Source of the DNA: Methanosarcinaceae archaeon
GTDB taxonomy: Archaea > Halobacteriota > Methanosarcinia > Methanosarcinales > Methanosarcinaceae
Reading direction: 5' to 3'
DNA length: 40,573 nucleotides
Assembly (NCBI GenBank): GCA_030655675.1
Contig: JAUSPM010000216.1
Coordinates: forward strand, 1 to 40,573
A program made the position numbers and the translations under genes. The notes beneath the pieces are model-generated. The model did no database searches, had not been told where the DNA came from, and worked only from the letters and a program-made list of their open reading frames with translations. This document shows positions 1 through 40,573 of the stretch, piece after piece (the first letter of the stretch is position 1; every line of letters starts with the position of its first letter).

Positions 1-1394
1 CTTGCATCACTGCTCTGTGTAGTCTCGTACATCTGCGACAAAAGAGCACCATATGAACTGACCAGTTCAGAAATATTCTGCTCAATGTTAGACAATCCTT
101 TTTTCATCTCTTTGCTATCAGATTGTATCAATGTCAGGGTATTTTCAAACCCATCCATCCTGTTTTCAATTGAATATATCTTCTCCTTTGCAGAATCAAA
201 TCCAATCGTTACATCAGAATTAAAATCATCAGCATTTTTATTGATCTCTTTAATTGACTCGTTGGAACTTTTCACAGCATTTGAAATGTCCTTAATATCA
301 TTTACAATCTCATCAAGGAGTGACTTTGAACCTGCGATCTCATCTCTCAGATCATCTACATCTTTTGCTCTGGCTGGGATCTCAGCAAGAGTTTCAGGTT
401 CTATAGGTTTATCTGAAAACTCTCCAATCGGTTTCTCAATAAGCGCCAGAATATCTTTCTTGTTAAATTCATCAAATGGTTCTAAAAGTGCCTCTTCAGA
501 CTCCGATTCTTTTACTTCCAACACTTCCATTTCTCGCTGTGAAAACTGCATTGGTTTTTCCATTTCCGGCAGTCTCATAATTTCAGGAGCTGCATCAAAT
601 CTTGGTGCTGCAATAGTTGATTTACTGGCTTCTTCATCCCTCAACCGCACTTCCTCAGCAACTTCCACTTCCTCGCGCAATTCTTCCATCCTATCAATCA
701 AACTACCGCCTCGCATGAGGCTTTTAAACAGTGTCTTGAATGATCTTGCAATGCCATCCATCATTTTTTTAGGAACACCATCCGATGAGGAAGATGTTAT
801 AAACGGCTGTGGGTGGGAATCCGGAATAGGAGGGAAAGGTGATACACCAGAGTCATGAGTGAGAGGAAACTGTGATACACCAGAGTCAGGAGTTGGAGGG
901 AACTGCGACATACCAGAGTCAGGAGTGGGAGTAAAAGGTGATACACCAGAGTCCGGAATAGGAGGGAACGGCGATATATCTGAGTCAGGAGTAGGAGGAA
1001 AAGGTGATACATCGGAGTCATTACCCCTTTGATTCGTTTCTTCCGGTTCCTGCCCATAAATTTCAAATGCAGGAGATGTTTTTGGTTCAAATAAGGGACG
1101 AGGGGAAGGTTTTGACATGCCACCTTTGTAAACATCGATCTTTTCAGGCCCGAATACATCATCAAATAATGGAATATCCACCCCACCATCATCAGCCTCG
1201 TTTTCTTGTATACCTTTAGATAAAGCGTTTATTACCGGGATTTCAGGTGGTTTTTTCAGGTCTATTTTATGAACATGGGTTATATCTTCTATGGGATTTA
1301 TAACAAAGTCATCATTTAAAACGTCAGAAGATGGGGTGCCCTCAGACGACTCTTTATCAAAATCCTTCTTTTTATCCCAGGGAATATCATTCAT
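1..1394 (-). CDS. Hypothetical acidic/Pro-rich repeat protein with a coiled-coil C-terminal part (5' portion only; continues beyond the window edge)
   Basis: Hand translation gives an uninterrupted minus-strand frame from ATG at 1394 to position 1 (about 464 codons). It is absent from the ORF track because it has no stop in the window. It starts MNDIPWDKKKDFDKESSEG. The middle has six 11-aa repeats (SPFPPTPDSGV-like). The last ~110 visible residues are heptad-like (IENRMDGFENTLTLIQSDSKEMKKGLSNIEQNISELVSSYGALLSQMYE), loosely reminiscent of the coiled-coil segment of archaellum ArlC/D/E (FlaC/D/E) proteins; I cannot verify this. The + ORF 85..858 is its low-complexity antisense shadow. Confidence 0.6.
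   Translation of the reverse strand, partial: MNDIPWDKKKDFDKESSEGTPSSDVLNDDFVINPIEDITHVHKIDLKKPPEIPVINALSKGIQENEADDGGVDIPLFDDVFGPEKIDVYKGGMSKPSPRPLFEPKTSPAFEIYGQEPEETNQRGNDSDVSPFPPTPDSDISPFPPIPDSGVSPFTPTPDSGMSQFPPTPDSGVSQFPLTHDSGVSPFPPIPDSHPQPFITSSSSDGVPKKMMDGIARSFKTLFKSLMRGGSLIDRMEELREEVEVAEEVRLRDEEASKSTIAAPRFDAAPEIMRLPEMEKPMQFSQREMEVLEVKESESEEALLEPFDEFNKKDILALIEKPIGEFSDKPIEPETLAEIPARAKDVDDLRDEIAGSKSLLDEIVNDIKDISNAVKSSNESIKEINKNADDFNSDVTIGFDSAKEKIYSIENRMDGFENTLTLIQSDSKEMKKGLSNIEQNISELVSSYGALLSQMYETTQSSDA
810..1019 (-). repeat. Six tandem 33-nt in-frame repeats encoding S-P/Q-F-P/T-P/L-T/I-P/H-D-S-G/D-V/I/M
   Basis: Direct reading on the plus strand shows the unit gatacaccagagtcaggagtNggagggaaNNg recurring with period 33. 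The minus-strand translation is SPFPPTPDSDI / SPFPPIPDSGV / SPFTPTPDSGM / SQFPPTPDSGV / SQFPLTHDSGV / SPFPPIPDSHP. Confidence 0.85.
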
Positions 1395-1470
1395 ATGATA
1401 TCAACTTCATAATTAGAAATGTTAGCATATATAAGAATTATACTCTCTTTTATTATATGTTTAATATTTA

Positions 1471-2295
1471 TTAAATGATTGCTCCTTTGTACACAGTCAC
1501 AGCAGGCCCTTCCATGAATACAATATCATTCACTATAGAAATGTTCAGATCTCCGCCTTTTGTGTGAACCCGGATATCACCATCCATACCCTTATGAATG
1601 TGTGCAAGATAAGCGCTAGCTACAGAGCCCGTACCACAACTCAGAGTCTCATCCTCAACCCCTCGCTCATAGGTCCTGATAGTCACCTCGCCTTCAGAAT
1701 CCACTTTTACGAAATTCACATTCGCACCATTTGGGAATATGGGATCAAACCTTATCTTTGGTGCAATCCCCAGAATATCAAGATCAAGGTCTTCAACAAA
1801 AATAACAGCATGTGGAACACCAGTATTAATCACAGAAACACTATGACCATGCATTACCACATCAATGAACTCATCAGCAGCATCACCTTTTGCAGGAATT
1901 TGTGCACGGGTCTTAAGTGGCTGCCCCATGTTGACCTTTACCCAAAATCCCGCATCATCCTTTCGTGTTTGGGCAGAAAGTACACCTGCCATAGTCTCGA
2001 CCGTAGCAGTCCCTACGTCGATGTGACCACTATCAAAACCATACTTAACAAGGCATCGAATCCCATTCCCGCACATCTCGGCTTCTGATGCATCCGGCTG
2101 GAACAGACGCATTTTCATATCAGCCTTGTCTGATCTTGATATGAAAAGAACACCATCAGCACCAATGCCAAATCGACGGTCGCAATATTTGACTGCAAAT
2201 TCCGCCTTGTCATTATCAGGAACTATTTTTTCCACAAACTCATCGATCACAATAAAATCGTTACCATTACCGTGAAGTTTTGTAAATTCGATCAT
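1471..2295 (-). CDS. dapF: Diaminopimelate epimerase
   Basis: 274 aa. Both catalytic Cys motifs are present (MCGNGIRC and SCGTGSVA), with the typical N-terminus FTKLHGNGNDFIVID. Confidence 0.9.
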   Translation of the reverse strand: MIEFTKLHGNGNDFIVIDEFVEKIVPDNDKAEFAVKYCDRRFGIGADGVLFISRSDKADMKMRLFQPDASEAEMCGNGIRCLVKYGFDSGHIDVGTATVETMAGVLSAQTRKDDAGFWVKVNMGQPLKTRAQIPAKGDAADEFIDVVMHGHSVSVINTGVPHAVIFVEDLDLDILGIAPKIRFDPIFPNGANVNFVKVDSEGEVTIRTYERGVEDETLSCGTGSVASAYLAHIHKGMDGDIRVHTKGGDLNISIVNDIVFMEGPAVTVYKGAII

Positions 2296-2499
2296 ATGAA
2301 CATGTATTATCCATGTTTATATAAGTAGTTCGCGGAAACGCACTCCTGCTGCTACAGCCTGTCCAAAAGATATGCCCCCATCATCTCCGCGCGCGTACCT
2401 CCCCGTACCCACCCATAAGCAAAAGTTCAGGTCTGCAATGAGAACAACATACAGGTTGAGCGTGATTTTAGTATTGTGCAGAAATGAACAGAAAAATAT

Positions 2500-2676
2500 T
2501 TACGTTAAATAAGGAGAGATCTCAGAAAAAATAATAAGATACCCCAAAACCAGCATTGCAAGTGAGATCAGCCACGCCCACCTGAGTATTCGTGCAAGAT
2601 TTTCGGGTTTTGATATACTTAATATGAATCTCTCAGCCAGATTTGGGGCTGGCTGATCATTAGATTCTGACTGCAT
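2500..2676 (-). CDS. Small (58 aa) single-TM hypothetical protein immediately downstream of atpD
   Basis: Hand-found ORF below the track cutoff: MQSESNDQPAPNLAERFILSISKPENLARILRWAWLISLAMLVLGYLIIFSEISPYLT. The ATG at 2676 lies 16 nt after the atpD stop, on the same strand. Its position is analogous to the small ahaG ORF reported after ahaD in Methanosarcina (from memory). There is no sequence-level support. Confidence 0.3.
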   Translation of the reverse strand: MQSESNDQPAPNLAERFILSISKPENLARILRWAWLISLAMLVLGYLIIFSEISPYLT

Positions 2677-2691
2677 GGAAATTTACCGGTG

Positions 2692-3312
2692 TTATGATTT
2701 TTTGATTCTCTTGAGCCTAAACGTGTTCTCACGTTCCATCTCTTCAAGGCGCAGTCGAATAAAGACCATCGCCTCGGTGAGTTCAGGAATTACCTTGAAC
2801 TCAAGAGCATTGACACGCCTTTTAGTCTTCTCGATATCATCAAGAAGTCTTTTCATGGTCGTCTCGATCTCTGCTGCAAGAATTATTTTCTCAACAAGTA
2901 TCTCATACGAATCTGCTGCCTCATCGATATAAGAACTTGTTCCAAGTACACCATATCCACGCTTGTTCATGGGTTTACGCACACTGGATGATTCGATCTT
3001 TGGAACGACAACACCCATGATATTACGGCTATCAACCTGGATCTGTGGTACATCTTTCAATGCGAACGCAGTGGATTTTACAGTAATAGTACCTTCCACT
3101 GACTTTGCAATGCCTATCTTCTCAGAAGCTTCCTTAAAGGCAGCATCCAACTCAGACCGGACATCCTTAGCTTTACCCAATATCTCAAAGAACTCAAGGA
3201 TCAGACCATCTCGCTTCATCTTGAGCAGTTTGTGACCACTCTCAGATAGCTTGATCTTCTTCTTGAGCTCAATAAGCTCAGATCGTGTTGGTTTTACCTC
3301 ATTTATAGCCAT
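2692..3312 (-). CDS. atpD: A1AO (V-type) ATP synthase subunit D
   Basis: 206 aa coiled-coil protein. The N-terminus VKPTRSELIELKKKIKLSESGHKLLKMKRD is typical of A/V-type subunit D. It is the last gene of the H-I-K-E-C-F-A-B-D order. Confidence 0.9.
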   Translation of the reverse strand: MAINEVKPTRSELIELKKKIKLSESGHKLLKMKRDGLILEFFEILGKAKDVRSELDAAFKEASEKIGIAKSVEGTITVKSTAFALKDVPQIQVDSRNIMGVVVPKIESSSVRKPMNKRGYGVLGTSSYIDEAADSYEILVEKIILAAEIETTMKRLLDDIEKTKRRVNALEFKVIPELTEAMVFIRLRLEEMERENTFRLKRIKKS

Positions 3313-3334
3313 TGTGCATCACTCGTGTTTAACC

Positions 3335-4723
3335 TTATTCACTTTTGGCTTTGTTTGCAGGATGATATGCATCAATGAACTTATTATCAATCCTGGTAAG
3401 TTGTGCCATAGGAAGTTCAGACAATATTTCCCATGCAATTCTCAGGGTATCGTCCACAATATGACGGTTCTCATTCCTGCCCTGGCGCACGAAACGATCT
3501 TCAAACAGATCAGCAAACTCAAGGATCTTCTGATCCCTCTCAGATAATGCATCCTTACCGACAATTGCCACAAGACCTCTCATGTCACGACCTTCCGCAT
3601 ACATTGCATACATCTGATCTGAAACTGCCTTGTGATCTTCTCTTGTCTTGCCTTTGCCAATACCCGAATTCATAAGACGGGACAATGATGGCAACACGTT
3701 GATCGGTGGATAGATACCTTTTCTGTGAAGTTCCCTTGAAACCACGATCTGTCCTTCAGTAATGTATCCTGACAGGTCAGGGATCGGGTGAGTAATATCG
3801 TCACCAGGCATTGTAAGGATTGAGAATTGTGTAACTGATCCTTTCTTGCCTTTGATAACTCCTGCTCTCTCATACAATGATGCAAGATCAGTATACATGT
3901 ATCCTGGATAACCACGTCTGCCAGGCACCTCTTCACGAGCTGCACCCATCTGGCGCAATGCCTCACAGTAGTTGGTGATATCAGTCATGATAACAAGAAC
4001 GTGCATATCATGTTCATATGCAAGATATTCAGCAGCTGTAAGCGCCATTCTTGGAGTGATCAAACGTTCGACCGCAGGGTCGTCTGCAAGGTTGAGGAAA
4101 ACAACAGCCCGCTCAAGCGCACCTGTCTTCTCGAAATCCTGCATGAAATACTGGGCTTCCTCATTGGTGATACCCATTGCAGCAAATACTACTGCAAACG
4201 GTTCATCGGAACCCAACACCTTTGCCTGACGTGCGATCTGAAGTGCGATCTCGTTATGTGGAAGACCTGCACCTGAGAAAATAGGGAGTTTTTGCCCTCT
4301 TACAAGGGTGTTTGTACCGTCGATCGTTGAGATACCTGTCTGGATGAAATCCACAGGTGGCAGCCTTGAATATGGATTCATTGATGCGCCGTTAACATCG
4401 ATCCTGTCATCAGGAACAATTCTTGGTCCGCCATCGAGTGGTTCGCCTGCTCCTGAGAGGATCCTGCCGAGCATATCCTTTGACACAGATAATTTGATCG
4501 TCTCGCCTGTGAACACTACACCGGATTCGCTATTGAGTCCACCGGTACCTTCGAATACCTGAACTACAACAGTATCAGCAGAGGTATCAAGAACCTGTCC
4601 TCTTTTTGTAGTTCCATCTGGAAGGTTGATATTAACAAGTTCGCCATATCCAACTGGTTCTGTTTTTTCGAGGAAGATCAGTGGTCCTGAAACTTCCGTT
4701 ATCGTCTTGTATTCTTTGGTCAT
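3335..4723 (-). CDS. atpB: A1AO ATP synthase subunit B (non-catalytic)
   Basis: 462 aa, with strong family motifs ([52 protein letters not shown]). Confidence 0.95.
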
Positions 4724-4725
4724 GA

Positions 4726-6462
4726 TTATTTGCCTCCGAGTTTTGCAAATTCTGCATCCATCTTGGTCAAGACTACATTAAGCGCTGATTCGAAATCCTC
4801 TTCGTACTTAACTTTTGCAAGGTCATCCTTTGATTCAACAGATATAATGTCACCCATTGGGACACCAGCTTCAAGTGCTGCGTTTGCCATTTCACCATAC
4901 TTGGATATTGCTTTTAGCAACTTGTACTGTTTATCAAATGGACAGAAAGTGTCAACCGGATGGAATGCATTCTGCTGCAGGAAATATTCACGAATCATGC
5001 GTGCGATCTCAAGTGTCAACTGCTGATCTTCCGGAAGTGCGTCAGAACCGACAAGTTGCACGATCTCCTGAAGTTCAGATTCCTGTTGCAAAAGGTCCAT
5101 TGCATTGTCACGAAGGGATATCCAGTCGGGCGCAACATTCTCTGTGAACCAGTCCGCAAGTCCGTTGGTGTATAAGCTGTAACTTGAAAGCCAGTTTATG
5201 GACGGGAAATGTCTTCTCTGTGAGAGTTTTGCATCCAATGCCCAAAATACCTTCACAATACGAAGTGTGCTCTGGGTAACAGGCTCTGAGAAGTCACCGC
5301 CAGGCGGTGAAACTGCACCGATAACTGTGATCGAACCATCAAAACCGGCAAGTGAATGTACAGCTCCTGCCCGCTCATAGAATTCAGATAATCTTGCTGA
5401 AAGATATGCAGGATAACCTTCCTCACCAGGCATCTCTTCAAGTCGGGATGAGATCTCCCTCATTGATTCTGCCCATCTTGAAGTTGAATCTGCCATCAAA
5501 GCTACATCATATCCCATATCACGGTAATATTCCGCAATTGTGATTCCTGTGTAAACAGATGCTTCACGTGCAGCCACTGGCATGTTAGATGTGTTTGCAA
5601 TAAGAACAGTTCGCTCCATCAATGGACGTCCTGTCTTTGGATCCTCAAGCTCCGGGAACTCGTTAAGCACATCGGCCATCTCGTTACCGCGTTCTCCACA
5701 TCCGATGTAAACTACAATATCGGTGTCACTCCACTTTGCAAGTTGCTGCTGTGTAACAGTCTTTCCTGAACCGAACGGTCCCGGGATTGCAGCTGTTCCG
5801 CCTTTTGCTACAGGGAACAATCCATCAAGGATTCGCTGTCCTGTGATCAATGGCTTTGATGGCATGAGTTTTTTAGCAACTGGTCTTGGTTTTCGCACTG
5901 ACCACTTTTGCATCATTTGTAACTCTGTACCATCTGAAAGCACACAAATAGTTTCATCAACTGTGAATTTTCCACTCTTAATTTCATTCACAGTTCCGGA
6001 TACATTTGGAGGCACCATGATCTTGTGCTCAATGTTCATAGTTTCCTGTACAACACCGATCACTTCACCGCCTTTAACTGAATCGCCGCCACTGACAATA
6101 GGTTTGAAATCCCACTTCTTGTCACGGTCAAGTCCGTTTGCAGTAACACCTCTCTGAATGAAGTCTCCCATTTGTTCCTGGAGTACCTTGAGAGGTCTCT
6201 GAATACCATCATAGATACTTTCTAAAAGTCCAGGACCAAGTTCTACGGACAGAGACATTCCTGTGTTTACCACAGGCTCGCCCGGCTTGATTCCTGATGT
6301 ATCTTCATATACCTGGACCGTGGCTTTGTCGCCTTTGATCCTAATAACTTCGCCCATCAGTCCTTCATGACCGACCTTTACCACATCATACATTTTTGGT
6401 TTAATGCCGGTAATTGTGACAACAGGCCCTGCTACACGATAAATTTCACCTTTTACTTCCAC
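4726..6462 (-). CDS. atpA: A1AO ATP synthase subunit A (catalytic)
   Basis: 578 aa. Walker A is GPFGSGKT. It also has [21 protein letters not shown] and the non-homologous insert typical of A subunits. No intein-sized insertion is present. Confidence 0.95.
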
Positions 6463-6752
6463 AGATCAACACCTACTGATTGTTTTATTTTGTCCCTTAA
6501 ATTCGAACTTTCGCCCGTGCCGCCAAGAGTTACAATTGTAGGCTCAACAGAATCGTTGAGCGCTTCTCTCAAAACTTCCGGCAATTTGTTAATATCATCA
6601 TCATGCATCACAAGGATTCCAATATCGGAATCTTTGAGTGCTCCATTAACAGTAGATTCCAGATTATCATCGCTGACCTCGAATATCTTTTTGATACCCG
6701 CCAGCCTGAATCCGGTTACAAACTCACTGTCTCCAACTACTGCTAATTCCAT
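6453..6752 (-). CDS. atpF: A1AO ATP synthase subunit F
   Basis: 99 aa, with [20 protein letters not shown] typical of A/V-type subunit F. It overlaps the atpA start by 10 nt. Confidence 0.85.
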
Positions 6753-7840
6753 TAGATCACCAACTGGTTCCGAATTACATCATCACTGAGGTTTGCTGCT
6801 TTGCCTCTTGTGATTATCCGCAGATTGTTTACTTCATTCCTTTTACTAATAATGTAATCCATTATTGGTACAATTGAAAGTGGGTAAACATGTGAAAAAC
6901 TCGATGCAGATTTTAAACTATGTTTTGTCAATTGTGTTTCAACATTGATCAATGAACCCGTATCCGAAGTTACAGCATCTGAGATTGAGTTCCAATATGA
7001 ATATTTGTTAAGTGCCTGAATGAAATCATGATAAGAAAGTGGCAATAATTTCTTAATATTCTTTATACTCAATTCAAGACCACCATCAATGATAAGATCA
7101 AGTATTTCATCACTATCGACTTCTGCTTTCTTAAGCCGGAACAATGTCTTCAAGTTCTTGATATCAATCTCAGTTTTTATGAACGTCGCAAACAATTTAC
7201 GATCTTTTGATTTTGATTCACCGATGATATTGAAAAGACCATCATAATACATCTTATCCAATCTATTCTCAATAACCGATAGATTTATTTCATCATAATC
7301 TTTCAATATTGAATGATATTCAGTACCTTCAAGAGCCGCAATAACTTCACCATATGATGATTTACCTGCCAGTTCTGACAAGAATGTGTAACTGAACTGT
7401 CCCGCTGAAACTAAAGATTCTTTAATCTCATCAGTGGATGCATCGTAATATTTGCCTCGAAGAATAGTTTTGAGATTCCAGACATCATAGTTTTTCAGAT
7501 ATTCAGTGAGCAAATAATTTGGTTCGCCTTCCGAGATATTGATCAACTTCGTGAATGTCTCTGCAAGATTTTTATTCAATCCATGTTCAATAAGATCCAC
7601 ACCACTGTATGTTCTTGCTAATTCATCAATTTCCTGCTTGTACCCGGATTCTCCTATAAAACGGGTAATTTCACTTATGCCCATATTCATAAGTCTTGGA
7701 TATATCTCCTTGGGCAAAAGTTTGCTTTTCATTGCACGAACACGTGTGGCAAAATATGCATAGTTGGAACTGCCACGGTATTGTGACGATTCACCACCAG
7801 GCCAGTATTTCTGCAAAAAACCCATTTTGACATCACCCAA
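6752..7840 (-). CDS. atpC: A1AO ATP synthase subunit C (V-type d homologue)
   Basis: 362 aa helical protein in the correct operon position between E and F, with repeated [13 protein letters not shown] / [10 protein letters not shown] motifs characteristic of subunit C. Confidence 0.85.
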
Positions 7841-8384
7841 ATAAAATATCAGATATTTGTTTCATGGAATTGTCATTCAGACTATCAAGAATTACGTCGT
7901 AGGTATAATCCAGTCTAATGGTACTGTCTTCATTCTCTATCACCACACCACCGATGCAATCAATATTGCCGGCATAGATAAGTGATGAGAGCTTTTTAAC
8001 GAGTTTTTCAGAATCTTTGTTTGAGTATATCTTAGCACCACTGCCTTGATATTTATCAATGATCGCTTTTAATAATTCCTCATTTTTTGAAGACGGCAAA
8101 TCTTTAATAATTTCAATACTCTGACTGTAGACTTTATCAAGTACTTCTTTACGTGCATTGAGCATTGTGCGTTTAACTTCCAGATTTGCACTGGAAATCT
8201 CCTGTTGCCTCAATTTCTTGATATCATCCTCAACTTTTACAAGCCTATCTCCCATGATCTTTTTTGCATTCTGCCTAGCTTCATCCAATATGGAAGATAC
8301 TTCAGCATCAGCTTCGCCATTTATTTTGGACGCTTCTGTATTTGCAACATCCATGATATCCTTTACAACTGTTTCAAGTCCCAT
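7833..8384 (-). CDS. atpE: A1AO ATP synthase subunit E
   Basis: 183 aa. It has a long charged N-terminal helix and a globular C-terminus (IGGVVIENEDSTIRLDYTYD). Operon position fits, and it overlaps the atpC start by 8 nt. Confidence 0.8.
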   Translation of the reverse strand: MGLETVVKDIMDVANTEASKINGEADAEVSSILDEARQNAKKIMGDRLVKVEDDIKKLRQQEISSANLEVKRTMLNARKEVLDKVYSQSIEIIKDLPSSKNEELLKAIIDKYQGSGAKIYSNKDSEKLVKKLSSLIYAGNIDCIGGVVIENEDSTIRLDYTYDVILDSLNDNSMKQISDILFG

Positions 8385-8434
8385 AGCCTTTCACCTTCAA
8401 TGAATTCAAGAGCATAAGTTGCTCTTAAATTCAA

Positions 8435-8668
8435 TTATTTGATAAGCAATGCAACAACCAGACCAAAGATAACAATGGTTTCCGGGATTACAGTTAGGAT
8501 CAAACCTTTACCAAACAGACTTTCATTCTCTGCCATTGCACCAATTGCTGCAGTACCAATATCTTTTTCTGCAATTGCAGATGCAAGTCCTGTAAGTCCA
8601 ATTGCAAGTCCTGCACCAATTGCTCTCATTCCTGATGCGTCAATTACTGCTAATTCTTCTCCTACCAT
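8435..8668 (-). CDS. atpK: A1AO ATP synthase proteolipid (subunit K/c), single hairpin
   Basis: Two glycine-rich TM helices (AIGAGLAIGLTGLASAIA ... LILTVIPETIVIFGLVVALLI) carrying the carboxylate in a P-E-T context. I prefer the internal ATG at 8668 (MVGEELAV...) over the track start at 8704. It has a GGAGG 8 nt upstream and does not overlap atpI (stop 8673-8675). Confidence 0.85.
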   Translation of the reverse strand: MVGEELAVIDASGMRAIGAGLAIGLTGLASAIAEKDIGTAAIGAMAENESLFGKGLILTVIPETIVIFGLVVALLIK

Positions 8669-8672
8669 ATTA

Positions 8673-10610
8673 TTATTCCTCCGTGTATTTTCTAATATAT
8701 CCAAATGGGTTGTACTTTATTCCCCCGCCTTTATAGAATTTTGTAAAGAATTCGACATACTGCAACCTGAGTGAATGTAATCCGGGGGCAATGATACTCA
8801 GGACTGTGTTTAAAGCATGTCCGAATAAAAATATTAGTATTGCAAAAATTGTCATCGGACCAAATGATTCTGGCATAACCATATCAAATGCGATCTGATT
8901 GACAGTTGATGCAATATAAATTGAAGATAGGCCTACTGCTATGATACGTGTGTATGAAAGCGAATTGCTCAAAAGTGCCGGTAACTCAATAGGACCTTTG
9001 ATGCCTTCTCCCTTTAGAAGCATCACAAACCCTATCAAAAACACTCCAATTCCAGATATAGATGAGATATATCCCATATACCCAAGAGCAGCCAACAGTA
9101 AACCGATCTCTATTACAAACCAGCTTCCCTTTTCAAGCACTGCGGCCATAAATCCATGGTTTTTCCTTTCATTGATAAATCCCAATAGGAAACCGAAATT
9201 GATATGAATTAAACCGATCAAAGCCGTCACAACGATCATTGTCATAACTAAATGAGTCCTGTGAACTGGATATGTTATCATTTCAGCGGCAAATGGAGAT
9301 GGGAACAAATTGATCGTTTCAAATCCGGCAATTAAACCGGGTATGTAAACACCGTGTGTTTCCAAACCTGCAAGTGAGAATCCAAGAAATTCGCCATAAA
9401 TTACACCAAATATCAAAGTTGATATCTGACAGTAAATCAAGATGTTCATAAGAGGCTTTACAGCATCTGATTTAACCAATTTCTTGATTCCAAATGCAAG
9501 TGTCATCAAAATTAAAGCATACCCAATGTCACCAAGTATCATCCCATAAAAGAGTGGGAATGAGATAAATATTAATGATGTAGGATCAATTTCCGTATAT
9601 TTTGGACGTGAATAAAGATTCATTATCTCTTCAAATGGTTGTGTAATTTTTGGATTATTATATTCGATCGGAACAATATCGTTCTCTTCCTTGGTCACAT
9701 CCGTCCGTGAAATAAAAGCACGCCCATCAGTTGCATCTTCAATTGTATCTGCGAGCAGATCGTAATCCTCATTTGGCACCCACCCATCCACCATAAATGT
9801 ATGTTCAGATGTAGCAATGCGTAGAGGAACTTCAGCCTTCTGTGTTTCAATGGAAAGCAATTCATCGCTTGCCAGTATAAAATCGGAATATTTTATCTTA
9901 AGTGACTCAATCTCTGCATCAAGAGATTCAATGTTTTTTTGTAGATTTGCAACATCCAATTCCATTTTTCCCAAGAGGTCAACAGGTACACCACTCATTT
10001 CAGGCACCCTGAGTTCCTTGAATGCGAACTCTGACAAAATATCCGAAACTGCATCTGCATGCTCTTTCAAAACAAACAATACAATAATTCCGGATTTTGA
10101 ATCAGAGAACAGTTCGTATGATTTTGTGATGTTTGAAAGTTTAGATTCAATATCACCTTTCACGACACCTGCAAAAACAGCAATATTCTCATAACCACTA
10201 TATTGTTCAAGATCAATGGGAATTGTAGCAAAAGGAAGCAATTCATTGATATGAGTGACAAGTTCCTTCTGATTATTTTCAATTTCAATCTTTCGTCCAG
10301 TTCTCTTTGACACCTCATTGTCAAGTTCCACTAATTTAGTATCAAGTTCCTTAAACACTGAATCCATGTTCTGTTTTTTAATATTACCCTTTTTGACACC
10401 AAGGAAATTTGAAATCGATCGGATCTTAATCAGTTTATTTGATACATCCTCACCATTCTCAAACGGTTTGCCTATTTTTAGGCCCAGATCTTCATTATTA
10501 TAATCTTCTAAATGAAATGAATTGATACCGTGAAGTGCATCTACTGTCCTCTCAAATATATCTTTATGACCAACAATAGTTACACGGCTCATCTGTTTGA
10601 CATTAAGCAT
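8673..10610 (-). CDS. atpI: A1AO ATP synthase subunit I (V-type a homologue, stator/ion channel)
   Basis: About 645 aa, with a cytoplasmic coiled-coil N-half and a polytopic C-half containing LSYTRIIAVGLSS (essential Arg region). The probable start is ATG 10610 (MLNVKQMSRVTIVG), overlapping the atpH stop in ATGCTTAA. The track start is 10625. Confidence 0.9.
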   Translation of the reverse strand: MLNVKQMSRVTIVGHKDIFERTVDALHGINSFHLEDYNNEDLGLKIGKPFENGEDVSNKLIKIRSISNFLGVKKGNIKKQNMDSVFKELDTKLVELDNEVSKRTGRKIEIENNQKELVTHINELLPFATIPIDLEQYSGYENIAVFAGVVKGDIESKLSNITKSYELFSDSKSGIIVLFVLKEHADAVSDILSEFAFKELRVPEMSGVPVDLLGKMELDVANLQKNIESLDAEIESLKIKYSDFILASDELLSIETQKAEVPLRIATSEHTFMVDGWVPNEDYDLLADTIEDATDGRAFISRTDVTKEENDIVPIEYNNPKITQPFEEIMNLYSRPKYTEIDPTSLIFISFPLFYGMILGDIGYALILMTLAFGIKKLVKSDAVKPLMNILIYCQISTLIFGVIYGEFLGFSLAGLETHGVYIPGLIAGFETINLFPSPFAAEMITYPVHRTHLVMTMIVVTALIGLIHINFGFLLGFINERKNHGFMAAVLEKGSWFVIEIGLLLAALGYMGYISSISGIGVFLIGFVMLLKGEGIKGPIELPALLSNSLSYTRIIAVGLSSIYIASTVNQIAFDMVMPESFGPMTIFAILIFLFGHALNTVLSIIAPGLHSLRLQYVEFFTKFYKGGGIKYNPFGYIRKYTEE

Positions 10611-10929
10611 GTATCGTCCCCTCAAATTCAGAAACCAAATAATCTACAGCCTTGTCCAAATTTGCTTGTGCTTTTTTAACAATAGCCTTAGCATCAGCTT
10701 CACTAGCACCGATGGTCTTTACTTTTTCTTCTTTGATGGTCGCTTCTGCAGACTTCAAAGATTTCTGAGCAGATTCGTGCGCATCAACCTCGGCCTGTTT
10801 AACGATCTCTCTTGCCTCAGCTCTGGCACTAGTAATGCGTTCGCCCTTATTTTTAGCAGCAGCATTCACAATATTCCTTGCGCTTTCCTCTGCTTTTTTG
10901 ATTTCAGATAAGATCTCATTTTTAGCCAT
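10603..10929 (-). CDS. atpH: A1AO ATP synthase subunit H
   Basis: 108 aa Ala/Lys/Glu-rich all-helical protein and first gene of the operon, with a GAGGA Shine-Dalgarno 6 nt upstream. The assignment rests on position and composition. Confidence 0.7.
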   Translation of the reverse strand: MAKNEILSEIKKAEESARNIVNAAAKNKGERITSARAEAREIVKQAEVDAHESAQKSLKSAEATIKEEKVKTIGASEADAKAIVKKAQANLDKAVDYLVSEFEGTIHA

Positions 10930-11174
10930 GAAAATCCTCGTTATATAATATCAATTAATGTAATCTAACAATTTAATTCACTCCTATTGCGAAGTAAGAT
11001 ATAAGTTCTTCGGTTTTGGCGATGCTGCATGCGATATTGTTAATGATTTGTCATTTTGAAAAGAGGCTTTTTGACAACTCATTTCAGCCATAGATGAAAA
11101 ATTTCCCATTAAAAATATCCATGATCATTGCACCAAAAAATGCCATCAGCCAACCCACACACAAAGCGTCAGCC

Positions 11175-12365
11175 CTATCGATCAACCATATCAAGTCTGA
11201 ACGGCAACTGAGCATCATCCGGTATCGTATGAATATACTTTTTCCTGAACTCAGGATTCCGCATCATACAATAATCGGCTGATGACTTGTATGCATTGTT
11301 CTTCCCCATACGTTTCCAAATATCCGACAAATTGTCTTCCCGAACATTTCCAAACGACAATGGAGTGTATGCACACGGTAAAACATCACCCGCCGATGTG
11401 ACATGGATCCAGCGTCTCCCTGCAAAACAGCCGAATTGATCTGGTCCCATGAAATAAGGGAATGCAGTGACCCTTGGACCTTCTGGATTTGTATTCTTCT
11501 CCTTTTGGAACTTTTCAAGACGTGAAACATCCGCAGGACCGATGACCTCGTCTTCGTGATCAAGCCAGCGCCCAACCGCAATGATCTCATATATCGACAT
11601 CTCCTGCATATCCATCTCAACCGCAAGATTATAAAAATCTTCAAGATCATTGATATTATCAGGCGACACCACCACGAACATATCAGTCAATAACCCTGCA
11701 GCACGTGCATTCTTGATGCCATTTATCGCGTCATGATACGCACCATCGCGCCCTCGCACGCGATCATGCTCTTTTTCAAAAGGACTGTCAATGCTCACAC
11801 GAATTGCATACAATCCTGCAGCCTTCAAATCCTGTGCTCTCTGCGCAGTCAAGCCAAAACCGGATGTGAAACATGTCGCGATCGCCCGCGTCTTATCCAC
11901 ATGCGCAACCATGTCCACAAGGTCTTTTCGAAGCATGGTCTCACCGCCGTCAAATGAGATAAGATATGAACCAAGGTCAATCGCCTGATCCACCGTACGA
12001 TTGATCTCATCAAGAGTAAGTTCAGGGTCTGCAATGATATCTGCTGCACCACAATGAATACACTTGTTAGGACAATGCATTGTGATTCCGATAGACAATT
12101 GATCAGGAATACGTTTTCTTAGAATAGAACCAATTTCTGCAGTGATCACCCTATCAAAAACCTTTCCTGGAATTGGCGGGACCCATGTTGAAAATATAAT
12201 CTCATCATCATCCACATAAATTGGTTTTTCTTCCTGAAATATTTTATTGATACGTTTTATTATCGGTTTTGCAACCGGTGCGACAACACCCTCTGCATCA
12301 AGCACAACCTTGCCATTCACTGCACTGGCATTCACTTTGATCACTGACTTATCATATACACGCAT
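11175..12365 (-). CDS. Radical SAM enzyme of unassigned function, with a ~90-aa N-terminal extension and a Cys-containing C-terminal domain
   Basis: 396 aa. It has CPNKCIHCGA (CX3CX2C at aa 98-105), FDGGETMLR (SAM-binding GGE) and C-terminal Cys residues in GCFAGRRWIHVTSAGDVLPCAYTP (SPASM/twitch-like). The N-terminal FSTWVPPIPGKVFDR segment was not recognised. Confidence 0.8.
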   Translation of the reverse strand: MRVYDKSVIKVNASAVNGKVVLDAEGVVAPVAKPIIKRINKIFQEEKPIYVDDDEIIFSTWVPPIPGKVFDRVITAEIGSILRKRIPDQLSIGITMHCPNKCIHCGAADIIADPELTLDEINRTVDQAIDLGSYLISFDGGETMLRKDLVDMVAHVDKTRAIATCFTSGFGLTAQRAQDLKAAGLYAIRVSIDSPFEKEHDRVRGRDGAYHDAINGIKNARAAGLLTDMFVVVSPDNINDLEDFYNLAVEMDMQEMSIYEIIAVGRWLDHEDEVIGPADVSRLEKFQKEKNTNPEGPRVTAFPYFMGPDQFGCFAGRRWIHVTSAGDVLPCAYTPLSFGNVREDNLSDIWKRMGKNNAYKSSADYCMMRNPEFRKKYIHTIPDDAQLPFRLDMVDR

Positions 12366-12452
12366 GGATTCACCTGTAATTTTTAAATTTGGAATTTAAA
12401 ATTTGAAATCTTAAACTAAAACTCATCTAGGAAATTAACATAAAAATGGTTT

Positions 12453-13319
12453 TTACGGAAGCATGTCAATTGTTATGTGGTTTGTGATCTGCACCAACTT
12501 CTCTGTTGAACCACATGGATCAAAAGTTCCGAGTATATCGTTTGCATACCGCACCTGTTTTTCAACTTCCTCGATCGATCTTTTCACTGCATCCTCATGT
12601 GACATATGTTTAAGGTATATTTGCGGCAATGTAATGGATTCATGTGTGGACTTCTTGTCATCTTGTACATGCAGGTATTCAAGCAGGTCATCCACGATCT
12701 GGTATGCTGTGCCCACATGTTCACCATACAATCGGCACTTGCCCGCAACTTCATCATCCGCGCCACCAATATATGCACCAATAGATGCACTCGCTGCAAA
12801 CAGGGATGCTGTCTTTTTGCGGATGCACTCGTAATAGTTGCCCTCATCAAACGTTCCCTCAACACTTTTCACATCAAATGTCTCACCTTCTGCCATGCAC
12901 ATGCCTGCACGCCCGAAATCACGTACAGCATTTGTGCCAAAAGGAGATATGAGTTCGATTGACTTTGAAATCAAAAAATCCCCGCACAGCATTGCTGCAG
13001 CATGACCGAATTTTTCATGCGCTGAAGGAATGCCTCTTCGGATAAGCCCACCATCCAGAAGGTCGTCATGTATCAATGATGCAGAATGTATCAACTCAAT
13101 AGCCAAACCCGCATCAACACTATTTTTTAAATCTCCGCCACAAATTTCGGACGACAGCAGCAGCATGATCGGACGTATCTTTTTCCCACCTGAATTGCAA
13201 ACATGACTAATCATTTTTGTCATCTGAGACGATTGGTCCATAGACTCTATCATATCGGACATCGCAGACGTAATTAGTTTATGTTCACCCCATTGCTCAA
13301 TGTTCATCCAATGCCCCAA
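12453..13319 (-). CDS. trans-Polyprenyl diphosphate synthase (chain length undetermined)
   Basis: 288 aa. The first Asp-rich motif is LIHDDLLDGG and the second is YQIVDDLLEY. KKIRP is upstream, typical of the trans-IPPS family. Confidence 0.85.
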   Translation of the reverse strand: MGHWMNIEQWGEHKLITSAMSDMIESMDQSSQMTKMISHVCNSGGKKIRPIMLLLSSEICGGDLKNSVDAGLAIELIHSASLIHDDLLDGGLIRRGIPSAHEKFGHAAAMLCGDFLISKSIELISPFGTNAVRDFGRAGMCMAEGETFDVKSVEGTFDEGNYYECIRKKTASLFAASASIGAYIGGADDEVAGKCRLYGEHVGTAYQIVDDLLEYLHVQDDKKSTHESITLPQIYLKHMSHEDAVKRSIEEVEKQVRYANDILGTFDPCGSTEKLVQITNHITIDMLP

Positions 13320-13355
13320 TTATCTAATTGTATAATTAATATTCGATATTGTTTG

Positions 13356-13736
13356 TTATTCGGTATATTTTGAAGAACATCCCACAACAATCTGTGTAGC
13401 CTCAATCTTATCAACAGCCACCATTGTACCACTCATGCTAATCTCTTTTCCTTCATCGAGTGTCGCTGGCAAGTCCCCCGTATATTCCACATATATCTCA
13501 ATAGTTGAATCCTCTTTGTCAACCAAGACAAATGAAATGAGATCCGGAGTTACAATAAGTGTGCCGTTCTTGATAACACCCGTTGTGCTTATCTTTTCCC
13601 CCGTATAGTTGTGAGGGTTTGAAGTTAATTCTGAAACCATAATGGACTGTTGGGAAAACTCAACACCCCAAAGTCCAATAATTGCAACAGCAACAATAAC
13701 TCCAATTGCAACAAAAGTCTTTTGTTTTTTATCCAT
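13356..13736 (-). CDS. ccmE: CcmE-like haem chaperone, CxxxY variant
   Basis: 126 aa. It has an N-terminal signal-anchor helix (FVAIGVIVAVAIIGLW), then an OB-fold-like pattern matching CcmE (ISTTGVIKNGTL...ISFVLVD...IEIYVEYTGDLPATLDEGKEISMSGTM...IEATQIVVGCSSKYTE). The haem-binding HxxxY position reads C-S-S-K-Y. Confidence 0.65.
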   Translation of the reverse strand: MDKKQKTFVAIGVIVAVAIIGLWGVEFSQQSIMVSELTSNPHNYTGEKISTTGVIKNGTLIVTPDLISFVLVDKEDSTIEIYVEYTGDLPATLDEGKEISMSGTMVAVDKIEATQIVVGCSSKYTE

Positions 13737-14068
13737 TTTTAAACACCGGTTAGATGTGGTTAAAATCGTTTTAATCTACTGTAACTTATCTAATCTCGCA
13801 AGTTCCTTGTTCGATTGTAAACGGGTTCGGATCATGTATAATATGTATGAGATTATTGCAATCCATGTAATTGCAAATGCAGTATATAATGGTTCCATAA
13901 ATTCACCTTTTATTTACGCTTTATGTGTAATAATTCTGCAATAATAATTATTGCATTGAGTATATTTAAATGTAAAGTACAGTCGTTTTTTGACAATATC
14001 ACATATATTAATAAGGATGGGTGTAATATTATCACATCATATTTAAGCGAATTGAACTATATTTTATT

Positions 14069-14128
14069 CGAGAAAATCCTCGCTGTGCTCGGATTAACTC
14101 GCACTATATATCTATAAAATATATACTA
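14069..14128 (+). repeat. Hairpin-plus-TATA repeat, copy 1 (33-nt imperfect hairpin 14069-14101 and conserved AT-rich tail)
   Basis: Sequence is cgagaaaatcc-tcgctgtgctc-ggattaactcg followed by cactatatatctataaaatatatacta. Three further copies lie at 35881-35939(-), 35941-36000(-) and 37597-37658(+). Confidence 0.8.
14111..14120 (+). promoter_or_regulatory. Putative TATA box for ahbD (would give a leaderless or near-leaderless mRNA)
   Basis: tctataaaat is centred about 26 nt upstream of the ahbD ATG (14141). No Shine-Dalgarno lies between them. Confidence 0.4.
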
Positions 14129-14140
14129 AAACAAATTCAA

Positions 14141-15202
14141 ATGATTACTATGGCAAAACCACCAAGACTTATCGCATGGGAATTGACAGCAGGTTGCAAC
14201 CTCTCTTGTGTACACTGCAGAGGCGCATCAACCTTTCAGATTCCAAAGGGAGAGCTCACAACAGATGAGGCAAAGCATTTCATAGATGAAATTGTGGAGA
14301 TGGGAAATCCAATACTTATCATGAGTGGAGGAGAACCTCTTGTCCGAAAAGATGTATTCGAGATTGCACAGTACGGAACTGACAAAGGGCTTCGTGTCGT
14401 CATGGCAACTAACGGCACTCTTGTCACACCCGAGATCGCAAAGAAGATGAAAGAGGTCGGGATCCAGAGGGTCAGTGTCAGTATTGACGGCTCAAACGCC
14501 AAATCTCATGATGATTTCCGTGGCGAACCTGGTGCATTTGATGGGGCGCTAAGGGGAATTGATTATATCAAGAAAGCGGGCATCGGTTTCCAGATAAACA
14601 CCACTATTACAAAGCGCAATATTGACGAGATACCAAAGATCCTTGAATTTGCAACCGAACTGGGGGCAGAAGCACTCCATATTTTCCTTCTGGTACCAAC
14701 CGGCAGGGGCAAAGAGATCGAAGCGGATGAGATAGCACCTGTCGAATACGAGCGCGTATTGAATTGGTTCTATGAACAGCAAAAAACAGCAAAGATTCAG
14801 TTGAAAGCCACATGTGCGCCGCATTATTTCAGGATAATGCGCCAGCGTGCAAAGAAGGAAGGTATCGAAATATCCGTTAAGACACATGGATATGAAGCCA
14901 TGACCAAAGGATGTCTTGGAGGCACAGGATTTTGTTTTGTTTCCAGCATTGGTGAAGTGTACCCATGCGGATACCTGCCGGCACTTGCAGGCAGTATAAA
15001 AGAGCAGAGTTTCAAAGATATATGGGACAATGCAAAGGTGTTCAATGATATCCGTGACACAAGCAAACTCAAAGGTAAATGCGGGGAATGTGGATACAAG
15101 GAAGTGTGCAGCGGCTGCCGTGCACGCGCGTATGCAGCGACCGGAGATTACATGGCAGAAGAACCATATTGCATATATACACCACCAAAGGTAAAGGAAT
15201 AA
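14141..15202 (+). CDS. ahbD: Radical SAM/SPASM haem synthase of the siroheme-dependent (alternative) pathway, AhbD-like (NirJ family)
   Basis: 353 aa. It has ELTAGCNLSCVHCRG (CX3CX2C), SGGEPL, and a C-terminal auxiliary-cluster region CGECGYKEVCSGCRARAY. AhbD is preferred over AhbC because it directly precedes the ahbA/ahbB pair, as I recall for Methanosarcina barkeri. Confidence 0.65.
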   Translation: MITMAKPPRLIAWELTAGCNLSCVHCRGASTFQIPKGELTTDEAKHFIDEIVEMGNPILIMSGGEPLVRKDVFEIAQYGTDKGLRVVMATNGTLVTPEIAKKMKEVGIQRVSVSIDGSNAKSHDDFRGEPGAFDGALRGIDYIKKAGIGFQINTTITKRNIDEIPKILEFATELGAEALHIFLLVPTGRGKEIEADEIAPVEYERVLNWFYEQQKTAKIQLKATCAPHYFRIMRQRAKKEGIEISVKTHGYEAMTKGCLGGTGFCFVSSIGEVYPCGYLPALAGSIKEQSFKDIWDNAKVFNDIRDTSKLKGKCGECGYKEVCSGCRARAYAATGDYMAEEPYCIYTPPKVKE

Positions 15203-15204
15203 AA

Positions 15205-15660
15205 ATGGTACAACTTGATCAAATTGACAAGGATATCCTGAATAGCATTCAGTTGGATTTCCCTGTTGAAACACATCCATTCGAAAAACTGGGCGAGCAG
15301 TTTGGCATTCCGGAAGATGAAATAATAGAACGCCTTGAGCGACTGAGCAATGCAGGCGCTATCCGGCGCATCGGTCCGATAATCAATACAAAGAAAACCG
15401 GCGGAATTAGTACACTTGTTGCAGCCAAAGTACCGGAGAATAGGATCGATGAAGTGGCAGAAATCATAAACCGATATACTGAAGTGTCACATAATTATCT
15501 GCGCCCTGCAGAGTACAATATATGGTTCACCATGTCCGCCCCAAGTGAAGCGAGACTTATACAGATACTTGATGAAATAAAGGCTAAAACCGGATGCGAT
15601 CTTATCAACCTGCCTACCAAAAGGCTGTTCAAGATCGGAGTCAAATTCAATATAAGATAA
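15205..15660 (+). CDS. ahbA: Siroheme decarboxylase subunit (Lrp/AsnC-like, NirD/L/G/H family), first of pair
   Basis: The internal ATG at 15205 lies 2 nt after the ahbD stop (MVQLDQIDKDILNSIQLDFPVETHPFEKL...). The upstream part of track ORF 15079.. overlaps ahbD out of frame. It has a wHTH N-domain and an AsnC-type C-domain (VSHNYLRP...NIWFTM). The A versus B assignment is by gene order only. Confidence 0.7.
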   Translation: MVQLDQIDKDILNSIQLDFPVETHPFEKLGEQFGIPEDEIIERLERLSNAGAIRRIGPIINTKKTGGISTLVAAKVPENRIDEVAEIINRYTEVSHNYLRPAEYNIWFTMSAPSEARLIQILDEIKAKTGCDLINLPTKRLFKIGVKFNIR

Positions 15661-15670
15661 GGTGAGAAAA

Positions 15671-16129
15671 ATGGACGAAATAGACACCAAACTTATCAAA
15701 CTTACACAGGATGGCATAACACTCACCCATGCACCCTTTGCGAACATTGCCAAAGAACTTGGCATAAGTGAAGAAGAGATCGTTACCAGATTTGAAAATC
15801 TGCAACAAAGTGGAGTTATCCGAAGATTTGGCGCATCAATTGGCCATCGGGCAATCGGCATCACAGCCAATGCAATGTGCACATGGAACGTACCTGAAGA
15901 TAAAGTCGAAGAGGTCGGAGCAATAATGGCAGGTTTTTCCGAAGTAACACACTGCTACGAACGACCGCGTTACCCTGACTGGCCATACAACCTGTTCACA
16001 ATGGTACATTCATACACAAGAGAGGATTGTGAAAAAGTGGCTCGTGAGATATCAAAAGCCACAGGCATTTCGGATTACAGCCTGCTGTTCAGCGAGCGGG
16101 AATTCAAGAAAACGGGTGCTCGATTGTAA
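15671..16129 (+). CDS. ahbB: Siroheme decarboxylase subunit, second of pair
   Basis: MDEIDTKLIKLTQDGITLTHAPFANIAKELG...VTHCYERPRYPDWPYNLFTMVH is a paralogue of the preceding gene. The ATG is at 15671; the track uses GTG at 15662. Confidence 0.7.
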   Translation: MDEIDTKLIKLTQDGITLTHAPFANIAKELGISEEEIVTRFENLQQSGVIRRFGASIGHRAIGITANAMCTWNVPEDKVEEVGAIMAGFSEVTHCYERPRYPDWPYNLFTMVHSYTREDCEKVAREISKATGISDYSLLFSEREFKKTGARL

Positions 16130-16207
16130 TTATAGTTAATAATTAGAGTTACAATTACAATTACAGTCATAGTTATATTTTGATTTCTAATCACAGGATG
16201 CGCCATA

Positions 16208-16864
16208 ATGACCAATGAACGAAACTTACTCCCTTTGATGATCGATCTTAGTGGAAGGCAGGTCGTAATCATTGGTGGCGGTTCAGTAGGAGAGCGCAAG
16301 GCGATCCTTTTTTCAAAATATGCAGACACTACTGTTGTAAGTGCAGGATTTACCACAAAACTTGAAGAAATGAAGGATGCAGGTAAATTGAATTTAGTAC
16401 AGGCAGACCTTGGTTCACTGCCAGATTACAAGATCGCTGAACTGATATCGGATGCCTTTTTAGTGATCCCTGCGACAAACAATATACAACTGAACAATAG
16501 AATTGTTGAAATCGCACGAAAAAGCGATATTTTAATAAATAAGGTTGATTCTGTAGGTGACGTTGTGGTGCCTTCCGTAATTACAAGAGGAAAACTGACT
16601 ATCGGGATCTCAACACTTGGGTCAAGTCCTGCCCTTTCGAAATATACTCGAAAGAAGATAGAGCAGGTGATCACTCCGCAATATGCCGATATGATACGAC
16701 TTCAAGATGAGATTCGAACGTACCTGAAACAGTACGTTCCAGATCAGGAAGATCGAAAAGATATCCTGTGGAAAATACTTGACAATGAGGATGTATGGAA
16801 CGCACTTTCGGAATCTTATGAAAAAGCGTATAATATAGCACACAATATAGTTAAAACAAATTGA
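16208..16864 (+). CDS. sirC: Precorrin-2 dehydrogenase / sirohydrochlorin ferrochelatase (CysG N-domain / Met8 / SirC-like)
   Basis: 218 aa, with the Rossmann motif VVIIGGGSVGERKA near the N-terminus, typical size, and the expected position between ahbB and hemA. Confidence 0.8.
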   Translation: MTNERNLLPLMIDLSGRQVVIIGGGSVGERKAILFSKYADTTVVSAGFTTKLEEMKDAGKLNLVQADLGSLPDYKIAELISDAFLVIPATNNIQLNNRIVEIARKSDILINKVDSVGDVVVPSVITRGKLTIGISTLGSSPALSKYTRKKIEQVITPQYADMIRLQDEIRTYLKQYVPDQEDRKDILWKILDNEDVWNALSESYEKAYNIAHNIVKTN

Positions 16865-16941
16865 ATTGAACCGATTATTATTCATATACAAATTTAATAC
16901 AATAAATTATCATTATATCAATTTCTATACGGAGAATATAA

Positions 16942-18195
16942 TTGACTGAAATATCAAGCATGGTTATAACGCATGCAAAAGCCAGTGTCGGGGAGATGGA
17001 AGGAGCATGGCACGGCGATCTTGAAGGTATGCTTAAACACCTTTATTCACAGGAACTTATTCATGAATGTGCAGTGTTAAAAACATGCAACCGCGTTGAA
17101 ATATATATTGTTTCATCGAAAGGAAGTCAGGTACTGTTCCATTTTGCAAAAAAAATGGGTGTATCTTCCAGAATTGTTGAGTTCTATGACCACGATGAGA
17201 CACTGGCACATCTTTTAAGGCTGGCATCCGGTCTTGAATCCATGATCGTTGGTGAAGACCAGATACTAGGACAGATCAAAGAACTATATGCTGTCGCAAA
17301 GAATGCAGGTACAACCGGCAATACGCTTGATACCGCGTTTGGCAAAGCGATACAGGTCGGCAAAAGGGTGCGGACGGAAACAGGCATTAACAAGGGTTCA
17401 GTTTCAATCGGTTCTGCAGCAGTCGATCTTGCTGACGAGATACTTGATGGTTTGACAGGCAAGACAATTCTTGTAATTGGTGCCGGTGAAATGGGCACAC
17501 TTGTCGCACGTGCACTTGCTCATAAGAACATTGATGCGATATACATAGCAAACCGGACATTCGATAGGGCAGAGATGCTTGCTGACGAATTATGCGGACT
17601 GGCTGTACCTTACAGTGAAGTCGAGGAATACATAAAAACTGCGGATGTAGTTATTAGTGCTACATCGGCACCGCATTATGTGCTTACAAAAGAGATCATG
17701 TCAAGGGCAATGGAGAACAGGGATCGTGAGATCCTTTTGATCGATATTGCAAACCCGCGTGATATAGAGGATACAGTCACAGAGGTTCCAAATGTTACAC
17801 TTCATAATATTGACGGACTGCGTATCATCAATGAGAAAAACATGCAGATGAGGCGTGAAGAAGCGAAAAAAGCAGAGGTCCTGATTGATGAGGAATTGAT
17901 ACTGCTCAATGCCCAGTTCAAACGCCAGAAAGCAGACGGATTGATCTCTGAGTTATATGCAAGGCTCTATGATGTGCGCGAGCAAGAGAAAGAGCATGCT
18001 ATCAATCGATTGAAAGCGTATCATTCGATTGGTGATTTTGAAATAAAGGTACTTGATGACCTGACACATTCCCTTGTCAATAAGATTTTGGCAGAGCCGA
18101 CAAAAGCGCTCAGGAATGCGGCAGAGCACGATAATGAAGAAATGTTAGATACAGTGGCCAAATTGTTCAAACTAAACGGTGCACAAAAGGAGTGA
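16942..18195 (+). CDS. hemA: Glutamyl-tRNA reductase
   Basis: 417 aa. It has the catalytic Cys motif [24 protein letters not shown] and NADPH-binding VIGAGEMG. The TTG start at 16942 is supported by GGAG 7 nt upstream. Confidence 0.9.
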
Positions 18196-18199
18196 TATT

Positions 18200-19174
18200 A
18201 TGTTTCCACAGGTTCGAATGCGAAGATTAAGAAGCGGCAAGATACGTGATCTGGTGCGCGAGACCGCACTTACCACAGATGATCTTATCTATCCGATGTT
18301 CGTTGATGAGACTATTGATTCTGCGGTTGAGGTTTCGTCCATGCCAGGCGTGTACAAACTACCCCCTGGCAGTGTGGCAGATGATGCAAAGGAAGCAGCA
18401 GACCTCGGGATTCCCGCAGTTATTCTTTTCGGTATTCCGAAAAACAAGGATGAGACAGGAACAACCGCCTATGGTGACAATGATGTTGTCCAGCAGGCTG
18501 TCCGCGAGATCAAAGGCGAACTTGGAAAGGACATGGTTGTGATCACTGACGTGTGCCTATGCGAATATACAAGCCACGGTCACTGCGGCATGGTTAATTA
18601 CGATACTGAGGAGATTCTGAATGACCCGACCCTTCCACTACTTGGCAAGACTGCTGTGAGTCATGCAAAGGCAGGTGCGGACATTGTTGCACCTTCGGGA
18701 ATGATGGACGGAATGATCGGTGCGATACGGTCTGCTCTTGATGACAATAATTTTAGCAATATCCCCATAATGTCGTATGCAGCGAAATATACCTCTGCAT
18801 TCTACGGACCATTCAGGGATGCGGCAGAATCCGGTTATTCGTTCGGGAACCGTTCGAGTTACCAGATGGACCCTGCAAACTCTAATGAAGCAATGCGTGA
18901 GGTTGAACTTGATATTGCGGAAGGTGCAGACATTATAATGGTAAAGCCTGCGCTTCCGTATCTTGACATAATCTACCGTGTCAAGACTGAGTTCGAGATG
19001 CCAACAGCTGCATACAATGTGAGTGGTGAATATTCGATGTTAAAAGCCGCAGCACAGAATGGCTGGCTGGATGAGAAAGCGGTTATGTACGAGTCACTTC
19101 TTTCGATAAAACGCGCGGGTGCGGATATGATATTAACATATTTTGCAAAGGACATGGCGCGGATGCTGGAGTGA
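18200..19174 (+). CDS. hemB: Porphobilinogen synthase (ALA dehydratase), Zn-type
   Basis: The ATG at 18200 ([22 protein letters not shown]) is preceded by AAAGGAG. It has the Cys-rich Zn motif [14 protein letters not shown] and active-site Lys regions ([10 protein letters not shown]; AYNVSGEY). Confidence 0.95.
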
Positions 19175-19306
19175 TGCACAATTCATCTATAATGTATTAT
19201 TAACTGTTGTGTCACCACTCATTATTAATAAAAATGGTGAGATGTATAATCTACAAGCAACACATTTATTACCAAAATATTCAACAATAAACATAGGTGT
19301 TTGATA

Positions 19307-19453
19307 ATGGTGAAAAAAGACATTGTTCAAGTTAAAAATCCGAAATCTGGACATTATGTGAAAATCGATAGATCTATCGGTAAAATTCTTGATCACAAGA
19401 AATCAGAAGGGCCATACAAAAATGTGCCAATTGCAAGAAAGAGGAATCGATGA
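19307..19453 (+). CDS. Small basic hypothetical protein (48 aa), first gene of an inserted two-gene cassette
   Basis: Hand-found ORF MVKKDIVQVKNPKSGHYVKIDRSIGKILDHKKSEGPYKNVPIARKRNR. AGGTG lies 7 nt upstream of the ATG. Its stop overlaps the next start in ATGA (19450-19453). It is below the track cutoff; track ORF 19187..19396(-) is on the opposite strand and looks spurious. Confidence 0.45.
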   Translation: MVKKDIVQVKNPKSGHYVKIDRSIGKILDHKKSEGPYKNVPIARKRNR

Positions 19454-20088
19454 TATTCTACAGGCCTGATGGAGATGTTCACACTACCCAAATAAAATAT
19501 CGTCCACGAACCTGTTTTATTATGACTAAACTCGGTCAACCTATTTCACATGAAATCGAAAATATAAAAATTGAACTACGTAAAGTGTTCGAAAAACGAC
19601 AAATTGAAGAAATTGATGCTGAAAGTATTGTTACAGGACGAGATTTTTTAATGAAGATTTGGAACCTGATTATAACGGTTCCATTGGGAATTGCAATTAT
19701 AGATAACAATATGTCTGGGCAAACCCTTTCTAATATTTTTTATGAAATTGGATTTATGCAAGCTTGTGGCAAAGAAACATTGGTTATAAAAACAAAGGAT
19801 GCAAAAATACCATCCGATTTTATTCGAACCGAATATGTTGAATACGGAAATCGTTTTGAGAACAAACTTGATAAATTCTTCAATACTTTCTTTACACTAC
19901 CGGAATATTATGATGAAATGGCAGAAGTGCTTGAAAACAACCCCCTTTTAGCAATTGATTATTTGCGAAGAGCATATTTAATAAGTGGGGATACTAAATA
20001 TAATACGAAAGCCAACATTATTTATAATGATTTACCAACTGATGGAAGAGCAAAAAATTGTGTGGAGGCTTTGTTAGTTAATTTTTGA
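19450..20088 (+). CDS. Hypothetical protein with a nucleoside 2-deoxyribosyltransferase-like / TIR-like (flavodoxin-type) N-domain and a helical C-terminal region
   Basis: 212 aa, with GAGG 5 nt upstream. The strand-helix pattern is CFIMTKLG ... ITVPLGIAIIDNN ... NIFYEIGFMQACGKETLVI. This matches the NDT-superfamily arrangement (hydrophobic strand, then x-E-hG-hA-x-G-K-hhh with a candidate catalytic Glu). The C-terminus (YYDEMAEVLENNPLLAIDYLRRAY) is TPR-like helical. The fold call comes from pattern memory only. Confidence 0.55.
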   Translation: MIFYRPDGDVHTTQIKYRPRTCFIMTKLGQPISHEIENIKIELRKVFEKRQIEEIDAESIVTGRDFLMKIWNLIITVPLGIAIIDNNMSGQTLSNIFYEIGFMQACGKETLVIKTKDAKIPSDFIRTEYVEYGNRFENKLDKFFNTFFTLPEYYDEMAEVLENNPLLAIDYLRRAYLISGDTKYNTKANIIYNDLPTDGRAKNCVEALLVNF

Positions 20089-20141
20089 GCCTTTTTTAAT
20101 TCGAATCATAATCTAAAAATATTATATTTAATGGTGTTCAC

Positions 20142-21407
20142 ATGACTTTAGAAAAATCAAAACAATTATACGAAAAAGCCAAGACCCTTCTCCCTGGTGG
20201 AGTTAGCAGTCCTGTTCGGGCGATCAAGCCATATCCATTTTACACGGCATCTGCAAACGGTTCAAAGATCACGGACGTTGATGGGAATGAATACATTGAT
20301 TACTGTATGGCTTATGGTCCGAAAATACTCGGGCACGGTCATCCACGCATCAAGCAGGCAATTATAGAGCAATTGGACAAGGGATGGCTGTATGGCACGC
20401 CTACAGACCTTGAGGTGACGCTTGCCGAGAAAATCGCATCACTCTATCCGAGCATTGATATGCTTCGATTTGTTACCACAGGTACGGAAGCGACCATGAG
20501 CGCACTCAGGGCAGCGCGCGGGTTTACTGGTAAGAACAAGTTCATCAAGATGGAAGGCGGATTCCATGGCGCGCACGATGCTGTACTTGTCAAAGCAGGC
20601 TCAGGTGCAACCACACACGGTAAACCGGATTCACTCGGGGTTCCGGAGGATTTTACAAAAAATACACTTCAGGTTCCGTACAATGATATCGAGGCACTGA
20701 CAGATACTATCGAATCCAACAAGGATGACATGGCAGCAGTGATATTGGAACCTGTTATGGGAAATATCGGTCCGATCCTGCCCGGTGAGAATTATCTCAA
20801 AGATGTCCGCAAGGTCACGGAAGAGAACGATGTTGTACTGATATTCGATGAGGTAATTACAGGATTCAGGCTCGCCATGGGTGGCGCGCAGGAATATTTT
20901 GGTGTTACGCCTGACATGACTACGCTCGGGAAGATCGTTGGCGGTGGAATGCCTATCGGTGTGTTTGGCGGAAAGCGCGAGATAATTGAGATGATTTCAC
21001 CATCCGGTGGTGTTTATCAGGCAGGCACGTTCAGTGGCAGTCCCACTTCTGTAGCAGCAGGTATTGCAATGCTGGATGTTCTTGAGAAAGAGAATGTTCA
21101 CAAAACATTGAATGCCACAGGTGATATGGTGCGTGCACGGTTGTCTGATATTGTTTCTGATCTGGGGCTTGATTATAATGTATCCGGGATTTCGTCGATG
21201 TTCAAGATCTTCTTTGGGGCTACTCCTTCGAACTATCAGGAAGCACTCAAATGCGATAAGGAAGGTTATTTCGAGTTCTTCCACAGGATGTTGAAGGGCG
21301 GTGTTTTCCTGCCGCCATCGCAGTTCGAGACGAATTTCATTTCAACTGCTCATAGTGAATCGGATCTTGAAAAGACATTTGAAGCCTACGAGGCTAACCT
21401 GAAATAG
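20142..21407 (+). CDS. hemL: Glutamate-1-semialdehyde 2,1-aminomutase
   Basis: 421 aa class-III aminotransferase, with [12 protein letters not shown] at the N-terminus, DEVITGFR and the PLP-Lys region [14 protein letters not shown]. Confidence 0.95.
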
Positions 21408-21417
21408 GTGTTTAAAA

Positions 21418-22359
21418 ATGATAATAGGAACCCGTGGCAGTGGTCTTGCTCTTGCACAGGCGAACCTTGTGGCACGTCTGCTCAAGGAGAATGGTGTTGA
21501 GACTACGCAGTTAATTATAAAGACTAGCGGTGACACGTTCACAGACCGCCCGCTGCACGAAGTTGCAGGTGTGGGCGTTTTTGTGAGGGAACTTGATGAC
21601 CGTATGCTTGCAGGTGAGATCGATATCGCAGTACATTCGATGAAAGACCTGCCAACAGTGCGCCCTGAGGAGTTAGCAATTGCAGCGGTCATGAAACGTG
21701 ACTCACCATTGGATGTGCTTTTGACAATCGACGGCTCGACACTTGATGAGTTGCCGGATGGTGCAGTCATTGGTACGACATCAATGCGCAGACGGGCACA
21801 GTTACTCAGGTATCGACCAGATCTTCAAATTCAGGATCTGAGAGGAAATATCGATACACGGATCAAAAAACTTAAGGATGGCCTGTATGACGGAATACTG
21901 CTCGCAGAAGCCGGACTCCAGCGCATGGGCTGGGAGATGGATGTGGAGCGGTTGAGTCCTGATGGATTCTGCCCTTCTGCAAACCAGGGTACGATAGTCA
22001 TTGTTACAAGAGCAGGCAGTGAAGCCGAAAAAGCAGTTGCTTTTCTTGACCATCCGCAGTCACGTATGGAGACTGAGATCGAGCGCCTTGTGATCACAGA
22101 AGTTGAAGGTGGATGTATTGTTCCTATTGGTGCGTTTGCTGAAGAGGTCGAAAAAGGCGTTATTCATGTGCGTGCAGAAGTGCTTGCACTGGATGGAACG
22201 TATGAGGTTCGTGTCGATGAACTGATCCTTACTGAAGATTACAAGGCTGAAGGTCAAAGACTTGGTCATGAACTTGTGAAACTCGGTGGCAAAGAACTGG
22301 TACAGGATGCAATCTGCCAGTTATCAAGTTTAGATTCAGAACAGAGTCAATTCAACTAA
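21418..22359 (+). CDS. hemC: Hydroxymethylbilane synthase (porphobilinogen deaminase)
   Basis: 313 aa, with IGTRGSGLALAQA, DIAVHSMKDLP, GTTSMRRRAQL and RGNIDTRIKKL. Confidence 0.95.
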   Translation: MIIGTRGSGLALAQANLVARLLKENGVETTQLIIKTSGDTFTDRPLHEVAGVGVFVRELDDRMLAGEIDIAVHSMKDLPTVRPEELAIAAVMKRDSPLDVLLTIDGSTLDELPDGAVIGTTSMRRRAQLLRYRPDLQIQDLRGNIDTRIKKLKDGLYDGILLAEAGLQRMGWEMDVERLSPDGFCPSANQGTIVIVTRAGSEAEKAVAFLDHPQSRMETEIERLVITEVEGGCIVPIGAFAEEVEKGVIHVRAEVLALDGTYEVRVDELILTEDYKAEGQRLGHELVKLGGKELVQDAICQLSSLDSEQSQFN

Positions 22360-22405
22360 AAGAGGATATTGCCCTCATTGTGTAAATAAATATTAGACGG
22401 GATGA

Positions 22406-22462
22406 ACAGGATTTACAGGATGTTGTTTGCCATTTTTATCCTGTGCATCCTGTAAATCCTGT
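22406..22462. repeat. Perfect 17-bp inverted repeat (23-nt spacer) built from 9-nt-phased ACAGGA/TCCTGT hexamers
   Basis: acaggatttacaggatg (22406-22422) is the exact reverse complement of catcctgtaaatcctgt (22446-22462). ACAGGA occurs at 22406 and 22415. TCCTGT occurs at 22439, 22448 and 22457. Confidence 0.85.
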
Positions 22463-22576
22463 CCATTGATTCAAACAATGCGATCCCATGTTTGATGATA
22501 TGGCCTGAATGGTGAAGTTACTCACACAATGTTCGAGATAATCGATTTAAAATATACTAAAAAGATGTGAACGGAT

Positions 22577-23479
22577 ATGGTTACACTCACAGGACTGAAA
22601 CTTAAGAATCCTACAATATTAGCCGCAGGCATTATGGGTACGACAGGTGCATCCCTTGTGCGAATGGCAAAGGAAGGTGCGGGTGCTGTTGTTACAAAAT
22701 CGATCGGACCAGAACCTAAAGAGGGACACCATAATCCAAGTATGGTTCAACTCGAATGCGGTTTTTTGAATGCTATGGGGTTGCCGAATCCTTCTTATGA
22801 GGCTTTTTTGCAGGAACTTGAATTTGCGAAAAATGGATGTTCTGTTCCTGTGATAGCGAGCATTTTCGGAGGGAATGCCGATGACTTTCTCAAGGTTGCG
22901 GATGGATTGAGCCCTGCAAAACCTGATGCTTTTGAACTTAACGTTAGTTGCCCGCATGCCGAAGGGTATGGTGCGATGATCGGCAGCGACCCTTATGTGG
23001 TCGAGGAGATCACGCGCGCTGTCTGCGACAGCGTCGACGTTCCTGTGTGGGTGAAACTTACCCCGAATGTTACGGATATTGTGAGCATTGGTGAGGCAGC
23101 CGAGCGAGGCGGTGCTGATGCTGTGGTTGCCATAAACACTGTTCGCGCCATGGCTATTGATATTGCCACAGGTTATCCGATACTTGGTAACAGGTTCGGT
23201 GGCCTGTCCGGTGAGGCTATTAAGCCAATCGCTGTTAAGTGCGTCTATGACCTCTATGCCGCTCTCGATATTCCGATCATCGGCGTAGGGGGCATATCCA
23301 AATGGCAGGATGCAATTGAGATGATGATGGCAGGCGCAAGTGCGGTGCAGATCGGTTCTGCGGTGTTTGATGGAACCGGGGTGTTTGGCTCGATCGCTGA
23401 CGGGATCGACAATTACCTTGATAAGAACGGTCATGCCGGCATTAAAGATATTATCGGGCTTGCCCATGAGGTGATCTGA
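22577..23479 (+). CDS. pyrD: Dihydroorotate dehydrogenase, class 1B catalytic subunit
   Basis: 300 aa, with NVSCPH (catalytic Cys), [12 protein letters not shown] and GVGGI...[11 protein letters not shown]. It is followed by pyrK. Confidence 0.9.
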
Positions 23480-23480
23480 A

Positions 23481-24266
23481 ATGCGACATATCAATGTCAC
23501 TATTACAAATACGGTTGATGAATCCCCATCAACAAGGACGTTCTTTTTTGACAAGTCATTTGAAAGTGCAATCCCCGGTCAGTTCGTGATGGTCTGGATA
23601 CGTGGCGTGGATGAGATCCCGATGACGCTTTCCTACACCAATGCAATTACCGTGCAGAAGGTCGGTGATGCGACATCCGCATTGTTCAAACTGGATGTTG
23701 GAGATTCACTCGGCATTCGCGGACCTTTCGGCAATGGTTTCACATTGCCACAAAAGGATGAGAAGATCCTGCTCATTGCCGGCGGTGTTGGTGCAGCACC
23801 CCTTGCGCCCCTGGCAGAGCATGTTGCGAACTCAGGCACATGGTCGAATGTCACCACGATCTTAGGCGCGCGCAATGTCAATGAGTTGATATTTGCAAAC
23901 AGGTTCTTTATGACAGGCGAGATCCATGTCACAACCGACGATGGAACACAAGGTCGGCGCGGATTTGTCACAGACGTTTTAAGTGAGATCGATATTTCGG
24001 AGTACGACAAAATATACACCTGCGGCCCCGAGATCATGATGGCGCGCGTGTTTGAGATACTCCACAAGGCAGGCGCACACAGCAAGGCGGAATTCAGCCT
24101 GCACAGGTACTTTAAGTGTGCTATCGGTGTGTGCGGAGCGTGCTGTATGGACCCGCATGGCTTGAGGGTTTGCAAGGACGGACCTGTTTTTAATGGGGAG
24201 TTGCTTGTTGACACGGAGTTTGGGAAGTATAAGAGAGGGGCGAGTGGGATTAGGGGTAGGGTTTAG
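23481..24266 (+). CDS. pyrK: Dihydroorotate dehydrogenase electron-transfer subunit (FAD / 2Fe-2S)
   Basis: 261 aa FNR-like protein, with [11 protein letters not shown] and the C-terminal cluster ligands [10 protein letters not shown]...C. It starts 1 nt after the pyrD stop. Confidence 0.9.
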
Positions 24267-24358
24267 CATAAGTATGTAAAGTTAAAAGTGCATATACATG
24301 TTTACGATTTTATTTAATATGGAAATCTTTTTAAGATTATAATATAGAGATATGAACC

Positions 24359-25570
24359 ATGAAAATAATCAACGATATTTCAATTAAGAACTTTAAAGGA
24401 ATTGAAGAGATGGATTTTCCTTGTGGTTCCATAAATATTATAGTAGGTCCAAATAATACAGGAAAATCATCAATATTACAGTCAATTTGGTTGGCAATAA
24501 CTTCATTGAAAAATTATACAGATGTTATGGATAATGAAATTTCAGAAATTGTTGTAGATGAATTTAATTTCAAATATTTAGTTAATCAAGGAAAAGAAAA
24601 GTCGAGTATACAATTAAACTTATTTAATGAGGATAAAATTAATTTAGACATAATATATTCAAATAAAAATAAATATTATCCTGAATTATCAAATTATTTT
24701 TCACTTTTCATTTCGGATTTGAGTTATTTGAATTCTGAAATTCCATTTAGTCAAGGTTTAAATTACCGTGTTTTGAGAGAATTACAAAAAACGAATCGAT
24801 CATTGAAAAGTGATGAATCAAAAGAAAAATTCGATTTAGTTTTGAATAAAATCTCAAATCAAATGGATTCTGAAATCAAACAGTTTAAAAAAGATTTGCT
24901 TGATTCTGAAAAGTTGTTTATACAGTCTACATTGAACAATAATCTAATATCTATATATACAATAGCAGATGATTTTAATGATATTATATATCATTCTGAA
25001 GAAGAAAAACGAATTGTTGACATTCCTTTGATAATTAGTTCGCCCCATTCTGGTGACAACACACCTCTACTTTATGAAAAACTTTTTAATGCAAAAAAAA
25101 TATCACATGTACTTGAAAATTTAAAAAATAAAATTTCATATTTAGAAAATATTGGAGTAATCGATGATGAAATAAAAGTTTCACTTAAAGATATTGACCA
25201 AACATTACCCTTATCATCAATGGGTGATGGTTTCAAAGGTCTCTTAAAACTTTCTTTTATGGCTCCCTTGATCAAACATGGAATTGTTCTATTTGAAGAA
25301 CCTGAAATTTCAATGCATCCTGGATATTTTGAAATATTAGCGAAAGAAATTGTATCGAGTTCACATGATTCACAATTTTTTATAACAACTCACAGTTTAG
25401 AGTTTTTGGAGTATTTATTAGAAAAATCAGAAAAATTAGGCGTTATTGATTCAGTAAAAATATTGAGATTAACTCGACGAGCGGGTAATTTTATTGACAG
25501 AGAAGTATACTCTGGAATTGATGCCAAGAAAGACATCGAAGATATAAAAATTGATTTGAGGGGATATTAA
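24359..25570 (+). CDS. ABC/SMC-type (AAA_15/AAA_21-like) ATPase with a long helical insert, as in OLD N-domain / AriA / RloA
   Basis: 403 aa. Walker A is GPNNTGKSS (aa 30-38). A Lys/Glu/Asn-rich insert of ~245 aa follows. Then come signature-like LSSMGDGFKG (285-294), Walker B IVLFEEPE (309-316), ISMHPG and H-loop FFITTHS (340-346). The gene is very AT-rich compared with pyrK. Confidence 0.85.
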   Translation: MKIINDISIKNFKGIEEMDFPCGSINIIVGPNNTGKSSILQSIWLAITSLKNYTDVMDNEISEIVVDEFNFKYLVNQGKEKSSIQLNLFNEDKINLDIIYSNKNKYYPELSNYFSLFISDLSYLNSEIPFSQGLNYRVLRELQKTNRSLKSDESKEKFDLVLNKISNQMDSEIKQFKKDLLDSEKLFIQSTLNNNLISIYTIADDFNDIIYHSEEEKRIVDIPLIISSPHSGDNTPLLYEKLFNAKKISHVLENLKNKISYLENIGVIDDEIKVSLKDIDQTLPLSSMGDGFKGLLKLSFMAPLIKHGIVLFEEPEISMHPGYFEILAKEIVSSSHDSQFFITTHSLEFLEYLLEKSEKLGVIDSVKILRLTRRAGNFIDREVYSGIDAKKDIEDIKIDLRGY

Positions 25571-26227
25571 TTGAATATTATTATTTGTGAAGGTAAATAT
25601 GATGCAATATTCTTCGATGAACTTTCAAAAGAGAACACTCAGAAATACATAATGTATGACGTGGATTTTAAAAAACTTCAGAAATGTATGGGAAGAAGTT
25701 TAGATTATTTTAAAGTTGCATATCCATTGATTATTTATGGAGATGGTGGAAAGCCAAAAATATATAAGGCATTAGAAAAGGCTGTGGGGTTAACATTAGG
25801 AAAATCAAAGGATAATATCTATATTAGCCTAATTCTTGATGATGATGGTAATGAGTACGATGATTTAGAAGTGAAAGTAAAAGACATATTAGATTCTCTT
25901 TCTAAAAATAAAGACCGGTTTTCTCGTCCCCCAACGTTTGAGCAAAACAATCGAGGATTTATTTTAAAGTATCCCAAAAGTGAAGGGTCAACTATAGTGT
26001 CTCTTTTTACAGTTCCACTGAATCTAGAAATTCAAGTTGCTAAGAAATGTATTGAAAACAAGCCACATCCACATATAAATGTAGATGCAAACCCCCATTT
26101 AGCCATTGATTTTTTAGCAGACAACCATTATGATGGCAATAAAGAATTATTATTTAGAGAGACGTCTTTATTACTAAAAAATGAAATATGGGCAAATGCT
26201 ATTTTAAATCAAATGAATTCAGGCTAA
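25571..26227 (+). CDS. Small Toprim-like (DUF4435/RloB/OLD C-domain-like) putative nuclease partner of the ATPase
   Basis: 218 aa. The TTG start directly follows the ATPase TAA. The N-terminus is NIIICEGKYDAIFF (conserved Glu-Gly), followed by IIYGDGGK and LILDDDGNEYDD about 85 aa later (DxD), giving the E...DxD Toprim signature spacing. The fold assignment is not verified. Confidence 0.55.
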   Translation: MNIIICEGKYDAIFFDELSKENTQKYIMYDVDFKKLQKCMGRSLDYFKVAYPLIIYGDGGKPKIYKALEKAVGLTLGKSKDNIYISLILDDDGNEYDDLEVKVKDILDSLSKNKDRFSRPPTFEQNNRGFILKYPKSEGSTIVSLFTVPLNLEIQVAKKCIENKPHPHINVDANPHLAIDFLADNHYDGNKELLFRETSLLLKNEIWANAILNQMNSG

Positions 26228-26246
26228 AAACTTGAAAAAACCCAAA

Positions 26247-26496
26247 TCACTTCCTCTCATACTCAAAATAACTACACACATCCCCATCGCACCGAATCAC
26301 CCGCCCCCTGACCTTACCCTCAAATATGTCAAGCTCAATAGCGCTGGGTTCAGCAATTCCCTGCACTATGGCACCACCAAAGAAAGCAGAAGCACCTCGG
26401 ATTCCTCGATAATCGGATGGTGGAAATGCCCGAAGATCAAAACATCCACATCCATCTCTTTTGCCAGATAGCGCAGACCGTCCGCGTGGTCTGATG
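26247..26496 (-). pseudogene. Remnant of an MJ0936/YfcE-type metallophosphoesterase (C-terminal ~80 codons, N-terminus missing, frameshifted)
   Basis: One minus-strand frame reads SDHADGLRYLAKEMDVDVLIFGHFHHPIIEESEVLLL then stop. The next frame continues FFGGAIVQGIAEPSAIELDIFEGKVRGRVIRCDGDVCSYFEYERK. The D-V-L-I-F-G-H-x-H-x-P motif is the family's C-terminal metal site. The family's usual start and N-terminal metal-binding motifs are missing, and a stop bounds the fragment at 26497-26499. Confidence 0.5.
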
Positions 26497-26521
26497 TCAG
26501 TTGGAGAGCAAATAAGTTAAA

Positions 26522-26647
26522 ATGAACGACTATTCCGGTTCAATTTCAACTTGGGCAATGATTAAAAAGGATGATGTTGAAATAATATTTCAGCGAGAGG
26601 ATAGTCTAATTGAAGAAATCCCAGAGTTTAAAGATATGAAAATTTGA
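26522..26647 (+). pseudogene. 41-codon ORF, possible fragment of a larger gene (glyoxalase/VOC-like guess)
   Basis: MNDYSGSISTWAMIKKDDVEIIFQREDSLIEEIPEFKDMKI is bounded by stops on both sides. The W-A-M-I-x-x-D-D-V-E-I-x-F-Q pattern recalls the middle of VOC-fold proteins. Support is weak. Confidence 0.2.
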
Positions 26648-26662
26648 GGGGGACTTACTTAG

Positions 26663-26926
26663 ATGAACAATAATCTAAAAGAATTGCAAACGATCCCGGG
26701 AGTTGGGAAAAGCATTTCCCAGATTTTATGGAATATCGGGATTGAAAATGTTTCAGATCTGAAAGGCAAGGATCCTGAAGAATTATATTTAAAAATTTGT
26801 GCAGATCAGGGATACCAGGTTGACCGTTGCGTGCTTTATGTTTGCCGTTCTTCAGTTTATTTTGCCGATAACAAAGATCCCGATCCGGAAAAACTGAAAT
26901 GGTGGAATTGGAAGGATAAAAAATAA
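26663..26926 (+). CDS. Helix-hairpin-helix protein (Cdd1 'pathogenicity locus'-like family)
   Basis: 87 aa. LKELQTIPGVGKSISQILWNIGIENVSDLKGKDPEELY is a clear HhH. The C-terminus (CVLYVCRSSVYFA...PEKLKWWNWK) matches my memory of PF11731-type proteins. Confidence 0.6.
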   Translation: MNNNLKELQTIPGVGKSISQILWNIGIENVSDLKGKDPEELYLKICADQGYQVDRCVLYVCRSSVYFADNKDPDPEKLKWWNWKDKK

Positions 26927-27141
26927 GAAGAAGTATTTTGTTTAATTCATATAAATGGAGGATGTAGAGGATTTAAACGAAACATTTTGGTTTGGGTAAG
27001 AATAATGCTCATTAAATTAATTTGAATTTCCTCTACAGTTCTAGATTGTTTTTCTATATAATAGCAATTTCCCAGAATTATACCTTTTTATACCCAAATT
27101 TATACCCAAATTCGTACCAAAATGTTTTTTTGAATACAATA

Positions 27142-27387
27142 TTAATACTCACGAGTAAGGTAGAGAAATAAACTCAATGCTATAAGTTCCAGTGTATCCG
27201 GCACAAGTGCAACTGTAACCACATTATAACCAAGAGTGGAACTTGCATGAATATCTCCAAGTATAATAAGAGGCAACAATAAAAATGCATGAAATGCGTT
27301 TTTAAGAAGCAAAAATGCAGCAAATAACAGGAAGCCAAGTGTAAAATTTGATTTAAGATTCGTATAGATTCTATAAAAATTATCCAC
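27142..27387 (-). CDS. Small membrane protein (2-3 TM), downstream of the wHTH regulator
   Basis: 81 aa with hydrophobic segments FTLGFLLFAAFLLL, FLLLPLIILG and LELIALSLFLYL. It is co-directional with the regulator, 53 nt downstream of it. Confidence 0.5.
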   Translation of the reverse strand: MDNFYRIYTNLKSNFTLGFLLFAAFLLLKNAFHAFLLLPLIILGDIHASSTLGYNVVTVALVPDTLELIALSLFLYLTREY

Positions 27388-27440
27388 TAGTATAATTAAT
27401 ATTATAATTTTGCATGCTGCAATGATATAAATTAAATCCG

Positions 27441-27740
27441 TTATTTGAATAATGCTTCCTCCGTCGTTAATAATTCTTTTTTAGACTTATCTATTTTTTC
27501 CCAAATCTTACCAAATTCATCTAAATTTGCTTCCATCTCTGAAGAAAGGAAATACATGGCCCCATACTTTTCACCCTCTGCCACAATTATACTATGTTTC
27601 ATAAGTACACCGATATGATGCCTAATCGTCTTATAATCCATACCAATGAATTCTGATAACTGGTTGGCATTGTAAGGTCTGTCAATTAGTGCATTAATAA
27701 TCCTAGCTCTGGTATTTCCTCCACGTGTGCCAGCTATCAA
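27441..27740 (-). CDS. ArsR-like winged-helix transcriptional regulator
   Basis: TRGGNTRARIINALIDRPYNANQLSEFIGMDYKTIRHHIGVLMKHSIIV...YGAMYFLS is a wHTH pattern. The track start is a TTG. The open frame extends 15 codons further upstream (SPLEELILKKILWYL) without a canonical start (see findings). Confidence 0.75.
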   Translation of the reverse strand: MIAGTRGGNTRARIINALIDRPYNANQLSEFIGMDYKTIRHHIGVLMKHSIIVAEGEKYGAMYFLSSEMEANLDEFGKIWEKIDKSKKELLTTEEALFK

Positions 27741-28093
27741 ATACCACAGTATTTTCTTCAGAATAAGTTCCTCCAGAGGAGATTAGAAATAATTATTTAA
27801 GTTTAATTGCTCATCGTACTTAAATGTTCTTCAAATCATGCCCACAGTACACGATTATGATTTAATCACATGCATACACACTACAAAATTAATGTTAAAA
27901 CAAAATTGAAATGTGGGTACTTTTTATGTACACAAGCATCATTTAGATTCCTTTCGTATATAATTTATTCGTTCACATTCAATATGTTTGATCCTACTTT
28001 TAAGTGATTTGTACTGATATCGTATATGATGATAAAAACGTTAATAAGAACACTTTTATGTCTGGACCATAGACTACTATATGGGGATAATTT

Positions 28094-30817
28094 ATGGGTA
28101 AATCGAATGCTATCAGAAGTGATAATTGTTCTCCATCAGGTGACGAGCATCAAATTGACTTAGAAAACCTCTTAGCAAAACTGGATACAAGTGAAAATGG
28201 ACTCACAGAAGAAGAAGCGGCACAAAGGCTCAATACATGCGGTGCGAACATTCTTGAAGAAACCAATAAAAGATCGCCCCTTTATAATTATCTAAAACAA
28301 TTCAAAAATTTCTTTTCCATACTCCTCGCTGTTGGTTCATTACTATCGTTTTTCGCAGAATGGCTTGATCCGGGACAGGGGAACCTCTACATCGGTTTTG
28401 CACTTGCCGGAGTTGTTGTTCTTAACGCAACGTTTACGTTCGTTCAGGAATATCAGGCAGAAAAAATAATGGAGAGTTTCCGCCAGCTCATACCCCCGCA
28501 ATCCAAAGTGATCCGAAACGGCAAGATCAGGGATGTACTTGCAACTGAACTTGTGGTCGGGGATGTGATTGTGCTTGAAGAAGGCGATAAAGTCCCTGCA
28601 GATGGCAGACTAATTGAAGTGAATTCATTCAAGGTGGATAATTCTCCCATAACAGGTGAAGCAGAACCCCAACTTCGCGCACTCATTTGTACCCACCCCA
28701 ATATCCTTGAATGTCGTAACATGGTATTTTCCGGAACCCTTGTCCAGACCGGAAATGGCAAGGCTGTGGTTTTTGGCACCGGCATGCATACCCAGATTGG
28801 AAAATTGGCTACACTAACTGAAAAGACCTATTCGGCGGAAACACCCATAAGAAAAGAGCTGAACCATTTTATCCACATAATTTCCGCAATTGCCATCTTT
28901 CTTGGCGTGTCATTCTTCCTTCTTGCCTTTTTCATTCAGGATGTAGTTCTTGCAAGCCTCATATTTGCAATAGGCATTATTGTGGCGAATGTTCCGGAAG
29001 GGTTACTTCCCACAGTCACCCTCGCTTTGAGTCTGGCGTCAAAGAGGATGGCAAAGCGAAATGCCCTTATAAAGCAGCTTGAGTCAGTAGAAACCCTTGG
29101 CTCAACTACAGTAATCTGCACAGATAAGACCGGAACATTGACTCAGAATAAGATGGCAGTAAGTTCTCTACTGGTGGGTTTAAATGAAACTGACATCCAT
29201 GACAACAATAATATTTCCGATATCTTTGTGAGGGTTTCAGCCCTATGCAATAATGCAAGGATCACGGAAAAAGCACCAGGCTACAGGGGTGACCCCACAG
29301 AGGGCTCGCTACTTGTATTCGCCAGCAGTCTGGCTGACATTAAGACACTCAATGACCAGTATCCACGACTGCAAGAATATCCATTTGATTCTATTAGAAA
29401 GAGTATGCAGGTGATCTGCTCCACACCACATGGGGGATTGGAGGCGTATCTTAAAGGCGCTCCTGAAATTATTGTGGATATGTGCAATTCCATAATTACA
29501 AAGGACGGAGAAGTTCCGCTAACAGATGAGAAGAAACAGACAATCCTGGACAAACATCTTGCCATGGCTGAGAGAGGAGAACGTGTGCTGGCTCTGGCTT
29601 ACAGGGTGGCAGAAGAAGAGATCGATTATCAGGATGGTTTTGTATTCCTTGGTTTTGCCGGAGCTATAGACCCTCCAAGAGCCGAGGCCAGAGATGCTAT
29701 TGCGCGATGCCATACAGCAGGTATCAAGGTCGTCATGATAACAGGTGACCATCCGGTCACTGCAAGGTCAATTGCCCGCAGTGTTGGACTCATCTCTGAC
29801 GGAGATGACCTTGTCATGATCACTGGTGATGAACTTGAAGAGCTTACTCATACCGAACTTGCAGCCAAACTTACCACAAAGAGTATCATTTTTGCCCGCA
29901 CTTCACCTGTGCAGAAACTAAAGATCGTACAGACATTTCAGTCTGCAGGTGAGATCGTTACAATGACCGGGGACGGGGTGAATGATGCCCCTGCAATAAA
30001 AACTGCTGATATGGGTGTGGCCATGGGCAGCGGGACTGATGTTGCAAGAGAAGCTGCTGACATGGTGCTTCTTGATGATAATTTTGCCACGATCGTATAT
30101 GCAGTGGAAGAAGGCAGGACTGTGTTTGATAACATAAAGAAGTTCATCGCCTACATCCTCACCAGCAATATTCCTGAAATTCTCCCTTTCATCGCCTTTG
30201 TACTTCTGGCTATTCCATTGCCAATGACAGTGCAGCTCATACTTGCAATCGATCTTGGAACTGATATTTTGCCCGCCCTGGCACTTGGTGTTGAAAAGGG
30301 TGAAGGGGACATAATGAAACGGCCCCCGCGCGCAAGGAGTGAGAAGCTTCTTACACCCCAGGTACTATTCACTGCCTATGGTATAAAGGGGCCGATCGAA
30401 GCAGCAGCAGGATTCTTCTGCTATTTCGCAGTGTTAAAGGACGGGGGCTGGACATTTGGCCAGCAGTTGCCCTTTAATGACCCTGTTTATATGCAGGCTA
30501 TAACCGCATTCTTTGGGGCTGTCATTGTATGTCAGATAGCCAACGTCTTTACATCCCGTACAAGAACCCAGTCCCTTTTTTCAAAGGGTATTTTTTCCAA
30601 CAGGTATGTGTTGGTGGGGATTGCCAGCGAGCTCCTCATCTTATCGATCATAATGTGGCACCCCTTTGCCCAGAAGGTCTTTAATACGGCACCACTTGAT
30701 CTGCGATACATTATGCTTGCTCTGCCGTTTGCCCTTCTCATACTTGTGTTCGATGAGCTAAGGAAGTATTTTATACGAAAGGATGTCAAAATCGTTGACA
30801 GGTTCCTTGGCTGGTAA
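28094..30817 (+). CDS. P-type ATPase, type II, Na,K-/H,K-ATPase alpha-like (IIC-like) cation pump
   Basis: 907 aa. Motifs: TGEAEPQ (A-domain), IGIIVANVPEGLLPTVTLALSLASKRMAKRNALIKQLESVETLGSTTVICTDKTGTLTQNKM (M4 plus phosphorylation site), MITGDHPVTA, TGDGVNDAPAIK, YILTSNIPEILPF (M5) and LAIDLGTDILPALAL (M6). Confidence 0.95.
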   Translation: MGKSNAIRSDNCSPSGDEHQIDLENLLAKLDTSENGLTEEEAAQRLNTCGANILEETNKRSPLYNYLKQFKNFFSILLAVGSLLSFFAEWLDPGQGNLYIGFALAGVVVLNATFTFVQEYQAEKIMESFRQLIPPQSKVIRNGKIRDVLATELVVGDVIVLEEGDKVPADGRLIEVNSFKVDNSPITGEAEPQLRALICTHPNILECRNMVFSGTLVQTGNGKAVVFGTGMHTQIGKLATLTEKTYSAETPIRKELNHFIHIISAIAIFLGVSFFLLAFFIQDVVLASLIFAIGIIVANVPEGLLPTVTLALSLASKRMAKRNALIKQLESVETLGSTTVICTDKTGTLTQNKMAVSSLLVGLNETDIHDNNNISDIFVRVSALCNNARITEKAPGYRGDPTEGSLLVFASSLADIKTLNDQYPRLQEYPFDSIRKSMQVICSTPHGGLEAYLKGAPEIIVDMCNSIITKDGEVPLTDEKKQTILDKHLAMAERGERVLALAYRVAEEEIDYQDGFVFLGFAGAIDPPRAEARDAIARCHTAGIKVVMITGDHPVTARSIARSVGLISDGDDLVMITGDELEELTHTELAAKLTTKSIIFARTSPVQKLKIVQTFQSAGEIVTMTGDGVNDAPAIKTADMGVAMGSGTDVAREAADMVLLDDNFATIVYAVEEGRTVFDNIKKFIAYILTSNIPEILPFIAFVLLAIPLPMTVQLILAIDLGTDILPALALGVEKGEGDIMKRPPRARSEKLLTPQVLFTAYGIKGPIEAAAGFFCYFAVLKDGGWTFGQQLPFNDPVYMQAITAFFGAVIVCQIANVFTSRTRTQSLFSKGIFSNRYVLVGIASELLILSIIMWHPFAQKVFNTAPLDLRYIMLALPFALLILVFDELRKYFIRKDVKIVDRFLGW

Positions 30818-30936
30818 CTGAAGGACATGTCAGAGAGGATAGATGAATAGCATTATTAGTTTCATAAATTACCGAATGAGTGAACACCCGCTACATACAA
30901 ATAACATCGAGTAAAATCTGTTGACAGGTGAATTAA

Positions 30937-31434
30937 TTGGAAAAGATAATTAAAGGACGAGCATGGCTATTTGGAGATGACATTGATACTGATGTTATAA
31001 TCCCGGGAAAATATCTCAGGACAACTGACATGCAGGTATTTGGCGACCATGCCATGGAAGGAGTTGACCCTGACTTCTCGAAGAAAGTGCAAAAAGGCGA
31101 TGTAATTGTCGCAAATAATAACTTCGGGTGCGGGTCATCAAGAGAACAAGCACCCCTTGCATTGAAATATGCAGGCATCTCCTGTGTTGTTGCAAAGACC
31201 TTTGGGCGAATCTTCTTTCGGAATGCGATAAATGTAGGTCTTCCGCTAATGGAAGCAGATGTAGAGTGCAACGAAGGCGACACTGTTGAGATAGACCTTC
31301 AACAGGGAACTGTAAAGGTCAACTACAAGACCTTCAAAGGCAACAAACTACCTGATTTCCTGCTTGAGATGCTCACAGACGGCGGTCTTGTAGCGCACCG
31401 AAAAGCAGAACAAAAGCGTAACAGCGGTATGTAA
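30937..31434 (+). CDS. hacB: Aconitase-family dehydratase small subunit, homoaconitase-type (HacB) by loop motif
   Basis: 165 aa, TTG start. It has [19 protein letters not shown] and [12 protein letters not shown]. From memory of the M. jannaschii enzymes, the YLRT loop is the determinant distinguishing homoaconitase small subunits from isopropylmalate isomerase LeuD (YLVY). Confidence 0.75.
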
Positions 31435-31539
31435 TAACAAACAAGCTCCACCCATTATCCAATAATCACTCGGTAATCATACAGTAACCATGCAATGATC
31501 ATCCAATAATAAAACGCAGATAATCCAATACAGGTACAA

Positions 31540-32400
31540 ATGATCTTTCCTGATGAATACAAAAATGTTGGAGTAACCGACATACATCCCGATGATTCCG
31601 GCAATATAGTATATTTTTTGTCGGACTACATTGTAGCAGAGCACAAACCTGAACAGGATAATGACACAACCGAGTATTCACTATACCACGTAACAAAAAG
31701 CGGCGAGGGACTCCTACAAACAGTTGAAACACTCGAAACTATCGCATCCGGCAAACAGATAGTAAAATACGAAAAAGAACTGAACATCAAAGACCGCGCA
31801 CTTTTGATAGAGATAGCAACACAACTCTGCAAAGGCGACATCAACACCGTCATTTTCACAGGAGTTGACAAACACGTAACATTCGTACATGCTCCTGACC
31901 TGTCAAGCATTGTTGAGATCGAGATCGTGGATGTGATCCCGCCTGAACCTTCATGGCTAACACATGTCATCCGAAGACTTGAAACAAGCGGCATCTTCGG
32001 TGATTTCGGAGTGCGGTTCAGTGAAAATGTCATTGACCTCAAACAATTCGAAGGCGAAGACACAGTGTTCCCATGCACAGCATCGGGACTCAAAGGCAAG
32101 TATCTTGATTCCGACATAATCACAAAGAATGGCTCACTGGTCGTGGGATGCGAAATATCAAGAACCTTGATCGAATCACGATTTCCCAATCTCGAATACA
32201 CGCTTGTGAACATCTGTCCATTCAAATCCGATATATTCAAACCAACAAAACCTTTCATAACAAGATGCTGCCGCTCTGAAAAATCCGGTCTTGTTACCAT
32301 CAACGATGTTGAGGGAGTTGTAGTACACTGGGGCGCATCCGAATTCGAGGTTGCAGAGGCCATAAGGGATCTGGTTTTACATATCAAAGAGCAAGGTTGA
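31540..32400 (+). CDS. Hypothetical protein (Cys-containing C-terminal half), no family recognised
   Basis: 286 aa with normal protein-like composition. The equally long minus-strand ORF 31626..32486 is Ser/Cys-rich and looks like an antisense shadow. Notable Cys positions: FPCTASG, VVGCEISR, NICPF, ITRCCRSE. Confidence 0.65.
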   Translation: MIFPDEYKNVGVTDIHPDDSGNIVYFLSDYIVAEHKPEQDNDTTEYSLYHVTKSGEGLLQTVETLETIASGKQIVKYEKELNIKDRALLIEIATQLCKGDINTVIFTGVDKHVTFVHAPDLSSIVEIEIVDVIPPEPSWLTHVIRRLETSGIFGDFGVRFSENVIDLKQFEGEDTVFPCTASGLKGKYLDSDIITKNGSLVVGCEISRTLIESRFPNLEYTLVNICPFKSDIFKPTKPFITRCCRSEKSGLVTINDVEGVVVHWGASEFEVAEAIRDLVLHIKEQG

Positions 32401-32434
32401 ATTATAAAAATTACGTAAAAATACCGACACCACC

Positions 32435-32600
32435 ATACGCGCTTTAGCGCGGCACGTTCCCACATCACCACCAAAATTATCTTCATTTGGCTCTAATCAA
32501 TATCTGTATAAGATCAATATCCATAAAAATAAGCGCAGAATATCATTCAATATATTAATTTATTGATTCGTTATGGGACGTGCCGCCTGCGGCGGGTTGT
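32435..32600. mobile_element. MITE-like element A: ~166 bp, AT-rich core flanked by inverted ends that each contain a GC-rich mini-hairpin
   Basis: The left end is atacgcgctttagcgcggcacgttccc (32435-32461). The right end is gggacgtgccgcctgcggcgggttgt (32575-32600). The reverse complement of the left end (gggaacgtgccgcgctaaagcgcgtat) matches the right end over ggga(a)cgtgccgc. A related copy lies at 38865-39130. Confidence 0.55.
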
Positions 32601-32706
32601 TGTCTTGACATCAAACACACCTCAACAAACTCAAATTTTATAATAACCTTAATCTAACCATAATCTAACCATAATCCAATCATAAATGTGGAAATAAGTG
32701 AACATC

Positions 32707-33699
32707 ATGAAACTTGCAATTATCGAAGGTGATGGAATCGGGAAAGAAGTGATTCCCGCAGCAGTTGAAGTGCTTGATGCGCTCGGACTTGATATAGAAA
32801 AAGTGCCGCTTGAACTTGGATATGGTAAGTGGGAAAGAACTGGTGTAGCGATCACGGATGAGGACATCACTACATTGAAAGAATGTGACTGTGTCCTTTT
32901 TGGCGCTGTTACGACACCACCTGACCCAAATTACAAAAGTGTGCTACTGACGATCCGCAAAGAACTTGATGTGTATGCAAACATACGACCCATAAAACCT
33001 CTTGCCGGCATTAAAGGTGCGACAGGCAGGAATGATTTTGATCTTGTTATCGTGCGGGAGAACACTGAGGGGATGTATTCCGGTATCGAAGAACTGCATG
33101 ATGATGTTTCATATACGACAAGGGTCATCACGCGCAAAGGGTCAAAACGCATAGCCGAATATGCCTGTAAACTGGCAAAGGAGCGGCAGAACAGAATTAC
33201 CATTGTTCACAAATCCAATGTATTAAAATCCGATAAACTATTTTTGGACACATGCCGCAGTGTTGCAGATGATGCAGGGGTCACACATAACGATATGCTG
33301 GTCGATTCAATGGCATTTAGTCTTATCACATCACCACAAAAATATGATGTTGTGGTAACAACCAATCTTTTCGGGGACATATTGAGCGATATGTCAGCTG
33401 CACTTGTAGGAAGCCTGGGGCTTGCTCCTAGTGCTAACATCGGTGAAAGATACGCATTTTTCGAACCCGTGCACGGGAGTGCACCCGACATTGCAGGAAA
33501 AGGGATCGCAAACCCGATTGCTGCAATCCTGTGTGTAAAGATGATGATGGAATGGCTTGGTGACACAAAAAGTGCTTCGCTTGTGGGAGATGCTGTTAAC
33601 TATGTGCTTGGACAAGGGATCATGACACCCGAACTTGGCGGAACATCATCCACCAAAGATGTAGGGCATGCCGTTGCTGAATATATAACCCAACTTTGA
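32707..33699 (+). CDS. Isopropylmalate / homoisocitrate dehydrogenase family enzyme (LeuB or AksF)
   Basis: MKLAIIEGDGIGKEV start (ATG 32707; the track uses GTG 32698). Motifs: LFGAVTTP, IVRENTEGMYSG, NLFGDILSD and FEPVHGSAPDIAGKGIANP. Proximity to hacB favours the coenzyme B (AksF) role, but specificity cannot be read from motifs. Confidence 0.85.
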   Translation: MKLAIIEGDGIGKEVIPAAVEVLDALGLDIEKVPLELGYGKWERTGVAITDEDITTLKECDCVLFGAVTTPPDPNYKSVLLTIRKELDVYANIRPIKPLAGIKGATGRNDFDLVIVRENTEGMYSGIEELHDDVSYTTRVITRKGSKRIAEYACKLAKERQNRITIVHKSNVLKSDKLFLDTCRSVADDAGVTHNDMLVDSMAFSLITSPQKYDVVVTTNLFGDILSDMSAALVGSLGLAPSANIGERYAFFEPVHGSAPDIAGKGIANPIAAILCVKMMMEWLGDTKSASLVGDAVNYVLGQGIMTPELGGTSSTKDVGHAVAEYITQL

Positions 33700-33819
33700 C
33701 AGTTGAAAAATTATAGCCAAAAATTTTTACGTAACTCCTTCTTTTCCCCTCAAAATCAATGTATTCATTGGGTTAAAACTAGCTACACATAATACAATAC
33801 TTCCTCATCAATCATCAAA

Positions 33820-34410
33820 CTAAGCCTTCCCCCGTGACTCCCCGCAAACAACACCTGTTGCTATCAAATGCGCAACCCGTATGGGTTCCGGGACATTACT
33901 CCTTGTAGATGTCAGTTGTACGATCCTGCGCGCATCCTCCCTGTCAATTCCGGCGCACTGTATGTATATCGGGTTTGAGGTATTCTTTGTGACAACTCTT
34001 GTGATCCTGCCTGCGCGCAGAATTATCTCAAGCCTCTTATCTGGCTGAGTGAGATTTTTAAGTGCAGCCTCAATCTTTTCAAGATCAGGACATGCGCGCA
34101 TGATGACGATAACAGGCAGATCAGTTTCTTCATAGATGCGCACAATATCGACCGGGTTAAAACCTCCATACGTCACTCCATCGAGCATGATGACACGGAT
34201 CTGTGAATAGTGTTTTGTCGAAATGACCATATCAATGATAGTATCCGTGGCATCCATTCCATCGCGTGTGATCTCAGAGCGCAGCACGCCATCAAGCCAC
34301 TTCCCGCCGCGAAAGACTACACCGATTATTGTAATACTATCGCTGATAAGGGCAGAATCATCGATTCCGAGTATTCTTATCTCTGGTTTGATATGGAATC
34401 CGGAGTTCAC
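33820..34410 (-). CDS. UPF0215 / DUF99 family protein (EndoV-like fold)
   Basis: 196 aa. IRILGIDDS...IIGVVFRGGKWLDGVL...IRVIMLDGVTYGGFNPVDI...LPVIVIM matches my memory of the archaeal DUF99 family. Confidence 0.7.
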   Translation of the reverse strand: MNSGFHIKPEIRILGIDDSALISDSITIIGVVFRGGKWLDGVLRSEITRDGMDATDTIIDMVISTKHYSQIRVIMLDGVTYGGFNPVDIVRIYEETDLPVIVIMRACPDLEKIEAALKNLTQPDKRLEIILRAGRITRVVTKNTSNPIYIQCAGIDREDARRIVQLTSTRSNVPEPIRVAHLIATGVVCGESRGKA

Positions 34411-34473
34411 ACTAACTTATTAGTGACATATTCTAAAAGTAATTAACCCGGGCACTGTATGCCAAAAGCAAGA

Positions 34474-35760
34474 TCAGACAAACATTGCTTCCGGGTGCAT
34501 TCCTGCTGGTGGGTGTACGGATTTTAAAACCTTTTCGACAGCATCAAGGAAATCATTCATTTCCACTGACTGCTTATCAGCACGCACAGCAAGCATACCT
34601 GCTTCTGTTGCAATGGCTTTAAGGTCTGCTCCGCTTGAACCTTCAGTTAGTTTTGCCAGCCGCCTGAAATCAATATCATCCGAAATTGTCATGTTCTTTA
34701 CATGTATCTTAATGATATGTTCTCTGGCTTCAATATTCGGCATCGGGACTTTTACAACACGGTCAAACCTGCCAGGGCGCAGTATGGCCGGATCAAGTGC
34801 ATCAGGTCGGTTTGTTGCTGCAATTATTCGTACATCACCACGACTGTCGAACCCATCCATCTCGGCTAATAGTTGCATGAGGGTGCGCTGTACTTCGCGG
34901 TCTGCTCCGCTTGATTCATTTAATCGTATGCTCGCAATTGCATCCAGTTCATCAATAAATATTATACTTGGTGCCTTTTTCCTTGCCATCTCGAAAATAT
35001 CGCGCACAAGTTTTGCACCATCTCCTATGTATTTTTGGACAAGTTCCGAACCCACGACCCTTATAAAAGTAGCATCCGTCCTGTTGGCAACAGCTTTTGC
35101 AAGCATTGTTTTACCAGTGCCTGGCGGACCATGTAGGAGTATTCCTTTTGGTGGCGTGATGCCTATACGCTTAAAAGTCTCCGGTTTCGTGAGGGGGAGT
35201 TCAACAGATTCTACAAGTTCCTGTATCTGCTCATCAAGTCCGCCGATCTGATCATAATCTACTTCCGGTGATTCCACGATCTCCATGGCACTAACCATCA
35301 GCTCTTCAGTAGGCGGAATTACCTCCACGACTGCCAGAGTATGCTGGTTCAAAGCCACCTTTGCACCCACTACAAGAGCACTATCGTCGATGTACTGGGA
35401 CACATTTACCATGAACTGTGGACCTGTAGTGCTTCTTATCAGCACCTTGTCATGATCCACCACATCAAGAATTGTCCCGATGATTAGGGGTGCTGTTTTC
35501 AAGCGATCGATCTCAGACTGCATCTTACGGATCTCACGTTCGTACTTGAGTTTCTGATTCTCTACAAAACGCTTTTCAGATTTTATCTGATCACACTGCT
35601 CTCTTAAAAAATTGTTTCGTGCTTCCAGCTGTTTCATTCGATCCAGCATATATTTAGAGAATTCTTCATCGCTATCAACCTCAACTTGACTATAATCCGA
35701 ACCTACGTTAGTCATGTCGTAGTTGTTTCTTTTTTTCTCACGATATGTAGTTTCGCTCAT
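34474..35760 (-). CDS. pan: Proteasome-activating nucleotidase (AAA+ ATPase)
   Basis: 428 aa, with an N-terminal coiled coil ([44 protein letters not shown]) and an OB domain. Walker A is GPPGTGKT, Walker B is IIFIDELD, and there is SGADLKAI. Confidence 0.95.
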
Positions 35761-35880
35761 GGAGACTCCGAATATTATTTAAGCACAAACGGTATATATC
35801 ATTTTCGACGTGATTTCTATATAAAATGATATTAGTTTAATTAAGTCTTACTATTAGTTTGATAAAGTCTAATTTCTTGT

Positions 35881-36000
35881 AGTATATATTTTATAAATAT
35901 ATAGTGCGAGTTAATTCGACCGAAGGGAGAATTTTCTCGTAGATTATAAATAATAAAATTATATAGTCAAGTAAATCCGAACAAATCGAGGATTTTCTCA
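35881..36000 (-). repeat. Hairpin-plus-TATA repeat, copies 3 and 4 in direct tandem (35881-35939 and 35941-36000)
   Basis: On the minus strand, copy 3 reads cgagaaaattc-tcccttcggtc-gaattaactcg + cactatatatttataaaatatatact. Copy 4 reads tgagaaaatcc-tcgatttgttc-ggatttacttg + actatataattttattatttataatct. They sit in the pan / mbf1 divergent intergenic region. Confidence 0.8.
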
Positions 36001-36028
36001 TAGTATATATTTTAAGAGTTGATGAGAT

Positions 36029-36508
36029 ATGGAATGTGAAATATGCGGTTCAGAGATACATGGTGAGTCTGTCAAAGTTACTATTGATGGTAGTGAACTG
36101 GATGTGTGCGGCAAATGCTCACAACTTGGCACTGTTACAAACAAGCGCACACCCGTATCAAGAAAGGTAGCGCCTGTTACACGCAGTATGCCTACAAGAC
36201 GTCCCACAACAAGAAAGCTTGAGACAATGAGTGACGAACTTGTTGATGACTACGAAACAGTTATTCGGGATGCACGCCGAAGCCATGGCTGGACACAAGA
36301 GCAACTGGCTGAAAAGATCAAGGAAAAAGCATCTCTTCTCAAGAAGATAGAACGCGGTGAGATCACACCGGAAGATTCAATTCTCAAAAAACTTGAGCAT
36401 ACACTTAATATCAAACTAACGGAACGTACTGGTGAATCTGACTGGAGCGGCGGAAGTTTGAACAAGGGAACAACTCTTGGGGATATTGTGAAGATCAAAC
36501 GAAAGTGA
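36029..36508 (+). CDS. mbf1: Archaeal multiprotein-bridging factor 1 (Zn-ribbon + XRE-type HTH)
   Basis: 159 aa. It has an N-terminal CEICGS...CGKC zinc ribbon and a C-terminal HTH (RRSHGWTQEQLAEKIKEKASLLKKIERGE). Confidence 0.85.
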   Translation: MECEICGSEIHGESVKVTIDGSELDVCGKCSQLGTVTNKRTPVSRKVAPVTRSMPTRRPTTRKLETMSDELVDDYETVIRDARRSHGWTQEQLAEKIKEKASLLKKIERGEITPEDSILKKLEHTLNIKLTERTGESDWSGGSLNKGTTLGDIVKIKRK

Positions 36509-36700
36509 ACCATTTTATAAATTATAGAATTAATTAGTGGTAATTATTGATCGGGATTTTTATGGGAATATGTTTTATATTTACTATGAGCGCTGGGACT
36601 GGGATAAGAACGGTCATCTTTCCGAAAAGCAATTGCATGAATATGATGCGTTTTGATTCTTGAAACAATCGTTAGATTTTATTAATATGTTGAACAAGGT

Positions 36701-37522
36701 ATGATCATGACTTTAACAAACAAAAGGGTAGGTTTTATTGGTGCCGGAAAGATGGGCGAGGCACTGATCCGTGGTGTTATCAATGCAAGGGCAGTAGATG
36801 GCAGCAACATATATGCAAGCGATGTCTATGAGGCCGGACTTAAGAGATTGCATGATGAACTGGGTATCAACGTATCCCTTGACAATAAAGTCACGATTTC
36901 AAATTCAGACATACTGATCCTGGCTGTTAAGCCTCAGATATTGGCGGCATTACTTGCAAGTATTAAAAAATCCGTCACAGCGGATAAACTGGTGATATCA
37001 ATTGCTGCCGGTGTGCCACTTTCAGATATTGAGGGGGGATTAAATCCGGGCACGAGGGTTATCAGGGTCATGCCAAACATTGCTGCAACAGTTTCAGAGG
37101 CTGCATCTGCAATGAGCCCGGGTGCGAGCGCTTCTATCGATGATACTGAAATCGCACTTGCGATATTCAGGGCAGTGGGAAGTGCGATTGTTGTTCCTGA
37201 GCACTTGATGGATGCTGTTACCGGACTTTCCGGCAGTGGACCTGCGTTCATTTTTCCGGTTATTGAGGCTATGGCAGATGGTGCCGTCTATGAAGGGCTT
37301 GATCGCCACAGCGCACTTACACTTGCTGCCCAGACAGTTCTTGGTGCTGCGAAGATGGTTCTTGAGACCAAAATGCATCCAGGGGAACTAAAAGATATGG
37401 TGACCTCACCTGGTGGTACTACTATACGTGCTATACGTGAACTAGAGGAACATGGCATCCGCGCGGCATTTATGAATGCTGTTATCGCTTCGTCAGAACG
37501 TTCGAAAGAACTCGGGAAATGA
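36701..37522 (+). CDS. proC: Pyrroline-5-carboxylate reductase
   Basis: 273 aa, with NADP-binding GFIGAGKMG, ILAVKPQ and the C-terminal signature VTSPGGTTI. Confidence 0.9.
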   Translation: MIMTLTNKRVGFIGAGKMGEALIRGVINARAVDGSNIYASDVYEAGLKRLHDELGINVSLDNKVTISNSDILILAVKPQILAALLASIKKSVTADKLVISIAAGVPLSDIEGGLNPGTRVIRVMPNIAATVSEAASAMSPGASASIDDTEIALAIFRAVGSAIVVPEHLMDAVTGLSGSGPAFIFPVIEAMADGAVYEGLDRHSALTLAAQTVLGAAKMVLETKMHPGELKDMVTSPGGTTIRAIRELEEHGIRAAFMNAVIASSERSKELGK

Positions 37523-37596
37523 TTTACTTTTTATAGAGCAATAACTAAGCGGTTAGCAAGTTCTACACATATAAAATATGTGCTGTCAAAAAGGAA

Positions 37597-37658
37597 CGAG
37601 TAAATCCTCGCTATGCTTGGATTAACTCGGACTATATAATTCTATAAATGATATACTA
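37597..37658 (+). repeat. Hairpin-plus-TATA repeat, copy 2
   Basis: Sequence is cgagtaaatcc-tcgctatgctt-ggattaactcg + gactatataattctataaatgatatacta. It lies between the proC stop and the 3' end of the small minus-strand ORF 37694-37867. Confidence 0.8.
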
Positions 37659-37693
37659 ATAGAAAATCAAAAAAATAGGGTGTGAGTGTTAAC

Positions 37694-37867
37694 TCACTTT
37701 ACGAGCGCTTTTATCGAACGTGTTATATAACGTCTTTTAGAGCCGCCTGATCTGTATCTCTGCATAGGTCCTGAATGTGCCTTTACTGCTGCTTTTTTCT
37801 CGACCTTGATCGTTCTGCCTTTTCGTCCCTTTATCTTTACCCATTCAATGCTACCGGTTTTGCCCAT
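37694..37867 (-). CDS. Small, highly basic hypothetical protein (57 aa)
   Basis: Hand-found ORF below the track cutoff: [63 protein letters not shown] lies 7 nt upstream of the ATG. The Lys/Arg-rich composition is typical of small nucleic-acid-binding proteins conserved in methanogens. Confidence 0.5.
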
Positions 37868-38057
37868 TATAAATCCTCTTTAAATAATTTGAATAATTTT
37901 ATTGTAAATGATATGACTATATGTCTGTTGATTTTACCATAAGATGTGATGCTTATTATTAAACCTTGCGGGGATTCAAAATCAGAATCCCCGGAATCTA
38001 CCCATATTTATATGAATTAACACAAATTATTAGTCAAACAAGATCGTAGTTCAGTCG

Positions 38058-38783
38058 TTGATACATACAAATACACCGGAGTTGAACAACATCAAAAGAT
38101 CATTGATAGAAATGCGATTGGTTGAAACCAAAAATGAACTTGAAGGCATGATTGCCTATCCAGATGATAAATTGATCGATATCATCAAAGATGTCGGATT
38201 CGAATGCGACCTTTGCGGACGCTGCTGTACGAATGAATTCAATGACCATGTATTCCTGCTGGACAAGGACACTGCTCTGCTGAAAAAAATCAATCCATCA
38301 GCCCTCACACCCGCACCCTATTACGAGTTTTGCGACCAGAATGGCAGGTTTTATGTGTCAGGCTATGCGTTAAAAATCAAGCCGGATGGCTCATGTATAT
38401 TTTTGACAAATGGTCGCTGCGAGATATATGACTCCCGTCTGAGCATTTGCAGATTATATCCATATATGTTACACTACGAAGCTGATGAGGATGGTAACCT
38501 TGAGTGGCGCCAAATAAGCGGTTTGAACGAGCACGGAAACTATCATACAGACATCGACGACGATGATTGCAAGAAGATTGCAGCGGACATCAAGGAATAT
38601 GAGGCAGGATATCTCAACCAGCAGATTTCGTTTTTAAATGCCATTGATAAACTTTTCAAGAAAGAGGGGCTGAGACATGTACAAGGAGTATATGATCGCG
38701 AAATGAGGCGATTCAAAAAAGGCGGGAAGATCGAGGTGTTTGTATTTTTTGATGGAGATTTTGAGAGTGTAAAGTTGGCGTAG
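38058..38783 (+). CDS. YkgJ/UPF0153-type cysteine-cluster protein (CxxCxxCC putative Fe/Zn-binding domain)
   Basis: 241 aa. It has CDLCGRCC, then DGSCIFLTNGRCEIYDSRLSICRLYPY, the family's second Cys block. The TTG start is as given in the track; downstream ATG alternatives exist. Confidence 0.7.
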   Translation: MIHTNTPELNNIKRSLIEMRLVETKNELEGMIAYPDDKLIDIIKDVGFECDLCGRCCTNEFNDHVFLLDKDTALLKKINPSALTPAPYYEFCDQNGRFYVSGYALKIKPDGSCIFLTNGRCEIYDSRLSICRLYPYMLHYEADEDGNLEWRQISGLNEHGNYHTDIDDDDCKKIAADIKEYEAGYLNQQISFLNAIDKLFKKEGLRHVQGVYDREMRRFKKGGKIEVFVFFDGDFESVKLA

Positions 38784-38864
38784 AAAATGTTGATTTTTTA
38801 ATCCATGAGCAGATGTGCAAATTAAGGAACACAACATTTATTAGAGATTTTTGACGCCGATTCA

Positions 38865-39130
38865 ATACGCCGCAGGCGGCATATCCCGCCATTACCAATA
38901 AATATATCGTATTTTCACATTTAATCTAGAAAATGCTTATTTCATTCGCATTAACTTGGACTAGATTAGTTTATACCTATATACTGGAACAAAGTGAATT
39001 GGCTTATATTATTAAGCGCCATTTTAGTTGAAGATTAATTTTTCAAATTATACATTAAGATCAATCCGAATGATACGAATATTTCCCGAGGGTTAGTGGA
39101 GCAGGAACGCGCCGCCTGCGGCGGTTGTAT
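38865..39130. mobile_element. MITE-like element B: ~266 bp, related to element A
   Basis: The left end is atacgccgcaggcggcatatccc (38865-38887). The right end is ggaacgcgccgcctgcggcggttgtat (39104-39130). The reverse complement of the left end (gggatatgccgcctgcggcgtat) matches the right end. The right end is nearly identical to the right end of element A (gccgcctgcggcgg + gttgt). Confidence 0.55.
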
Positions 39131-39235
39131 CGGTTTTAGATTCAGAAAAAACATATTTACCCCTATATTTCACTACAAATTAAAAAATACTAAAAATGTT
39201 TGCTATTCAAATAAATAAGTACATCTTTAGTATCA

Positions 39236-40372
39236 TTACTCCCAAACCCCTGTCAATTTCCCCTCAAGCGCCATCTTACCAAGAGTTCGTTTAACATCCT
39301 TGCCAACTTTTGAAGGCACCACATCCGCATACGGAGTATCCGGTAAGGGTGTCAGATAGTGCGCGCGCACACTGCCTCCTTTTTTGCTGATAAATTGGAT
39401 GAGTTTTAAACTGTCCTGCTGGTCTTCTTCAGTTTCATCAGGGTAGCCGAAGATGAAATCAACATTTGGCGTTATCCCGTGGCTTGTGCACCGTTCAACT
39501 GCCATTATAACATCATCAACAGTATGACCTCTCCACATTTCCTTTAGCATTCGATCGCTACCGGACTGCGCACCGAGGCTGAGTGTTTCGTTGGCGCAGT
39601 ACTGCACTACCATATCAAGCACCTCATCAGTAACAAATTCAGGTCGCACTTCAGACGGGAACGTGCCAAAATAGATGTTCTTGCCTTCTATTTCGTGAAG
39701 TGTGGAGAGCAGTTTTTCAACCTTGTCAAAACGAGGATGTATTCCATCGCCACCATACGCAAAAGCATTCGAGGACGTAAACCGAAGGTCATTGTAATGT
39801 TTTGTACACTTTACGATCGAATCGATATTCCTGTGGCGCATCTTCTTTCCAAAAAGACGTGGGGTCTGACAGTATTTGCAATTCCATGGACATCCCCTGC
39901 TGATTTCCATTGGTGAGAGTAGTGTATTGTAATCAAAACATGGGTAGTTGTTCAGGTCAACGTAGTCACGTTTGCCGGTTTGCACCATCTTTCCGTATGG
40001 GTCTTTGAATGCGATTCCTTTTACCAGACCCAAATCTCCGCCCGATTCGAGAGTTCTTAACAGATGGGGGAGTGTTTCTTCGCCTTCACCTATCACCACG
40101 TAATCGAAATACCTGATGGTTTCTTCTGGCGCGCCGGACGGATGTGGTCCCCCTGCTATGTATATCGAATCTGTGGTTGAGTTGCTGACTTCCTGAAAAA
40201 CAGATTCTGCCTGTTTTGTGACGAAACTGTACAGCATGATCCCGTCTTTTGGTTCTTTAACAATGGATGCTTCGGGAACCAGAGGTGCAAGTGCAGCAAG
40301 GCTGTACGAGTTTTTCTTGCTCCATCGAAAATAGGTATCCATACAATCTCCTGTCATGAATATCTGTTTCAC
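39236..40372 (-). CDS. B12-binding-like domain / radical SAM protein (class B-like, archaeal MJ_1487/MJ_0865-type family)
   Basis: 378 aa. The N-domain pattern is IYIAGGPHPSG...FDYVVIGEGEETL. The radical SAM motif is EISRGCPWNCKYCQT (CX3CX2C). The true start may be the internal MDTYFRW (40342). Confidence 0.8.
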   Translation of the reverse strand: MKQIFMTGDCMDTYFRWSKKNSYSLAALAPLVPEASIVKEPKDGIMLYSFVTKQAESVFQEVSNSTTDSIYIAGGPHPSGAPEETIRYFDYVVIGEGEETLPHLLRTLESGGDLGLVKGIAFKDPYGKMVQTGKRDYVDLNNYPCFDYNTLLSPMEISRGCPWNCKYCQTPRLFGKKMRHRNIDSIVKCTKHYNDLRFTSSNAFAYGGDGIHPRFDKVEKLLSTLHEIEGKNIYFGTFPSEVRPEFVTDEVLDMVVQYCANETLSLGAQSGSDRMLKEMWRGHTVDDVIMAVERCTSHGITPNVDFIFGYPDETEEDQQDSLKLIQFISKKGGSVRAHYLTPLPDTPYADVVPSKVGKDVKRTLGKMALEGKLTGVWE

Positions 40373-40384
40373 TCATCCGTTACT

Positions 40385-40570
40385 TTACTGTATGATCGTG
40401 AAAGGAACAAGTGTGAAACAAAGGAATCCTAGAACGAATGTAAGTATTCCTATCGCCATCCGACTGTTGTCAAGTTCGATCTCGTCATCGAGTGGTGTGG
40501 GGTGTCCTGCTGCTGCAAAGAATGAAAGGAACAGTGCCCAGAATACCCAGATGAAGCCGTTCTGTTTCAT
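40385..40570 (-). CDS. Small membrane protein (two hydrophobic segments), possibly N-terminally extended beyond the window
   Basis: 61 aa: FIWVFWALFLSFFAAAG ... MAIGILTFVLGFLCFTLVPF. It ends 12 nt upstream of the radical SAM gene start, on the same strand. Only 3 nt of window remain upstream, so the start is uncertain. Confidence 0.35.
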   Translation of the reverse strand: MKQNGFIWVFWALFLSFFAAAGHPTPLDDEIELDNSRMAIGILTFVLGFLCFTLVPFTIIQ

Positions 40571-40573
40571 GAC

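Follow-up and report, generated by a model that had tools for sequence, protein, structure and literature searches.

A mobile two-gene cassette encoding a TIR-like protein and a 48-residue partner, located between hemB and hemL of an ANME-3-like archaeon, resembles an uncharacterised toxin-antitoxin or anti-virus module

Introduction

TIR-type enzymes are central to the immunity of bacteria, plants, and animals; to our knowledge, the mechanism by which stand-alone TIR proteins are silenced and triggered is mostly unknown. The Cap12 (TIR-STING, TIR-SAVED) and PycTIR effectors are NAD+-cleaving enzymes that are activated by assembly. Enzymes of the DNPH1, NDT, and BcmB-MilB type use a glutamate nucleophile and are single-domain proteins of salvage or antibiotic synthesis, with neither an obligate small partner nor mobile-cassette behaviour. 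In HicAB-type type II toxin-antitoxin (TA) systems, two short genes run in the same direction, the stop codon of one overlapping the start codon of the next; such systems are patchily distributed, AT-rich, and found between housekeeping genes. [quoted passage not shown]

The cassette described here lies in a window of 40,573 nucleotides (the whole stretch of DNA analysed) from an ANME-3-like Methanosarcinaceae genome, that of a methane-oxidising archaeon, and looks like an uncharacterised TA or anti-virus module. Its larger protein, of 212 residues, shares the Rossmann-type TIR-like fold of Cap12 and PycTIR (PF10137), and its motifs align with the N-[IV]-x-[FY]-E-x-G and downstream PSD[FL] motifs of Cap12. 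However, the operon contains neither a cyclic-nucleotide sensor (STING or SAVED) nor a cyclase, the domain instead continues into a short TPR-like tail and has a 48-residue protein as its coupled partner, and the larger protein itself falls under every Pfam threshold. The DNPH1, NDT, and BcmB-MilB enzymes are its best structural matches, with the layout of strand, Glu-bearing helix, and G-K-strand common to both and Glu99 (E99) the presumed counterpart of their nucleophile, but the sequence tie to them is marginal, with PF05014 matched by 3 of 42 relatives. The two genes have the organization of HicAB, which occupies the very same slot in sister genomes; yet the upstream protein differs in lacking an HTH, RHH, or AbrB-type fold and a conserved operator, and the putative toxin is less conserved than its putative antitoxin. 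Like the window protein, Evangelion has a compact, divergent TIR-like core that bears a putative catalytic Glu and is followed by a short auxiliary tail; in contrast, it is a single gene of another Pfam family without a small partner, and the window protein has no match to DUF4062. Like Thoeris, the cassette is an operon of two genes, one of which encodes a TIR-type protein, but it does not belong there, its partner having only 48 residues and no recognisable, ligand-binding, or effector domain. In the retrieved passages of a recent survey of TIR systems, no such combination of a TIR protein with a 48-residue one is described (10.64898/2025.12.03.692087), and our literature search found no published description of the two-gene module.

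In our judgement, positions 19307-20088 are probably a conflict module, self-contained and spread horizontally, that is unrelated to haem synthesis and whose two genes encode a TIR-like effector and a small partner. The module is compact and strictly two-part, it is found in both bacteria and archaea, and relatives of the large protein fall into several hundred clusters.

Organization of the locus

All features described are on the forward strand. The left flank is hemB (porphobilinogen synthase, 18179-19174; GTG start at 18179, stop ending at 19174; Pfam PF00490 ALAD, E = 7.7e-149), which is 93-96% identical to its counterparts in ANME-3/Ca. Methanovorans MAGs, and the right flank is hemL (glutamate-1-semialdehyde aminomutase, 20142-21407; ATG at 20142; Pfam Aminotran_3, E = 1.2e-68). 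An earlier note on this DNA had described an AT-rich insert in an otherwise tightly packed hem operon. Its description holds, as hemA overlaps the start of hemB, hemL and hemC are 10 nt apart, the identities of the hem genes are confirmed by Pfam, and GC content is 0.31-0.34 over 19200-20250 vs 0.44-0.51 in hemB and hemL.

The cassette spans ~780 bp (19307-20088) and is preceded by an AT-rich leader (19175-19306) containing the Shine-Dalgarno sequence AGGTG (19295-19299). The first gene (19307-19453) encodes the 48-residue, Lys/Arg-rich protein. An in-frame TTG at 19301 would lengthen it to 50 residues, but its homologues begin at MVKK, and the start is therefore placed at the ATG at 19307. 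Its stop overlaps the start of the second gene (19450-20088) in the sequence ATGA (19450-19453), and this gene, which encodes the 212-residue protein, has its own GAGG at 19439-19442; the two ORFs and their signals are thus where the earlier note had placed them. The spacer before hemL (20089-20141) contains a run of six T (20092-20097) and the conserved hemL Shine-Dalgarno sequence GGTG (20133-20136).

The leader is conserved among the ANME-3 copies only and not across hosts, where no conserved operator, palindrome, or promoter was found upstream of the pair and the ribosome-binding site is the sole common element. As the leader contains no T-run, transcription may possibly read through from hemB into the cassette. 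Sigma-70 and terminator scans, whose models are not applicable to archaea, scored at chance level, and an Rfam search of the window returned no RNA family. Both ORFs are under purifying selection (dN/dS 0.16-0.32 vs the nearest relatives) and, given in addition their hundreds to thousands of homologues, are more than chance reading frames.

The 212-residue protein

Searches with the 212-residue protein gathered 656 homologues, and a profile search 956 cluster representatives. Its AlphaFold2 model (pLDDT 83.9, pTM 0.83) is confident and Rossmann-like, with the parallel-sheet flavodoxin/Rossmann-like fold common to TIR and NDT proteins. In a Foldseek search against the PDB, the model matched DNPH1, BcmB, PTD/NDT, SARM1, MyD88, and ThsB, the top match being a DNPH1 glycosyl-enzyme intermediate, and against BFVD it matched CMP hydrolase, NDT, and Cap12/Pycsar TIR proteins. 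The top PDB matches (DNPH1, BcmB, PTD/NDT, and TIR proteins) have probabilities of 0.95-1.0; over both databases, matches of the TIR/NDT class have probabilities of 0.9-1.0 and a target-normalised TM of ~0.6, with E-values of only ~5e-3. The TIR-like/NDT-like domain comprises residues 20-131 (19507-19842), as delimited by the strand-helix alternation of the model, Foldseek, PADLOC, and the PF10137 matches of relatives.

Family assignment depends largely on these relatives. Pfam and NCBIfam give no match for the 212-residue protein, Pfam not even at E <= 10, and PDB sequence searches with the single window proteins and with family profiles A1 and A2 gave none either; the PADLOC TIR effector model matches it at E = 0.0034. 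Among relatives gathered at profile E-values of 1e-17 to 1e-31, one protein (P0297; 37% identical, profile E = 2e-31) reaches 28.9 bits for PF10137 (TIR) against a cut-off of 24.7, and also matches the PADLOC TIR effector and PycTIR models. PF10137 is matched at E < 0.01 by 14 of 42 superfamily members; since the window protein itself does not match, its membership is transitive only. A search of PDB sequences with the domain profile placed Cap12 TIR-STING chains on top (E = 0.01-0.4, not significant alone). The NDT family PF05014 is matched weakly by three of the relatives (best E = 9e-4) and not by the window protein, which does not qualify as an NDT by the family HMM and the active-site set of a Glu nucleophile with Asp/Tyr sugar ligands; likeness to NDT is at the level of fold only, and no SLOG family appeared among the Pfam, PADLOC, or Foldseek matches. 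The nearest family is the Cap12/PycTIR-type TIR and not NDT proper or SLOG, which narrows the NDT/TIR/SLOG class proposed in the earlier note: the fold class stands, with Foldseek matches to DNPH1, BcmB, NDT, and TIR proteins and with PF10137 in relatives, and its SLOG and NDT-proper parts do not. The strings on which that note had relied (CFIMTKLG, GIAIIDNN, and NIFYEIGFMQACGKETLVI) are all found in the protein.

The motif NIFYEIG (19732-19752) contains Asn95 (N95) and E99 and was delineated in alignments A3 and A4 and in the alignment with Cap12. These two residues are the sole invariant ones among 42 superfamily sequences of 22-66% identity. NIFYEIG..GK..PSDF of the window protein aligns with NVVFEFG..LG..LPSDL of Cap12, and in the HMM alignment with DNVVFEFG of the Cap12 TIR-STING chains 9lmq and 7un8, E99 falls on the Glu. 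This Glu is the catalytic residue of Cap12, and E99 is the presumed catalytic glutamate of the 212-residue protein. The C-terminal domain (residues 136-212, 19855-20085, including NPLLAIDYLRRAYLISG) forms five helices in the model. The TPR-like tail suggested earlier is borne out by matches of the superfamily profile, in this part of the protein, to consensus TPR proteins (E = 2e-11 to 1e-3), and relatives give weak matches to TPR_1, TPR_2, and TPR_8. Homologues of 258 residues owe their extra length to C-terminal extensions only, and a natural fusion of the pair is not among them.

The structural matches would also suit an enzyme of ordinary metabolism, that is, a DNPH1/NDT-like nucleotide N-glycosidase or transferase that serves salvage or removes modified nucleotides with the aid of a small helper. 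DNPH1, BcmB, and NDTs lead the PDB matches, PF05014 is faintly detectable in the family, and many copies lie amid housekeeping genes. Yet the sequence ties are stronger to PF10137 than to NDT, salvage enzymes have neither a TPR tail nor an obligate tiny partner, and the cassette has a patchy distribution and a high AT content, sits inside operons, shares a slot with HicAB, and elsewhere lies amid TA genes. We regard a metabolic role as improbable.

Linkage and spread of the pair

The small gene is immediately upstream of the large one in all 92 testable loci, which come from many phyla, with the 4-nt overlap present in ~88 of them; it also precedes the large gene in three more remote relatives (29-37% identity). 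None of the 92 loci has the large gene by itself. Distances between small proteins covary with those between large ones (Mantel r = 0.50, matched by 0 of 2000 permutations), and the small protein is the better conserved of the two (mean distance 0.28 vs 0.46). Conservation of the small ORF with the large one, which the earlier note had made a test of its reading, is therefore clear. The same note had regarded the small protein as the partner of the large one, and this holds in that the large gene always has it; however, the small protein is not private to the pair, as its large family also occurs solo in phages. The dependence is one-sided: the large gene requires the small one, and the small one also stands alone. 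Such asymmetry is expected if the large protein is dangerous without its partner.

At host loci, the flanks have GC contents between 0.32 and 0.69, and nearly everywhere the cassette is richer in AT than they are. Its neighbourhoods are unrelated and include the interval between coaX and lipA, positions beside PemK and beside HigB, and a resolvase-transposase interval, and in the bacterial loci examined the pair is never beside haem genes. Most neighbourhoods consist of housekeeping genes rather than defence islands, and most copies have no accompanying mobility gene; searches of IMG/VR, INPHARED phages, and PLSDB plasmids gave no match to the large protein, and the plasmid search gave none to the small one. 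The pair has the gene layout of a type II TA system (adjacent, co-oriented, coupled, with a patchy, mobile distribution) but not its DNA-binding antitoxin and upstream autoregulatory operator.

The 48-residue protein

The 48-residue protein is related to two uncharacterised families, PADLOC PDC-S38 (E = 3e-11 over profile positions 18-53 of 57) and phrog_12550 (E = 1.4e-9), whose members have ~56 residues. The core QVKNPK..RYVK..G..K..P[YF]K is common to both and to the window protein. PDC-S38 proper is found as a solo gene in Firmicutes and in temperate phages that infect them (a Staphylococcus phage protein matches the full profile at 2.4e-31), whereas the window version is not stand-alone and is always coupled to a TIR-like gene. 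The small-protein family comprises at least 4,685 clusters, and homologues are 73-98% identical across phyla. In the literature, we found no description of PDC-S38, phrog_12550, phrog_3634, or a TIR-TPR protein paired with a small protein, and no published function for PDC-S38. The AlphaFold2 model (pLDDT 86) is a three-stranded antiparallel sheet (residues 6-10, 17-21, and 26-30). Pfam and NCBIfam gave no significant match, and no HTH, RHH, or AbrB-type DNA-binding fold was matched. All Foldseek matches have E > 1, with a faint lean to KOW-type ribosomal proteins that is not relied on, and a match to the N-terminal domain of IF-5A is weak (E = 0.078).

Taken together with the highly basic character of the protein and with its better conservation, these faint likenesses to KOW-type proteins and IF-5A would fit a reversal of roles, in which the small protein is a toxin (e.g., a binder of nucleic acid or ribosomes) and the TIR-like enzyme its antidote. 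However, none of the structural matches is significant, the large gene is never solo, and the small gene is solo in 34 of 34 viral loci and in one cellular TA island (L214), which is unexpected of a toxin. We consider such a reversal even less probable than a metabolic role.

The contexts of the solo viral genes connect the protein with phage assembly. In three related groups of viral contigs, the small gene directly follows the portal gene (phrog_145), and in others it follows the gene for a head-morphogenesis protein (phrog_1657) or the small terminase subunit. The small protein could accordingly be a captured phage head-module protein that keeps the TIR-TPR enzyme switched off until a component of phage assembly or packaging (portal, terminase, or minor head protein) binds it and thereby frees the enzyme; conversely, the solo phage copies could be anti-defence mimics that neutralise the enzyme. 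The unusually strong conservation of the small protein across phyla and the absence of the large gene without it agree with this idea, but the relatives found in Firmicute phages (PDC-S38 type) belong to the early/lysogeny region and not to the head module, and the similarity of phage to cellular proteins is 45-73% over only ~40 residues. We hold this account to be rather unlikely. The corresponding proposal for its origin, that cells coupled a phage-type small protein to a TIR-like enzyme as bait for an assembly component, whose binding would lead to destruction of nucleotides or NAD+, or else that the phage copies are antidotes, is possible but again unlikely. If true, it would introduce to TIR immunity, in bacteria and archaea alike, a sensing or anti-sensing principle that is new. 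The tiny partner in any case ties the module to phage head-assembly genes and to the defence candidate PDC-S38, and thus offers a testable model of TIR control.

Proposed function

The conflict module that we favour would work as follows, its catalysis, substrate, toxicity, and direction of regulation being what we infer. The second gene would provide an enzyme-type effector with a TIR-like domain that belongs, within the NDT/TIR fold class, to the Cap12/PycTIR branch, and the first, a basic three-stranded beta protein, would be its obligate partner, supplied in a fixed proportion set by the ATGA overlap. The 48-residue protein may hold the enzyme inactive or gate its activation. Were this control lost or overridden, as might happen when a virus infects or the cassette is lost, the freed enzyme would cleave NAD+ or another nucleotide at the N-glycosidic bond, and the cell would arrest. 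The small protein is, however, better conserved than the large one, which is unusual for an antitoxin and counts against this model. So do the absence of a recognisable DNA-binding fold in the small protein and of a conserved upstream operator, the predominance of housekeeping genes in the neighbourhoods, the scarcity of accompanying mobility genes, and the lack of matches to the large gene in the phage, plasmid, and IMG/VR searches.

The hemB-hemL junction

In ~39 related Methanosarcinales genomes, hemB and hemL are 9-144 nt apart with nothing between them, in agreement with the adjacency that the earlier note had given for Methanosarcina, and the closest related genome (hemB 96% identical) has an empty gap of 50 nt. 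The cassette is found at this junction in seven ANME-3/Methanolobus loci; the six complete copies among them group in one clade, which follows the relationships of their hosts. Two sister genomes (L005 and L010) instead carry a Pfam-confirmed HicA and a HicB-like partner in the same slot. Enlarged gaps of 497 nt (L031) and 332 nt (L045) contain no convincing ORF, and neither a target-site duplication nor flanking repeats were found as insertion scars. The hemB-hemL junction of Methanosarcinaceae is thus a hotspot for small addiction-type cassettes within an essential operon. In ANME-3/Methanolobus, a single insertion downstream of the hemB stop and ahead of the hemL ribosome-binding site would account for the copies, followed by inheritance and by repeated loss or replacement. 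Recent recombination between ANME-3 and Methanolobus was considered and finds no clear support: flank identity is not raised in the cassette-bearing Methanolobus loci, and in the profile against two ANME-3 copies (L007 and L008), identity is only marginally raised beside the cassette. The dS of the cassette is low. The earlier proposal of an acquired cassette that had landed in the hem operon stands as regards mobility and unrelated contexts; its arrival is, however, not a recent one, since the copies form one host-mirroring clade.

The retention of this position in seven loci, with the complete copies forming a single clade, might suggest that both genes are native accessory factors of tetrapyrrole synthesis. 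This is very improbable and is already contradicted by the absence of the cassette from the ~39 relatives, including the closest, by its replacement with HicAB in two genomes, and by bacterial pairs never being beside haem genes. The earlier note had named three observations that would speak against its reading, namely the lack of an NDT/TIR/SLOG-like fold, a small ORF not conserved with the large one, and presence of the pair between hemB and hemL throughout the order, and none of them was made. Whether the site is empty or occupied by HicAB or by the cassette, it retains the GGTG-N5-ATG of hemL. Another defence-like pair (AbiL/PDC-M38-like), found 4.3 kb downstream, adds to the case for a conflict module.

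Setting of the cassette in the haem operon

In the window, hemB (18179-19174, + strand; Pfam ALAD, E 8e-149) and hemL (start at 20142, + strand; Pfam Aminotran_3, E 1e-68) are separated by 967 nt with a GC content of 0.31-0.34, compared with 0.44-0.51 in the flanking genes. The interval holds a 48-aa small ORF (ATG at 19307, end at 19453, + strand), preceded by AGGTG, and a 212-aa large ORF (19450-20088, + strand), which has its own GAGG and whose start shares ATGA with the stop codon of the small ORF. The anatomy described in the earlier note (ORFs, ATGA overlap, Shine-Dalgarno sites, low GC, hemB and hemL flanks) is all present in the sequence. Sirohaem and alternative-haem genes and a hemA-B-L-C cluster make up the neighbourhood, followed by pyrD and pyrK. 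The nearest relatives of this hemB (93-96% identity) belong to ANME-3/Candidatus Methanovorans and other Methanosarcinaceae MAGs.

Among Methanosarcinales loci carrying hemB, the hemB-hemL interval is occupied by the cassette in the window and at six others (L001, L003, L007, L008, L009 and L015), the carriers including Methanolobus sediminis and one Methanolobus MAG; the L009 copy is incomplete and ends at the contig end. The junction is empty (9-144 nt) in about 39 genomes, in agreement with the hemB-hemL adjacency that the earlier note had given for Methanosarcina. Among them are the closest relative (50-nt gap; hemB 96% identical), ten other Methanolobus (spacer in this genus typically 17-20 nt), Methanococcoides, Methanomethylovorans, Methanohalophilus and Methanosalsum. 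The insertion point falls after the hemB stop and ahead of the conserved GGTG ribosome-binding site of hemL, and no target duplication was found there. Two sister ANME-3 MAGs (L005, 5047-5522, and L010) carry a HicAB-type pair in the same slot, composed of a 74-aa HicB-like protein (below the Pfam threshold, E 0.0014) and an 84-aa HicA toxin (PF07927, E 7.5e-15); the junction is therefore regarded as a hotspot for addiction-type cassettes. In two close relatives (L006 and L035), the operon is rearranged downstream of hemB, where an ornithine cyclodeaminase-family gene comes next; L006 then encodes a PD-(D/E)XK protein and a Fic/DOC protein in place of hemL.

Elsewhere, the contexts of the cassette are never tetrapyrrole-related: it is found in a coaX-lipA interval, beside PemK or HigB toxins, in a resolvase-transposase interval and beside a NERD-UvrD helicase. 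A haem function, rated lower among the explanations considered, is contradicted by this distribution, and the cassette has no relation to haem. On the 51-kb contig Ga0256830_1000209 (L084, 6287-7354; homologue P0032), the cassette sits inside a birA-coaX ... lipA string and ends in a stop that overlaps the start of the next gene downstream, for a radical-SAM lipoyl synthase, making this a second instance of insertion within a housekeeping operon. The contig of P0297, a distant relative of the large protein (L175), has a resolvase on one side of the pair and a Transposase_31 gene on the other, making this the only copy seen beside mobility genes; at L177, the NERD-UvrD helicase comes after the pair.

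History of the insertion

A neighbour-joining tree built from 75 large proteins (without bootstrap values) groups all six complete hemB-hemL copies in a single clade, whose internal order mirrors that of the hosts. Purifying selection acts on both genes (dN/dS 0.16-0.32). The insertion is therefore old and maintained, not fresh. The empty junctions of relatives bear out the suggestion that the cassette was inserted into the operon, and the host-like branching order speaks against a recent landing. The cassette has either undergone repeated loss or replacement or been exchanged among members of the clade. No raised identity to the window was found in the flanks of cassette-bearing Methanolobus loci; against the ANME-3 copies L007 and L008, identity is only marginally raised beside the cassette. 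In the latter comparison, synonymous divergence is two to three times lower in the cassette (dS 0.24-0.34) than in hemB and hemL (0.73-0.91), and non-synonymous divergence is higher. Later exchange among ANME-3 lineages could account for the low dS, as could the constraint of an AT-rich codon set.

Linkage of the two genes

The large gene was examined at 95 loci from named genomes, long contigs and 80 metagenome contigs (75 distinct sequences). The small gene lies directly upstream in all loci with enough upstream DNA (92/92), with the 4-nt overlap in about 88 of them, and is also recognisable upstream of three distant large-protein relatives (29-37% identity), confirming the co-occurrence that the earlier note had proposed to check. 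A Methanolobus sp. MAG (L015, 5233-5335) has a 98-nt spacer instead of the overlap, in this lineage alone, and both ORFs are intact. The cassette is almost always AT-richer than the host DNA flanking it, whose GC spans 0.32 to 0.69. The distances of the two proteins covary (Mantel r 0.50, reached by 0/2000 permutations), the small protein diverging more slowly (0.28 vs 0.46). The two genes form a unit in which dependence is one-sided, of the large gene on the small. The small partner is obligate and translationally coupled, and the cassette is mobile, patchy and under purifying selection. That the large protein is a benign salvage enzyme is rated lower, as the cassette behaves in a mobile, toxin-antitoxin-like manner.

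Fold and family of the large protein

The 212-aa protein has no match in Pfam or NCBIfam and a weak match to a PADLOC TIR effector (E 0.0034). Its AlphaFold2 model, built with 30 homologues as input, is confident (pLDDT 83.9, pTM 0.83) and consists of a strand-helix Rossmann-type core (residues 20-131) followed by five C-terminal helices. The top ranks of a Foldseek search against the PDB comprise a DNPH1 glycosyl-enzyme intermediate, the CMP N-glycosidase BcmB, purine and nucleoside deoxyribosyltransferases, and the TIR domains of RUN1, SARM1, MyD88, ThsB and TIR-STING, with E only about 5e-3, probabilities of 0.9-1.0 and target-normalised TM of about 0.6. A viral structure library returned CMP/hmCMP hydrolase, NDTs and one Cap12/Pycsar TIR protein.

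A profile search recovered 956 relatives among 1.84 billion cluster representatives. Distant full-length relatives (22-37% identity) match PF10137, the Cap12/PycTIR TIR domain, one of them above the curated cut-off; at E<0.01, 14/42 relatives match PF10137, 3/42 PF05014 and 2/42 TIR_2. P0297 (37% identical) additionally matches PADLOC models for TIR effectors and PycTIR. As the window protein does not pass the PF10137 HMM, it can be assigned to that family only transitively. Across the superfamily only N95 and E99 are invariant, with G101, G107, K108 and P121-S122-D123 nearly so. The best PDB sequence matches of a domain-only profile are two Cap12 TIR-STING chains (E 0.2-0.4, not significant alone), aligning NIFYEIG..GK..PSDF with NVVFEFG..LG..LPSDL, and are consistent with the results on fold and Pfam families. 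In its C-terminal region, the superfamily profile gives matches to consensus TPR proteins (E 2e-11 to 1e-3).

The large protein therefore combines a TIR-like/NDT-like catalytic-type domain, with invariant Asn and Glu, and a TPR-like tail; the model, Foldseek, Pfam and TPR-profile matches uphold both the fold class and the tail proposed from the sequence. Of the families then suggested, the TIR class holds, Cap12/PycTIR-type being nearest; NDT proper is not nearest, and there is no sign of SLOG. The predicted fold resembles DNPH1/NDT enzymes, and the domain may work as Cap12/PycTIR-type effectors do. Known systems were rejected: Thoeris, as the cassette has no effector partner; CBASS or Pycsar, as there is no cyclase or sensor domain; and Evangelion, as the large protein has no DUF4062. 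The literature search found no published TIR-TPR plus small-protein pair.

The small protein and its solo relatives

The 48-aa protein has no Pfam match and matches PADLOC PDC-S38, an uncharacterised candidate (E 3e-11), and phrog_12550 (E 1.4e-9); the literature search found no published description of PDC-S38. It is modelled as an antiparallel three-stranded sheet with a basic tail (pLDDT 86), for which Foldseek found no significantly similar structure. Identity is 73-98% from Methanosarcinaceae to Desantisbacteria, Chloroflexi and Thermoanaerobaculia, and the family counts 4,685 clusters by profile search, none named.

Small genes also occur alone. An 81%-identical solo copy lies in a toxin-antitoxin-rich island (HicB-like, DUF4160/DUF2442), and no large gene was found within 3 kb of the small-family gene in 34/34 IMG/VR loci. 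Solo genes in environmental viral contigs (L182-L184, L191/L192, L211/L212, L180, L190) occupy the head and packaging module: three related groups show the order portal (phrog_145), small gene, 752-aa protein, and single contigs place it after a head-morphogenesis protein (phrog_1657) or the small terminase subunit. A 56-aa solo relative, matching the full PDC-S38 profile (2.4e-31), is found in the temperate Staphylococcus phages phiSP119-3 and phi575 (L173, 2944-3114; L174, 2956-3126) and 12 Streptococcus prophages; its position, inspected in both Staphylococcus phages, is on the repressor strand within the early/lysogeny region.

Proposed mode of action

The large protein would cleave NAD+ or another nucleotide at its N-glycosidic bond and, uncontrolled, would harm the cell; the small protein would restrain it or gate its activation. 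We infer that such a logic, typical of toxin-antitoxin or abortive-infection systems, applies here, in line with the toxin-antitoxin-like or defence cassette proposed in the earlier note. Reversed roles are rated lower, since solo small genes exist. A canonical type II module was rejected, as the small protein lacks a DNA-binding fold and no conserved operator was found. Together with the greater conservation of the small protein than of the putative toxin and its stand-alone relatives in phage head modules, these misfits with the textbook module motivate a guard/decoy or phage-antidote variant, which is considered unlikely. 

A second low-GC island

Another low-GC island lies at about 24300-28000. 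Directly after pyrD and pyrK, within 24359-26227 (GC 0.30), the + strand encodes a 403-aa AAA_15/AAA_21 ATPase matching PADLOC PDC-M38A (6.5e-27), AbiLi (7e-27) and AriA; a 218-aa protein matching PDC-M38B (9e-6) begins immediately after its stop codon. The pair, which lies 4.3 kb downstream of the cassette, appears to be a candidate two-gene defence system of AbiL/PARIS-like type. The island also encodes a Cdd1/helix-hairpin-helix protein (26663-26926, + strand; PF11731, E 6e-29) and an ArsR/Csa3-like HTH protein (27441-27740, - strand).

What the first reader, a model, noticed from the sequence alone, without database searches (positions are those of the whole stretch)
24267..26230. AT-rich two-gene island: ABC/SMC-like ATPase abutted to a small Toprim-like protein (candidate archaeal PARIS/OLD/AbiL-type immune module)
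Seen in sequence: (i) Composition becomes very AT-rich right after the pyrK stop (24266) and reverts near 26230. This is by eye, not computed. (ii) ORF 24359-25570 has the split ABC architecture: Walker A GPNNTGKSS, a ~245-aa charged helical insert, signature-like LSSMGDGFKG, Walker B IVLFEEPE and H-loop FFITTHS. (iii) Its TAA is followed immediately by the TTG start of a 218-aa ORF. No in-frame ATG precedes that ORF's conserved-looking N-terminus, which implies coupled translation and fixed stoichiometry. (iv) The second protein opens with IIICEGKYDAIFF and carries LILDDDG about 85 aa later, the E...DxD signature and spacing of Toprim nucleases (DUF4435/AriB, RloB, OLD/GajA C-domains). Established: ATPase + Toprim pairs or fusions of this type are anti-phage or abortive-infection systems in bacteria (OLD, Gabija, PARIS, AbiL). 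Inference: this is a compact, horizontally acquired archaeal relative. At 403 + 218 aa it is smaller than the bacterial AriA/AriB as I remember them, and it may be a new subtype. The decayed genes directly downstream fit an insertion hot spot.
Basis: partly seen in the sequence, partly recalled or inferred. Interest (0 to 1): 0.85.

Follow-up and report, generated by a model that had tools for sequence, protein, structure and literature searches.

The report
Archaeal ATPase-Toprim candidate defence pair
An AT-rich, laterally acquired two-gene module just after pyrK encodes an OLD/PARIS-like ABC ATPase and a small, translationally coupled Toprim-type nuclease; it is most likely an untested archaeal anti-virus system of an already known general kind.

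Summary
ORF A (24359-25570, 403 aa) and ORF B (25571-26227, 218 aa, TTG directly after A's TAA) are intact. They lie in DNA of 26-31% GC between genes of 46-51% GC.

A is an AAA_15/AAA_21 ABC ATPase. Its nearest relatives are immune ATPases (PDC-M38A, AbiLi, TsOLD, GajA, PtuA, AriA), not transporters, and only remotely Rad50.

B belongs to a small family: 94 clusters among 1.84 billion proteins. Its invariant residues are E7, D11, D90, D92 and E153, the same pattern as the AriB/OLD Toprim metal site. Profile links lead to DUF3226 (PDB 2P62), Pfam OLD-like_TOPRIM, retron RT-Toprim and PADLOC PDC-M38B. A confident AlphaFold model found no Foldseek match, so the Toprim call rests on sequence profiles and motifs.

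The pair is a fixed operon in about 50 loci, mostly archaeal. It sits in varied contexts, including one toxin-antitoxin/defence island. It is AT-richer than its flanks in 22 of 23 loci and absent after pyrK in more distant relatives. Between the window and a close relative its dS is about half that of the core genes.

B usually starts with TTG, CTG or ATT a few bases after A's stop.

Verdict: a divergent, mainly archaeal member of the split ATPase + Toprim defence kind (nearest PDC-M38). Its function is inferred, not shown.

The parts
24267..24358 (+). AT-rich spacer between the pyrK stop and the start of A; probable archaeal promoter (TATA-like TTTAAGATTATAATATAG)
   Evidence: GC is 21.7%; sequence read. 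It is 93.5% identical to L002, against 81-86% for the flanking core genes. The promoter role is inferred.
24359..25570 (+). Gene A: ABC (AAA_15/AAA_21) ATPase of 403 aa, the proposed sensor/regulator
   Evidence: Pfam AAA_15 1.9e-20 and AAA_21 1.1e-16. PADLOC PDC-M38A 6.5e-27 and AbiLi 7.4e-27, both full length. PDB relatives are TsOLD, 9N69, PtuA, GajA and AriA. dN/dS against L002 is 0.18.
24446..24472 (+). Walker A, GPNNTGKSS (codons 30-38, K36)
   Evidence: Position. G30, N32, G35 and K36 are invariant in 26 homologues.
24494..25198 (+). Insert of about 235 aa between Walker A and the signature motif (28.5% charged residues); the fastest-evolving part of A
   Evidence: Composition. pN/pS is 0.40-0.46 in codons 121-220, against 0.02-0.07 in the C-terminal ATPase half. 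A sensor role is inferred.
25211..25240 (+). ABC signature-like motif, LSSMGDGFKG (codons 285-294)
   Evidence: Position. G289 and G291 are invariant.
25283..25306 (+). Walker B with catalytic Glu, IVLFEEPE (codons 309-316, E316)
   Evidence: Position. P315 and E316 are invariant.
25376..25396 (+). H-loop, FFITTHS (codons 340-346, H345)
   Evidence: Position. F341, T344, H345 and S346 are invariant.
25558..25573 (+). Coupling junction GAGGGGATATTAA|TTG: a purine-rich Shine-Dalgarno-like run inside A's conserved C-terminal DLRGY codons, then A's stop, then B's TTG start
   Evidence: Sequence. In about 30 loci B's first codon lies 0-5 nt after A's stop. That codon is TTG, ATG, GTG, CTG or ATT, and is preceded by RG codons (AGGGG/CGGGG/AGAGG). 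Translational coupling is inferred.
25571..26227 (+). Gene B: DUF3226-like Toprim protein of 218 aa, the proposed metal-dependent nuclease effector
   Evidence: The family has 94 clusters at 50% identity. Invariant residues are E7, D11, F14, D90 and E153. Profile links are to DUF3226, OLD-like_TOPRIM, 2P62, PDC-M38B and RT-Toprim. The AF2 model has pLDDT 93.4.
25577..25615 (+). Toprim motif I, IIICEGKYDAIFF (E7, D11)
   Evidence: Positions. It aligns with VEGxxD/E of OLD Toprim domains. AriB has E26 and D30 at the same spacing (PMC11464382).
25736..25756 (+). Glycine motif YGDGGKP after the second core strand (G60 nearly invariant)
   Evidence: Conservation. It co-aligns with the G-rich loop of OLD Toprim.
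25829..25849 (+). Toprim DxD motif, LILDDDG (D90, D92)
   Evidence: Positions. It aligns with DxD of DUF3226/OLD-like partner proteins and of fused OLD proteins.
26012..26035 (+). Late acidic motif VPLNLEIQ (P149, L152, E153)
   Evidence: E153 is invariant. The motif follows strand 141-148 in the model. Its equivalence to AriB E122 and P2 Old 'GDIEAVY' was judged by eye only.
26093..26224 (+). C-terminal three-helix domain of B (W207 nearly invariant); no match to any family
   Evidence: Helices 175-186, 191-201 and 206-217. The PDC-M38B and DUF3226 hits of the window protein cover only residues 2-151. Function is unknown; dimerisation or ATPase docking is a guess.
26247..26455 (-). Two short minus-strand ORF pieces (DVDVLIFGHFHHP...): a possible frameshifted remnant of a metallophosphoesterase gene abutting the module
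   Evidence: ORFs. Only a weak Metallophos_2 hit, E 0.071. This marks the edge of the module rather than being part of it.

Best explanation
This is a two-gene, laterally mobile immune or abortive-infection module of the OLD-like kind, split into a separate ABC ATPase and a separate Toprim nuclease.

Shown:
- A is an intact ABC ATPase under purifying selection, belonging to the OLD/Septu/PARIS/AbiL clade.
- B is an intact small protein with all five acidic residues of a two-metal Toprim site.
- The two genes form a fixed, abutting operon across Archaea.
- The module is compositionally foreign, variably located and sometimes decayed.

Inferred, by analogy with PARIS and P2 Old/Gabija:
- A oligomerises and holds B inactive.
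- A's fast-evolving insert senses a viral cue, such as a viral protein or an altered nucleic-acid or nucleotide state.
- ATP binding or hydrolysis then releases or activates B.
- B's Mg2+/Mn2+-dependent Toprim site cuts a nucleic acid (tRNA or DNA; which one is not known) and stops growth of the infected cell.
- B is translated by coupling to A from a weak start codon just after A's stop, which would keep the nuclease from exceeding its keeper.
For: The ATPase class is supported.

Toprim identity of B:
- E7, D11, D90 and E153 are invariant and D92 nearly so, matching AriB's E26, D30, D88, E90, E122 (PMC11464382).
- 27 of 62 members hit DUF3226 and 10 of 62 hit OLD-like_TOPRIM.
- The family profile hits PDB 2P62 at 1.5e-4.
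- Members hit RT-Toprim_I-C at 1.1e-6, plus mad4, HEC-04 and HEC-01B.
- The partner protein in L065 passes Pfam's cut-offs for both DUF3226 (47.5 bits) and OLD-like_TOPRIM (27.4 bits) on the same stretch.
- hhalign gives E 1.1e-11 against those partner proteins and E 2.1e-4 against OLD Toprim tails, two of which were verified.
- The model's strand-helix order places E7, G60, D90/D92 and E153 at strand ends.

Operon and accessory-gene character:
- B lies directly downstream of A in every locus with room, about 50 loci.
- The pair is AT-richer than its flanks in 22 of 23 loci.
- Neighbourhoods vary; in L108 the pair sits among DarT-NADAR, two ParE, HepT-MNT, SocA and TnpB genes, and in L001 and L002 ParE or HEPN genes lie nearby.
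- The pair is absent after pyrK in relatives.
- Against L002, dS is 0.35 (A) and 0.20 (B), versus 0.73-0.81 for core genes.
- B is broken in L002/L004 and L008 while A stays intact.
Against: - There is no experiment on any member of this family.
- The closest catalogued type, PDC-M38, is itself untested, and the related HEC-01 (ATPase + Toprim) showed no defence in the assays of Payne et al..
- Foldseek with a pLDDT 93 model found no Toprim protein, nor any other hit, at E <= 1e-3 in the PDB or BFVD.
- The window protein alone is below Pfam thresholds.
- hhalign against the single P2 Old sequence found nothing, and against OLD tails the probability was only 46%.
- Most neighbourhoods seen are ordinary housekeeping genes.
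- No homologue was found on plasmids, and none was found with a B partner in viral contigs.
- The lower dS could partly reflect the extreme AT bias.
Confidence: 0.6

Rival explanations
1. It is a selfish addiction (toxin-antitoxin-like) module. B is a toxic nuclease and A its ATPase antitoxin. The pair persists by post-segregational killing or by hitch-hiking in variable regions, with no dedicated antiviral role.
For: - The weak-start B gene tightly coupled behind A fits keeping the toxin at or below the level of its keeper.
- B is selectively broken in L002/L004 and L008.
- The pair co-locates with classical TA genes.
- PDB depositors call AriA an 'antitoxin'.
Against: The characterised relatives with this architecture (PARIS, Old, Gabija, AbiL) are all antiviral, so TA-like behaviour and defence are not exclusive. 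No plasmid copies were found.
Confidence: 0.17
2. It is a cellular DNA-transaction factor. One model is the archaeal OLD-family protein Cran1 (nickase/ATPase needed for cell-cycle progression). Another is a RecF-RecR-like ATPase + Toprim repair pair.
For: - Cran1 shows that archaeal OLD-family proteins can have non-defence roles (PMC12796447).
- A has weak N-terminal similarity to RecF and Rad50.
- Several neighbourhoods are purely housekeeping.
Against: - Cran1 is a fused protein, vertically inherited and conserved in one order. This pair is split and patchy.
- It sits at different loci in different genomes and is absent from relatives at this locus.
- It is compositionally foreign and sometimes pseudogenised.
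- Some MAGs carry more than one copy (L018/L039, L041/L051).
Confidence: 0.08
3. B is not a nuclease. It would be a Toprim-like or merely Rossmann-like adaptor that binds metal, nucleotide or nucleic acid, and the pair works by ATP-driven binding or remodelling rather than cleavage.
For: - There is no structural match to any Toprim nuclease.
- The family's only solved relative (2P62, PH0156) has no assigned function.
- Toprim domains such as that of RecR are non-catalytic (established knowledge).
Against: All five acidic positions of the two-metal site are invariant or nearly so across 62 diverse members. This is the hallmark of catalytic Toprims (PMC11464382, PMC12065111).
Confidence: 0.1

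Closest known systems
PADLOC candidate system PDC-M38 (M38A + M38B), from guilt-by-embedding (Payne et al., bioRxiv 10.1101/2024.01.29.577857)
   Same: It has the same two-gene order, an ABC ATPase followed by a small partner. A matches M38A over its full length (6.5e-27; all 26 family members match, best 9.4e-34). B matches M38B (9.4e-6; 25 of 62 family members match, best 1.7e-9).
   Different: The scores are modest for a family member. Only the N-terminal Toprim half of B aligns (residues 2-111 to profile positions 3-116 of 240). PDC-M38 was defined from RefSeq cassettes embedded in RM/BREX/DISARM systems and is untested. The family here is mainly archaeal and was not seen embedded in such systems.
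PARIS (AriA + AriB; class 4 OLD)
   Same: It is also a split ABC ATPase (AAA_15/21) plus a separate Toprim effector. The acidic pattern matches: E-x3-D ... D-x-D/E ... E (AriB E26, D30, D88, E90, E122; B E7, D11, D90, D92, E153). AriA is detectable by sequence (5.8e-8 with the family profile).
   Different: B gives no DUF4435 hit. The proteins are smaller: 403 + 218 aa, against about 464 aa and 35 kDa. B has extra inserts and a different C-terminal domain. Class 4 was reported as restricted to Bacteria. The trigger (anti-restriction proteins) and the target (tRNA-Lys) are unknown here.
AbiL (AbiLi + AbiLii) of Lactococcus
   Same: The ATPase matches the AbiLi model as well as it matches PDC-M38A (7.4e-27, residues 4-391). 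AbiL is also a two-gene abortive-infection pair.
   Different: No AbiLii match was found for B or for its family among the listed hits.
P2 Old and class 1 OLD nucleases; Gabija GajA (class 2)
   Same: They have the same ATPase clade (TsOLD 2.6e-12, GajA about 2e-8). Their Toprim motifs line up with B: VEGxxE, a G-rich loop and DxD.
   Different: In those proteins the ATPase and Toprim are fused in one chain. Here there are two genes, although TAA and TTG are in the same frame in the window. No UvrD-like GajB gene is adjacent.
Pfam DUF3226 / PH0156 of Pyrococcus horikoshii (PDB 2P62)
   Same: It is the best Pfam and PDB relative of the B family (27 of 62 members; profile E 1.5e-4). True DUF3226 proteins also sit directly after A-like ATPases (L056, L065, L079).
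   Different: The window protein itself is below the Pfam cut-off (15 bits against 27). DUF3226 has no described function. Foldseek did not retrieve 2P62.
MADS Mad3-Mad4, HEC-01 and HEC-04, and retron type I-C RT-Toprim
   Same: All are AAA_15/21 ATPases paired or fused with Toprim-superfamily effectors. B-family members hit the mad4, HEC-01B, HEC-04 and RT-Toprim models, and A hits mad3 and HEC-01A.
   Different: Only a minority of B-family members hit these, and weakly. Those systems carry further components (methyltransferase, reverse transcriptase) that are absent here.
Cran1 (class 5 OLD, Sulfolobales)
   Same: It is an archaeal OLD-family ATPase plus Toprim nickase.
   Different: Cran1 is fused, essential, vertically inherited and paired with a membrane protein. 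The pair here is split, patchy, foreign in composition and dispensable, since it is decayed in relatives.

Membership tests
ABC ATPases of the AAA_15/AAA_21 (OLD/Septu/PARIS/AbiL) group | Walker A, ABC signature, Walker B with catalytic Glu, and H-loop, with Pfam AAA_15/AAA_21 above threshold | tested here: met
   AAA_15 scores 74.3 bits (cut-off 32.1) and AAA_21 62.2 bits (cut-off 27). The motifs are at 30-38, 285-294, 309-316 and 340-346 and are invariant in 26 homologues.
Toprim superfamily (OLD-like branch) | Conserved Glu at the end of strand 1 and DxD after strand 3, with the extra acidic residues of the two-metal site | tested here: met
   E7, D11, D90 and E153 are invariant and D92 nearly so across 62 sequences. 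They sit at strand ends in the AF2 model and co-align with OLD Toprim motifs.
Toprim superfamily (OLD-like branch) | Significant profile match to a curated Toprim model | tested here: inconclusive
   The window protein gives no Toprim hit. Ten of 62 family members hit PF20469, best E 0.0038. Partner protein L065 passes the cut-offs of both PF20469 and DUF3226. hhalign against OLD tails gives E 2.1e-4 but probability 46%.
Toprim superfamily (OLD-like branch) | Toprim fold recovered by structure comparison | tested here: not met
   Foldseek of the pLDDT 93.4 model against the PDB and BFVD found no match at E <= 1e-3 and no Toprim protein in the top 50. A direct superposition on 6NK8, 8UX9 or 2P62 could not be run.
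PADLOC PDC-M38 | Adjacent genes that match the M38A and M38B models | tested here: inconclusive
   A matches at 6.5e-27 over its full length. B matches at 9.4e-6 but covers only half of the model. PADLOC's own coverage and E-value rules could not be applied.
PARIS (class 4 OLD) | AriB partner with a DUF4435 domain | tested here: not met
   There is no DUF4435 hit for B and none among the 25 most frequent families for the 62 members. No AriB model appears among the PADLOC hits.
PARIS (class 4 OLD) | AriA-AriB complex, release of AriB on trigger binding, and tRNA cleavage | not testable with these tools
   This needs biochemistry.
AbiL | AbiLi ATPase plus an AbiLii partner | tested here: not met
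   AbiLi matches at 7.4e-27, but no AbiLii hit appears for B or its family.
Gabija | Fused GajA (ATPase-Toprim) with an adjacent UvrD-like GajB | tested here: not met
   A and B are separate genes. The next ORFs downstream are a gene remnant and a Cdd1-like gene, with no helicase.
Class 1 OLD (P2 Old type) | A single polypeptide with an N-terminal ATPase and a C-terminal Toprim | tested here: not met
   A stop codon separates A and B in the window and in all about 30 junctions examined, and the relative reading frame varies.
Pfam DUF3226 | Score above the gathering threshold (27 bits) | tested here: not met
   The window protein scores 15 bits, E 0.022. The relationship shows only at family level.
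Cran1 / class 5 OLD | Fused protein, vertical inheritance within an order, and a conserved operon with a membrane protein | tested here: not met
   The genes are split, their loci vary and their composition is foreign.
Anti-virus defence system (function) | Protection against virus infection when expressed | not testable with these tools
   Only homology and context evidence is available. No member of this family has been assayed, to judge from the literature searches.

The most novel reading that the evidence does not exclude
The pair would represent a distinct, predominantly archaeal class of split OLD-like immune systems. It would combine an ABC ATPase, a DUF3226-type Toprim effector with its own C-terminal helical domain, and obligatory non-AUG (UUG/CUG/AUU) termination-reinitiation coupling. 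That would make it the first PARIS-like (class 4-like) system of Archaea, with a trigger and a nucleic-acid target different from those of the bacterial systems. It would spread between Methanosarcinales chromosomes by homology-assisted integration of circularised chromosome fragments, as the leuD-like|pyrK junction in L002 and L003 suggests.
Probability: 0.25. Interest if true: 0.6.

Novelty: new member of a known kind. Interest (0 to 1): 0.4.

Why it matters
Archaeal antiviral immunity beyond CRISPR and restriction-modification is poorly charted. [quoted passage not shown] The only characterised archaeal OLD-family protein, Cran1, turned out not to be a defence protein. The split (PARIS-type) class was reported as restricted to Bacteria (PMC12796447).

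This pair shows that a compact split ATPase + Toprim module is widespread in Archaea: Methanosarcinales including ANME and Methanoperedens, Methanomicrobiales, Thermoplasmata, Thermoproteota, Nitrososphaerota and Asgard archaea. It behaves like an accessory, laterally moving gene pair.

It gives a small, well-defined candidate (621 aa in total, with clear point mutants) for testing OLD-type abortive infection in methanogens. It also assigns a probable function to DUF3226 and to PDB 2P62.

It does not change the known picture of how such systems are built.

Tried and rejected
- **First structure model.** AF2 with 6 sequences gave pLDDT 55 and was discarded.
- **Structure search.** Foldseek of the good model against the PDB and BFVD gave no significant hit, not even 2P62. 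The Toprim fold could therefore not be confirmed structurally.
- **P2 Old comparison.** hhalign of the B family against the single P2 Old sequence found nothing. The homologue search with the P2 Old Toprim region returned only 5 proteins, too few for a profile, and used the last protein search.
- **Plasmids and viruses.** tblastn of A and B against 72,556 plasmids found no match. IMG/VR holds only distant AAA_15/21 ATPases, none with a B-type partner.
- **Paralogue in the window.** P0025 lies on a contig of the same length as the window, but that contig is a different sequence.
- **att-like repeats.** No direct repeats flank the module in the window.
- **pyrK 3' end as part of the transferred block.** The pyrK 3' end attached to A-B in L002 is not closer to the window's pyrK than L002's intact copy is (82.6% for both). 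The idea that the pyrK 3' end travels with the module from a window-like donor is therefore not supported. The jump in identity starts at the pyrK stop.
- **Circular contigs.** Contigs of about 2.2 kb that hold only A-B have no terminal overlaps, so circularity is not shown.
- **RNA genes.** There are no tRNA genes or Rfam families in the window.
- **Literature.** No paper mentions PDC-M38 or DUF3226.
- **pyrK look-up.** The exact window pyrK protein is not on record in the contig index.
Full report
**1. The observation**

The two ORFs exist as described. A is 24359-25570 (403 aa, ATG). B is 25571-26227 (218 aa), and its TTG is the codon immediately after A's TAA, in the same frame.

GC falls from about 50% in pyrD-pyrK to 21.7% in the 92-nt spacer, 26.3% in A (GC3 18%) and 30.6% in B (GC3 23%). 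With this composition, stop-free runs of 403 and 218 codons have probabilities of 1.7e-17 and 8e-10.

The low-GC tract does not end at 26230. After a GC-richer 290 nt it continues to about 28090. The window has no tRNA genes and no Rfam matches.

**2. Protein A**

Pfam gives AAA_15 (1.9e-20) and AAA_21 (1.1e-16). In PADLOC the best models, both matched over the full length, are PDC-M38A (6.5e-27) and AbiLi (7.4e-27). Next come the generic AriA models, NsnB, PtuA, HEC-01A, mad3, GajA and Old. All 26 diverse homologues behave the same way.

Against PDB sequences the family profile finds TsOLD, 9N69, PtuA, GajA, the retron Ec83 ATPase and AriA. Rad50 N-lobes appear as a more general relative. No transporters, SMC or RecF appear. 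NCBIfam gives only sub-threshold hits: MAD3, RecF, Eco8 and PtuA.

The Walker A Lys, the signature Gly residues, E316 and H345 are invariant. So is a C-terminal D-L-R-G motif.

Against the close relative L002, A has dN/dS 0.18. The C-terminal ATPase half is very constrained (0.02-0.07) and the insert (codons 121-220) is relaxed (0.40-0.46). A is therefore a functional ABC ATPase of the immune OLD/Septu/PARIS/AbiL clade.

**3. Protein B**

*Family and conserved residues.* The word-based search found only six relatives. An exhaustive profile search of 1.84 billion representatives found 94 clusters, nearly all stand-alone proteins of 200-240 aa.

In a 62-sequence alignment the invariant residues are E7, D11, F14, D90 and E153. 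G8, G60, D92, P149, L152 and W207 are nearly invariant. The pattern E-x3-D ... G ... D-x-D ... E is that of two-metal Toprim nucleases. AriB's active site is E26, D30, D88, E90 and E122 (PMC11464382). Toprim is defined by the strand-1 Glu and the DxD after strand 3 (PMC12065111).

*Profile evidence.*
- The window protein alone reaches only DUF3226 at E 0.022 and PDC-M38B at 9.4e-6.
- 27 of 62 members hit DUF3226 (best 2.3e-6) and 10 of 62 hit OLD-like_TOPRIM (best 0.0038).
- The family profile hits PDB 2P62 (PH0156) at 1.5e-4.
- In PADLOC, members hit PDC-M38B (25 members, best 1.7e-9), RT-Toprim_I-C (1.1e-6), mad4, HEC-04 and HEC-01B.
- More distant partner proteins sit directly after A-like ATPases and bridge the families. 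L065 passes the Pfam cut-offs of both DUF3226 (47.5 bits) and OLD-like_TOPRIM (27.4 bits) on the same N-terminal stretch. L056 and L079 are clear DUF3226 proteins. L060 is borderline for OLD-like_TOPRIM.
- hhalign of the B family against these partners gives 97.4% probability, E 1.1e-11. This is not independent, because the partners had been found with the B profile.
- hhalign against 14 C-terminal tails of fused OLD proteins, chosen only by motif I, gives E 2.1e-4 at 46% probability, with motif I, the glycine loop and DxD all co-aligned. Two of the tails were verified as PF20469 at 52-59 bits.

*Structure.* An AF2 model built on the 62-sequence alignment is confident (pLDDT 93.4, pTM 0.90). 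It shows an alternating strand-helix domain in which the conserved acidic residues sit at strand ends, followed by a three-helix C-terminal domain.

Foldseek, however, found no match at E <= 1e-3 in the PDB or BFVD. No Toprim protein, nor 2P62, was in the top 50. The Toprim assignment therefore rests on motifs and sequence profiles, not on structure comparison. I rate it likely, not proven.

**4. The pair as a unit**

Among genome loci found with the A profile, B lies immediately downstream in every locus with room. That is about 30 archaeal loci at high significance and about 50 in all, including a few bacterial ones.

The hosts span:
- Methanosarcinales, including ANME-2, Methanoperedenaceae, Ethanoperedens and Argoarchaeum
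- Methanomicrobiales
- Thermoplasmata
- Desulfurococcales and other Thermoproteota
- Nitrososphaerota
- Promethearchaeota and Heimdallarchaeota
- some DPANN archaea

B's first codon lies 0-5 nt after A's stop. It is usually TTG, sometimes ATG or GTG. In several lineages it is CTG (L001, L007, L012) or ATT/ATA (L024, L027), with no canonical start available. It is preceded by the purine-rich RG codons of A's conserved C-terminus.

**5. Accessory and mobile character**

- The pair is AT-richer than its flanks in 22 of 23 loci.
- It sits in unrelated neighbourhoods: after metG in Ca. Ethanoperedens, after a YtfJ-like gene near the cofH/cofC genes, and next to CDC48 in Methanolobus bombayensis.
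- In one Methanosarcinaceae genome it lies inside a block of DarT-NADAR, two ParE, HepT-MNT, SocA and TnpB genes. In a Lokiarchaeon it lies among unknown genes and an N6 methyltransferase gene.
- Loci from more distant relatives that keep hemL-hemC-pyrD-pyrK carry none of A, B, Cdd1, the P-type ATPase or the leuD-like gene downstream of pyrK.
- Only the close relative L002 shares the pair. There, nucleotide identity jumps from 81-86% in core genes to 93.5% in the spacer and 90% in A and B. dS is 0.35 for A and 0.20 for B, against 0.73-0.81 for the core genes. This is consistent with later lateral exchange, although the extreme AT bias may contribute.
- In L002 and L004, B carries a 1-nt deletion right after the DDDG codons. 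In L008 it has an in-frame stop. A is intact in all three.
- No copies were found on plasmids. No A+B pair was found in viral contigs.

**6. Mechanism**

Shown: an intact, constrained ABC ATPase; an intact small protein with a complete Toprim-type acidic site; and a fixed, coupled operon with the behaviour of an accessory gene pair.

Inferred, by analogy with PARIS (AriA sequesters AriB, and trigger plus ATP releases a tRNA-cutting Toprim; PMC11464382) and with Old and Gabija: A oligomers hold B inactive. The variable insert senses infection. ATP binding or hydrolysis frees or activates B. B then cleaves tRNA or DNA and aborts the infection. The substrate and the trigger are unknown.

Rival readings are a purely selfish toxin-antitoxin-like module, a Cran1-like or RecFR-like cellular role (PMC12796447), and a non-catalytic B.

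**7. Comparison with what is known**

The architecture is that of the split OLD-like systems: PARIS, AbiL, Mad3-Mad4, HEC-01 and PDC-M38.

Membership tests fail for PARIS (no DUF4435), AbiL (no AbiLii match), Gabija (not fused, no helicase), class 1 OLD (not fused) and Cran1. They are borderline for PDC-M38, where both models hit but B only over its N-terminal half. PDC-M38 is an untested candidate found by guilt-by-embedding. The related HEC-01 showed no defence in that study's assays.

One paper reports split class 4 systems as restricted to Bacteria and says that no archaeal OLD defence protein has been characterised.

I therefore file the pair as a divergent, mainly archaeal member of a known kind. 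It is not a new kind.

**8. Verdict**

The corrections are:
- The Toprim domain is of the DUF3226 type, not DUF4435 or RloB.
- There is no structural confirmation.
- PADLOC already catalogues distant relatives.
- The evidence for decayed neighbouring genes is weak.

Interest is moderate. The pair is a clean, testable candidate for archaeal OLD-type immunity and gives DUF3226 and PDB 2P62 a probable function, but it is unsurprising in kind.

Noticed in passing
L002 6204-6520 and 9589-9905; L002 8147-8361 and 9349-9564; L003 1-125: In the close relative, a 317-nt copy of the pyrK 3' end (86-87% identical to the intact gene's end) sits directly upstream of A-B. It is fused head-to-tail to the first ~111 codons of the leuD-like (Aconitase_C) gene that lies 5 kb downstream in the window. 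The same junction occurs in a JGI contig. This is what Campbell-type integration of a circularised pyrK...leuD fragment, or a tandem segmental duplication, would leave.
   Followed up: partly
L002 7079-8054: Right after the intact pyrK, L002 carries a zinc-ribbon ORF and an 86-aa + 109-aa ParE-type toxin-antitoxin pair instead of A-B. The site downstream of pyrK therefore holds different accessory cargo in related genomes.
   Followed up: partly
L172 2060-2187 (89.5% identical to window 24146-26329): In another relative the sequence about 100 nt after B joins directly to an internal point of the leuD-like gene (window 31045) at a GACC microhomology. This deletes the Cdd1, ArsR and P-type ATPase region.
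   Followed up: partly
L172, L173, L174 and many hits: Dozens of metagenome contigs carrying A homologues are only 1.6-2.8 kb long. The three inspected hold just A+B with 100-300 nt of flank and have no terminal overlap. Assemblies seem to break at the module's edges, as expected if the module sits in several contexts within a community.
   Followed up: partly
L001 11211, L007 7233, L012 1080, L024 7199, L027 4195: B orthologues whose conserved N-terminus begins with CTG, or with ATT/ATA, and has no ATG, GTG or TTG in frame after the preceding stop. These are apparent non-canonical starts 1-5 nt after the ATPase stop codon.
   Followed up: partly
L002 11490, L004 1733, L008 7697-7699: B is disrupted while A stays intact: a 1-nt deletion right after the DDDG codons in L002 and L004, and an in-frame stop in L008. 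L002 and L004 may derive from the same sample.
   Followed up: partly
window 14069-14141, 35871-35939 (minus strand), 37597-37671; L002 4280-4410: A repeat of about 70 nt, CGAGAAAATCCTCGCTACGCTCGGATTAACTCGGACTATATAAT..TATAAATTATATAC. It has a short stem and a TATA-rich tail and lies upstream of a gene each time. It looks like a dispersed promoter-like cassette.
   Followed up: partly
window 817-1019: Tandem direct repeats of about 66 nt (82% identical), overlapping the ORFs 85-858 (+) and 797-1192 (-).
   Followed up: no
window 26247-26455 (minus strand) and 26522-26647: Short ORF pieces next to the module. DVDVLIFGHFHHP... resembles the GHxH motif region of metallophosphoesterases (Metallophos_2, E 0.07). 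A 41-aa ORF has no match. They may be gene remnants.
   Followed up: partly
window 26663-26926: An 87-aa Cdd1/HHH protein gene (Pfam Cdd1, 6e-29). Its dS against L002 (0.36) is also about half that of the core genes, and in L002 it lies at a different position relative to A-B.
   Followed up: partly
L005 8075-9151, L006 6746-7822: A release-factor-like gene (baeRF_family10 / eRF1_2 / acVLRF1) lies directly downstream of B in one lineage. Whether it is linked to the pair was not examined.
   Followed up: no
L001 / L009 (WNEG01000087.1, Ca. Ethanoperedens thermophilum): This public contig has exactly the window's length (40573 nt) but is a different sequence. Its A homologue is only 51% identical and lies in another gene context. 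This appears to be a coincidence.
   Followed up: yes
window 22402-22466: A 21-nt inverted repeat, 95% complementary (ATGAACAGGATTTACAGGATG / CATCCTGTAAATCCTGTCCAT), in the hemC-pyrD spacer. Part of it is 100% conserved in L002.
   Followed up: no
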